Shown here: positions 1 through 64,000 of the stretch, one piece after another
How the letters are laid out: every line of letters starts with the position of its first letter
Position numbering within the stretch: the first letter of the stretch is position 1
IMG/VR virus record: IMGVR_UViG_3300045988_102159
Span: 78,631-142,630 of that record
Source of the DNA: a virus
Strand: one strand, 5' to 3'
Length of the DNA stretch: 64,000 nt
The notes under the pieces: model-generated
Seen by the model: only the letters and a program-made list of their open reading frames with translations
What the model was told of the DNA's origin: nothing
Database searches by the model: none
Program-made: the position numbers and the translations under genes

Positions 1-2743
1 TCTTAGATTTATTAACAAAATCACTCTTATTCAATCCGTCTTCTGCGGCACTAGCCATATTGTCAATAATGGTTTTTGCATTAGCAATATTTTCGTCATT
101 TAAGTAATCCTGAGCATCAGAAACATGTTGTTTTGCTTCATCTAGCTTTGACTTTGTATGTTCATACATAACATCGTCTTTGCTCATGCTATTAAGTTTT
201 TTCTGATACTTATCTACTTCTTTTTGAGCTTTAGCAGATGCTTCTGTAACATTACCGATTTTCTCTTGGATAGATAATCCGCTAGTATCTTGACCAATCC
301 AATTTGTAGTTAAACCAGCCTGATTGCTTAAAAAGTCATTCTCAAATGCAATTCTAGCGGCATTATTAACAAAAGGCGTATAAGTAGAAGCTCCTTTATC
401 TAGTGCAGTTAAAGCTTGCTTACCTTGTGACGCGGCTAATTCTTTAGATGCCGTACTAGCTTTACTAATTTTTTCGGCTAAAGTATCAAAGTCTCCTGAA
501 TTTTCAAGCGCCTTACCACCCGCGATGTCAAGAGAATCAATTAGATTATCAGTAGCACTCTTTAATTCATCAGTAACTTCCCCAGTTTGCTTATACGAAG
601 CATATGCCGCATCAAAGGAAGAGGTATCAACAGATGCCATCTGTTGAGTATTTGTATATGTCTCAACTTGTTTGTCTCTTTCAGCTTGATTTTTTTGATG
701 AAGAAAATTGAGCAAAGCGCCACCAGCGGTAGCGATTCCAATAGTTGCCATACCAAGAGGACTACTTAAACCTTCGATAAGCGCTTTAAATACTTGAAGA
801 CCAGCAGATGCAATTTTTGCTCCTGCACCAAAAGCCTTAAACTTAATAGTAGTTGCTGTAAGTCCATTCGCAAAAGAGCCAAGTTGCATTGAATCTAATG
901 CTGTTTGCATTTTTGCAACTTCATTTGTTTTAATGGATGCAAAAAGGTTTCCAAAATCTAACTTTGATGCTTCTTTAAGCTCAATAAAACTAGAAATCAA
1001 CTGTGGAACAGTCATAGAAAGATTCATTATAGTCTGTTCAACTTTTTCTCCAGTAGTTAAATCAGCATTTGCCCATATAGAACCTAAGTTTTGGAAAGAT
1101 TGCCAAGCAAAACTAAGTTGCCCAATAGCAGCTGTAGCTTGAACAATATTTTGTACGTCCATTTGCTTTTTCAGCGTATCTTCAAGACCTTCGTTTTGAC
1201 CTATAACTCCTCCAAGTACAGCATGTGCGCCAGTAACTTTTTGATTTTTACGGGTCAAATCGCCAGCTGAACCTACAGCAACACGACTTTTAACTGATGG
1301 ATTATTTGCTTTATCTAAAGCCCCTTCTGCTGTTTGGTAAACTTCATTCAAATATTCTTGAAGTTCATCTATTAAACCTAAACCTTCACCTAAATTATCA
1401 GAATTTAAACCATTCTTTTTACCATTAGCAAGTATTGAAAGTTGACGTAATACTTTAATAACTTTATAAATCGGCTGTAAACATTCAGTAGCTTGTTCAT
1501 CTAACACTGCAAAAATAGAATCTTTTCCTGCAATATTAGTTTCAGTTATACCGTAGGCTTTAAGTAACTTTTTAGTATCATTATATATAATTCGTAAGCT
1601 TGACCGACCATCTGTAGCAATTTTTGTATTGTCAGAATCAGCACCAAGTGCAGCAATTTTATCACGATGTTTTGGAATGGTTACTGAACTAATACCAGAA
1701 GATTCATTTGCAATTCCTTGGAGTCTTTGCTTTGCTTCGTTGGAAGAAATATTTTTATATAAATCTTCTCTGCCAGCATTTACATTGTTATAATACTCTT
1801 GAGTACCTCTTGCTTGAAGGACTCCATTTTCGTCTCTTAAAAGCTGAATATATTCTTTATATTCACCAGTTGCCGCGCCAATAGCCATATTAGTTTCATT
1901 AACGGATTCACGAAGTTTGGCTTCTGCATCAGTAACGCCATTAATTGCGTGGCTTGTGTCAATAAGTAGTTTATTATATTGTGTTTGCTGTTCATTGCTC
2001 ATGACTGATTGGTAATTTGTTCCAACATCAATCATATTTTTCAACGGGTCTAAAGACTTATCGTCAATCTTTTGATAACCCATTGCGTTAAGTTTTTCTT
2101 TTCTTACTTTGGCATTATTTTCTTTAATCTGCCCAAGTGAGAAATTCTGTGCCATCGCTGTTAAACCATGTGCTATCTGTTTACTAAATACTCTTGAAGC
2201 AGTAGCACCAAACAAAGTTAGTGCGGCAGAACCGCCACCAATAGAATCTATCAATTTCTGCATTAAATCTAATGCAGTAGATAATCCATCAATGAATCCA
2301 TAAAAATCAGAAGAATTGCCAAGACTATTGATAATACCTTCAAAAGTAGTCTGTAATTTATTTAATTTTCCTTGTAATGAATCAACATACTTTTCATTCA
2401 TTACATCTAGCGTACCGCTAGCATTTTCAGAACCAGCCTTATATTGATTATATAAGTCTGAACGATTCATCAATGCTTCAAAACGTGTAAGCTGGAATTT
2501 ACCAGCAAGCGTTTGACCTACGGCAGCTTTTTGCGTAGCATCAATAGAATCCCAAACTTTCATAAGGTCTTCCATGATGTTACCAACACCACGCATCTTT
2601 CCATCGCCGTCTGTGACTTGTACACCAATTTTCTCTAATGTGGATGTGACTTTTCCTAAGTCTACTCCGTCGTCTAGAGTCTTACCCATTGATAGGTCTG
2701 AAAAGCGTGCATAAAGTGTCTTTAATCCATTACCGATTTGTTC
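1..2743 (-). CDS. tail tape measure protein, exon 2 (3' end beyond window)
   Basis: Minus frame is open from 2743 to the window edge. It starts EQIGNGLKTLYARFSDL...GKMRGVGNIMEDL, a typical TMP motif. It joins in frame to exon 1 at 3110. Confidence 0.75.
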
Positions 2744-3109
2744 CTTGTGTCTTAAACTCGGTCGTTAATCGAGTCCATATATAAATCCTATATGCTTCTC
2801 GTTTCCAAGAAGAAGAGACTATATTTTCTATAAAAATAGAACATTCTTTCGGATAGACTTCTATCCTATCAGAGCCAATCCTGATAGTCGTTGAACCTTT
2901 TACTAAATAGCAAAGTGGCTGCGGATTATCCAATTTTTATATCTTTTTACTATACCTAAGACATTACTCTTCGCCAATATTATATCACTATAATATTTTA
3001 GTAATATAAAACTCTAAGGATTTTCCCGCAATTTAATATTTTTCTTATAATTTAAATTATAAGCCCAATATTTTCACTTATATATTTTAAGCAACAAGTA
3101 AAATCTTTT
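2744..3109 (-). mobile_element. group I intron (td-like, no ORF) in tape measure gene
   Basis: Minus-strand cores are AAATTGCGGGAAAATCC, GATAATCCGCAGCC, GGTTCAACGACTATC and AAATATAGTCTC. The element starts after a U and ends in G. All three frames are closed across it. Confidence 0.7.
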
Positions 3110-4078
3110 AGGGGCTTCTCGCGTAACGGATTCAATTGTCGCAATCTGGGCGTTTAATTGGTCTGTAGAAACTCCAAGCGTAGCTGCCGCTGATGCAGCT
3201 TTCTGGGATGCTTCTGCCAACTCTCCAACATCCGCAGCAGAAATATTTGCTACGTTAGCCCAAGAGTCTAGTGCAGCATTAAGTTTATCAATATTATTAT
3301 CAAGACCATAAGCATTCATGTATGCTGTGATTTGGTCCGACGTTGTAGCAGTGTCTTGTTGAGAGGCATTAGCTAATTTAGTTGACATCTCCGCAAGCTG
3401 CTGAGATTTGTTTAGGTCAAAACCTTGCTGGCCGAAGATAAGGGTACTATTCGTCATAGCAACAGTTGTAGAGCCAAGAGCCTTTGCAGCTTCATTAGCC
3501 TGCTTAGCATACTGAACCATCGAGTCACGTGAATAGTCAGTAACAAGCATAATTTGTGTCAGCGAATCATCAAGGTCTTTTGCATATTCAACAGATTGAC
3601 GAATAGAATCAGTAACGCCGTTAAAGGCGCTTGACATAATACCCCAACGGACTGTGTTGCCCATTGTGTTAAATAATTTATCTACCATTGAGCTGGTACT
3701 TTTGATACCAGTATCAATTTTACCCAATTGAGCAAGAACGTCTGTAAAGGCAATTTTACCAGTAGACTCTGCCATAGAAAATGAATTTTGCAGATTACGT
3801 AATGAAAGTCCACTCTCATTTAGCTGGCTAGTCAACTTTGTCATATCGAGCATTCCAATTTTAGTGTTAAAGCTCGAATTTAATGCTTTCTGAAATTTTT
3901 GAATATTGTTGATAGCCGCAGAAGCTTGCGTATTATCAATAATATCCCGAGACTGCATTTCCTTTAGCTGAACAGAAACTTTATTAAGCTCAGTCTGTAA
4001 TTGAGTCAAACCAGAACGGTCTAATGTAGTTCGTAGATTATACTCAATAGTATTTGAATATTTACTAATGGTAATCAC
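3110..4078 (-). CDS. tail tape measure protein, exon 1
   Basis: GTG start at 4078. The ORF-track frame 3074..4078 is coiled-coil and Q/S/A-rich. The exon is taken to end ...ATIESVTREAP at 3110, before the intron core. Confidence 0.7.
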
Positions 4079-4150
4079 CTACCTTATATTTATCTGTACG
4101 ATTCATAATCGTACCTCCTTTTATATCTTTATTAACGTTAATATAGGCAT

Positions 4151-4185
4151 AAAAAAAAGAGCCTACTTTATATAAAAGTAGGCTC
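4151..4185 (-). terminator. intrinsic terminator
   Basis: A ~10-bp stem (GAGCCTACTT / AAGTAGGCTC) is followed by a T8 run on the minus strand. Confidence 0.7.
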
Positions 4186-4207
4186 ATAATGATTATTGAA
4201 TTTTGTA

Positions 4208-4858
4208 CTAAAGCTCGAACAGAGGACCTTCCTCTTGTTCGCTATCTTCTTTAACCTCTTTATTTTCTGTTGGTACGGCAGAAAGATAATCAGTAGCAGC
4301 TTTAATTGCATCATTGACTTGTTCAGGAGTTGCCATAGCCTTAACTTTAACTTTCTCCTTTAATTTACTTTCATCCTTTGGTGTATTATTCATACCCCAC
4401 TTGTCAGCAATTTCAAGAACTGTCTTAGCATCACTTTCACTAAAAGCATCTTTAAAACGATTTACAGTAGACTCTACAATATCGCCACTAAAAGTTTGAA
4501 ATGTAGAGAAAATACCACGAGCAGATTGTAGATATTTAATATAATCATCAAGCCATACGCTACCAATACGACCAAGAGCATCCATATCTACCGCAAAGTT
4601 TTTATTCATATCTTCGATAGTGCCATCAGCCAGAAGAGCATCCCAAGCATCTAAAATATTATTTGAAACCATGCGGCCAACCTCTTCCTTACGGTCAGGA
4701 TATAGAATAATCGCCGCATACGCATATAGCGCACGTTCAAAAACAAACTGATTGACAAAGCCATTATCCTCGGCAGACTGTGCCGCAAAATGGATAATGT
4801 CATACATGTCTTGAGAGGTTAGCTTTTTAGCCGTCTCTGTTTCAAAAAGAATTGCCAT
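4208..4858 (-). CDS. hypothetical protein (tail-assembly-chaperone position, acidic C-terminus)
   Basis: 216-aa ORF directly upstream of the tape measure gene. Confidence 0.6.
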   Translation of the reverse strand: MAILFETETAKKLTSQDMYDIIHFAAQSAEDNGFVNQFVFERALYAYAAIILYPDRKEEVGRMVSNNILDAWDALLADGTIEDMNKNFAVDMDALGRIGSVWLDDYIKYLQSARGIFSTFQTFSGDIVESTVNRFKDAFSESDAKTVLEIADKWGMNNTPKDESKLKEKVKVKAMATPEQVNDAIKAATDYLSAVPTENKEVKEDSEQEEGPLFEL

Positions 4859-4922
4859 AAAATCTCCTTTTATCTCTATACCTATATGGTTGTATTATAC
4901 CATACTTTTAAAACAATGTCAA

Positions 4923-6449
4923 CTAAGATTTAAAAATATCTGGCGTAAATAAATGGCCCATATTAAGTGTGATACTAATCTTAGTATTATTCAATACCTT
5001 GTAGGCAAGTTTATTACGATTTAACGCCATGCGGAAAACGTTATCTCCTTTCTGTGACGGCATAACTTTACTTCTTAAAGTACCTAAGTCAAAACCTTCA
5101 ACAAGATAATATTTGTTGCCGCCATACTTCAAAATAGTATCTGAATTATCGTAAATCTTTCTAAGAATATCATAAATTGAAAATATCTTATTATTTACAA
5201 TAAGTAAAGTTGAATAATCTCCTTTGATACCACTGCCAGCAATAGCATCCACAAGGCTTAAAGCGCCAGCTGCCTGTCTGATATTGTACCAATCCATAGC
5301 ATCAACTGTAGTACCAAGAGCACCGACAAGACTATATCCATATTGACCAGCACCGGGCACAAAAGCATTTAATTTTTTTGCCAACTGCTGATATGTCATA
5401 CTTCTGGCAACAAATCCTTCAACACCAAGAGCACGAGAACCTGGGCCACTGCCTTGAAATGGCGCACTTTCACGTAATTTGACATTGCCGCCAAATTCAA
5501 GTATTATACCATCTTTATTCCAATAAATATGAACGTCTTCCTTGGACTCTTTACCTTCAAGAGTATCAGTTATCTGTTGTGCTGTCCAACTTGAATAAAA
5601 TTTACCATCTGCGGCAGATACAATCTGCTTTATCTTTTCGTCATTTTCCATAATAAGCTGTTGACCTTCATTTGCGGCAACATTAATTGCATGTGCTTCT
5701 GCCATTTCGTGAACTGTGCCGCCAATAGAGTTGAAAGCAGCAGCGATAGAATCCACAGCAGATTGAAAACTATTCTGAATATCCGCAACACCGCCATTGC
5801 CAAGAGAAGCAAGAATATCTAAGTTTTCACGTACCTTCTCCATTGCTAAAACCATCTTAGTTTCAGACTCTTTGACCATTCCCGCACTAATACTTGCGTC
5901 TGTTGGAATACCTTGTAAATCTGATGGTACATTTCCATTTGTGTAATAAGCATCTACTAAGCGTGCGGCAACTAAAAATTCATAGTTATATGCAAGCGTC
6001 CAAATAATATTATTAACAGCTTCATTGACAGCTGTAGTAATGCTCGATACGTGCTCTAAACAGTCCTGCACAGATGCATTAAACGCGGAACCAGCATTTG
6101 CCAGACTGACACCATCGACAAAAATATCGCCAGATGTACTATATGACTTAGCAATACCTTTGCTGTCAAAGTTCGCAATATTTTGCATTGCCTTATCAAT
6201 ATTTTGACCTATTACGCCGCCATTTGAAATCCAGTTATCCATCATAGATTTAATCTGTCTACCAGTATATTTTTTGCCACTGGCCGCATTCACCTGATTA
6301 AATCTCTGAGTAAATGTACTTACTTGGCGTTTCATAATACGGTACATCGTGTCATTATCAATATCGGCTTGCCCTCTGGCAATAGTATAAGCAAGATACT
6401 CTTTACCGCCATTGTATGCTTGGACAGCACGCCAATTGAAATTGCTCAT
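4923..6449 (-). CDS. hypothetical structural protein (508 aa)
   Basis: Long ORF with AGGAGG RBS, inside the tail gene block. Confidence 0.7.
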   Translation of the reverse strand: MSNFNWRAVQAYNGGKEYLAYTIARGQADIDNDTMYRIMKRQVSTFTQRFNQVNAASGKKYTGRQIKSMMDNWISNGGVIGQNIDKAMQNIANFDSKGIAKSYSTSGDIFVDGVSLANAGSAFNASVQDCLEHVSSITTAVNEAVNNIIWTLAYNYEFLVAARLVDAYYTNGNVPSDLQGIPTDASISAGMVKESETKMVLAMEKVRENLDILASLGNGGVADIQNSFQSAVDSIAAAFNSIGGTVHEMAEAHAINVAANEGQQLIMENDEKIKQIVSAADGKFYSSWTAQQITDTLEGKESKEDVHIYWNKDGIILEFGGNVKLRESAPFQGSGPGSRALGVEGFVARSMTYQQLAKKLNAFVPGAGQYGYSLVGALGTTVDAMDWYNIRQAAGALSLVDAIAGSGIKGDYSTLLIVNNKIFSIYDILRKIYDNSDTILKYGGNKYYLVEGFDLGTLRSKVMPSQKGDNVFRMALNRNKLAYKVLNNTKISITLNMGHLFTPDIFKS

Positions 6450-6504
6450 ATTACCTCCTAAATAACATTAGTATATATTGCAATAGCAATACATATTATT
6501 GCTA

Positions 6505-6545
6505 TTTAAAAAGAAAAAGGGTGTCCCAGTTAAGGAACACCCTTT
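6505..6545 (-). terminator. intrinsic terminator
   Basis: A 9-bp stem (AAAGGGTGT / ACACCCTTT) is followed by a T-rich run on the minus strand. Confidence 0.65.
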
Positions 6546-6688
6546 AGCTTATTTAGCTACAGACCTCTTTAGCTTAGAAACACTGGGAGTAGTCTCAGCT
6601 CCTGAAGTCTTAGTAGTCGAATCAACTGCGTTAGCAGTTACGTCTGAATGTTGTTCATCAGCCGCAGATTCAGTTGACGTTGCGGCCT

Positions 6689-6894
6689 TTATTCCCCCGC
6701 TGCTTCTGAGAAGACAGACTTAGAATACCAACTATCTACATCGGAATCCTTTGTGCGGCCATCGTGACCAAGGACATCCTTATTCTTGTAGTTGTGGGTC
6801 GTATCAGTCTTATCAACAACCTGTAGCGTAGCCATAACCTTCTTCTTCTTGTTGAACTTGGTGTAGGCAGGCATACAGTCAATAGTGAATGTAA
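6689..6894 (-). CDS. major tail/tube-like structural protein, exon 5
   Basis: Starts TT ACA TTC right after the intron terminal G at 6895. It completes codon T|TT from exon 4 and reads FTFTIDCMPAYTKFNKKKK...AAGE stop. Confidence 0.7.
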
Positions 6895-7151
6895 CATTAT
6901 GTTATCTTATAGTTTCCTATAAGTTCAGACTATATCTTCACCTCTAATAATAGAGGGTTTTCCACTTCGCTTTGTTATAAAGCTACTCCATAAAGGATAG
7001 TCGTTGAACGTACTCGTTCGCTGCTGATTACCAGTTAAGGCTTCCAGCAATTCAAAAAAGATTTTACAACGCATCGCTGCGCAGGTACCCGAACATCACT
7101 TTAAAAGACTACTAACAGACCAATTAAAGACTAATAGCAGACATTCTAGAC
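6895..7151 (-). mobile_element. group I intron 4 of structural gene
   Basis: The P1 helix pairs exon GTACCU with the internal guide GGGTAC, including a G.U pair at the splice site. Cores are TTGAATTGCTGGAAGCC, GTAATCAGCAGC, GTTCAACGACTATCC and AGATATAGTCTG. It ends ...ATAATG. Confidence 0.75.
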
Positions 7152-7777
7152 AGGTACTTGGATCGCCATTGTTCGCCATAGAGAACGTAAAGTTACTCTG
7201 GATTTTACCACGAGGAATGACGAATTCGGCAGGAAGGTCTACGCCAGTCTCTTCATCACGGAAAAGTGTAGACGCTTCAATGTAATAGTAACCAGCGAAG
7301 TTCTCAGCATCAATCTGCATCTCATAGGCTTCATCGTAATGAACCTCATAGCAGTCAATGCGGACGGTATCGCCAGCCTTTACAGCGGCATCTTGCTTGC
7401 TATCGCCGGGTTCATCGGCGGCAAGCTGGAAAGCGATAGTTTTACCTTCGGCTTGAATCTCACCATGATCGCCAAGGGTGGCGGCAGCTAGGGTCTTGCC
7501 ATCATTGATAACAAAGACCTGCTTGTCGGTGACAGCAGAAAGGTAATTAGCTTGAGCACCAGCACTATCAAGAGTAACAGGATAGATAGGAGCTTCTTTT
7601 GTAACGATGATAGTCGCGCCATTGCGGTCTTCATCGGTTAACTTGGCGATAATCTTATCGCCAGAGGTTTCGGCAACCATATCATATGTAGCATGGACAT
7701 AGATAGGAGTCTTATTTTCACCAGTTTTCTTACCGTGTACTAGACCAGCACCAGACAGCATAGCGAAACTGGTAGGA
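7152..7777 (-). CDS. major tail/tube-like structural protein, exon 4
   Basis: Uses the frame of ORF 7096..7782 from (L)PTSFAMLSGAG to ...NNGDPST. The ORF-track tail CLECLLLVFNW... is intron read-through. Confidence 0.75.
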
Positions 7778-8028
7778 CTCATTAGAGAGTCTTCAAGAGT
7801 GCTTTTTAAACATATATACTTTCATATATAAACAGACTATATCTTATCTTTCGATTTTCTCACTTCCTTGCTTACAGCAAGTACACCTATACAGGTTAGT
7901 CGTTGAACCATTTTATTTGGCTGCGGATTGTCTAATTCTTATGGATTATTACTATAAAATAGTACCATAAAACTCTAAAGAGGTTCCCGCAATTCAAGAA
8001 ATTTAATGACCCCCACATTTGTTAATTA
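7778..8028 (-). mobile_element. group I intron 3 of structural gene
   Basis: The P1 helix pairs exon GACCCU with the internal guide GGGGTC, including a G.U pair. Cores are TTGAATTGCGGGAACCTCTTTAGAG, TAGACAATCCGCAGCC, GGTTCAACGACTAACC and AGATATAGTCTG. The terminal G is at 7778. Confidence 0.75.
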
Positions 8029-8047
8029 AGGGTCAGAGTCTTTTCAC
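8029..8047 (-). CDS. major tail/tube-like structural protein, exon 3 (micro-exon, 19-21 nt)
   Basis: This is the only open frame between two intron cores: (G)GT GAA AAG ACT CTG ACC CT = GEKTLT. The 5' boundary is ambiguous by 2 nt. Confidence 0.55.
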
Positions 8048-8256
8048 CACATTTGTATTATCTGTATCTTTATATATACATACAGCTTAGACTATATCTT
8101 TATTCTTTTAGAATATCTTGCACTTCGGATTGTAGCATCCTACACCTTAAAGGTTAGTCGTTGAACTTTACTAAAAGTCTTAGCTGCGGATTCCCCTCGA
8201 AAGGGCTTTCCCGCAATTCACAAAATTTATTTCATTCTTAATGGTATACAAGCATT
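8048..8256 (-). mobile_element. group I intron 2 of structural gene
   Basis: The P1 helix is CTTAATG / CATTAAG. Cores are GTGAATTGCGGGAAAGCCC, GAATCCGCAGC, GTTCAACGACTAACC and AGATATAGTCTAAG. Boundaries are +/-2 nt. Confidence 0.65.
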
Positions 8257-8305
8257 AAGCGGCCTGAGCAGTGAAGAAACTTTCCCAGGCGATTAGACGA
8301 GGATT
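8257..8305 (-). CDS. major tail/tube-like structural protein, exon 2
   Basis: Reads NPRLIAWESFFTAQAA and continues exon 1 (...YAQGGKG|NPRLIAWE). It is preceded by the intron terminal G at 8306. Confidence 0.65.
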
Positions 8306-9046
8306 CATAATATTCTAAATAGGTCGTTACTCTATTTATTGTTTACACAACTATATATTGCTATATAGATTAGACTATATCTTATGCTAGATTACTAACA
8401 TTTTCCTATTTCAAGCTACTTAGCTTTACTTCCTTGCGGAATAGTCGTTGAACTTTATTGAGTTATCCACCTATAACCTCCTGTAGTATGACGTTTACCG
8501 CTACAAACAAGGCTAATTTTGCTAACACTACAACCTGTCTGACGATGCGCTTCTGACATACTTTTAAATTCACCAATAACATTTCCATTTAAATCAAGTT
8601 GGTAAACAGGAATCTCTGGATAACTTCCACTATTTACTTTATGCTGAACATAGCTATCATTCTTTTGACGAATAACCCAACGTAAATTTGTCAAATTATT
8701 GTCATCTCGAATTTCGTTTATATGATGACATTCCTCTCCTTCTAATGGAGGGCGAAGAAAAGTCTCAAGAACCAAACGATGAATACGCCAATGTTTATAA
8801 GTGTTATTCTCTGTATTATATAACTTTACATACTGGTATCCATCTTTGTCATATTGAGGTTTCAACATACGTTTAGTTGAAACAGTTCTAATTTCACCAT
8901 GTTCATTTACCTCATAATAAGGAAAATCTTTTACAACTTTCCACATAAATAGCGCTCCAATCTTAGATGCTGATTGTCTTATAATACTTATATTATATCA
9001 TAAGAGTTTCCAGCAGTCAAGGAAATTTTACAAGAGCAATCTATTT
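8306..9046 (-). mobile_element. group I intron 1 of structural gene, carrying an HNH homing endonuclease ORF
   Basis: Cores are CCTTGACTGCTGGAAACTC, GACAATCAGCATC, [ORF], GTTCAACGACTATTCC and AGATATAGTCTAATC. It starts after GGU and ends ...ATTATG. Confidence 0.75.
8455..8946 (-). CDS. HNH (HNH_3/NUMOD4-type) homing endonuclease, intron-encoded
   Basis: Motifs FPYYEVNEHGEI, HRLV..F, CHHINEIRDDNNLTNLRW and a C-terminal IENR-like GGYRW. It has its own GGAG RBS inside the intron. Confidence 0.8.
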   Translation of the reverse strand: MWKVVKDFPYYEVNEHGEIRTVSTKRMLKPQYDKDGYQYVKLYNTENNTYKHWRIHRLVLETFLRPPLEGEECHHINEIRDDNNLTNLRWVIRQKNDSYVQHKVNSGSYPEIPVYQLDLNGNVIGEFKSMSEAHRQTGCSVSKISLVCSGKRHTTGGYRWITQ

Positions 9047-9220
9047 ACCCTTGCCTCCTTGTGCATAAACAGTAGTAGCAGCACCCTCAAGGCTAGAAGT
9101 CTTGGCAGTATCAATGTAAAGCATAGGCTGACCAGCATCGAAGTGCTGACCACCAAGGTCTACGGATGTTAGTGGCTTGAAGACCACATCACAAATCTCG
9201 CGCACACCAAAACGATTCAT
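9047..9220 (-). CDS. major tail/tube-like structural protein, exon 1
   Basis: ATG at 9220 with GGAGAAA RBS. It reads MNRFGVREICDVVFKPL...TTVYAQGGKG (58 codons), then hits a stop inside the intron. Confidence 0.7.
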
Positions 9221-9328
9221 AGATTTCTCCTTACGTTTAGGAATTTGTATACAGTTTCCTTAGTCATAGAAACATAACGCGCTAATTTCTATGTCTATTA
9301 TATAAACGCGGCAAAACCACGATTATAC

Positions 9329-10099
9329 TCAGTAAATACCATCCATCCAATTATCAGGTTCATCCATCTTACTAACATCCATCATTGGAGTAGTAGCAAC
9401 TTTCTGATATAAGTCGTATGCCATTTTAAGTGTATACCTCTTAATACTGTCAAACAACTGAAATGGAGTATAGTTATATATGACATTAATATCAATTGCC
9501 AAACCAATAGAAAGAGCAGAAGCATAATTACCAAATATACTATTAGCTTTTTTCTTGTCTTTATCGCTCTTTATCTGATTTCGTATTTCTCGACCACGTT
9601 GAAGTTTGGCCGCAATCTCGGCAGCTGCGTCATTAGCAGGGTTAAATTCTTCTTCATACTTATCAGTGCCTACTGGTAAAAACAACTCTTTCAATGTAAT
9701 TCTGAAATTTTCAAAATTCATAGGATTAAGTTGCCCTACTATTGGCCCACTCTCCTGTACCCTAAAATTAATGCACCCAGCGTCATATTCAACTATATAA
9801 TCAGGGAAAATAAGGCCAAAAAGATTATCTACATTTCTTTTTGTATTTTCGTCCTGTTGGATGATTACTAATAATATTTGAAAATCGTCCATATACCCTA
9901 ATTGACTTTTGCCCACGTTTTTCATTTCTGCGGCAAGTTCTTTTGCCTTGACAAAAAGCTCAACGGACATAAGAAACGAATCTTCACCAAAAGCGCAAAT
10001 ATCTTTAATAGACGGCTGCGAGATAGCAATATTAGCTCCCGCAACCGTCACTGGCATTCCAGAAAGATATTTACCTAAATCTCCTTGTAACTCTGACAT
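9329..10099 (-). CDS. hypothetical structural protein
   Basis: 256-aa ORF packed in the late operon. Confidence 0.65.
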   Translation of the reverse strand: MSELQGDLGKYLSGMPVTVAGANIAISQPSIKDICAFGEDSFLMSVELFVKAKELAAEMKNVGKSQLGYMDDFQILLVIIQQDENTKRNVDNLFGLIFPDYIVEYDAGCINFRVQESGPIVGQLNPMNFENFRITLKELFLPVGTDKYEEEFNPANDAAAEIAAKLQRGREIRNQIKSDKDKKKANSIFGNYASALSIGLAIDINVIYNYTPFQLFDSIKRYTLKMAYDLYQKVATTPMMDVSKMDEPDNWMDGIY

Positions 10100-10111
10100 G
10101 CCGCACCAGCT

Positions 10112-29561: not shown

Positions 29562-29744
29562 ATGTATTACCTCAAGCGTGACAACACCAAAGACTTTAGC
29601 ATTGATAAATACAAATGCTACGATTCGAGCGCTCCACTTGCGGCGCATAAGGCAAGGGCACAAGAGATAGTCGAGTACGAACGCACAACGTGCGAGGTCG
29701 TAGACGATAGCGGCAACGTTGTATTTGTCGCATTAGCTCATTGA
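29562..29744 (+). CDS. hypothetical small protein
   Basis: 60 aa with GAAGGGA RBS and a terminator hairpin (GGCGCTTTATAAGCGCC followed by a T-run). Confidence 0.55.
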   Translation: MYYLKRDNTKDFSIDKYKCYDSSAPLAAHKARAQEIVEYERTTCEVVDDSGNVVFVALAH

Positions 29745-30076
29745 TTCTAAGGCGCTTTATAAGCGCCTTTTTATTTGCCGCTTTGGTTGCACCAATGCGC
29801 GTAGGCATTTTATCAAATGGCACCTTGTAGGCGATTCGGTCACAACTTGACCGAGTTGTTTTTTTTATGTATTCGCGTATTCACGCTCTCATGGTTTGAC
29901 TTTTCGCTTGACTTATGTTACACTAAAGGATTAGACCAAAAGACTTATGGAGGAATTGTGTGCGGCAAATTGATACTTGCCAAACTAGGACGCTTACCGC
30001 ATAATAATAGTTGTCCAAAGGCGAGGGCGTAAGAGTAACAGGTAGTTACACGCCCGAACGGGGACAGGAGGTTACT

Positions 30077-30313
30077 ATGTTGTATCTGGTTTCGGTTAGC
30101 GGCGTTAGCGCGGGTGAATCGCTTGACGATTACGAGAACTTTATCGTTGAAGCTGATAGCGAGAAAAAACTTGCCGCTGCTATCGTTGCTGACCGTTTGG
30201 ATGGCATGGAGTCGAAAGAACTTGACGGTTCTGTTTGGCGCGTGCGTGAGTTGGGCGAAGAGTTCGACTATAACGTTAATCTTGAGTACGTTTGCAAGGG
30301 CGAACGTCTTTAG
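30077..30313 (+). CDS. hypothetical protein, paralog A
   Basis: Reads MLYLVSVSG...FIVEADSEKKLAAAI...VWRVRELGEEF...GERL with a CAGGAGG RBS. Confidence 0.6.
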   Translation: MLYLVSVSGVSAGESLDDYENFIVEADSEKKLAAAIVADRLDGMESKELDGSVWRVRELGEEFDYNVNLEYVCKGERL

Positions 30314-30370
30314 TTTTATTTAAAAGGCGGGCGAAACAAAGCCCGCCTACTTTAAAAATTGGAGTTTATT

Positions 30371-30622
30371 ATGTTGTATTTGGTTTGCCATGATACTATT
30401 GATACCGTCAACGAATTTATTTGTGATGATAATAATTATTTTATCGTTGAAGCTGATAACGATAAAGAGCTTGCAACCGCAATTGCTAACGTTGCGATTG
30501 AGTATGATTGGTGTAGTGATGCAACAGGAATCGATACTACTTGTTGGAACGTTCGAGAGCTAGGCGATAACTTTGAGTTTCAAATTTTTTCGCCCAAGAC
30601 GTTTGACGGCAAGCGTCTTTAG
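30371..30622 (+). CDS. hypothetical protein, paralog B
   Basis: Reads MLYLVCHDT...FIVEADNDKELATAI...CWNVRELGDNF...GKRL. It is collinear with paralog A. Confidence 0.6.
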   Translation: MLYLVCHDTIDTVNEFICDDNNYFIVEADNDKELATAIANVAIEYDWCSDATGIDTTCWNVRELGDNFEFQIFSPKTFDGKRL

Positions 30623-30675
30623 TTGAAAAGGGTAGGGCGTAAGCCCTACCCACTTTTGAAAGTGGATACAGATAG

Positions 30676-30918
30676 ATGAAAAAAATTGTTGCGTGGGAAA
30701 ACGTGCAATACGTTGTTTTATTCCTTACAGTGGTTGGGCAGATTCTTATTGGCGTTAACTACTTTTTAGGCCAAGGTACGTGGTTACTTGCAAATGTTAT
30801 CACTGTTACGCGAAACGTTAAATTAGACCGTCCAAGAGCTGATAAAGTGCAAGGTTGGTTTATGTTTGCACTAACGTTTGGCCTTATTGCCGCAAACGCT
30901 TTTATTCAGTTGCACTAA
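30676..30918 (+). CDS. small membrane protein (2-3 TM)
   Basis: 80-aa hydrophobic ORF. Confidence 0.55.
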   Translation: MKKIVAWENVQYVVLFLTVVGQILIGVNYFLGQGTWLLANVITVTRNVKLDRPRADKVQGWFMFALTFGLIAANAFIQLH

Positions 30919-30986
30919 TCGCAAACATTTGATACAATAAAGGATGTGGAGCAAACGTTCCACGTCCTACTATCACAAGGGAATAA

Positions 30987-31469
30987 ATGAAAGCAATTGT
31001 ATTAGACCTTGATGGCGTGCTTGTTGATTTTTACAACGTCAACGGTTGGTTGTCTATGTTGCAAGCGGAAAACGCGGCGCCTTATTTAATCGCAAAACCG
31101 TTAGGCGATTACAAGAAACTAAACGGTTTACTTGCCGCGTTGCAAGGCTACGGTTACGCGGTCGAGGTCGTTAGTTGGTTGGCAAAGGGCGAAACGTCTA
31201 AGCAATTTGATAGCGCGGTACGTAAGAACAAACTCGCATGGTTGCGCAAATATTATCCTGCTATTAACTTGAAGAATGTTCACGTTGTCAAGCATGGTAC
31301 AAACAAATGGCGCGTATCAAACTACAAGGGCGGCATTTTGTTTGACGATGAAAGCGGCAACGTACACGCATGGCAACGTGATACGTCAAGCGGCAAGGCG
31401 GTACGTATCAAAGACGAAACTACTTTGCTAGACGCGCTAGAGTCTCTTATTATCCAAGAGCTAGAATAG
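30987..31469 (+). CDS. HAD-superfamily phosphatase / 5'(3')-nucleotidase-like
   Basis: N-terminal IVLDLDGVLVD matches HAD motif I (DxDG). 160 aa. Confidence 0.55.
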   Translation: MKAIVLDLDGVLVDFYNVNGWLSMLQAENAAPYLIAKPLGDYKKLNGLLAALQGYGYAVEVVSWLAKGETSKQFDSAVRKNKLAWLRKYYPAINLKNVHVVKHGTNKWRVSNYKGGILFDDESGNVHAWQRDTSSGKAVRIKDETTLLDALESLIIQELE

Positions 31470-31499
31470 AGTTAGGGGAGCGGCAACGCTTCCCTTTTT

Positions 31500-31513
31500 G
31501 TTTCACGTGAAAC
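31500..31513. repeat. palindrome GTTTCACGTGAAAC (copy 4)
   Basis: Perfect palindrome. Confidence 0.9.
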
Positions 31514-31526
31514 ATTAAAACCGTTA

Positions 31527-31572
31527 CGCCATAGTTGGCGGCGATTTTACCACAACACGCAACCAAAAGCAA
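31527..31572 (-). promoter_or_regulatory. weaker orphan promoter (TTGCTT-N17-TAAAAT) + hairpin CGCCAACTATGGCG
   Basis: -35 at 31567-31572, -10 at 31544-31549. Confidence 0.4.
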
Positions 31573-31787
31573 GAGAAAAATTAGAAAAAGTTTTTTATTT
31601 TCTCGCGTGCGGCACGTCATAAAAGTGCTATACTAACCTTAGTCGGGAGGACAACGGCACTTAAATAGCCCACTCATTATGACTTCGGTGTTGGCGCATT
31701 CTGCTCCGACCCCGGCGTTTGCTACGCAAACGGCGACACGTTCTCTACAGTTAGGTACCTTGAGTTAGCTATAGTTAATTTTTATAC

Positions 31788-31816
31788 TTGACAAATTATG
31801 AATTTTATGTTATGAT
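31788..31816 (+). promoter_or_regulatory. promoter TTGACA-N17-TATGAT of HNH cassette
   Basis: Read directly. Confidence 0.55.
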
Positions 31817-31837
31817 TATTGACAAAGGAGGTAAATT

Positions 31838-32344
31838 ATGGTTTTATCAAAAGAATATCCAGACAACAAAAATTACATAATTTATTCAGATGGACGTATT
31901 TATTCTAAATGTAGTAGCATTTTTCTTAAACCTAAAATAGATAAAGCAGGTTACGCAAATGTTACGTTTTGCGACAAAGGAAAAAGACGATATTTTAAAG
32001 TGCATCAATTAGTGGCAAAAATGTTTATACCAAATCCAAACAATTATGACCAAGTTAATCATTTAGACGAAAACAAATTAAATAATGACGTTTCTAACCT
32101 TGAATGGTCAACGCCTTATTTAAATTCAAATTATGGTACTAGAAATAAGCGAATTGGCATTACTCTAGCTGTTCCTATTTTAATGCTAGACAAAGAAACA
32201 AAGCAACCACTTAAACGTTTCGGTGGCATTGCAGACGCTGAAAAATGGTTAGCTAAAAAAGACGGACGCAGTAACATAATTGCTGCTCTAAAAGGTCGTA
32301 GACCTTATGCTTACGGTTTTTGTTGGAAATATGTAGAGCAATAA
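31838..32344 (+). CDS. HNH_3/NUMOD4-type homing endonuclease (free-standing, AT-rich cassette)
   Basis: Motifs YIIYSDGRIYS, VHQLVAKMF and NHLDENKLNNDVSNLEW, with an AAAGGAGG RBS. Confidence 0.75.
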   Translation: MVLSKEYPDNKNYIIYSDGRIYSKCSSIFLKPKIDKAGYANVTFCDKGKRRYFKVHQLVAKMFIPNPNNYDQVNHLDENKLNNDVSNLEWSTPYLNSNYGTRNKRIGITLAVPILMLDKETKQPLKRFGGIADAEKWLAKKDGRSNIIAALKGRRPYAYGFCWKYVEQ

Positions 32345-32348
32345 TCAG

Positions 32349-32376
32349 TTGACGCAACAACGCAAAACGCTATACT
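32349..32376 (+). promoter_or_regulatory. promoter TTGACG-N16-TATACT
   Basis: Read directly. Confidence 0.45.
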
Positions 32377-32416
32377 AGTTAGTGTAATCAGTTAAGCCTA
32401 AGCGAAAGGTTTTAAA

Positions 32417-33130
32417 ATGGCTAACTTCTGTGTTTTAGACTGTGAAACTTGTACAACTGTCAACCACAAAGACGGCAAGGCTCACCCCGAAACGTCTTTG
32501 GTGTATGACTTTGGTTACACCATCCGCGACAACGACAACAACGTTATTCGTGAGCGCTCATTTGTTGTAACGGATACGTTTTATCAAGTTGACCTAATGA
32601 AAAGCGCTTACTATGCCGACAAAATCCCGACTTATTATGAGGGTATCAAGTCGGGCGAATGGGTTGAAGCGTCTTTCAATGAGGTTTGGCGCACGTTCAA
32701 AGCTGATTGTAAAGAGTGCAACGTCAAAAGCGCGTGGGCTTACAATTGTAGGTTTGACGAAATAGCGCTAAACAATACGTTGCGCACGTATTCAAACGGT
32801 TTCGCTACATGGTTCATGCCTTTCAAGCTACGACTGAAAGACATTTGGGACTACGCAAGTAACATTACTAGTTCCAAGCGCTATTTAAAGTATTGCGTAG
32901 CAACGGGAGCCTTTACACCTAGCGGAAACCCTTCAACTAGCGCTGAAAGTGTTTACCGTTTTATCAACAATGAGCACGACTTTACAGAAGACCATACGGC
33001 ACTTTCAGACGCGCGTATTGAAGCGGCTATTTTGCTTGCGGCAAAGGCAAAGCACAAAAAGACGCGCCATAGTTCGCGTGGTCAAGGTTGGCGAGACGCA
33101 AGCACGGCATTTAAGGCGCTCGACCTTTAA
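32417..33130 (+). CDS. DEDD-family 3'-5' exonuclease (DnaQ-like)
   Basis: VLDCET matches Exo I. The distal HTALSDARIEA matches the Exo III HxAxxD motif. Confidence 0.6.
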   Translation: MANFCVLDCETCTTVNHKDGKAHPETSLVYDFGYTIRDNDNNVIRERSFVVTDTFYQVDLMKSAYYADKIPTYYEGIKSGEWVEASFNEVWRTFKADCKECNVKSAWAYNCRFDEIALNNTLRTYSNGFATWFMPFKLRLKDIWDYASNITSSKRYLKYCVATGAFTPSGNPSTSAESVYRFINNEHDFTEDHTALSDARIEAAILLAAKAKHKKTRHSSRGQGWRDASTAFKALDL

Positions 33131-33356
33131 ACGAATGGGGAGCCTAACGGCTCCCTTTTCTTTTGCCATGAGTAAAGGCGATTCTAGCGCTCTAGAGCGT
33201 GCGGCAAGCACTTTATTTAAAATAAGGACTTTGACCAAATGGCACCTTAAAACGCGTCTCATGGCTTCTATGGCGATATTTTTTTATTTAGGTACCGCAT
33301 TATCCGGCAAGAAGTTAGCTACAGTTAACACCGCTTAAATCGGCTCTCATGGCTTC

Positions 33357-33370
33357 GTTAGGTACCTAAC
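33357..33370. repeat. palindrome GTTAGGTACCTAAC (copy 1)
   Basis: Perfect 14-bp palindrome. Partial copies occur at 31751, 33288 and 34935. Confidence 0.85.
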
Positions 33371-33411
33371 TAATCAAGCAAAGTTTGCCATTGGTAACTT
33401 TGGATTTAAAA

Positions 33412-33427
33412 GTTTACCCAGGTAAAC
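33412..33427. repeat. palindrome GTTTACCCAGGTAAAC
   Basis: 7-bp arms. Same family as GTTACCCTAGGGTAAC. Confidence 0.8.
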
Positions 33428-33437
33428 TCCATCAAAA

Positions 33438-33487
33438 CGCCATTTATGGCGCAAAAAATTTTACACCCGCCACCATAGTTTTGTCAA
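33438..33487 (-). promoter_or_regulatory. orphan promoter (TTGACA-N18-TAAAAT) + hairpin CGCCATAAATGGCG-T4
   Basis: -35 at 33482-33487, -10 at 33458-33463, hairpin at 33438-33451. Confidence 0.55.
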
Positions 33488-33525
33488 GCACTTTTTTGTC
33501 TACATTTTTTCTACATATTTCCTAT

Positions 33526-33612
33526 TTGAAACGCTTCAATTATTGAAACGCTCTAAAAAGTTACCCTAGGGTAACGCTGATTGAAACGCTTCAAGTTTTA
33601 AAACGCTTTAAA
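33526..33612. promoter_or_regulatory. cluster of four TTGAAACGCTTCAA-type dyads
   Basis: Copies at 33526-33539, 33543-33554 (half site), 33581-33594 and 33597-33612 (variant TTTAAAACGCTTTAAA). Confidence 0.55.
33560..33575. repeat. palindrome GTTACCCTAGGGTAAC
   Basis: Perfect 16-bp palindrome followed by a T-run on the minus strand. Confidence 0.85.
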
Positions 33613-33654
33613 TGCACTTGTTTAAACAACCGTAGCTCCGAGGTTGGGTTCAAA

Positions 33655-33684
33655 ATTTTACACCCACCTGATTAGGTTTGTCAA
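33655..33684 (-). promoter_or_regulatory. orphan promoter TTGACA-N18-TAAAAT
   Basis: -35 at 33679-33684, -10 at 33655-33660. Confidence 0.5.
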
Positions 33685-33997
33685 CAATTTTTTTTTTGTA
33701 ATTTTTCGTTTTGACCACAAACTTTTCACAACCTGAAACTCAAATTTTTTTATGCAAGATTTGCCGCAAATGGCCTGATTCTATTCATTTTGCTTTGTCT
33801 GGCTACAGTGCCGATATTTTGAGAATCTGAAAAAACTAGGCTATTTACCTGGGGTTTCCATATTTTGAACACAATTTTTAAAATAGTTCTTGCCAAAAAG
33901 TTTATGCAAGCGTATAGTAATAGTTGTCCAAAGGGGACAGAGAAAAAAGAGCCGAACGGCGGCTCGCTCGCGTCTCGGGGACAGATTGGGGTTAGCT

Positions 33998-34426
33998 ATG
34001 GCTACCACTCGCACCAAGTTCCAGTTCACCGACTACCAGATGTTCGCGGCTCTCGTGAACGTCGCAGGCGATATCTCGCCCGAGGTCATTGCCAAGGCTT
34101 TGGGGGATAACTATGACCCCGAGAAGCACACGCCTGAGAGCCTTGCCCGCAAGGTCTCGCATAAGTTCCATGTTCTCAAGGAGAACGCGACCAAGCCCAA
34201 GGCCCCGAGCAAGACGGCACAGCTGAATAAGGCGCTTGCCGAGCAGGTTGCTGCTGAGTTCGCGGACGGTGAGCCGTTCACGCTTAATGACGTGATGGCA
34301 AAGCACCCAGCCGATATCAAGACGTTTAGCAAGGCGGGTGTTGTGGTGAACGTACTCCTTGCCGAGAAGCGTGTCCGCAAGGCGGCACCTATCAACAACA
34401 AGACCGCCTATGTTATCGTAGCGTAG
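33998..34426 (+). CDS. hypothetical protein, possible winged-helix C-terminus
   Basis: Start trimmed to MATTRTKFQF. The ORF is GC-rich. Its C-terminus resembles that of 36228..36557. Confidence 0.5.
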   Translation: MATTRTKFQFTDYQMFAALVNVAGDISPEVIAKALGDNYDPEKHTPESLARKVSHKFHVLKENATKPKAPSKTAQLNKALAEQVAAEFADGEPFTLNDVMAKHPADIKTFSKAGVVVNVLLAEKRVRKAAPINNKTAYVIVA

Positions 34427-34501
34427 CCGTCTATAGGGTGGGGGAGATAATCCCCCACCCACTACCCAAGCACCTATAAAACAGCATAAGGACGGTCACG
34501 T

Positions 34502-34768
34502 TTGGAATCCTACAGACGTAACGCGCTAATTGCAGCATTTGGCGAGCTACCCGACAAAGAGTTGCAATGCCTAGGGCGCGGGCTAGAAGCTCACCACGTA
34601 AACAGCATGGCAAGCGGAAACGTAGTTTTGCTACCTTGCGAGATTCATAAAGTGGTTCACACACTAACGCAATTGGGCGGTAACGCCTACGCGAGCGGTG
34701 AGATAGAGAACGCCGAAACGCTCACCAAATGCGCACAAATGCTATTAGCGCAATTTACAATAAAATAA
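34502..34768 (+). CDS. small HNH-motif nuclease (start uncertain)
   Basis: Reads EAHHVNSMASGNVVLLPCEIHKVVH, a ββα-Me-like HH..N..H pattern. The start is TTG. Confidence 0.4.
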   Translation: MESYRRNALIAAFGELPDKELQCLGRGLEAHHVNSMASGNVVLLPCEIHKVVHTLTQLGGNAYASGEIENAETLTKCAQMLLAQFTIK

Positions 34769-34784
34769 CACAATTAAATAAATA

Positions 34785-34814
34785 ACCCCACCGGGTAGGT
34801 GGGGTTTTCTTTTG
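34785..34814 (+). terminator. intrinsic terminator
   Basis: CCCCACC-loop-GGTGGGG followed by TTTTCTTTT. Confidence 0.7.
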
Positions 34815-34909
34815 CGTTTAATTCCTACTAAAAAGGTAGGAAAAAGATCGCCCTGCCCAGCACAAACGCGCGAAAAAGTCAAGACTTTTTGAAAAAATTC
34901 ACAGAAATT

Positions 34910-34953
34910 CCATAGTTGGGTCGATTTTACACGATTAGGTACCTTATTGTCAA
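34910..34953 (-). promoter_or_regulatory. orphan promoter (TTGACA-N18-TAAAAT) + CCAACTATGG element
   Basis: -35 at 34948-34953, -10 at 34924-34929. Confidence 0.5.
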
Positions 34954-35133
34954 GATTTTTCAAGCAAAAACACAACTTTTACACAAAAAACTGAGCGCCT
35001 GAAACGCGTTTAAACGACCTTGCGCCCGGTTCCCTTGCGTTCCTAGGCACTTTTGGCTATCGCCCGCTCTAGGGCTATCTCAGGGCCGCACACGCGAAAA
35101 AAATTAACTTCGGTACCGAGCGACCCGAGCAGG

Positions 35134-35149
35134 TGTTACCCTAGGTAAA
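35134..35149. repeat. near-palindrome GTTACCCTAGGTAAAC
   Basis: Same family as the copies at 33412 and 33560. Confidence 0.75.
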
Positions 35150-35161
35150 CTCCGAGTTATT

Positions 35162-35175
35162 GTTAGGTACCTAAC
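35162..35175. repeat. palindrome GTTAGGTACCTAAC (copy 2)
   Basis: Perfect 14-bp palindrome. Confidence 0.85.
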
Positions 35176-35215
35176 TATTATTTGTGGAGATTCCGTGTTG
35201 GTTTTGTGAAGGTAC

Positions 35216-35244
35216 TTGACAAATCAATAATTGTATAGTATAAT
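35216..35244 (+). promoter_or_regulatory. consensus promoter TTGACA-N17-TATAAT (plus strand)
   Basis: Divergent from the minus promoter at 34953. It is followed by ~480 nt with no convincing ORF. Confidence 0.6.
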
Positions 35245-35744
35245 ATAATAGAGTAATACTATACAATAATACCATATTTGGGACTGCCGCCGCCGTTGCG
35301 CCCATATGGCGAAATTGTGTAGAAATGGGGACTATATGCCAAGAGCCTATAAAATCCTAAAACGAAAGTCAATCCTAAAATTAAATAAAAAAATCCCTCC
35401 ACACCTATATAGTGAGAAGGGACAGAACTACCATATGTATATGCCAAGAGAACGTTCTAAAATGAATTTTAATCGTTTTTTGCGTACCCCTGTACGGCAT
35501 AAGAAAAATAAGTCTATTTGTCTTGATTCCTGCGGCCAGTAGAAACTCAAAACTAATCGTAAAAGACTTTAGGCTCACACAAACCAAGAGACAGAAGAAA
35601 AAGAAGCGTGCGGCACATGCCTTTTGTAAGTGAAAATTAATGCGGAAATGTGACTAATTTAGTTACATTTAAAAAGTGTTTTTTTAATATATGTTTTTAC
35701 TAAGGTATAAATTACACATTCCTGCCCAAAAATTTTGGCCGCAT

Positions 35745-36116
35745 TTACTTTGCCTTGGGCTTGCGCTTGCACACCATAGATAGCTCATACGTCTTGGAAT
35801 TGAGAATGAATCGGATTTTGCCATCATCGCCTACCTCGATGCCATGCGGCGCATCCTCCCAGTCACCGATGGTCATGGTAAGTTCTCCCAGTGCGTCCGC
35901 AATGGAATTCATAATCAATCGCTTTTCAGACATTTTCTTCTCCTTCTTGTCTGTGTCAGGTCGATAGGCTGCGTCATATTCGATTCCATTTTCAATCAAA
36001 AAAAGGTTGGCAGCGCTTGCCTTGAGTATTGCCTGCTGTCTCTTGGACTCGATATACTCATCAGGAATATCTATGGTATGCTCGTTACCCTTCATATCAT
36101 AATAGGTGTGCCGCAT
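35745..36116 (-). CDS. hypothetical protein
   Basis: 123-aa ORF with a CCAAGAGACAAAAGGAAG leader. Confidence 0.6.
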   Translation of the reverse strand: MRHTYYDMKGNEHTIDIPDEYIESKRQQAILKASAANLFLIENGIEYDAAYRPDTDKKEKKMSEKRLIMNSIADALGELTMTIGDWEDAPHGIEVGDDGKIRFILNSKTYELSMVCKRKPKAK

Positions 36117-36227
36117 ATGCTTACTTCCTTTTGTCTCTTGGAATAGGCCGGGAGTCCCGTCAAATGGACTCCACGGCCCCTCTAATAAAAAACTCTAATA
36201 AGTAGACCCTACTTATTAAATATTTCG

Positions 36228-36557
36228 CTACAGAGCCTTGTAGGTGAAGGTCTTGCTGTTCACCGCAACCTTCTCGGCACGACCGTCCTCAACGAGGAAA
36301 CGCATGTTGGCCGCAACCTTGCGGGAGCTGACATCCTCACCCATGTGCAGAGCCACAGCCTTAGAGGTCGCAGGCTCATCAAAGGACTTGAGAGCTGCGT
36401 AAATCTCGTCAAGGAAAGCCTGCTTCTCAGCGGTCTTCTCAGCGTCCTTGGCACGCTTGCGCTCAATCGCCGCCAGCTGCTTGTCGCAGAACTCTACGAC
36501 CTCTGCGTTGTCGAACATAGCGGACTTGATGGTGTTATAAATCTCAAACTGGGTCAT
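36228..36557 (-). CDS. hypothetical protein, possible winged-helix DNA binder
   Basis: 109 aa with a CCAAGAGAAAGAAG leader and the promoter at 36620-36648. Confidence 0.55.
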   Translation of the reverse strand: MTQFEIYNTIKSAMFDNAEVVEFCDKQLAAIERKRAKDAEKTAEKQAFLDEIYAALKSFDEPATSKAVALHMGEDVSSRKVAANMRFLVEDGRAEKVAVNSKTFTYKAL

Positions 36558-36619
36558 GTTAATCTTCTTTCTCTTGGAACCCGTGGGAGGTTTCTTATCC
36601 CCTCCATTTCTTTAATTAT

Positions 36620-36648
36620 ATTATACTATAAGTTTTCACTGGCCGCAA
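36620..36648 (-). promoter_or_regulatory. promoter TTGCGG-N17-TATAAT
   Basis: Read directly on the minus strand. Confidence 0.55.
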
Positions 36649-36660
36649 GAACTTTTTCAG

Positions 36661-36745
36661 AATGAATTTGGTTTTGAAAATGAAAACCGAAATGAAACTC
36701 AAAATGAAATTGAAAATGAAATTCAAAATTGAATTTCAAAACCAT
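36661..36745. repeat. phased A/T-tract repeats (AAAATGAAAYTSAAAATGAAATT), inverted relative to 27511-27637
   Basis: The reverse complement reads ATTTTGAATTTCATTTTCAATTTCATTTTGA, close to the unit at 27.5 kb. Confidence 0.7.
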
Positions 36746-36960
36746 TTTTATAAACCAATAGCGCGTTGGAATCGAAAATTAAAAGGGTTGGGCTAGATTT
36801 TTTTCTTGACATTTGTTTGCTGAACTGGTAAAATGCGCCACTTCAACAAACCACCTCATGTAATCATTTCCTACCTTATATGGGCTTTCTTCACAGCTTT
36901 TGGACTCTATTCAAGACCAATCTTTCATCATTTTTCACGCAGTGAAAAACTAGCGAAGCA

Positions 36961-46594: not shown

Positions 46595-46894
46595 TTAGTA
46601 CCGAGGAATTCGTCCCTTGAACTTGCGCTCGCAGCATTTAATAAATTTGTCGCAATTTAAGTAAGAACATACAAAGTTATCTTCTTCATCGAAGATACCG
46701 TTATCACTATGGAATACATATACATCGTGCGGCTTCTCATACTCTTCCCAAGCATCCATATTGTAAGCAATATCATGTGCGAGGAAAAGCGCAATATCTG
46801 CATCGTCATCTAGAATAGGGATTACCTTCATTCCACGATAAGAATCAACGCCATCTTCAAACCAGTCCATCACAACAAAAAACATATTTACCAC
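46595..46894 (-). CDS. hypothetical protein
   Basis: 99-aa ORF. Confidence 0.55.
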   Translation of the reverse strand: MVNMFFVVMDWFEDGVDSYRGMKVIPILDDDADIALFLAHDIAYNMDAWEEYEKPHDVYVFHSDNGIFDEEDNFVCSYLNCDKFIKCCERKFKGRIPRY

Positions 46895-47193
46895 TCCACC
46901 ACTAAAACAAAGTTACCGTTGTCTGGTGTCACATAACAGTTATAACCTAAGCTATGATAATAAATTACAATACTGCGGCGAAATTCTACATCTTGCGCAC
47001 GTTCATCATCGCAAGGAAAAAGCTCGACCTTACAACGGAATTTCATGCGCTCTGCCGCAGCGACAATCTCTTCATTAATTTTATCTTCTAGCTCTTTTGG
47101 AATATCATACTCATATTTATATAGAGTATCATATACCATTGTGCGAGCATCGTTAGCAATCATAAAATACCTTTCTAAATCATTGCGCGACAA
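46888..47193 (-). CDS. hypothetical protein
   Basis: 101-aa ORF. Confidence 0.55.
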   Translation of the reverse strand: MSRNDLERYFMIANDARTMVYDTLYKYEYDIPKELEDKINEEIVAAAERMKFRCKVELFPCDDERAQDVEFRRSIVIYYHSLGYNCYVTPDNGNFVLVVEW

Positions 47194-47369
47194 GTTACAA
47201 CTGGGCTACCTTGCCAATCACGCATACAATCTCTATTAAACCAAGTATCACAAGGGCGATACTTAGGTTCAAACCAAGGACAATTAGGACAAGACGCCCG
47301 TAATGGTGTGATACTGCCTGTCTGCCGCATCCATGCACGGCATACGTCTCCATGAATACATGCAGCCAT
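47175..47369 (-). CDS. hypothetical Cys-rich small protein
   Basis: 64-aa ORF, coupled to its neighbours. Confidence 0.45.
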   Translation of the reverse strand: MAACIHGDVCRAWMRQTGSITPLRASCPNCPWFEPKYRPCDTWFNRDCMRDWQGSPVVTCRAMI

Positions 47370-47680
47370 TATTCATGCTCCTTACGATAACGCTCAACAT
47401 CTGCCGCAGTTGCTAAGAAATATTCATGCTCATGACCGGGCCAATTATACTCAACGAAGATACCCATCGAGCGCAGAATGGACTGCGCACCGCGAAGCTG
47501 CGTCTCATAACGCTCACGGCTCTCAGAGAAAGCCTTTAGCTCACGTTCAGATTTACTCTTTACAGAAGAGCTGATAATACTGCGTTCAATGTCTTTCGTG
47601 GTATTAAACCAGCTTAGAACGCTTTCCTGCTGGTCTTTTGTAAGATAATTATAATGTTCTGGATAATCAAATGTACACAT
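47369..47680 (-). CDS. hypothetical protein
   Basis: 103-aa ORF. Confidence 0.55.
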   Translation of the reverse strand: MCTFDYPEHYNYLTKDQQESVLSWFNTTKDIERSIISSSVKSKSERELKAFSESRERYETQLRGAQSILRSMGIFVEYNWPGHEHEYFLATAADVERYRKEHE

Positions 47681-47682
47681 AT

Positions 47683-47904
47683 TTACTCTTTCTCAACTAT
47701 AATTATAGACTCACTACCGAGTCTGTGTTCTATAATTGCATTATACCCAAGTTTCTGCAAGATTATACATATATCTTCACACTCTTTTTGTGGCATTTCA
47801 TATACGCAATATTCAAAGCCAATAGGTAAACCAATCTTTTCTAGCTCTTGGATAGCATCTAAAATCTGCTTAAAAACATATACGGTATCTTTTTCCATAT
47901 TCAC
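47683..47904 (-). CDS. hypothetical protein
   Basis: 73-aa ORF. Confidence 0.5.
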   Translation of the reverse strand: MNMEKDTVYVFKQILDAIQELEKIGLPIGFEYCVYEMPQKECEDICIILQKLGYNAIIEHRLGSESIIIVEKE

Positions 47905-48384
47905 CTACACAATCATATACTCGTCTACAAGACCTGCGGCCTTTGCGCGAGCAGGCATATAACGACCAGCCCACATGCGCTTAATAACATCCTCGGGGAC
48001 ACGCTCGACTCCACCACGCTTAGCATTTTGCGGCAAAGCAATATCAAGACCACGATTGAAGTATACAAGGATAATCTTATTGGCGTTCTTGCCGCAATTC
48101 TCAACGGTCTTGCAAAGCGACTTCCAAGAGATATGGGTAGCATCTGCGATAACGTTAATATCATTACAGAGATTGTCGTTAATCTGATTATAGAAGTCAC
48201 GGATAACATTCTTCTCATACTTAAAATAATCTATAGAGGGAAGAAAATCAGGGTCGTTTGCTATATAGGTGAAACGAATGTTGTCACGAGAAATAACCTT
48301 GGCATTGCAGTCGGTGTTATGCTCATGCGCCCAAGTGCTCTTGCCGCAAGCGGGACAGCCTGCGAGAATATAAAGGTTAGCCAT
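47905..48384 (-). CDS. P-loop kinase (polynucleotide-kinase-like / AAA_33-like)
   Basis: N-terminal LYILAGCPACGKST matches Walker A. 159 aa with a CCAAGAGAAGGAGAA leader. Confidence 0.55.
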   Translation of the reverse strand: MANLYILAGCPACGKSTWAHEHNTDCNAKVISRDNIRFTYIANDPDFLPSIDYFKYEKNVIRDFYNQINDNLCNDINVIADATHISWKSLCKTVENCGKNANKIILVYFNRGLDIALPQNAKRGGVERVPEDVIKRMWAGRYMPARAKAAGLVDEYMIV

Positions 48385-48416
48385 GTGATTCTCCTTCTCT
48401 TGGTTTCTTTAACTAT

Positions 48417-48446
48417 ATTATAGCATATCTTTTAACCAAAAGTCAA
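48417..48446 (-). promoter_or_regulatory. promoter TTGACT-N18-TATAAT
   Basis: Read directly on the minus strand. Confidence 0.6.
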
Positions 48447-48453
48447 GAAAAAA

Positions 48454-48726
48454 TTAAGCATAAAATTCATTGAAATCATTTAGCCAATCCAAGAGAGCCA
48501 AAGATGTAAGTGGAGCAATGTCCCATAACTGCTCAGCACAATAAATACTAGCATGAGAAGGATTCTTTTCCATAGCATTTACAACAAGCTCATGGAAAAC
48601 AGCGCGGTCAACCTTTTTAAGTTCATCTACAATCTTCTCAATATCTTTCTGCTGACTAAGATATACAATAAAATCAAGAATCATAGCAGTCATTTTGTTA
48701 AGATGCATACTACACCTTTCACTCAT
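48454..48726 (-). CDS. hypothetical protein
   Basis: Start trimmed to MSERCSMHL, overlapping the upstream stop. Confidence 0.5.
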   Translation of the reverse strand: MSERCSMHLNKMTAMILDFIVYLSQQKDIEKIVDELKKVDRAVFHELVVNAMEKNPSHASIYCAEQLWDIAPLTSLALLDWLNDFNEFYA

Positions 48727-49168
48727 ATTTCTGTCTCCAAAGTTCACGTGCGGCCATTCGTGCTTCACGGCATTCAGGCGAAGAATCATTCTTTCCTGTC
48801 TGCTGGAAAACATAATCTTCAATAAAATCATAATGATTTATACCATCGACATTTTTTACGAATTTAGGACAGCACGTAGGCCACCAAGCTCCAATTCTGC
48901 CAATCCTATAAAAACAAGAACCGAATTTCTCATGGCGTTTTCCTTTTGAAGTAACATCGCCTAACCAATGAACGCATTCACCGCATGTATGGTCAGAGTT
49001 TACATCACAAAACTGAAAACAAGATTCACCAATAACATCGTGCATCTGACCTTTGCAAACGCAAGGAAAGAAATCATGCCTTACACGATTATTGCGACCT
49101 TCACAATGCTGCGGACAATGGCTTAAACCCTTGCAAGAGATTTCATATTCTTCTTTAGTCAGACTCAT
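48719..49168 (-). CDS. Cys/His-rich protein
   Basis: Start trimmed to MSLTKEEYE (TGGAGAA RBS). About 18 Cys in 149 aa. Confidence 0.55.
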   Translation of the reverse strand: MSLTKEEYEISCKGLSHCPQHCEGRNNRVRHDFFPCVCKGQMHDVIGESCFQFCDVNSDHTCGECVHWLGDVTSKGKRHEKFGSCFYRIGRIGAWWPTCCPKFVKNVDGINHYDFIEDYVFQQTGKNDSSPECREARMAARELWRQKYE

Positions 49169-49355
49169 GTTTCTCCAATTTAGGATGAATTGCCCATTCA
49201 CCGCATCTATCTCCAGGCGCAGGCGATGGATGAACTGTATAGATATTATAATCTGTTGGGTCAATAATTACGTTAGGCGGGAAACGATAGCATGAGCAAT
49301 GTACATAAAATTTACATGTTTTGCATGTTCGGTCTATCTTTTTATTCATTACCAT
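49155..49355 (-). CDS. Cys-rich small protein
   Basis: 66 aa containing CKTCKFYVHCSC. Confidence 0.5.
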   Translation of the reverse strand: MVMNKKIDRTCKTCKFYVHCSCYRFPPNVIIDPTDYNIYTVHPSPAPGDRCGEWAIHPKLEKHESD

Positions 49356-49364
49356 TAACTTCCA

Positions 49365-49538
49365 TTAGAACTCAACAATCTCTGTTGCTTTATCTTCCGC
49401 ATCCATAAACCACTCTTCTTTTTGCTTAGAATATGGTGCAATAATGAATCCTCCTTGGCAATCCTCATGAGAAATAGATACACCATACTTGCGGCACAAG
49501 TCGCAAACTTCCTCTTTAAACTCAATAACAGGATTCAT
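49365..49538 (-). CDS. 57-aa protein (below ORF-track cutoff)
   Basis: Starts MNPVIEFKEEVCDLCRKYG... and is tightly packed between neighbouring genes. Confidence 0.45.
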   Translation of the reverse strand: MNPVIEFKEEVCDLCRKYGVSISHEDCQGGFIIAPYSKQKEEWFMDAEDKATEIVEF

Positions 49539-49540
49539 TA

Positions 49541-50056
49541 TTACTCTCCAGTCTCAATCTTCTTTATCTGAACATCGAGCCAAATGTCGTGGATATTGAC
49601 AGGAGTAAGGTTATTCGTGTCAACACCAACGTGATACGTCCAATCAACAATGCCCTTTGGAGCCGCATCATGGACATGACCGTACAGAATGATATTGGCA
49701 CTGTCTCCGCGCATTTCCTCGGGTCGCTCGTGAATCATAATGAAACTGACATCGTTGTAATCAATGCAAGATACCTTATTCTCAATAATCCAGCCGAGCT
49801 TTTCCATTTCAGCAATGCGCTTTTTGGTATCATGATTACCGGGAATTACATGAACCTTTCCATTGAGACGAGAACCATATTTAGCTACAGTCTCAAGCGG
49901 TCCCATGAAGCAATCACCAAGATGATAGACAGTATCATCAGGAGATACAACGGTATTCCAGTTTTTGACAATAGCTTCATTCATTTCTTCGACTGTATCA
50001 AACGGACGTGACTCTGGACAATACTTTATAATATTCTCATGACTAAAGTTAGTCAA
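49541..50056 (-). CDS. calcineurin-like metallophosphoesterase, main frame (lacks motif I)
   Basis: Motifs FSHENIIKYC..RPF, LGDCF, GNHD and GHVH. The ORF begins at TTG just after the position where motif I should be. Confidence 0.65.
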   Translation of the reverse strand: MTNFSHENIIKYCPESRPFDTVEEMNEAIVKNWNTVVSPDDTVYHLGDCFMGPLETVAKYGSRLNGKVHVIPGNHDTKKRIAEMEKLGWIIENKVSCIDYNDVSFIMIHERPEEMRGDSANIILYGHVHDAAPKGIVDWTYHVGVDTNNLTPVNIHDIWLDVQIKKIETGE

Positions 50057-50091
50057 TGCGAATCTGAGATAACCCAGATTGACATTGGCAT
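50053..50091 (-). CDS. 12-codon upstream frame MPMSIWVISDSH carrying the phosphoesterase motif I (D-x-H)
   Basis: TTGGAGGTGA RBS and ATG at 50091. It stops at a TGA that overlaps the TTG of the main frame, and is offset by -1. Confidence 0.5.
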   Translation of the reverse strand: MPMSIWVISDSH

Positions 50092-50104
50092 CACCTCCAA
50101 TGAA

Positions 50105-51100
50105 CTATACATAAGACCAAATATAGCCATATGCGGTATTTATTAATCCTCTAGCACAGTGTGCTATGCAAGTGCTATAAGAATTTTCTCTTTCGCCTGA
50201 TAAAAATTCCGCAGCATCAGCAACGCTATCGAATATACGTATCTGTTCTTTGGTATCTCTATCAATTTGAGCAACTTTTTTCTTTTTGCTATTTGCAATA
50301 AAGTCTTTATTAAAATTATCAAAAGAATCTACATAGCACCATCTATACCCATAAGCAGTTTTTTGTTTACCTCTACATACAGCAGAAATATTCATGCTTC
50401 TATCGCCGCCACCAACGCTATCTGCCGCTTCTTTTAAAGAATCAAATTTTTGTAAAATCTCACCGCTTGCTTTGTCAATTTTATAAACTTCTCGGCTGCT
50501 TATTTTAGAAGTTACTGCTTCTGCTGGAAGTATTGTAACATCATTTTGCCTGCAAGCCCTTTGGACAATAGTGCTTGCACATTTATACTTTCTACTTACT
50601 TCGTTTACATTCTGTATCTCTAGATATGCTTGCGCCAATTCTGAATAATCATACATTGGCTTTTTATGAACATCTATATTGTTTTCATGTAAAATTTTAG
50701 ACACTGTAAAAGCGGATACATCAACTTCTTTGCTAATATCTTTTATCGAATCATTTGTATTTATATACAAGTCCAATATTTGTTGTTTTTTCTCTTCGCT
50801 TAAAGGTGGTTTCCTAAAGGCGCTACCACCAATTGTCATGTTATATCCTTGATAATACGAATCATAAAAACTTATCCAGTATATTTCTCTATCATTTAAT
50901 TCTTCTTCTGGACATTCTTCAATTTCTTCAACAGAGAAACTATCTATACCATATTTTCTCATAGCTCTGTGAAGAGAATATTGACACCCTTTTATGGCAT
51001 CTCTTTTATGCTCGTTAAATCTTTTTTCTATTGTACCTATTGTTTGTCCAATATAAACTTTACCGTTTATATTATTTGTAATTTTATAAATGTAGCCCAA
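50105..51100 (-). CDS. GIY-YIG homing endonuclease (free-standing) with NUMOD/IENR-type repeats
   Basis: Reads GYIYKITNNINGKVYIGQT...RFNEH...YGYRW (twice). Confidence 0.8.
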   Translation of the reverse strand: MGYIYKITNNINGKVYIGQTIGTIEKRFNEHKRDAIKGCQYSLHRAMRKYGIDSFSVEEIEECPEEELNDREIYWISFYDSYYQGYNMTIGGSAFRKPPLSEEKKQQILDLYINTNDSIKDISKEVDVSAFTVSKILHENNIDVHKKPMYDYSELAQAYLEIQNVNEVSRKYKCASTIVQRACRQNDVTILPAEAVTSKISSREVYKIDKASGEILQKFDSLKEAADSVGGGDRSMNISAVCRGKQKTAYGYRWCYVDSFDNFNKDFIANSKKKKVAQIDRDTKEQIRIFDSVADAAEFLSGERENSYSTCIAHCARGLINTAYGYIWSYV

Positions 51101-51175
51101 TACTAACAGCTCCTATATTATATATAATATTTCGATTTCTTAAATATATTATAACATAATATATAGCCAATAGTC

Positions 51176-51207
51176 AATAAAAAAATAGGGACTCAAAAGA
51201 GTCCCTA
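51176..51207 (-). terminator. intrinsic terminator closing the tRNA/ncRNA array
   Basis: TAGGGACTC-aaaa-GAGTCCCTA followed by a T-run on the minus strand. Confidence 0.7.
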
Positions 51208-51222
51208 CAAAAATATCAATGT

Positions 51223-51300
51223 GTGCGGAAAAAGTTTATTCAGTATCGTGTGTTATAGAAAAAATTGGCTCTATGAAGTAACTGAATAATAATCACGCAC
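51223..51300 (-). ncRNA. structured RNA family member 1
   Basis: P1 is GTGCG/CGCAC and P2 is TTATTCAGT/ACTGAATAA. Conserved loops (plus-strand text) are GAAAAAGT, GAAGTA and TAATCA. Confidence 0.6.
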
Positions 51301-51356
51301 ATTTGCGCCTATATAGCTCGCACACTATATAGGCGAGAAAGGGGTTTACAAATAAT

Positions 51357-51434
51357 GGCAAGGAAAAATGTAAAGAGTGTTGGTGTGGTTGCATTCAAAT
51401 ATAAGACGAAGTAACTCTTTACTAATCACTTGCC
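51357..51434 (-). ncRNA. structured RNA family member 2
   Basis: P1 is GGCAAG/CTTGCC. P2 is AAAGAGT/ACTCTTT, a completely different sequence that still pairs. The loops are the same. Confidence 0.6.
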
Positions 51435-51446
51435 GCACAAGAGAAA

Positions 51447-51528
51447 GCGATACGGAAATAGGTGTTTCAGTTTGAGTAATCAGCTCAGATTGGAGATTTG
51501 AAGTATCTGAAACGTTATCACGTATCGC
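51447..51528 (-). ncRNA. structured RNA family member 3
   Basis: P1 is GCGATACG/CGTATCGC and P2 is GTTTCAG/CTGAAAC. Loops are GAAATAGGT, GAAGTA and GTTATCA. Confidence 0.6.
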
Positions 51529-51544
51529 CTACTTTAATAAAATA

Positions 51545-51648
51545 AATGCGGAAAAAGTTAAATCAGTAATGTGTACCGACACAGAACAGGAGTCGAACCT
51601 GCAAGCGCATTTTTCCAGAATGAAGTAACTGATTTATCATCACGCATT
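51545..51648 (-). ncRNA. structured RNA family member 4 (apical insert with T-arm-like GCAGGTTCGACTCCTGT)
   Basis: P1 is AATGCG/CGCATT and P2 is TAAATCAGT/ACTGATTTA. Confidence 0.6.
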
Positions 51649-51662
51649 ATAGTAAATAAGAT

Positions 51663-51741
51663 AAATACGGAAAAGTTAGATTCAGTATATAATATTAACA
51701 TACCAAAATTAATGAAGTAACTGAATCTTAATCACGCATTT
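51663..51741 (-). ncRNA. structured RNA family member 5
   Basis: P1 is AAATACG/CGCATTT, where the single mismatch becomes G.U on the minus strand. P2 is AGATTCAGT/ACTGAATCT. Confidence 0.6.
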
Positions 51742-51750
51742 TATAAACGT

Positions 51751-51835
51751 TGGTGCCGCATCTAGGTACCGCCCCTAGCCAGTCTAAGACAGAAGATTTA
51801 CAGTCTTCCCCTCGTCTTTAAAGGAATACTGCGGC
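51751..51835 (-). tRNA. tRNA-Tyr (GTA), class II, encoded CCA, non-canonical T-loop GGCGGTA
   Basis: Hand-folded. Acceptor is GCCGCA(G)/(A)TGCGGC. Anticodon arm is GAAGA-CTGTAAA-TCTTC. It has a long variable arm and a T-arm CTAGG-GGCGGTA-CCTAG. Confidence 0.65.
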
Positions 51836-51837
51836 AA

Positions 51838-51931
51838 TGGTACGCCGGGTCGGATTCGGACCGACATGCGGAATGATTACCGCCAAGGTCTTTTGAGGAC
51901 CCGCTCTCAAGGCCAATCGGAGTGCCGGCGC
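51838..51931 (-). tRNA. tRNA-Leu (CAA), class II, encoded CCA
   Basis: Hand-folded. Acceptor is GCGCCGG/CCGGCGT and the D-loop contains GG. Anticodon arm is GGGTC-CTCAAAA-GACCT. It has a long variable arm and a canonical T-arm GTCGG-TCCGAAT-CCGAC. Confidence 0.7.
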
Positions 51932-51935
51932 GTCT

Positions 51936-52385
51936 TTAATTTGTCTGTTTCTGAATTCCAAGCTGGTCAAAAAACTCGTCTGGAATAAACTTATCGTCCA
52001 AAGGCTGATAATCTTTCCAGACAATCAAAGGATACCAAGTCTTTGACCACTCGGTAAACTCAGCAAATTCATCATTATATCCAAAAGTAACAGCAAAACC
52101 GAACCAACTTGGCTTTACATGCGGAAAAGTCTTTTTGATAATTCCCTCGTTGTCAACAAAATCGCCGATACGACCGCAAATAGTACAAACGTTCCTATAA
52201 GCATAAGTCCATGTGCCAGCATACTTATCAAAGTAATTGATAACAATACTCTTACCATAAGTGTGCTTATGATTGGCTTTCTTCACTGTCTTTTTCTTTT
52301 TACGAGCTGGAGCATTGGCCGCATCATCGGGAATATAAGCATATTTAGTTGCCAACACTTCACCTTTATAGGGATACGAGGACAT
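51936..52385 (-). CDS. hypothetical protein
   Basis: Starts MSSYPYKGE with an AAAAGGAG RBS. 149 aa. Confidence 0.6.
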   Translation of the reverse strand: MSSYPYKGEVLATKYAYIPDDAANAPARKKKKTVKKANHKHTYGKSIVINYFDKYAGTWTYAYRNVCTICGRIGDFVDNEGIIKKTFPHVKPSWFGFAVTFGYNDEFAEFTEWSKTWYPLIVWKDYQPLDDKFIPDEFFDQLGIQKQTN

Positions 52386-52428
52386 CAAAGCTCCTTTTCT
52401 ACTTTTGGATAAGCCACACTTTGTTCTA

Positions 52429-52497
52429 TTGGAGCGGCAAGACTCGAACTTGCGACACGTTGAGTTAATAATATTCTACCAACTGAATTACACTCCA
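52429..52497 (-). ncRNA. tRNA-like element lacking an anticodon stem
   Basis: Acceptor is TGGAGTG/CGCTCCA. D-arm is ATTC-AGTTGGTA-GAAT and T-arm is GCAAG-TTCGAGT-CTTGC. The 19 nt in between cannot pair. Flanks extend the acceptor helix to ~14 bp. Confidence 0.45.
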
Positions 52498-52507
52498 ATA
52501 GAACGAA

Positions 52508-52663
52508 TTACTTAGACAAAAGGACATTATGAAGATAATCGTCAGCTTCTTCAAACGTATCAAAGCTCTTGATGATTTCAAAACGAGTAACAGAACAATC
52601 AGTATTGACACGAATTGAATAGATGCCGCAAGTCTTTTCACGACAGATAACGAACTTCTTCAT
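52508..52663 (-). CDS. 51-aa protein (below ORF-track cutoff)
   Basis: Starts MKKFVICREKTCGIYSIRV... with a CCAAGAGAAAGAAGGAAG leader and the promoter at 52693-52721. Confidence 0.5.
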   Translation of the reverse strand: MKKFVICREKTCGIYSIRVNTDCSVTRFEIIKSFDTFEEADDYLHNVLLSK

Positions 52664-52692
52664 AACTTCCTTCTTTCTCTTGGTTTATATAT

Positions 52693-52721
52693 ATTATATA
52701 ATAATATAAACCAGAAGTCAA
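52693..52721 (-). promoter_or_regulatory. promoter TTGACT-N17-TATAAT
   Basis: Read directly. Confidence 0.6.
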
Positions 52722-52726
52722 GAAAA

Positions 52727-52830
52727 AATATGCGGAAAAATTGAATTCAGTATATAAGTGCGGCGTACCGCAATCTTAAAATAAAATGCAAATATCTTCA
52801 TGAAGTAACTGAACCCTCGTCACGCATATT
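52727..52830 (-). ncRNA. structured RNA family member 6 (solitary copy)
   Basis: P1 is AATATGCG/CGCATATT. P2 forms 9 bp only as minus-strand RNA (GGGUUCAGU/ACUGAAUUC with two G.U pairs). Confidence 0.6.
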
Positions 52831-52840
52831 AAATTACTAA

Positions 52841-52981
52841 TTAAGAAAGAATGATACCCTGCTTTGCCTTGTTAATCTTGCGGCGAAGTTTGCGCATGAT
52901 GCCGACATTCTCTGAGTTCTTACCCTTACGATTGATAAGCATCTGATAACGCTGCTCCATCGTCTCGATTGACTGTGCCAT
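52841..52981 (-). CDS. 46-aa basic protein (below ORF-track cutoff)
   Basis: Reads MAQSIETMEQRYQMLINRKGKNSENVGIMRKLRRKINKAKQGIILS. It has a CCAAGAGAAAGG leader and the promoter at 53010-53039. Confidence 0.5.
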   Translation of the reverse strand: MAQSIETMEQRYQMLINRKGKNSENVGIMRKLRRKINKAKQGIILS

Positions 52982-53009
52982 ACTTTCTTACCTTTCTCTT
53001 GGTTTATAT

Positions 53010-53039
53010 ATTATATCAAATTATTTAACTGTTTGTCAA
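53010..53039 (-). promoter_or_regulatory. promoter TTGACA-N18-TATAAT
   Basis: Read directly. Confidence 0.6.
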
Positions 53040-53060
53040 ATAATTTTTTATAACAAAAAT

Positions 53061-53496
53061 TGGTCGCGTGGTGCCATTGACGCTATGGCTTAACAGAGCT
53101 TATGAGACTCCGTGAGATACTGACCTCCCACCCGCAGCTACAATAGTAGTTTTCACATCTGCCGAGGTTTGAAAACTACCAAAATATACCAGATTCCTCT
53201 TCCCCTAGGCGCTTCTTTTCAAGTATGAGCTGGCCGGATGCAGAGACGGCATATATAAAATCTTGCAAGCAAGATAATATAATCACGTGGACGGTTTCAA
53301 ATTGGGAAAACCGCCAACCCTTTAATCTATAATCCCTGCAAAAGATTATAGAAGTCGGGAGACATTTACCTTGCAGCGATAACCTCTCCCCAAGCATTGG
53401 ATATAACACAATCGCTAGGTACTATTCTTACCAATTAAAACTACGCCGTCCTTGTCGGACAGCGGTAGGAGTCGAACCTGCACTTTCACCATCACG
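53061..53496 (-). ncRNA. 436-nt structured RNA with tRNA-like ends (tmRNA-like architecture, identity unresolved)
   Basis: The 5' CGUG(A)UGGU pairs with the 3' ACCACGCG, which is followed by ACCA. A 3' T-arm GCCAU-AGCGUCA-AUGGC is present. The 5' GGUUCGACUCC resembles the tmRNA D-loop analog. There is at least one H-type pseudoknot and several 7-10-bp hairpins. Confidence 0.5.
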
Positions 53497-53509
53497 ATTT
53501 GTTAACTAT

Positions 53510-53538
53510 ATTATATAAAATTACTTGGCGTTTGTCAA
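53510..53538 (-). promoter_or_regulatory. promoter TTGACA-N17-TATAAT driving the 436-nt RNA
   Basis: -35 at 53533-53538 and -10 at 53510-53515. The RNA helix starts ~14 nt after the -10. Confidence 0.6.
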
Positions 53539-53556
53539 GTAATTTTTTTAACAGGC

Positions 53557-53625
53557 TGGCTCTTTCTGTGCTGCCCAGAAATTTTATGATTCAGAGTCAT
53601 ATGTTCTACTGTTGAACTAAGAGCC
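53557..53625 (-). tRNA. tRNA-Gln (CTG), non-canonical elbow
   Basis: Hand-folded. Acceptor is GGCTCTT/AAGAGCC. D-arm is GTTC-AACAGTA-GAAC, anticodon arm is TATGA-CTCTGAA-TCATA, and T-arm is TTCTG-GGCAGCA-CAGAA. No CCA is encoded. Confidence 0.55.

Positions 53626-64000: not shown

What the first reader, a model, noticed from the sequence alone, without database searches (positions are those of the whole stretch)
2744..3109. The tape measure gene is interrupted by a fifth member of the same intron family
ORF 3074..4078 ends in junk (...TREAP KRFYLLLKIYK stop). About 370 nt later the TMP frame resumes with EQIGNGLKTLYARF, a motif that normally follows directly after ...TRE(S/A)xE in tape measure proteins.

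The gap has the same cores (AAATTGCGGGAAAATCC, GATAATCCGCAGCC, GGTTCAACGACTATC, AAATATAGTCTC) plus P9-type hairpins, including CTTCTTG-GAAA-CGAGAAG. All three frames are closed across it.

The 5' junction lacks an obvious G.U pair in my hand fold, so the boundaries are uncertain by a few nt.
Basis: partly seen in the sequence, partly recalled or inferred. Interest (0 to 1): 0.65.

Follow-up and report, generated by a model that had tools for sequence, protein, structure and literature searches.

The report
Group I intron splitting phage tape-measure gene

Summary
Confirmed. On the minus strand the tape measure (TMP) frame stops making sense after ...TREAP (last exon base U3110) and resumes at 2743 with EQIGNGLKTLYARF. 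The 366 nt between them (3109..2744) are closed in all three frames.

About 34 closely related IMG/VR phage contigs have an uninterrupted TMP. Their sequence joins window 3110 directly to 2743 and gives the same peptide, TIESVTREAPEQIGNGLKTL.

The insert matches Rfam RF00028 at 41.2 bits (E 4e-7 window-wide, below the curated 50-bit cut-off). It can be folded into a complete group I structure, P1 to P9.2, with P7.1/P7.2 (IA type). The last intron base is G2744.

The same intron, 98-99% identical, sits at the same site in three other phage lineages. One has TMP exons only 58-77% identical. One carries a LAGLIDADG homing-endonuclease ORF in the P1a loop. So this is a mobile intron, and the window's copy has no ORF.

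Splicing itself was not tested. Group I introns in prophage TMP genes were reported in 2008, so this is a new member of a known kind. The window holds six such candidates, not five.

The parts
3110..4078 (-). TMP exon 1 (323 codons, GTG start at 4078; last base U3110, last codon CCU = Pro of ...TREAP)
   Evidence: ORF list. Hits PHROG tape-measure profiles: phrog_4211 positions 486-765, phrog_34405 positions 49-330. Aligns to locus positions ..3452/3453 of intron-less relatives.
2744..3109 (-). Group I intron, 366 nt, no ORF, 28% G+C; first base A3109, last base G2744 (omega-G)
   Evidence: RF00028 41.2 bits. Absent from about 34 relatives, which join 3110 to 2743. Stops in all frames. Full helix set counted.
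1..2743 (-). TMP exon 2 (starts GAA CAA AUC GGU = EQIG; open for 914 codons and runs off the window)
   Evidence: Translation. phrog_4211 positions 769-1264 and phrog_34405 positions 331-549 continue directly from exon 1.
3064..3112 (-). P1: C3112 C3111 U3110 | A3109 A3108 paired with U3068 U3067 G3066 G3065 G3064. U3110.G3066 is the splice-site wobble; GGG(3066-3064) is the internal guide.
   Evidence: ViennaRNA minimum-free-energy fold of exon plus intron 5' part. Invariant in all 4 copies.
3072..3103 (-). P1a, an extension of P1 (3103-3094 with 3081-3072). In relative L033 its loop holds the LAGLIDADG ORF.
   Evidence: Two compensatory pairs (A-U to G-C, U-A to C-G) between the window and L033.
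3044..3063 (-). P2 hairpin CUUAUAAU-UUAA-AUUAUAAG
3035..3040 (-). P3 5' strand AAUAUU (pairs with 2845-2840 AAUGUU)
   Evidence: U.G in the window is U-A in the three other copies.
2920..3030 (-). P4 (3030-3025/2925-2920), P5 (3021-3018/2931-2928) and a roughly 85-nt P5 extension
   Evidence: This domain is 74-77% identical to introns in Staphylococcus, Bacillus, Enterococcus and Vibrio phages.
2895..2919 (-). P6/P6a
2884..2889 (-). P7 5' strand GACUAU (pairs with 2822-2817 AUAGUC; pseudoknot with P3; site of the guanosine pocket in group I introns)
   Evidence: Lies within the exact 12-mer shared by all six candidates.
2851..2883 (-). P7.1 (2883-2870) and P7.2 (2866-2851), the two extra hairpins between P7 and P3' typical of subgroup IA
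   Evidence: Two hairpins of different sequence sit at the same place in introns 6906, 7813 and 8068.
2817..2845 (-). P3 3' strand (2845-2840), P8 (2839-2828), J8/7, P7 3' strand (2822-2817)
2755..2812 (-). P9 (CUUCUUG-GAAA-CGAGAAG, 2812-2795), P9.1 (2794-2776), P9.2 (2775-2755)
   Evidence: U-A becomes U.G in P9.2 of L038.

Best explanation
The tape measure gene of this phage is one gene in two exons (4078..3110 and 2743..beyond the window, minus strand). A 366-nt, ORF-less group I intron of the IA type common in phages separates them.

Inferred mechanism:
- In the late transcript the intron folds into P1-P9.2.
- Its internal guide GGG (3066-3064) pairs with the exon end CCU, placing U3110 in a U.G wobble.
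- A free guanosine bound in P7 attacks after U3110.
- The freed exon end then attacks after the terminal G2744.
- The ligated mRNA reads ...SVTREAP-EQIGNGLKTLYARF..., restoring the most conserved motif of the PhageMin_Tail domain.

The element is a mobile intron that has lost its homing-endonuclease gene. A sister copy in another phage still carries a LAGLIDADG ORF in the P1a loop. That enzyme (inferred) cuts intron-less TMP alleles at this conserved site, and repair copies the intron plus short flanks.

Shown here: exact colinearity with intron-less alleles, the structure, presence/absence polymorphism, near-identity across diverged hosts, and the endonuclease-bearing variant. Inferred: catalysis and homing.
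For: 1. Precise insertion.
- About 34 IMG/VR relatives, some at 99% amino-acid identity, encode the 305-aa test segment without interruption.
- Window exon 1 ends at their position 3452/3453 and exon 2 begins at 3454.
- The spliced peptide TIESVTREAPEQIGNGLKTL is identical to theirs.

2. One protein, not two.
- PF10145 matches residues 195-404 as a single full-length stretch (profile 1-201 of 201) across junction residue 323/324.
- tblastn to annotated phage TMPs gives single pieces across the junction.
- Exon 1 and exon 2 hit consecutive positions of the same PHROG profiles (765/769, 490/493, 330/331).

3. RNA.
- RF00028 scores 41.2 bits, E 4.4e-7.
- 94 base pairs in 15 helices, including the P3/P7 pseudoknot, are 99.7% standard pairs in four copies, against 33-46% when partners are slid.
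- There are two compensatory pairs in P1a, and one-sided U-A/U.G changes in P3 and P9.2.
- The splice-site U3110.G3066 is predicted independently by the minimum-free-energy fold.
- The terminal base is G2744. The folding z-score is -4.5.

4. Mobility.
- The intron is 98.6% identical in L040, whose exons are only 58-77% identical. The 50 nt on each side of the intron are 86-88% identical, as expected for co-conversion.
- L033 has the same core (99.1%) plus a 271-aa ORF that hits LAGLIDADG_3 at 29.3 bits, above the 22.5 cut-off.

5. Relatives of the catalytic domain lie in split genes of known phages: the Silviavirus endolysin and the Bacillus phage Internexus gyrB.
Against: - The RF00028 score is below Rfam's gathering threshold (41.2 against 50 bits).
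- P1 has only three base pairs to the 5' exon (CCU/GGG).
- P10 with the 3' exon is at most two pairs (G2743.U3067, A2742-U3068).
- A competing helix AAGCCC/GGGCUU without a wobble can form if P2 is open.
- The four copies are 98-99% identical, so covariation support is thin outside P1a.
- No RNA or protein evidence of splicing was obtainable.
- This copy has no endonuclease, so it cannot home on its own.
Confidence: 0.93

Rival explanations
1. The insert is a decayed, no longer self-splicing relic of a group I intron. The TMP would then be a pseudogene, or be made as two polypeptides (a 334-aa N-terminal piece, and a C-terminal piece restarted at ATG 2689).
For: The RF00028 score is below gathering. 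P1 is short and P10 weak. There is no endonuclease ORF. The first in-frame start-like codon in the exon-2 frame is ATG 2689.
Against: All core helices are intact in four independent assemblies. The few substitutions keep pairing or are compensatory. A restart at 2689 would delete the conserved EQIGNGLKTLYARF motif. Every intron-less relative makes one continuous protein. A phage cannot build a tail without a tape measure protein, a point that rests on established knowledge of tailed-phage assembly rather than on a test here.
Confidence: 0.04
2. The gap is a non-intron insertion (a small mobile element or an assembly artefact), and the match to group I cores is incidental.
For: None beyond the sub-threshold Rfam score.
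Against: The same 366-367-nt insert at the same nucleotide occurs in contigs from separate assemblies (L038/L050, L040/L051, L033/L049, L052). There is no target-site duplication and no terminal repeats. The boundaries obey the U(-1)/terminal-G rule. A complete P1-P9 fold is present.
Confidence: 0.01
3. The ribosome bypasses or frameshifts across the gap, or the interruption is an intein.
For: Phage tail genes are known to use recoding. This is general knowledge and was not tested here.
Against: 366 nt with 8-11 stops in every frame is far beyond any known bypass. An intein needs an open frame. The insert is absent, to the nucleotide, from relatives.
Confidence: 0.01

Closest known systems
Group I introns TMP-IVS1, -IVS2, -IVS3a/b in the tape measure gene of Bacillus cereus-group prophages (Tourasse and Kolsto 2008, PMC2504315)
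   Same: Same host gene. Subgroup IA1/IA2. Several insertion sites within one TMP gene. Copies with and without a homing endonuclease. Near-identical introns shared by different phages. P1 adapted to the local exon sequence.
   Different: Different phage lineage (uncultured, about 140-kb contigs; the nearest genome-collection hit is binned with a Clostridium MAG). No nucleotide similarity to those prophages was seen. Whether any IVS site corresponds to TREAP|EQIG could not be checked, because the figure is not held.
Endolysin-gene intron of Staphylococcus Herelleviridae (e.g. vB_SauH_DELF3, Silviavirus) and the gyrB intron of Bacillus phage Internexus
   Same: The P3-P6 domain (intron positions 77-227) is 75-77% identical. 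The matches lie between the two halves of a split gene.
   Different: Other host genes. The staphylococcal intron carries an AP2-domain ORF. The peripheral parts (P1a, P7.1/7.2, P9.x) do not align.
Phage Twort orf142 (tail tube) with three group I introns; Cluster J mycobacteriophage capsid and tail introns (PMC3706429; PMC11878797 discussion)
   Same: Self-splicing introns in late, virion-structure genes. Several introns in one structural gene, as at window 6906-8605.
   Different: Splicing was shown experimentally there and is only inferred here. The host genes differ.
T4 td/nrdB/nrdD introns (archetypal phage IA2 introns; own knowledge)
   Same: Same mechanism. P7.1/P7.2 present. Optional distribution among relatives. 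Endonuclease-driven homing with co-conversion of flanks.
   Different: The T4 introns sit in nucleotide-metabolism genes and carry GIY-YIG or HNH enzymes. Here the sister copy carries a LAGLIDADG enzyme placed in a P1 extension.

Membership tests
Group I catalytic intron (RF00028) | Match to the Rfam covariance model at or above the curated gathering score (50 bits) | tested here: not met
   41.2 bits; E 6.2e-9 on 901 nt and 4.4e-7 on the whole window. This is a curated cut-off of one model, not a biochemical criterion. Rfam's alignment deletes P8 and mis-places P3' because of the long inserts in P5 and between P7 and P3'.
Group I catalytic intron | Conserved core: P3-P4-P5-P6 and P7-P3'-P8-P7' with the P3/P7 pseudoknot | tested here: met
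   All helices were located. 99.7% of 376 cells are standard pairs in four copies, against 33-46% with slid partners. The structure was derived from these sequences, so the slid control is lenient.
Group I catalytic intron | 5' splice site follows a U that forms a U.G wobble with the internal guide sequence in P1 | tested here: met
   U3110.G3066 lies within CCU|AA / UUGGG. It is found by the unconstrained minimum-free-energy fold and is invariant in 4 copies. Only 3 pairs involve the exon.
Group I catalytic intron | Last intron nucleotide is G (omega-G) | tested here: met
   G2744. The boundary is fixed by intron-less alleles. The only other boundary pair giving the same protein (shifted by -1) would have C(-1) and a terminal A.
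Group I catalytic intron | P10 pairing between the guide sequence and the 3' exon | tested here: inconclusive
   At most G2743.U3067 and A2742-U3068, read directly from the sequence.
Group I catalytic intron | Removal restores a reading frame colinear with uninterrupted homologs | tested here: met
Group I catalytic intron | Guanosine-dependent self-splicing of the RNA | not testable with these tools
Subgroup IA (phage-type, IA2-like) | Two extra hairpins P7.1 and P7.2 between P7 and P3' | tested here: met
   2883-2870 and 2866-2851. The same layout with different stem sequences occurs in introns 6906, 7813 and 8068. Assignment to IA2 rather than IA1 or IA3 was not tested.
Mobile (homing) intron | Presence/absence polymorphism at one site, an endonuclease gene, and co-conversion of flanks | tested here: met
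   About 34 empty sites against 3 occupied lineages plus the window. LAGLIDADG_3 ORF in L033. Intron 98.6% identical against exons 58-77%, with flanks at 86-88%. The window's own copy has no ORF, so it is not autonomous.

The most novel reading that the evidence does not exclude
The roughly 30 nt encoding TREAPEQIGNGLK in tape measure genes may be a shared homing hotspot contested by several unrelated intron and endonuclease lineages.

Supporting observations:
- Truncated gene calls and loci show at least four insertion positions: after AP, after APE(N), after IG and after GNGL(K/R).
- At least two endonuclease types are involved: LAGLIDADG, and a zinc-ribbon/DUF2726 type.
- A structurally different insert sits at the homologous codon boundary in a Clostridium botulinum phage-plasmid.

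If so, TMP introns could act as markers that bias inheritance of the tail module in mixed infections (marker exclusion), rather than being neutral passengers.
Probability: 0.3. Interest if true: 0.5.

Novelty: new member of a known kind. Interest (0 to 1): 0.3.

Why it matters
For annotation: the two ORFs (3074..4078, and the open frame from 2743 down) should be joined into one tape measure protein of more than 1,237 residues. Tail-length estimates, or 'split TMP' calls in this phage group, would otherwise be wrong.

For biology: this adds a clean, population-level example of the intron life cycle in a late structural gene of uncultured gut- or rumen-type phages. The data show empty sites, an endonuclease-bearing copy, ORF-less copies, and transfer between TMP alleles only 58-77% identical. 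They also show that the most conserved TMP motif is a repeatedly used target.

It does not change what is known about group I introns.

Tried and rejected
- A megablast of the region against 50,697 phage records found nothing. The phage has no sequenced close relative in GenBank.
- Public RNA and DNA read data were not available for this window, so splicing could not be observed.
- Rfam's own alignment takes UAUAAGU(3082-3076)/GCUUAUA(3064-3058) as P1. I rejected this for three reasons. A splice after U3076 cannot be combined with any terminal G to restore the frame. It would insert KRFYLLLKIYK into the conserved motif. The intron-less alleles fix the junction at 3110|2743. Those bases belong instead to P1a and P2.
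- The alternative P1 AAGCCC/GGGCUU (second fold) has no wobble and competes with P2. I kept it only as a possible folding competitor.
- The 67-aa TTG ORF 2730..2933(-) inside the intron runs in a different frame from exon 2 and crosses the splice site. I treated it as chance.
- Scans for more copies of this intron found only the same three lineages (viral contigs; metagenomes). Deeper covariation was therefore not obtainable.
- A broader P4-P5 pattern added L042, another TMP with two introns at other sites, and L043, which had no RF00028 hit at E <= 0.001 and no blastn similarity to the window's TMP region.
- A covariance model of the whole intron was not built, because its length would exceed the calibration limit.
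- The genome-collection scan gave one uninterrupted relative in a Clostridium-labelled MAG. This is a weak hint about the host only.

Full report
**Observation.** On the minus strand, ORF 4078..3074 reads as a tape measure protein (TMP) up to ...IATIESVTREAP. It then runs into KRFYLLLKIYK and a stop. From 2743 downward the frame EQIGNGLKTLYARF... is open for 914 codons to the edge of the window. The 366 nt between them (3109..2744) have 8, 11 and 9 stops in the three frames. Their G+C is 28%, against 36-40% in the exons.

**It is one gene.**
- Joining 3110 to 2743 gives a protein in which Pfam PF10145 (PhageMin_Tail) matches as a single full-length stretch. This covers profile positions 1-201 of 201 and residues 195-404, across the junction at 323/324.
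- The two halves hit consecutive positions of the same PHROG tape-measure profiles. These are phrog_4211 (486-765 then 769-1264), phrog_14917 (294-490 then 493-641) and phrog_34405 (49-330 then 331-549).
- tblastn of the spliced junction region against GenBank phages gives single uninterrupted pieces in 81 records annotated as tape measure proteins.

**The boundaries are exact.**
- A scan of IMG/VR found 38 related loci.
- In about 34 of them the 305-aa test segment is encoded by 915 contiguous bases, some at 99% amino-acid identity.
- At DNA level, window exon 1 aligns up to their position 3452/3453 and exon 2 starts at 3454.
- The spliced window sequence translates to TIESVTREAPEQIGNGLKTL, identical to L001-L013 and many others.
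- Only one other boundary pair gives the same protein, a shift by -1. It would put C before the 5' splice site and A at the intron end. The pair 3110|3109 and 2744|2743 gives U and G, as group I introns require.
- The closest empty alleles have CCA for the proline codon. All occupied alleles have CCU.

**It is a group I intron.**
- RF00028 matches 2795-3085(-) with 41.2 bits. That is below Rfam's 50-bit gathering score, but E is 6e-9 locally and 4e-7 window-wide. It was therefore missed in the default scan.
- I placed all helices by hand and by ViennaRNA:

| Helix | Window coordinates |
|---|---|
| P1 | 3112-3108 / 3068-3064 |
| P1a | 3103-3094 / 3081-3072 |
| P2 | 3063-3056 / 3051-3044 |
| P3 | 3040-3035 / 2845-2840 |
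| P4 | 3030-3025 / 2925-2920 |
| P5 (plus a roughly 85-nt extension) | 3021-3018 / 2931-2928 |
| P6/P6a | 2919-2895 |
| P7 | 2889-2884 / 2822-2817 |
| P7.1 | 2883-2870 |
| P7.2 | 2866-2851 |
| P8 | 2839-2828 |
| P9 | 2812-2795 |
| P9.1 | 2794-2776 |
| P9.2 | 2775-2755 |

- The unconstrained minimum-free-energy fold of exon plus intron pairs CCU|AA with UUGGG. The splice-site U3110 therefore sits in a U.G wobble with G3066.
- Rfam's alignment had taken part of P1a/P2 for P1. That choice is incompatible with the reading frame and with the empty alleles.
- P10 is weak, at most two pairs.
- The two hairpins between P7 and P3' mark subgroup IA. Introns 6906, 7813 and 8068 have two hairpins of different sequence at the same place.
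- On the four known copies, 94 pairs are 99.7% standard, against 33-46% with slid partners. There are two compensatory pairs in P1a, and one-sided U-A/U.G changes in P3 and P9.2.
- Because the copies are 98-99% identical and the structure was derived from them, this test is weak outside P1a.
- The intron folds with z = -4.5.

**It is, or was, mobile.** The same intron sits at the same nucleotide in three other lineages.
- L038/L050/L052: 97.8% identical.
- L040/L051: 98.6% identical, although the TMP exons are only 58-77% identical. The 50 nt on either side are 86-88% identical, the pattern left by co-conversion.
- L033/L049: the core is 99.1% identical. This 1,207-nt version carries a 271-aa ORF with an N-terminal helix-turn-helix and a LAGLIDADG_3 domain (29.3 bits, cut-off 22.5). 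The ORF lies in the loop of P1a, and its last codons overlap the guide sequence.
- The window's copy has no ORF, so it is a non-autonomous derivative.

**Context.**
- The P3-P6 domain is 74-77% identical to sequences in many phages.
- Two of these were checked, and both lie between halves of split genes. One is the endolysin of a Staphylococcus Silviavirus, the other gyrB of Bacillus phage Internexus.
- The window has six RF00028 candidates on the minus strand, each with the exact 12-mer GTTCAACGACTA. Otherwise they share only the cores.

**The TMP motif is a repeated target.**
- L035 has a different intron 12 nt downstream, after EQIG, with a zinc-ribbon/DUF2726 ORF.
- L038 and L033 have a further insertion at window position ~3425.
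- L042 has two introns at other TMP sites.
- Dozens of truncated gene calls end after TREAP, APE, APEN, EQIG or GNGL(K/R).
- In a Clostridium botulinum phage-plasmid the TMP is split at the homologous codon boundary (TRESG|ETIG) by an insert of about 390 nt. The insert is absent from another strain. RF00028 does not recognise it.

**Comparison with what is known.**
- Group I introns in prophage TMP genes, at three sites, subgroups IA1/IA2, with and without endonucleases, were described for the Bacillus cereus group in 2008 (PMC2504315).
- Introns in other virion genes are known from Twort, Tuc2009 and Cluster J mycobacteriophages (PMC3706429; PMC11878797).
- The finding is therefore a new member of a known kind.

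**What is not shown.** Splicing and homing are inferred. No RNA data could be consulted.

**Verdict.** Confidence that this is a group I intron spliced at 3110|2743 is 0.93. Interest is modest (0.3).

Noticed in passing
window 2795-3085, 6906-7137, 7813-8038, 8068-8286, 8351-8605, 20752-20954 (all - strand): There are six RF00028 candidates in the window, not five. Three pass Rfam's gathering score. Three (47.2, 41.2 and 41.0 bits) appear only in the E-value scan. All six carry the exact 12-mer GTTCAACGACTA.
   Followed up: partly
window 6906-8605 (-): Four of the candidates lie within 1.7 kb of one virion structural protein gene (phrog_2729). If all are real, they leave micro-exons of about 29 nt (8039-8067) and 64 nt (8287-8350). 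Their boundaries were not verified against intron-less homologs.
   Followed up: no
window 8606-8946 (-): An HNH endonuclease ORF (phrog_959, E 2e-28) lies directly upstream of, and probably inside, the 8351-8605 intron candidate. At least one intron in the window may therefore still carry its homing enzyme.
   Followed up: partly
window 20752-20954 (-): This intron candidate (47.2 bits) splits a phrog_15503 homolog. The upstream piece covers profile positions 32-121 and the downstream piece 131-214.
   Followed up: partly
L038 1555-2995 and L033 1182-1479 (equivalent to window ~3423-3427): Two relatives carry another insertion in the TMP, 1,441 nt in L038 and 298 nt in L033, about 315 nt upstream of this intron's site. 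The window is empty at that site.
   Followed up: partly
L035 3466-4950 (approximate; 12 nt downstream of the window's site, after EQIG): This is a different group I-like intron with a 308-aa ORF (DUF723, treble-clef zinc ribbon, DUF2726). The first codons of its exon 2 differ (NIIRK instead of NGLK). The matching truncated protein cluster P0017 has 250 member sequences, so this variant is commoner than the window's.
   Followed up: partly
proteins P0017-P0088: Gene calls for related TMPs stop after TREAP, TREAPE, APEN(I), EQIG/ENIG and GNGL(K/R), each followed by a short unrelated tail. This implies at least four insertion positions within about 27 nt of the conserved motif.
   Followed up: partly
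L044 (NZ_CP063817.1, Clostridium botulinum strain Stockholm plasmid p1), about 2611-3000: The TMP is split TRESG|ETIGTSLKT by an insert of about 390 nt at the homologous codon boundary. The insert is absent from strain 1873 p1 (L053). It starts after a U, ends in G, and can form a P1-like hairpin GGU|AA/UUGCC. Its folding z-score is -4.2. RF00028 gives no hit, even at E <= 10.
   Followed up: partly
L042 1459-1842 and 1992-2347: A more distant TMP has two RF00028 candidates at other sites in the PhageMin_Tail domain. The second is followed by a 319-aa zinc-ribbon ORF like that of L035.
   Followed up: no
window 52429-52497, 53556-53626, 53748-53818 (-): Three tRNA genes were found by Rfam. They were not examined further.
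   Followed up: no
L044 575-636: A RAGATH-18 RNA (61 bits) lies next to a TnpB gene, just upstream of the Clostridium botulinum TMP gene. It is unrelated to the finding.
   Followed up: no

Follow-up and report, generated by a model that had tools for sequence, protein, structure and literature searches.

The minus strand of positions 6689-9220 of the window (the whole stretch of viral DNA that was analysed, 64,000 nucleotides long) carries a tail tube gene of 1074 nt, interrupted by four group I introns that divide it into five exons. Very probably it is a gene of the YomU_Tube family, split by introns of the IA2 type and spliced at the corrected junctions given below, since this reading best accounts for the covariance-model matches, the intronless allele of a close relative (L004), homologs that are collinear over every junction, and the covariation of the P1 and P10 helices. 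The same lines of evidence bear out the preliminary description, which had proposed a structural gene of about 1.07 kb with five exons and four group I introns. The introns sit at nucleotides 174, 197, 218 and 868 of the coding sequence (sites B, C, D and G, respectively), and the features are listed below in the 5' to 3' direction of the gene, a slash marking each predicted junction.

Exon 1: 9047..9220, minus strand, 174 nt, codons 1-58, ending ...GGC AAG GGU; aligned to L004 by blastn; tblastn over aa 1-58, 100%
Intron 1: 8306..9046, minus strand, 741 nt, site B; group I, IA2-like; P6 loop occupied by a homing endonuclease gene
HNH homing endonuclease ORF (putative): 8455..8946, minus strand, 163 aa; NUMOD4, HNH_3 and NUMOD1, I-HmuI-like
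Exon 2 (micro-exon): 8283..8305, minus strand, 23 nt, AAUCCUCGUCUAAUCGCCUGGGA; 100% identity over 23 nt with L004 4175-4197
Intron 2: 8050..8282, minus strand, 233 nt, site C; ORF-less group I, IA2-like; Rfam 80.1 bits; boundaries from L004
Exon 3 (micro-exon): 8029..8049, minus strand, 21 nt, UGGUGAAAAGACUCUGACCCU; L004 counterpart TGGTGAGAAGACTCTTACCTT
Intron 3: 7802..8028, minus strand, 227 nt, site D; ORF-less group I, IA2-like; Rfam 61.0 bits
Exon 4: 7152..7801, minus strand, 650 nt; blastn to L004 92.7%; tblastn over aa 71-289, 97%
Intron 4: 6895..7151, minus strand, 257 nt, site G; ORF-less group I, IA2-like; Rfam 76.1 bits
Exon 5: 6689..6894, minus strand, 206 nt including the stop codon; blastn to L004 94.5%; tblastn over aa 291-357, 100%
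Predicted ligated junctions: GGU/AAU, GGGA/UGG, CCCU/CAC, ACCU/UUA
Predicted cDNA junctions 1-2: GGCAAGGGT/AATCCTCG, CGCCTGGGA/TGGTGAAAAG
Predicted cDNA junctions 3-4: CTGACCCT/CACTCTTGAAG, AGTACCT/TTACATTC
Predicted junction-spanning peptides: IAWDGEK, DPSTFTFTIDCMPAYTK

The tube gene and its uninterrupted relatives

The phage is siphovirus-like and associated with gut Firmicutes, with a genome of ~100-150 kb; a near-identity DNA search found no close isolate in the collection searched, the sole match being a chance one of 34 nt to Yersinia phage phiR1-37. The tube gene stands in the tail module, between YomW/phrog_4051 and the tape-measure gene, and in relatives, too, phrog_6123/YomW, phrog_4051 and the tube gene follow one another in this order. 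The ATG of exon 1 is preceded by a GGAG Shine-Dalgarno sequence. After corrected splicing, the predicted protein has 357 aa, including ...IAWDGEKTLTLTLEDSLMSPTSF... and ...GDPSTFTFTID..., and matches phrog_2729 (E=6e-44). Precomputed matches to PF27173 (YomU_Tube) exist for P0001, an uninterrupted homolog of 357 aa and 95% identity, and for the L004 product, in which 5 of 357 residues are not those of the corrected window product; searches of the tube protein against the PDB and against a Pfam set without PF27173 gave no match. From its sequence, the product is classed as a tail tube (major tail) protein of the YomU_Tube family.

In blastn alignments, the L004 allele runs collinear with the five exons, with breaks precisely where the corrected junctions lie; like L004, most of the close relatives in IMG/VR have an uninterrupted gene. 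Full-length collinear homologs of the spliced protein, anticipated in the preliminary description, do run over the junctions, as seen for P0001, the L004 product and more distant uninterrupted homologs, such as that of Enterococcus phage VRE9_2, which spans all of them. The spliced coding sequence and L004 differ at 89 nucleotides, with 79 codons changed synonymously and 5 nonsynonymously; purifying selection thus acts on the exons, and the gene would have to be spliced. Gene callers give only fragments (59, 228 and 61 aa) and the endonuclease ORF, as might be expected of a dead or decaying copy with unremoved insertions, or of an assembly artefact, but this selection makes either origin highly improbable, as do the intact cores of all four ribozymes, the neighbour order shared with relatives, with no second tube gene seen adjoining, and the recurrence of a like arrangement in the independent assemblies L213, L023 and L202.

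Taken as a spliced gene, it belongs to a group in which the tube genes of relatives contain between 0 and 5 introns, whose insertion sites (at least 10) fall in two hot spots, with a shortest exon of 13 nt. An 18-nt pattern of exon 2, searched in IMG/VR, returned mostly chance matches and no new site-C lineage, and a longer degenerate exon-2 pattern searched in metagenomes added site-C lineages. Where annotation is automatic, the product of this essential virion gene, in the phage and in its relatives, will go missing from databases or appear there in truncated form. Several truncated cluster representatives among the tube homologs look like exon fragments.

Ribozyme cores, guide helices and splice junctions

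The group I core had been noted in four copies on the minus strand (UGC[GU]GG, UC[CA]GCA, GUUCAACGACUA and AGAUAUAGUCU), and they lie at the places claimed. The Rfam covariance model Intron_gpI (RF00028; gathering score 50 bits), proposed earlier as a check on this strand and run on the whole 64-kb window, gave gathering-level matches for three introns, at 8286-8068 (80.1 bits, E=1e-18), 7137-6906 (76.1 bits, 2e-17) and 8038-7813 (61.0 bits, 5e-13). The fourth, intron 1, gives 41 bits at 8605-8351 (E=7e-9 in a local search, 5e-7 window-wide), together with a P4-P6 match at 9015-8926; it alone falls below the gathering score, because the 492-nt endonuclease ORF divides its core. The gathering threshold misses every endonuclease-bearing intron, and E-value mode is needed to find them. 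Folding recovers P4-P5, P7, P7.1, P7.2, P8 and P9 in the core of intron 1, and an ORF-less intron at site B in L023 scores 70 bits. All four introns fold P3-P9 with P7.1 and P7.2, two hairpins between the 5' strand of P7 and P3' (4/4 introns) that form an insertion in the Rfam model, and by these extra hairpins the modelled folds are assigned to subgroup IA, IA2-like. Their pairwise identity is ~50-63%, too low for recent copying of one from another. Gap-lenient global identities between introns have an uninformative background of 70-80%, above which stand intron 2 and the site-C introns of L023 (96%) and L035 (86%). The window contains at least two further introns.

The endonuclease ORF reported in intron 1 is real: at 8946-8455 it has the Pfam matches PF07463, PF13392, PF07453 and PF22083 (weak), HNH_3 among them, and it falls in phrog_59. 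Within the intron it occupies a peripheral loop, flanked by P6 and the J6/7-P7 strand, and its product matches I-HmuI in the PDB (1U3E, E=1e-10), which makes it a putative I-HmuI-like homing endonuclease with an HNH motif.

Intron 1, which is absent from L004 in blastn alignments, forms P1 as CAAGGGU/GCUCUUG, with a U.G pair at the splice site, and P10 as AAUC/GAUU. Intron 2 has P1 GCCUGGG/CUCAGGC, with compensatory changes in five lineages, and P10 UGGUGAA/UUCACUG. The P1 pairings GACCCU/GGGGUC of intron 3 and GUACCU/GGGUAC of intron 4, both with U.G, had been read correctly from the start; the P10 of intron 3 (CAC/GUG) covaries in L023 and L037, while intron 4, absent from L004 and L005, has an L1 loop of 60 nt, a P2 with a GCGA tetraloop, and a P1 in which L176 and L213 show covariation with the exon. 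Over the sites compared, compensatory changes occur in P1 at sites C, F and G and in P10 at site D, and site A switches from U.G to C.A.

Removing the intervals first proposed leaves an open frame of 357 codons, as claimed, because three errors (-26, +2 and +24 nt) cancel. Two of the eight junctions were misplaced, the 5' site of intron 2 being 8283/8282 and not 8257/8256, and the 3' site of intron 3 being 7802/7801 and not 7778/7777, so that 16 predicted residues were wrong; exon 2 has 23 nt and not 49, and exon 3, put at 19-21 nt, has 21. For the original junctions to be right, exon 2 would have 49 nt and end in ...GCCGCUU, exon 3 would have 19 nt, exon 4 would start at 7777, and the product would read ...WESFFTAQAACEKTLTLPTSF..., in an open frame whose two disputed junctions follow U and end in G. 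This is scarcely credible, as every homolog contradicts that peptide: 12 of 12 aligned, including P0001 and VRE9_2, read W[DE]G[ED]KT.T....E[DE].L.S..SF here. The L004 DNA match to exon 2 stops exactly at 8283 in blastn, the spliced translation agreeing with homologs there; the coding sequence for TLEDSLMS stands directly upstream of the exon 4 start once proposed and, as homologs read it too, sets the 3' boundary of intron 3 together with L004; and covariation at the corrected sites is seen in P1 (GCCUGGG/CUCAGGC) as well as in the P10 helices. With the corrected junctions, exon 3 codes for (D)GEKTLT(L), as in all homologs.

The adenosine before intron 2

It had been stated that every intron follows a U and ends in G. 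All four corrected introns do end in G (omega-G), at 8306, 8050, 7802 and 6895, and introns 1, 3 and 4 have U at -1, paired as U.G in P1, but intron 2, at its predicted 5' site, follows an A, which faces a G of the guide sequence. A U at -1, in a U.G wobble within P1, is near-universal at group I 5' splice sites, and model ribozymes would be expected to act poorly on a cleavage site with A opposite G. The A is found before five diverged site-C introns, and their P1 helices covary with the exon. The Anabaena intron needs Y at -1 (PMC12355055), and a literature search for natural 5' splice sites that follow a base other than U yielded engineering studies only. Since the second base of the conserved Asp/Glu codon is never U, a site-C intron would have to accept A.

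Shifting intron 2 by one codon, with the 5' site after GCCUGGG (8284/8283) and the 3' site after 8048, would remove the A from -1 and place a G-C pair at the cleavage site, in frame, with W-G-E-K in a product of 356 aa without D66; in both the window and L035, G would remain the last intron base, and a P10 of GUGAA/UUCAC would be possible. We consider such a shift unlikely, as all homologs have D or E after W65, the flanks A...U/C-G restore GAU or GAC and so vary only synonymously, as expected of an exon, and G-C at the cleavage position comes no closer to the canonical form than A does. Registers of intron 2 with a U.G wobble (5' splice site after GCCU or AAGU) or with omega-U were also tried, and rejected for giving stops, frameshifts or a non-G intron end.

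With the junction after A, the site-C introns may be natural group I ribozymes whose cleavage site follows an adenosine, unpaired or in an A-G mismatch, and not a U.G wobble, a tentative reading to which we give slightly less than an even chance. If it is true, the tube gene of this phage clade (at least ten sites, 0-5 introns per allele, a shortest exon of 13 nt) would be a natural test bed for the study of splice-site choice, splicing order, exon skipping, and joint homing of packed ribozymes.

Proposed splicing and homing, and known systems

In the late transcript, every intron would fold into its own ribozyme, whose internal guide sequence would pair with the last 6-7 exon bases (P1) and so choose the 5' splice site; excision would proceed by two guanosine-initiated transesterifications, with P10 aligning the downstream exon. 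In each micro-exon, the 5' end is the P10 partner of the upstream intron and the 3' end is the P1 partner of the downstream intron, with no overlap, so the exons of 23 and 21 nt would be just long enough for both partners. The I-HmuI-like HNH endonuclease presumably nicks or cuts intronless alleles in mixed infections, leading to homing via recombinational repair, and introns 2 and 3, only 23 and 44 exon bases away, would then be co-converted with intron 1. The window gene and its relatives form a natural series for the study of splice-site separation, of the hitch-hiking of endonuclease-free introns, and of whether splicing is possible at a non-U 5' splice site.

The intron set is among the densest predicted self-splicing sets in a phage gene, a highly expressed late gene in which 44 coding bases take in three ribozymes, but the suggestion that it would be denser than its closest precedent was overstated, given the 23-nt exon of Staphylococcus phage Twort orf142 (PMC10136302), a crAss-like capsid gene in five fragments, and relatives with five introns; the window gene is a dense case of a known phenomenon and is not unique. 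Twort orf142 is likewise a tail tube gene (PMC11878797), a short structural gene with several IA2-type introns and the 23-nt exon between two of them. It has three introns, whereas the window gene has four, with two consecutive micro-exons (23 and 21 nt), one intron with an HNH endonuclease, one 5' site after A, and a tube of the siphovirus YomU type instead of the Twort myovirus tube. Exon skipping is documented in Twort orf142 and carries the same risk for the window gene; by analogy with it and with phage SIOphi, skipping could reduce the yield of correct mRNA, and omission of exon 3 would delete GEKTLTL in frame.

In the crAss-like Zeta-group phage cMAG OLRF01000054, the major capsid gene is in five fragments with four intervening segments (PMC7886860), and so is likewise a gut-phage structural gene in five pieces, albeit a different gene in another phage lineage and presumed host phylum; that case rests on endonuclease domains and ORF fragments, whereas the window gene is supported by ribozyme models, an intronless allele, and guide covariation. 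The putative endonuclease of intron 1 has its counterpart in I-HmuI of the SPO1/SP82 DNA polymerase intron, with NUMOD4, HNH and a NUMOD-like C-terminal domain in the same order, although the host gene and target sequence differ. DNA polymerase and terminase genes of Bastillevirinae have up to three introns per gene, with exon skipping in SIOphi (PMC11878797). Their introns are likewise of IA type, many with phrog_59 HNH/NUMOD4/I-HmuI-like endonucleases, but lie in genes of DNA metabolism and packaging, whereas the window gene, with four introns, or five in relatives, codes for a structural protein of the virion.

Identity and exon map of the interrupted gene

The spliced product of the interrupted gene matches phrog_2729, a virion structural protein (E=6e-44), and its uninterrupted homologs carry the Pfam domain PF27173 (YomU_Tube). 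Upstream are a YomW/phrog_6123 gene (10723-10112) and a phrog_4051 gene (10099-9329); downstream follow a 508-aa ORF, a 216-aa ORF and the tape-measure gene, in the same order as in Enterococcus phage VRE9_2 and metagenomic relatives. The match, the homologs and the conserved neighbours together identify the gene as that of the tail tube (major tail) protein in a large siphovirus-like phage. Its nearest sequences come from human and animal gut metagenomes and MAG bins of Firmicutes.

On the minus strand at 6.6-9.3 kb, the group I core motifs UGC[GU]GG, UC[CA]GCA, GUUCAACGACUA and AGAUAUAGUCU occur in four sets, as the preliminary description had noticed. The Rfam check that it proposed, run on the entire 64-kb window at curated thresholds (Intron_gpI gathering score, 50 bits), returned three matches in this region.

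Intron_gpI matches at or above gathering
8286-8068, minus, 80.1 bits, E=1e-18
8038-7813, minus, 61.0 bits, E=5e-13
7137-6906, minus, 76.1 bits, E=2e-17

The segment with the HNH ORF gave no Intron_gpI match at gathering level in this whole-window scan; in E-value mode it scored 41 bits (E=7e-9), far beyond chance, over P7-P3'-P8-P9 (8605-8351), with an additional weak P4-P6 match at 9015-8926. P3, P4-P5, P6, P7, P8 and P9 are present in all four introns, together with P7.1 and P7.2, two additional hairpins characteristic of subgroup IA. In a multiple alignment their pairwise identity is about 50-63%, so they are different introns of one type, with no recent duplication.

The exon boundaries were set by L004, the contig of a close relative that encodes the uninterrupted 357-aa product P0001 from an intronless allele in the same gene order. 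In blastn, the collinear blocks of the window are 9300-9045, 8305-8283 (23 nt, 100% identity), 7800-7160 and 6894-6605, and the 21-nt piece 8049-8029 (TGGTGAAAAGACTCTGACCCT) is the counterpart of TGGTGAGAAGACTCTTACCTT in L004.

Exons and introns of the tube gene
9220-9047, minus, exon 1, 174 nt
9046-8306, minus, intron 1, 741 nt, HNH ORF at 8946-8455
8305-8283, minus, exon 2, 23 nt
8282-8050, minus, intron 2, 233 nt
8049-8029, minus, exon 3, 21 nt
8028-7802, minus, intron 3, 227 nt
7801-7152, minus, exon 4, 650 nt
7151-6895, minus, intron 4, 257 nt
6894-6689, minus, exon 5, 206 nt

Five exons and four introns had already been proposed, and removing the originally chosen intervals does open a 357-codon frame; nevertheless, the 5' site of intron 2 and the 3' site of intron 3 were misplaced. 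The mid-protein ...WESFFTAQAACEKTLTLPTSF... that resulted is contradicted by a protein alignment, where W[DE]G[ED]KT.T....E[DE].L.S..SF is common to all 12 homologs, and the wrong version kept its frame and length because errors of -26, +2 and +24 nt cancel. The corrected CDS of 1074 nt differs from that of L004 at 89 positions, with 79 synonymous and 5 nonsynonymous codon changes. These counts show clear purifying selection on the exons, implying that the gene still functions despite its interruptions and has to be spliced at the corrected junctions. It is very probable that the four segments are group I introns removed at these junctions, the 5' site of intron 2 being the least certain of them.

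Guide pairings and the putative non-U splice site

The P1 and P10 guide-sequence pairings were checked by script, which confirmed the P1 pairs earlier proposed for introns 3 and 4.

P1 and P10 pairings, and the base at -1
Intron 1: P1 CAAGGGU/GCUCUUG; P10 AAUC/GAUU; U (U.G)
Intron 2: P1 GCCUGGG/CUCAGGC; P10 UGGUGAA/UUCACUG; A, facing G
Intron 3: P1 GACCCU/GGGGUC; P10 CAC/GUG; U (U.G)
Intron 4: P1 GUACCU/GGGUAC; P10 ACAU/AUGU; U (U.G)

The 5' end of exon 2 is the P10 partner of intron 1 and its 3' end the P1 partner of intron 2, while exon 3 serves intron 2 (P10) and intron 3 (P1) in the same way; within neither micro-exon do the two stretches overlap. The HNH_3 homing endonuclease recognized earlier in intron 1 is a 163-aa ORF with NUMOD4, HNH_3 and NUMOD1/I-HmuI-like domains that matches I-HmuI (PDB 1U3E, E=1e-10). 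It is located in the P6 loop, its stop codon directly ahead of the GUUCAACGACUA strand.

A U had been claimed before every intron, which holds for introns 1, 3 and 4; intron 2 is preceded by A. With slashes at the splice sites, its boundary reads GGGA/AAGU...AAAUG/UGGU against GGGAUGGU in the intronless allele, and is unambiguous at the DNA level since no shared flanking bases allow a shift. The same A(-1), again with a DNA-level boundary, is found in five diverged introns at this insertion site (site C), whose 7-bp P1 helices carry compensatory changes.

P1 of site C introns (exon, guide)
Window and L023: GCCUGGG, CUCAGGC
L019 and L037: GCUUGGG, CUCAAGC
L035: GGCUGGG, CCCAGCC
L176: GGCUGGG, CUCAGCC
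L177: GCAUGGG, CUCAUGA

In all five, a G directly 5' of the guide faces A(-1), and it can also pair with base +1 (U or C) of the exon that follows. Splicing of intron 2 one codon differently, with G at -1 and the product WGEK, would likewise stay in frame, but this reading is disfavoured, given that every homolog has D or E there and that the flanking bases vary solely as synonymous GAU/GAC would. In the preferred reading, an invariant Asp/Glu codon has A(-1) as its second base, which leaves no room for U at site C. An engineering study of the Anabaena intron showed that its -1 position must hold a pyrimidine (PMC12355055).

The late transcript would contain four independent ribozymes, each excising itself, and a correct tube mRNA would require all four events. 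By arithmetic from the corrected CDS, skipping of exon 3 loses GEKTLTL in frame, and skipping of exon 2, or of exons 2 and 3, shifts the frame. Both Twort orf142, at its 23-nt exon (PMC10136302), and phage SIOphi (PMC11878797) are known to undergo exon skipping.

Insertion sites in related phages and known precedents

The tube gene is interrupted in 16 of 74 IMG/VR loci. These loci and a metagenome scan yielded the following insertion sites, which form two hot spots, both over the most conserved peptides, VYAQGGKGNPRLIAWDGEKTLT and GDPSTFTF.

Insertion sites (CDS nt, occurrence in the window)
Z: 26, absent
A: 165, absent
B: 174, intron 1
C: 197, intron 2
C': 201, absent
C2: 204, absent
D: 218, intron 3
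E: 855, absent
F: 864, absent
G: 868, intron 4

Exon and guide covary at site F (CCAUCU/GGAUGG, CCCUCU/GGAGGG, CCAAGU/GCUUGG), at site G (GUACCU/GGGUAC, CCACCU/GGGUGG, CGACAU/GUGUCG) and in P10 of site D (CAC/GUG, CAGUC/GACUG, AAC/GUU). At site A, the cleavage-site pair is U.G in L005 (position 3115; exon GGU, guide GCCC) and C.A in L018 (2163), L025 (3145), L026 (2164) and L037 (1393) (exon GGC, guide ACCC), a switch that preserves a wobble-type pair while the third base of a Gly codon changes. The same isosteric wobble replacement has been described at this pair in the Tetrahymena ribozyme.

Most sites are seen both with and without an endonuclease gene, and truncated intron ORFs occur in L024 and L037, the former pattern being what repeated gain and decay of endonuclease genes should produce. 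HNH_3-type enzymes are found at sites A, B, C, E and F, and a long Cys-rich protein with no Pfam match at site D. The site D introns of L023 (1764-2900; 378-aa product) and L031 (2008-2920; 303-aa product) encode such proteins, with Cys-rich motifs that repeat and a C-terminal PLPFDFAI...ELNG...H segment, resembling CapR-like plus EDxHD/Vsr-like homing endonucleases (PMC12350094). Homing driven by endonucleases is presumably how the introns spread. In the tube gene of the window, intron 1 alone encodes an enzyme; introns 2 and 3, at most 44 exon bases from its insertion site, would normally travel with it by co-conversion, a view that agrees with the repeated occurrence of the B-C-D trio (L023, L202 and L213).

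Tube alleles carry from zero to five introns. L037 has four (A, C, D, E), as does L177, where all are ORF-less and above the Rfam gathering score. Five are found in the human gut contig L213 (7077-9872; Z, B, C, D, G), which hardly differs from the window in the region of intron 1, exon 2 and intron 2, and in L176 (1338-4310; Z, B, C, E, G), where a 13-nt exon GACCCAUCCACCU (GACCCATCCACCT) separates introns E and G and the spliced frame is open through every junction. The site Z intron of both had no Rfam match at E<1e-3, and has the P7-like motifs GAGACUA and GAGAUAGUCC. The window therefore holds one allele of a heavily colonised gene, not an extreme.

Twort orf142, according to a 2025 paper also a tail tube gene (PMC11878797), has three IA2 introns and a 23-nt exon (PMC10136302), and Bastillevirinae genes have up to three introns each (PMC11878797). 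A capsid gene from the Zeta group of crAss-like phages, whose genomes have up to 14 introns, is reported to fall into five fragments, with group I-type domains encoded in three of its four spacers (PMC7886860). The window gene is denser in introns than Twort orf142, as had been suggested, but four introns per phage gene stand at the upper end of reports and are no new kind. The preliminary finding is real, its interpretation correct in outline and its novelty moderate: new are the gene family, the phage clade, two micro-exons in succession, the putative non-U splice site and the population picture of at least ten insertion sites.

Other features of the window and its relatives

Set against the intronless allele in L004, the tape-measure gene contains about 367 nt of inserted sequence (2744-3110, minus), with which an Intron_gpI match coincides (3085-2795, 41.2 bits, below gathering); this is a fifth group I intron of the window. 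Another match (20752-20954, minus, 47.2 bits) lies between ORFs 21419-20922 and 20751-19327, which match consecutive parts of phrog_15503 (32-125 and 131-214); a sixth intron probably splits this gene, which lies immediately ahead of the portal gene.

Past the tube stop (about 6550-6697, minus), which GCGGGGGAATAA precedes, the -1 frame is open for 48 codons and reads GIKAATSTES...SVSKLKRSVAK. It is open in 11 of 13 checkable relatives (not in L024 and L030), and L035 has a textbook G_GGA_AAA heptamer with a 50-codon -1 extension. A programmed -1 frameshift may produce a longer tube protein.

Three tRNA genes were identified with Rfam; two reach gathering in the curated scan and the third, from the E-value scan only, also exceeds it (43.4 bits).

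tRNA genes
52429-52497, minus
53556-53626, minus
53748-53818, minus

Shortly downstream of the tube gene, L023 (4039-4108) and L037 (4927-4996, on both strands) have sub-gathering mir-1255 matches; rather than a miRNA, these most likely represent a hairpin or an inverted repeat of terminator type.

What the first reader, a model, noticed from the sequence alone, without database searches (positions are those of the whole stretch)
51223..51741. Array of five paralogous 78-104-nt structured RNAs packed against tRNA genes, with a sixth copy at 52727-52830
Six elements share one architecture. Read as plus-strand text it is: P1 (5-8 bp) - GAAAAAGT - P2 (7-9 bp) - variable apical region - GAAGTA - P2' - TAATCA - P1'.

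The single-stranded blocks are conserved while the stems covary. P1 is GTGCG/CGCAC, GGCAAG/CTTGCC, GCGATACG/CGTATCGC, AATGCG/CGCATT or AATATGCG/CGCATATT. P2 is TTATTCAGT/ACTGAATAA, TAAATCAGT/ACTGATTTA, AGATTCAGT/ACTGAATCT, GTTTCAG/CTGAAAC, or the unrelated AAAGAGT/ACTCTTT.

The mismatches in copies 5 and 6 become G.U pairs only if the minus strand is the RNA. That is the strand of the adjacent tRNAs and of all flanking transcription.

Copies sit 10-20 nt apart, head to tail, directly upstream of tRNA-Tyr, like genes in a tRNA array. One apical insert contains a T-arm-like GCAGGTTCGACTCCTGT.

I could not fit them to a cloverleaf. They also do not match a hammerhead (no CUGANGA/GAAA core), an HDV-like nested pseudoknot, or a K-turn. 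T4 encodes two stable RNAs of unknown function in its tRNA cluster, which is the nearest analogy I know. Possible roles (speculative) are a processing scaffold, a protein or tRNA-enzyme decoy, or an anti-defence RNA.
Basis: seen in the sequence. Interest (0 to 1): 0.85.

Follow-up and report, generated by a model that had tools for sequence, protein, structure and literature searches.

The report
Phage Y RNA-like genes beside tRNAs
The six repeated structured RNAs are real, but they are not an unknown class: they are a divergent phage family of Y RNA-like RNAs, the small partner RNAs of the ring-shaped RNA-binding protein Ro60, here multiplied and placed in a tRNA operon away from the Ro60 gene.

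Summary
Six paralogous 77-104-nt elements lie on the minus strand at 51222-51741 and 52727-52830. They share one clamp: P1 / G-UGAU-NR / P2 / UACUUC / variable apex / P2' / N4-UUUCC / P1'.

A covariance model built from them finds more than 150 further matches to the model in uncultivated phage contigs. All 14 modelled pairs covary, and 94.8% of cells are paired against 64% when shuffled. No Rfam family matches the window copies.

The wider family shows what they are.
- In many phage lineages, 2-4 of these RNAs sit immediately upstream of a TROVE/Ro60 gene on the same strand (62 of 62 hits).
- Some carry a circularly permuted tRNA-like domain (V, T-arm, closed acceptor, D-arm). These give full-length but sub-threshold matches to Rfam YrlA.
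- The conserved UUAC corresponds to the published YrlA "YUAY" motif.

Every near-complete close relative of this phage encodes the Ro60 gene. By synteny it lies about 5 kb beyond the window's right end.

The window copies are therefore Y RNA-like (YrlA/YrlB-type) RNAs. Most have lost the tRNA-like module, and copy 4 keeps a T-arm vestige. They are co-transcribed with tRNAs.

Verdict: a new variant of a known kind. Binding to Ro60 is inferred, not shown.

The parts
51222..51300 (-). Copy 1. Y RNA-like clamp with a plain apical hairpin. It is the last gene of the operon.
   Evidence: R1 73.9 bits. The fold gives P1 and P2 with z = -4.2.
51306..51335 (-). Perfect 11-bp hairpin between copies 2 and 1, with no U-tract after it. 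Role unknown.
   Evidence: Read from the sequence.
51357..51433 (-). Copy 2. Same clamp, but P2 has an unrelated sequence (GUAAAGAGU/ACUCUUUAC).
   Evidence: R1 69.9 bits. Orthologues in L059, L072, L105 and L112 carry a longer apex.
51447..51528 (-). Copy 3. It has an 8-bp P1 and reads AGAUACUUC where the other copies read AGUUACUUC.
   Evidence: R1 75 bits. Fold z = -4.4.
51545..51647 (-). Copy 4. The clamp carries a vestigial tRNA-like module: V region, T-arm GCAGG-UUCGACU-CCUGU, then a closed 5-bp acceptor-like minihelix. There is no D-arm.
   Evidence: R1 76.8 bits; sequence. The module order matches YrlA-type relatives.
51664..51741 (-). Copy 5. It has a plain apical hairpin with a conserved UUUUGGUAUG loop, and follows the Tyr-like tRNA by about 10 nt.
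   Evidence: R1 84.7 bits, the best hit. P1 has a G.U pair only on the minus strand.
52727..52830 (-). Copy 6. It has a GC-rich apical hairpin. It lies at the 3' end of the preceding small operon and is followed by UUUUUUC and the next promoter.
   Evidence: R1 72.8 bits. Two G.U pairs in P2 are intermediates between orthologues.
51750..51836 (-). tRNA-Tyr(GUA)-like gene with encoded CCA and a non-canonical T-loop (GGCGGUA).
   Evidence: Fold. Not called by ARAGORN or Rfam.
51838..51931 (-). tRNA-Leu(CAA).
   Evidence: ARAGORN.
52429..52497 (-). tRNA in the same transcription unit.
   Evidence: Rfam tRNA, 43.4 bits.
52693..52721 (-). Sigma-70-type promoter (TTGACT-17-TATAAT) of the unit that carries two small ORFs, three tRNAs and copies 5 to 1.
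   Evidence: 11 of 12 consensus positions.
51185..51208 (-). Intrinsic terminator immediately after copy 1.
   Evidence: 10-bp stem followed by a T7 run.

Best explanation
The six elements are genes for Y RNA-like small RNAs, of the bacterial and phage YrlA/YrlB type. They are the partner RNAs of a Ro60 (TROVE-domain) protein that this phage lineage encodes about 15-18 kb from the array. By synteny that gene lies about 5 kb beyond the window's right end.

Shown:
- They form a basal clamp, and both of its helices covary. The 5' and 3' ends pair as P1. An invariant G-C pair closes P1. Then come a bulged U, a possible invariant G-C and A-U extension of P1 (seen in the MFE folds; it cannot be tested by covariation), an internal loop, P2 and the invariant UACUUC.
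- Homologues of this clamp sit immediately upstream of Ro60 genes, on the same strand, in many phage lineages.
- Some homologues carry the permuted tRNA-like domain that defines YrlA.

Inferred:
- The invariant 5'-strand block G-UGAU and the bulged helix are the Ro60 docking site. They occupy the position of GGUCCGA in animal Y RNAs and GNCGAAN0-1G in YrlA.
- The variable apex is the effector or tether module. By analogy with D. radiodurans Rsr/Y RNA/PNPase and with phage phiLo Ro60/Yrl/host PNPase, each paralogue would gate Ro60's cavity or tether Ro60 to another factor such as a host exoribonuclease.
- The resulting RNP would serve tRNA/ncRNA quality control, RNA turnover or counter-defence during infection.
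- The five tandem copies are made as part of a polycistronic transcript (promoter 52721, two small ORFs, three tRNAs, copies 5 to 1, terminator 51208). They are presumably released by the enzymes that process the tRNAs.
For: Structure: 14 of 14 modelled pairs change on both sides in 107 distinct sequences. 94.8% of cells are paired against 64.1% in shuffles and 29-51% when the partners are slid.

Rfam YrlA (RF02553): it aligns full-length to family members with the same boundaries as my model. L143:2056-2193 scores 34.8 bits (E 2e-4), L190:5195-5311 scores 34.3, and L191 and L133 also hit. In those alignments P1, the 5' loop, P2, UUAC (matching the model's CUAc), the tRNA-like domain and the 3' loop all correspond.

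Published YrlA features are a 5' motif, YUAY, and the order V-T-AS-D, with the RNAs encoded next to Rsr, including in phages (PMC4201824).

Ro60 genes next to the RNAs:
- TROVE-domain proteins of about 490 aa lie directly beside family RNAs in L190, L179, L191, L133, L127, L159, L183, L151, L130 and L131. Pfam TROVE gives E 1e-15 to 1e-16 for the three scanned (L190, L179, L191). The others are tblastn relatives of those three.
- A profile of these proteins matches phiLo Ro60 9KOP (E 1.4e-60, full length), Xenopus Ro60 1YVP (5e-20), human RO60 and Rsr 2NVO.
- In 78 Ro60 loci, 62 of 62 model hits are on the Ro60 strand. Nearly all lie within about 1.6 kb upstream, most within about 600 nt.
- Clusters typically hold one YrlA-type RNA plus plain ones.

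The window's lineage: about 40 of 45 contigs with family RNAs have a detectable Ro60 gene (my tally). This includes the closest relative, contig 3300045988_113526, which is 97.8% identical over window 49842-59807. Mapping through L010 puts the gene about 5.3 kb past window position 64000.

Operon layout.
Against: - No Ro60 gene lies inside the window, so linkage for this phage rests on synteny with relatives.
- In the window's lineage no family RNA is found next to Ro60. The RNAs could therefore have acquired a Ro60-independent role.
- The window copies do not hit Rfam YrlA at all. Even the best relatives score only half the gathering threshold.
- The canonical CGAA-type Ro60-binding motif is absent; GUGAU stands in its place.
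- Five of the six window copies lack any tRNA-like module.
- No expression, binding or processing data exist for this family.
Confidence: 0.8

Rival explanations
1. The clamp is a tRNA-operon processing element. It would be a self-cleaving ribozyme or a leader-trailer scaffold that directs RNase P, Z or E to release whatever sits in its apex, independently of Ro60.
For: - The copies lie head to tail within a tRNA transcription unit.
- In relatives the apex can be a complete, normal-order tRNA scoring up to 63.9 bits in Rfam (L162:1047-1119 within L162:1019-1149).
- In one embedded tRNA (L162:1478-1604) the 5' end appears to overlap the conserved UACUUC (my reading of the sequence).
Against: - No ribozyme family hits, even at E<=10.
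- P1 and P2 are simply nested, so the double pseudoknot of HDV-like or theta ribozymes is impossible. The hammerhead core is absent.
- Most members, including five of the six in the window, carry only a small hairpin, leaving nothing to process.
- This reading does not explain the strict same-strand position upstream of Ro60 or the YrlA-like layout.
Confidence: 0.07
2. The RNAs are tRNA-mimic decoys or sponges that act without Ro60. For example, they could soak up host tRNA-targeting defence nucleases or tRNA-modifying enzymes. The window's lineage would have uncoupled them from Ro60.
For: - In this lineage the RNAs moved into the tRNA cluster about 17 kb from Ro60.
- The window encodes a T4 Rnl1-type RNA ligase, which points to a tRNA-damage conflict.
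- A phage Ro60-like protein counters the ppl defence in Bas63 (bioRxiv 10.1101/2024.10.10.617714).
Against: - Five of the six window copies have no tRNA-like part. What is conserved is the clamp, that is, the presumed Ro60 site.
- Every near-complete relative retains Ro60.
Confidence: 0.1
3. The elements are non-functional repeats: decayed tRNA or Y RNA pseudogenes, or DNA-level hairpins such as recombination sites or terminators.
For: - The apices are highly variable.
- A GIY-YIG homing endonuclease gene lies next to the array.
- Copy 6 is followed by a U-run.
Against: - Compensatory changes occur at all 14 pairs across 107 distinct sequences.
- The single-stranded blocks are invariant in lineages whose Ro60 proteins are only 26-50% identical.
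- G.U pairs outnumber A.C by 31 to 17 on the sense strand.
- Orientation relative to Ro60 is strict.
Confidence: 0.03

Closest known systems
Bacterial/phage YrlA and YrlB Y RNAs (Rfam RF02553; Chen et al. 2014, PMC4201824)
   Same: - Size of 70-140 nt.
- The 5' and 3' ends pair into a long stem interrupted by a bulge and an internal loop.
- A YUAY motif (here UUAC) sits at the exit of the upper stem.
- In some members there is a permuted tRNA-like domain in the order V, T-arm, closed acceptor, D-arm.
- Several paralogues per locus, with and without the tRNA-like domain.
- Encoded next to a Ro60/Rsr gene.
   Different: - The 5'-strand motif is G-UGAU-NR rather than GNCGAAN0-1G.
- Scores are far below the Rfam threshold, and the window copies score nothing.
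- In the window, five of six copies replace the tRNA-like domain with a small hairpin.
- There are six copies per genome.
- They sit in a tRNA operon about 17 kb from the Ro60 gene.
- Some relatives carry a complete, non-permuted tRNA in the apex.
Thermus phage phiLo Ro60 with Yrl1/Yrl2 (PMC12135203; PDB 9KOP, 9L5Y)
   Same: - A phage-encoded Ro60 with two or more Y RNA-like genes just upstream.
- The phage Ro60 profile from this family matches phiLo Ro60 at E 1.4e-60 over its full length.
- A proposed recruitment of host PNPase gives a mechanistic template.
   Different: - phiLo Yrls were defined by CGAA motifs, whereas these RNAs have GUGAU, UACUUC and UUUCC.
- The window-lineage protein is only about 24% identical to phiLo Ro60.
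- Binding has been shown for phiLo and has not been shown here.
T4 stable RNAs (species 1 and 2, rnaC/rnaD) in the T4 tRNA cluster
   Same: Small non-tRNA stable RNAs of unknown function, co-transcribed with phage tRNAs.
   Different: - No sequence or structure comparison was possible with these tools.
- As far as I know, T4 has no Ro60 gene.
- The present family has a clear protein-partner candidate.
D. radiodurans Yrn1 / animal Y RNAs
   Same: - A bulged basal helix serves as the Ro60 site, with a variable effector loop.
- Yrn1 has its T and D arms in the opposite order to YrlA (PMC4201824). Both orders occur within the present family.
   Different: No detectable sequence similarity, and no Rfam Y_RNA hit.

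Membership tests
Y RNA (Ro60-associated ncRNA) | Physically bound by Ro60/Rsr | not testable with these tools
   This needs RIP or EMSA. The only proxy is genomic linkage, covered in the next row.
Y RNA (Ro60-associated ncRNA) | Encoded next to or together with a Ro60/TROVE gene | tested here: met
   For the family, 62 of 62 model hits in 78 Ro60 loci are on the Ro60 strand, nearly all within about 1.6 kb upstream. TROVE identity is confirmed by Pfam and PDB searches. For the window's own lineage the gene is on the same genome but 15-18 kb away and outside the window. For this phage the feature is therefore met only by synteny.
Y RNA (Ro60-associated ncRNA) | 80-130-nt RNA whose 5' and 3' ends form a long stem with a bulge and internal loop, plus a variable large loop | tested here: met
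   The six window copies are 77-104 nt. P1 and P2 are supported by covariation at 14 of 14 pairs. A bulged U and an internal loop lie between them.
YrlA (Rfam RF02553) | Score at or above the Rfam gathering threshold (69 bits) | tested here: not met
   The window copies give no hit at E<=10. The best relatives score 34.8, 34.3, 28.9 and 26.4 bits.
YrlA (Rfam RF02553) | tRNA-like domain in the order V, T-arm, closed acceptor stem, D-arm | tested here: inconclusive
   Present in family members L133:13350-13488, L190:5179-5313, L143:2057-2190, L121:11170-11307, L191:6672-6808, L219, L258 and others. In the window only copy 4 keeps the V region, T-arm and closed minihelix. Copies 1, 2, 3, 5 and 6 have none, which makes them YrlB-like.
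YrlA (Rfam RF02553) | 5' motif GNCGAAN0-1G (the CGAA Ro60-binding motif) | tested here: not met
   The equivalent position reads G-UGAU-NR, which is invariant GUGA(U/C) in the window lineage and GUG(A/G/U) in distant members.
YrlA (Rfam RF02553) | Conserved YUAY at the start of the V loop | tested here: met
   UUAC lies within the near-invariant (A/G)GUUACUUC. It aligns to the model's CUAc in the cmscan alignment.
Self-cleaving ribozymes (hammerhead, HDV-like/theta, twister, pistol, hatchet, hairpin) | Match to the family's covariance model or core motifs | tested here: not met
   No Rfam ribozyme hit at E<=10 over 51100-53900. The strictly nested P1 and P2 exclude an HDV-type double pseudoknot. 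Theta ribozymes may not be in Rfam, so for them only the topology argument applies.
tRNA | Cloverleaf recognised by ARAGORN or Rfam tRNA | tested here: not met
   None of the six copies is called.

The most novel reading that the evidence does not exclude
The conserved clamp may be a portable Ro60-docking handle that phages fuse to interchangeable cargo RNAs. The cargoes seen are plain hairpins, T-arm minihelices, permuted tRNA mimics and even complete normal-order tRNAs. On this reading the phage Ro60 RNP would be a programmable platform. It could cage, proof-read or deliver phage tRNAs, or present a panel of decoys and tethers to different host nucleases and defence systems. The window's six-gene array would be such a panel, expressed stoichiometrically with the tRNAs and evolving separately from the Ro60 gene.
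Probability: 0.15. Interest if true: 0.8.

Novelty: new variant of a known kind. Interest (0 to 1): 0.55.

Why it matters
Ro60/Y RNA particles are conserved from bacteria to humans, and their function is still poorly understood. Phage versions have only recently been studied: the phiLo structure in 2025, and a Ro60-like anti-defence gene in Bas63.

This family adds several things.
- It gives a large, covariation-rich set of phage Y RNA-like sequences that current Rfam models miss.
- It defines an alternative candidate Ro60-docking motif (bulged helix G-UGAU/UUUCC plus UACUUC).
- It shows that one clamp carries very different apical modules, including both orientations of tRNA-like domains and whole tRNAs. 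This bears directly on how Y RNAs evolved from tRNAs.
- It shows that Y RNA genes can be amplified to six copies and embedded in tRNA operons far from Ro60. Searches limited to Ro60 neighbourhoods therefore under-count them.

It also explains part of the unannotated space in phage tRNA clusters.

Tried and rejected
- Rfam at gathering and at E<=10 over the locus gave nothing for the six copies.
- blastn of the locus against 50,697 GenBank phages gave only a tRNA hit. No cultured relative exists.
- The first viral scan, with a 14-base motif, was mostly chance hits. Only about 10 of 119 loci were real.
- C/D-box K-turn, hammerhead, hairpin-ribozyme loop and HDV topologies were compared by eye against the consensus and rejected. 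The second strand has no GA, G8 and GAAA are not conserved, and the helices are strictly nested.
- I considered a tRNA intron or a split or permuted tRNA gene needing circularisation. This was rejected because both acceptor strands lie in the same element joined by a 4-7-nt loop, and most members have no tRNA part.
- The search for a TROVE gene inside the window was negative. Pfam was run on 19 of the 29 ORFs of 180 aa or more, plus the 150-aa ORF in the operon, and tblastn with three phage Ro60 proteins covered the whole window.
- The search for family RNAs or YrlA next to Ro60 in the window's lineage was negative.
- Rfam at gathering threshold on 17 distant Ro60 loci found no YrlA above threshold, only tRNA arrays and one tmRNA.
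- A scan of 185,579 bacterial and archaeal genomes gave almost only chance matches. Of the 100 of 120 matched loci that I checked with the model, only three (L374, L391, L383) hold matches at E<=0.1. I did not look up their organism names.
- I fetched part of Listeria phage P100 to link to the published abundant RNAs upstream of an Rsr-like gene (PMC12282133). I did not pursue it, because the record lacks product names and its Ro60-like protein is too divergent for tblastn.
Full report
**1. The observation**

The six elements are present as described.

- On the plus strand, the motif GAAGTANCTGAN7TCAC (allowing up to 2 mismatches) occurs six times in the window and nowhere else. Shuffles give 0.44 on average, and none of 100 shuffles reaches six.
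- Read on the minus strand, every copy has the same layout: P1 (5-8 bp), G-UGAU-NR, P2 (7-9 bp, ending AGU or AGA), UACUUC, a variable apex of 20-60 nt, P2', four variable bases then UUUCC, and P1'.
- MFE folds of the minus strand recover P1 and P2 in all six. They also suggest that the invariant GA of UGAU pairs with the UC of UUUCC, leaving a bulged U.
- No ORF explains the conservation. Only two short overlapping ORFs, on opposite strands, cross copies 4 and 5.

**2. Strand and transcription**

Everything around the locus is on the minus strand.

- A strong sigma-70-type promoter at 52721-52693 is followed by a 51-aa ORF, a tRNA (52497-52429), a 150-aa ORF, tRNA-Leu (51931-51838) and a Tyr-GUA-like tRNA (51836-51750). 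Copies 5, 4, 3 and 2 come next, then a perfect 11-bp hairpin, copy 1, and an intrinsic terminator at 51208-51185.
- Copy 6 closes the preceding small operon: promoter 53039-53010, then a 46-aa ORF, then copy 6.
- The array is therefore co-transcribed with the tRNAs and lies downstream of them.
- The plus-strand mismatches in copies 5 and 6 are G.U pairs on the minus strand.
- Orthologues of copy 6 form a series. It runs GAAUUC/GAAUUC, then GGGUUC/GAAUUC in the window (two wobbles), then GGGUUC/GACCCC. This is the expected path of compensatory change in an RNA of this polarity.
- Across the family, G.U pairs outnumber A.C by 31 to 17 in the stems.

**3. The family**

No Rfam family matches any copy, even at E<=10. 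No GenBank phage resembles the locus.

I built a covariance model of the six copies (R1) and ran two motif scans of IMG/VR. Together they recovered syntenic arrays of five plus one copies in about 25 contigs that share 87-98% nucleotide identity with the window in this region. They also recovered progressively divergent members in other large phage contigs, more than 150 matches to the model in all.

On 107 distinct sequences, all 14 modelled pairs show changes on both sides. 94.8% of cells are paired, against 64.1% in column shuffles and 29-51% when partners are slid by 1-3 columns. That alignment was fitted to the model, which favours the structure. The margin is large, however, and the pair types are diverse (for example UA, AU and GC at about a third each at several P2 positions).

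The single-stranded blocks G-UGA(U/C), UACUUC and UUYCC persist in the most distant members.

**4. What the apex can be**

The clamp carries very different inserts.

- Plain hairpins: window copies 1, 2, 3, 5 and 6.
- A T-arm followed by a closed minihelix: window copy 4, L090:1295 and L069:1805.
- A circularly permuted tRNA-like domain. Its order is an anticodon-like or V hairpin, T-arm GGUUCGAAUCC, acceptor 3' strand, a 4-7-nt loop, acceptor 5' strand, then D-arm AGCUCAAUGGUAGAGC. Examples are L133:13350-13488, L190:5179-5313, L143:2057-2190, L121:11170-11307 and L191:6672-6808.
- In a few cases, a complete normal-order tRNA. L162:1019-1149 contains an Rfam tRNA of 63.9 bits. L245:2111-2242 is another case.

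**5. Identification as Y RNA-like**

The permuted members give full-length matches to Rfam YrlA (RF02553, 'Y RNA-like'), but below threshold. L143:2056-2193 scores 34.8 bits (E 2e-4), L190 scores 34.3, L191 28.9 and L133 26.4, against a gathering score of 69.

In the cmscan alignment the correspondence runs end to end:

| This family | YrlA model |
|---|---|
| P1 | basal stem |
| UGAUGA | aAUGC loop |
| P2 | upper stem |
| UUAC | CUAc |
| apex | T, closed acceptor and D arms |
| 3' loop | 3' loop |

Chen et al. 2014 (PMC4201824) describe exactly this plan for YrlA. They report a 5' motif GNCGAAN0-1G, a conserved YUAY that begins the V loop, then V, T, a closed 'acceptor' stem-loop and D. They note companion RNAs (YrlB) that share the Ro60-binding motif, that the RNAs are encoded next to Rsr, and that they occur in phages.

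**6. The protein partner**

I took the annotated Ro-like protein of mycobacteriophage Bxz1 and ran tblastn against the loci held so far. It hit ORFs of about 490 aa lying directly beside family RNAs.

- Pfam assigns three of these ORFs to TROVE (E 1e-15 to 1e-16), with a weak Ro60 vWA domain in two of them.
- A profile of ten of them matches Thermus phage phiLo Ro60 (9KOP/9L5Y) at E 1.4e-60 over its full length. It also matches Xenopus Ro60 (5e-20), human RO60 (9e-17) and D. radiodurans Rsr (3e-15).
- A scan of IMG/VR with that profile found 536 relatives. In the 78 loci kept, R1 finds 62 matches. All 62 are on the Ro60 strand, and nearly all lie within about 1.6 kb upstream of the start codon, most within about 600 nt. 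This includes loci whose Ro60 is only 26-37% identical to the query.
- The clusters hold 2-4 RNAs, typically one YrlA-type plus plain ones. In L216, for example, RNAs at 3473, 3601 (T+D), 3767 and 3875 precede Ro60 at 4001.

This is the arrangement reported for bacterial YrlA/YrlB and for phiLo Yrl1/Yrl2 (PMC12135203).

**7. The window's own lineage**

No TROVE gene lies in the window. Every near-complete close relative has one on the same contig, including the nearest (3300045988_113526, 97.8% identical over window 49842-59807).

Mapping through contig 3300045988_092858 puts window position 64000 at contig position 128,846. The Ro60 gene lies at 122,137-123,558. That is about 5.3 kb beyond the window's end, on the opposite strand, and 15-18 kb from the array.

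In this lineage no family RNA or YrlA-like RNA lies next to Ro60. The Y RNA-like genes therefore appear to have been relocated into the tRNA operon and amplified there. This is plausible because Ro60 genes in other phages sit directly downstream of tRNA arrays. By my tally, about 40 of 45 RNA-bearing contigs have a detectable Ro60 gene. The remainder are fragments or fell outside the 80 loci kept.

**8. Mechanism**

Shown:
- The fold of the clamp.
- Its conservation.
- Its genomic coupling to Ro60.
- The homology of layout with YrlA.
- Co-transcription with tRNAs.

Inferred:
- The bulged helix, with its invariant 5' strand G-UGAU, is the Ro60 docking site. It takes the place of GGUCCGA and the CGAA motifs. 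Ro60 mainly reads the 5' strand of a bulged helix (PMC4201824).
- The apex is the effector module.
- The RNP gates Ro60's cavity or tethers it to a host exoribonuclease such as PNPase. This has been shown for D. radiodurans and, in vitro, for phiLo (PMC12135203).

The biological purpose is open. It could be quality control or repair of the phage's own tRNAs, remodelling of host RNA, or counter-defence. On repair, the window also encodes a T4 Rnl1-type RNA ligase at 57692-58642. On counter-defence, a Ro60-like protein of phage Bas63 counters the ppl system and lies beside tRNA genes (bioRxiv 10.1101/2024.10.10.617714). Abundant RNAs upstream of an Rsr-like gene were also seen in a Listeria phage (PMC12282133).

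**9. Rivals**

- A processing ribozyme or scaffold fits the tRNA context and the members that embed a tRNA. It does not fit the empty-apex majority, the nested topology or the Ro60 linkage.
- A Ro60-independent decoy role is possible for the relocated array. What is conserved, though, is the clamp, not tRNA mimicry.
- Junk repeats are excluded by the covariation.

**10. Novelty**

Phage Y RNAs next to Ro60 have been known since 2014. Several things are new.

- This is a large subfamily that Rfam does not recognise.
- The docking motif differs from the known ones.
- The apices are modular, including both tRNA orientations and whole tRNAs within a single family.
- The genes are amplified to six copies in a tRNA operon remote from Ro60.

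I rate it a new variant of a known kind, with moderate interest.

Noticed in passing
window 53556-53626 (-), 53748-53818 (-), 51750-51836 (-), 51838-51931 (-): The phage tRNAs have non-canonical T-loops. Two (Gln-CUG-like and Thr-UGU-like) read GGCAGCA, the Tyr-GUA-like one reads GGCGGUA, and tRNA-Leu reads UCCGAAU, instead of UUCGAAU. ARAGORN misses three of the four and Rfam misses two. They might be tRNAs adapted to evade T-loop- or elbow-recognising host factors.
   Followed up: partly
window 6906-7137, 7813-8038, 8068-8286 (-): Three group I introns lie within 1.4 kb (Rfam 61-80 bits). A 228-aa ORF (7096-7782) lies between and inside them, so a heavily intron-invaded gene is likely here.
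   Followed up: no
L162:1019-1149 and 1478-1604; L213:603-733 and 1068-1194; L121:5879-6005; L245:2111-2242; L292:2634-2754; L374:2967-3082: Some members of the same RNA family have an apex that is a complete or nearly complete tRNA in normal (non-permuted) order, with an anticodon loop. Other members carry the permuted YrlA-type domain. Both orientations therefore coexist under one clamp, which suggests repeated capture or exchange of tRNA modules.
   Followed up: partly
L121:8971-9618 (+): A ROOL RNA (Rfam 298 bits) lies immediately after family member L121:8845-8957 and before a sub-threshold YrlA-like hit at 9638-9741, inside a large tRNA array. ROOL, Y RNA-like RNAs and tRNAs are thus clustered in one phage locus.
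   Followed up: no
window 50105-51100 (-): A GIY-YIG/NUMOD homing-endonuclease gene with its own promoter (51177-51148) lies directly downstream of the array's terminator. It could have helped mobilise or rearrange this region.
   Followed up: no
window 57692-58642 (-) and 60840-61814 (-): A T4 Rnl1-type RNA ligase (Pfam E 2.5e-42) and a PhoH-like ATPase lie between the RNA array and the inferred Ro60 gene. This may be an RNA-repair neighbourhood.
   Followed up: no
window 51306-51335 (-): A perfect 11-bp hairpin (CGCCUAUAUAG/CUAUAUAGGCG) lies between copies 2 and 1, with no U-tract after it. It may be a processing or stability element.
   Followed up: no
window 52727-52830 and 52693-52721 (-): Copy 6 sits alone at the 3' end of a one-ORF operon. 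A U-run and the next promoter follow it directly, so it may double as that unit's terminator or 3' stabiliser.
   Followed up: no
L266, L271, L275, L288, L264 (Ro60 at about 4001 or as listed): In distant phage lineages the Ro60 gene lies directly downstream of long tRNA arrays on the same strand. L277 has a tmRNA upstream. No Rfam YrlA reaches threshold in these loci, so further unrecognised Y RNA variants may be hidden there.
   Followed up: no
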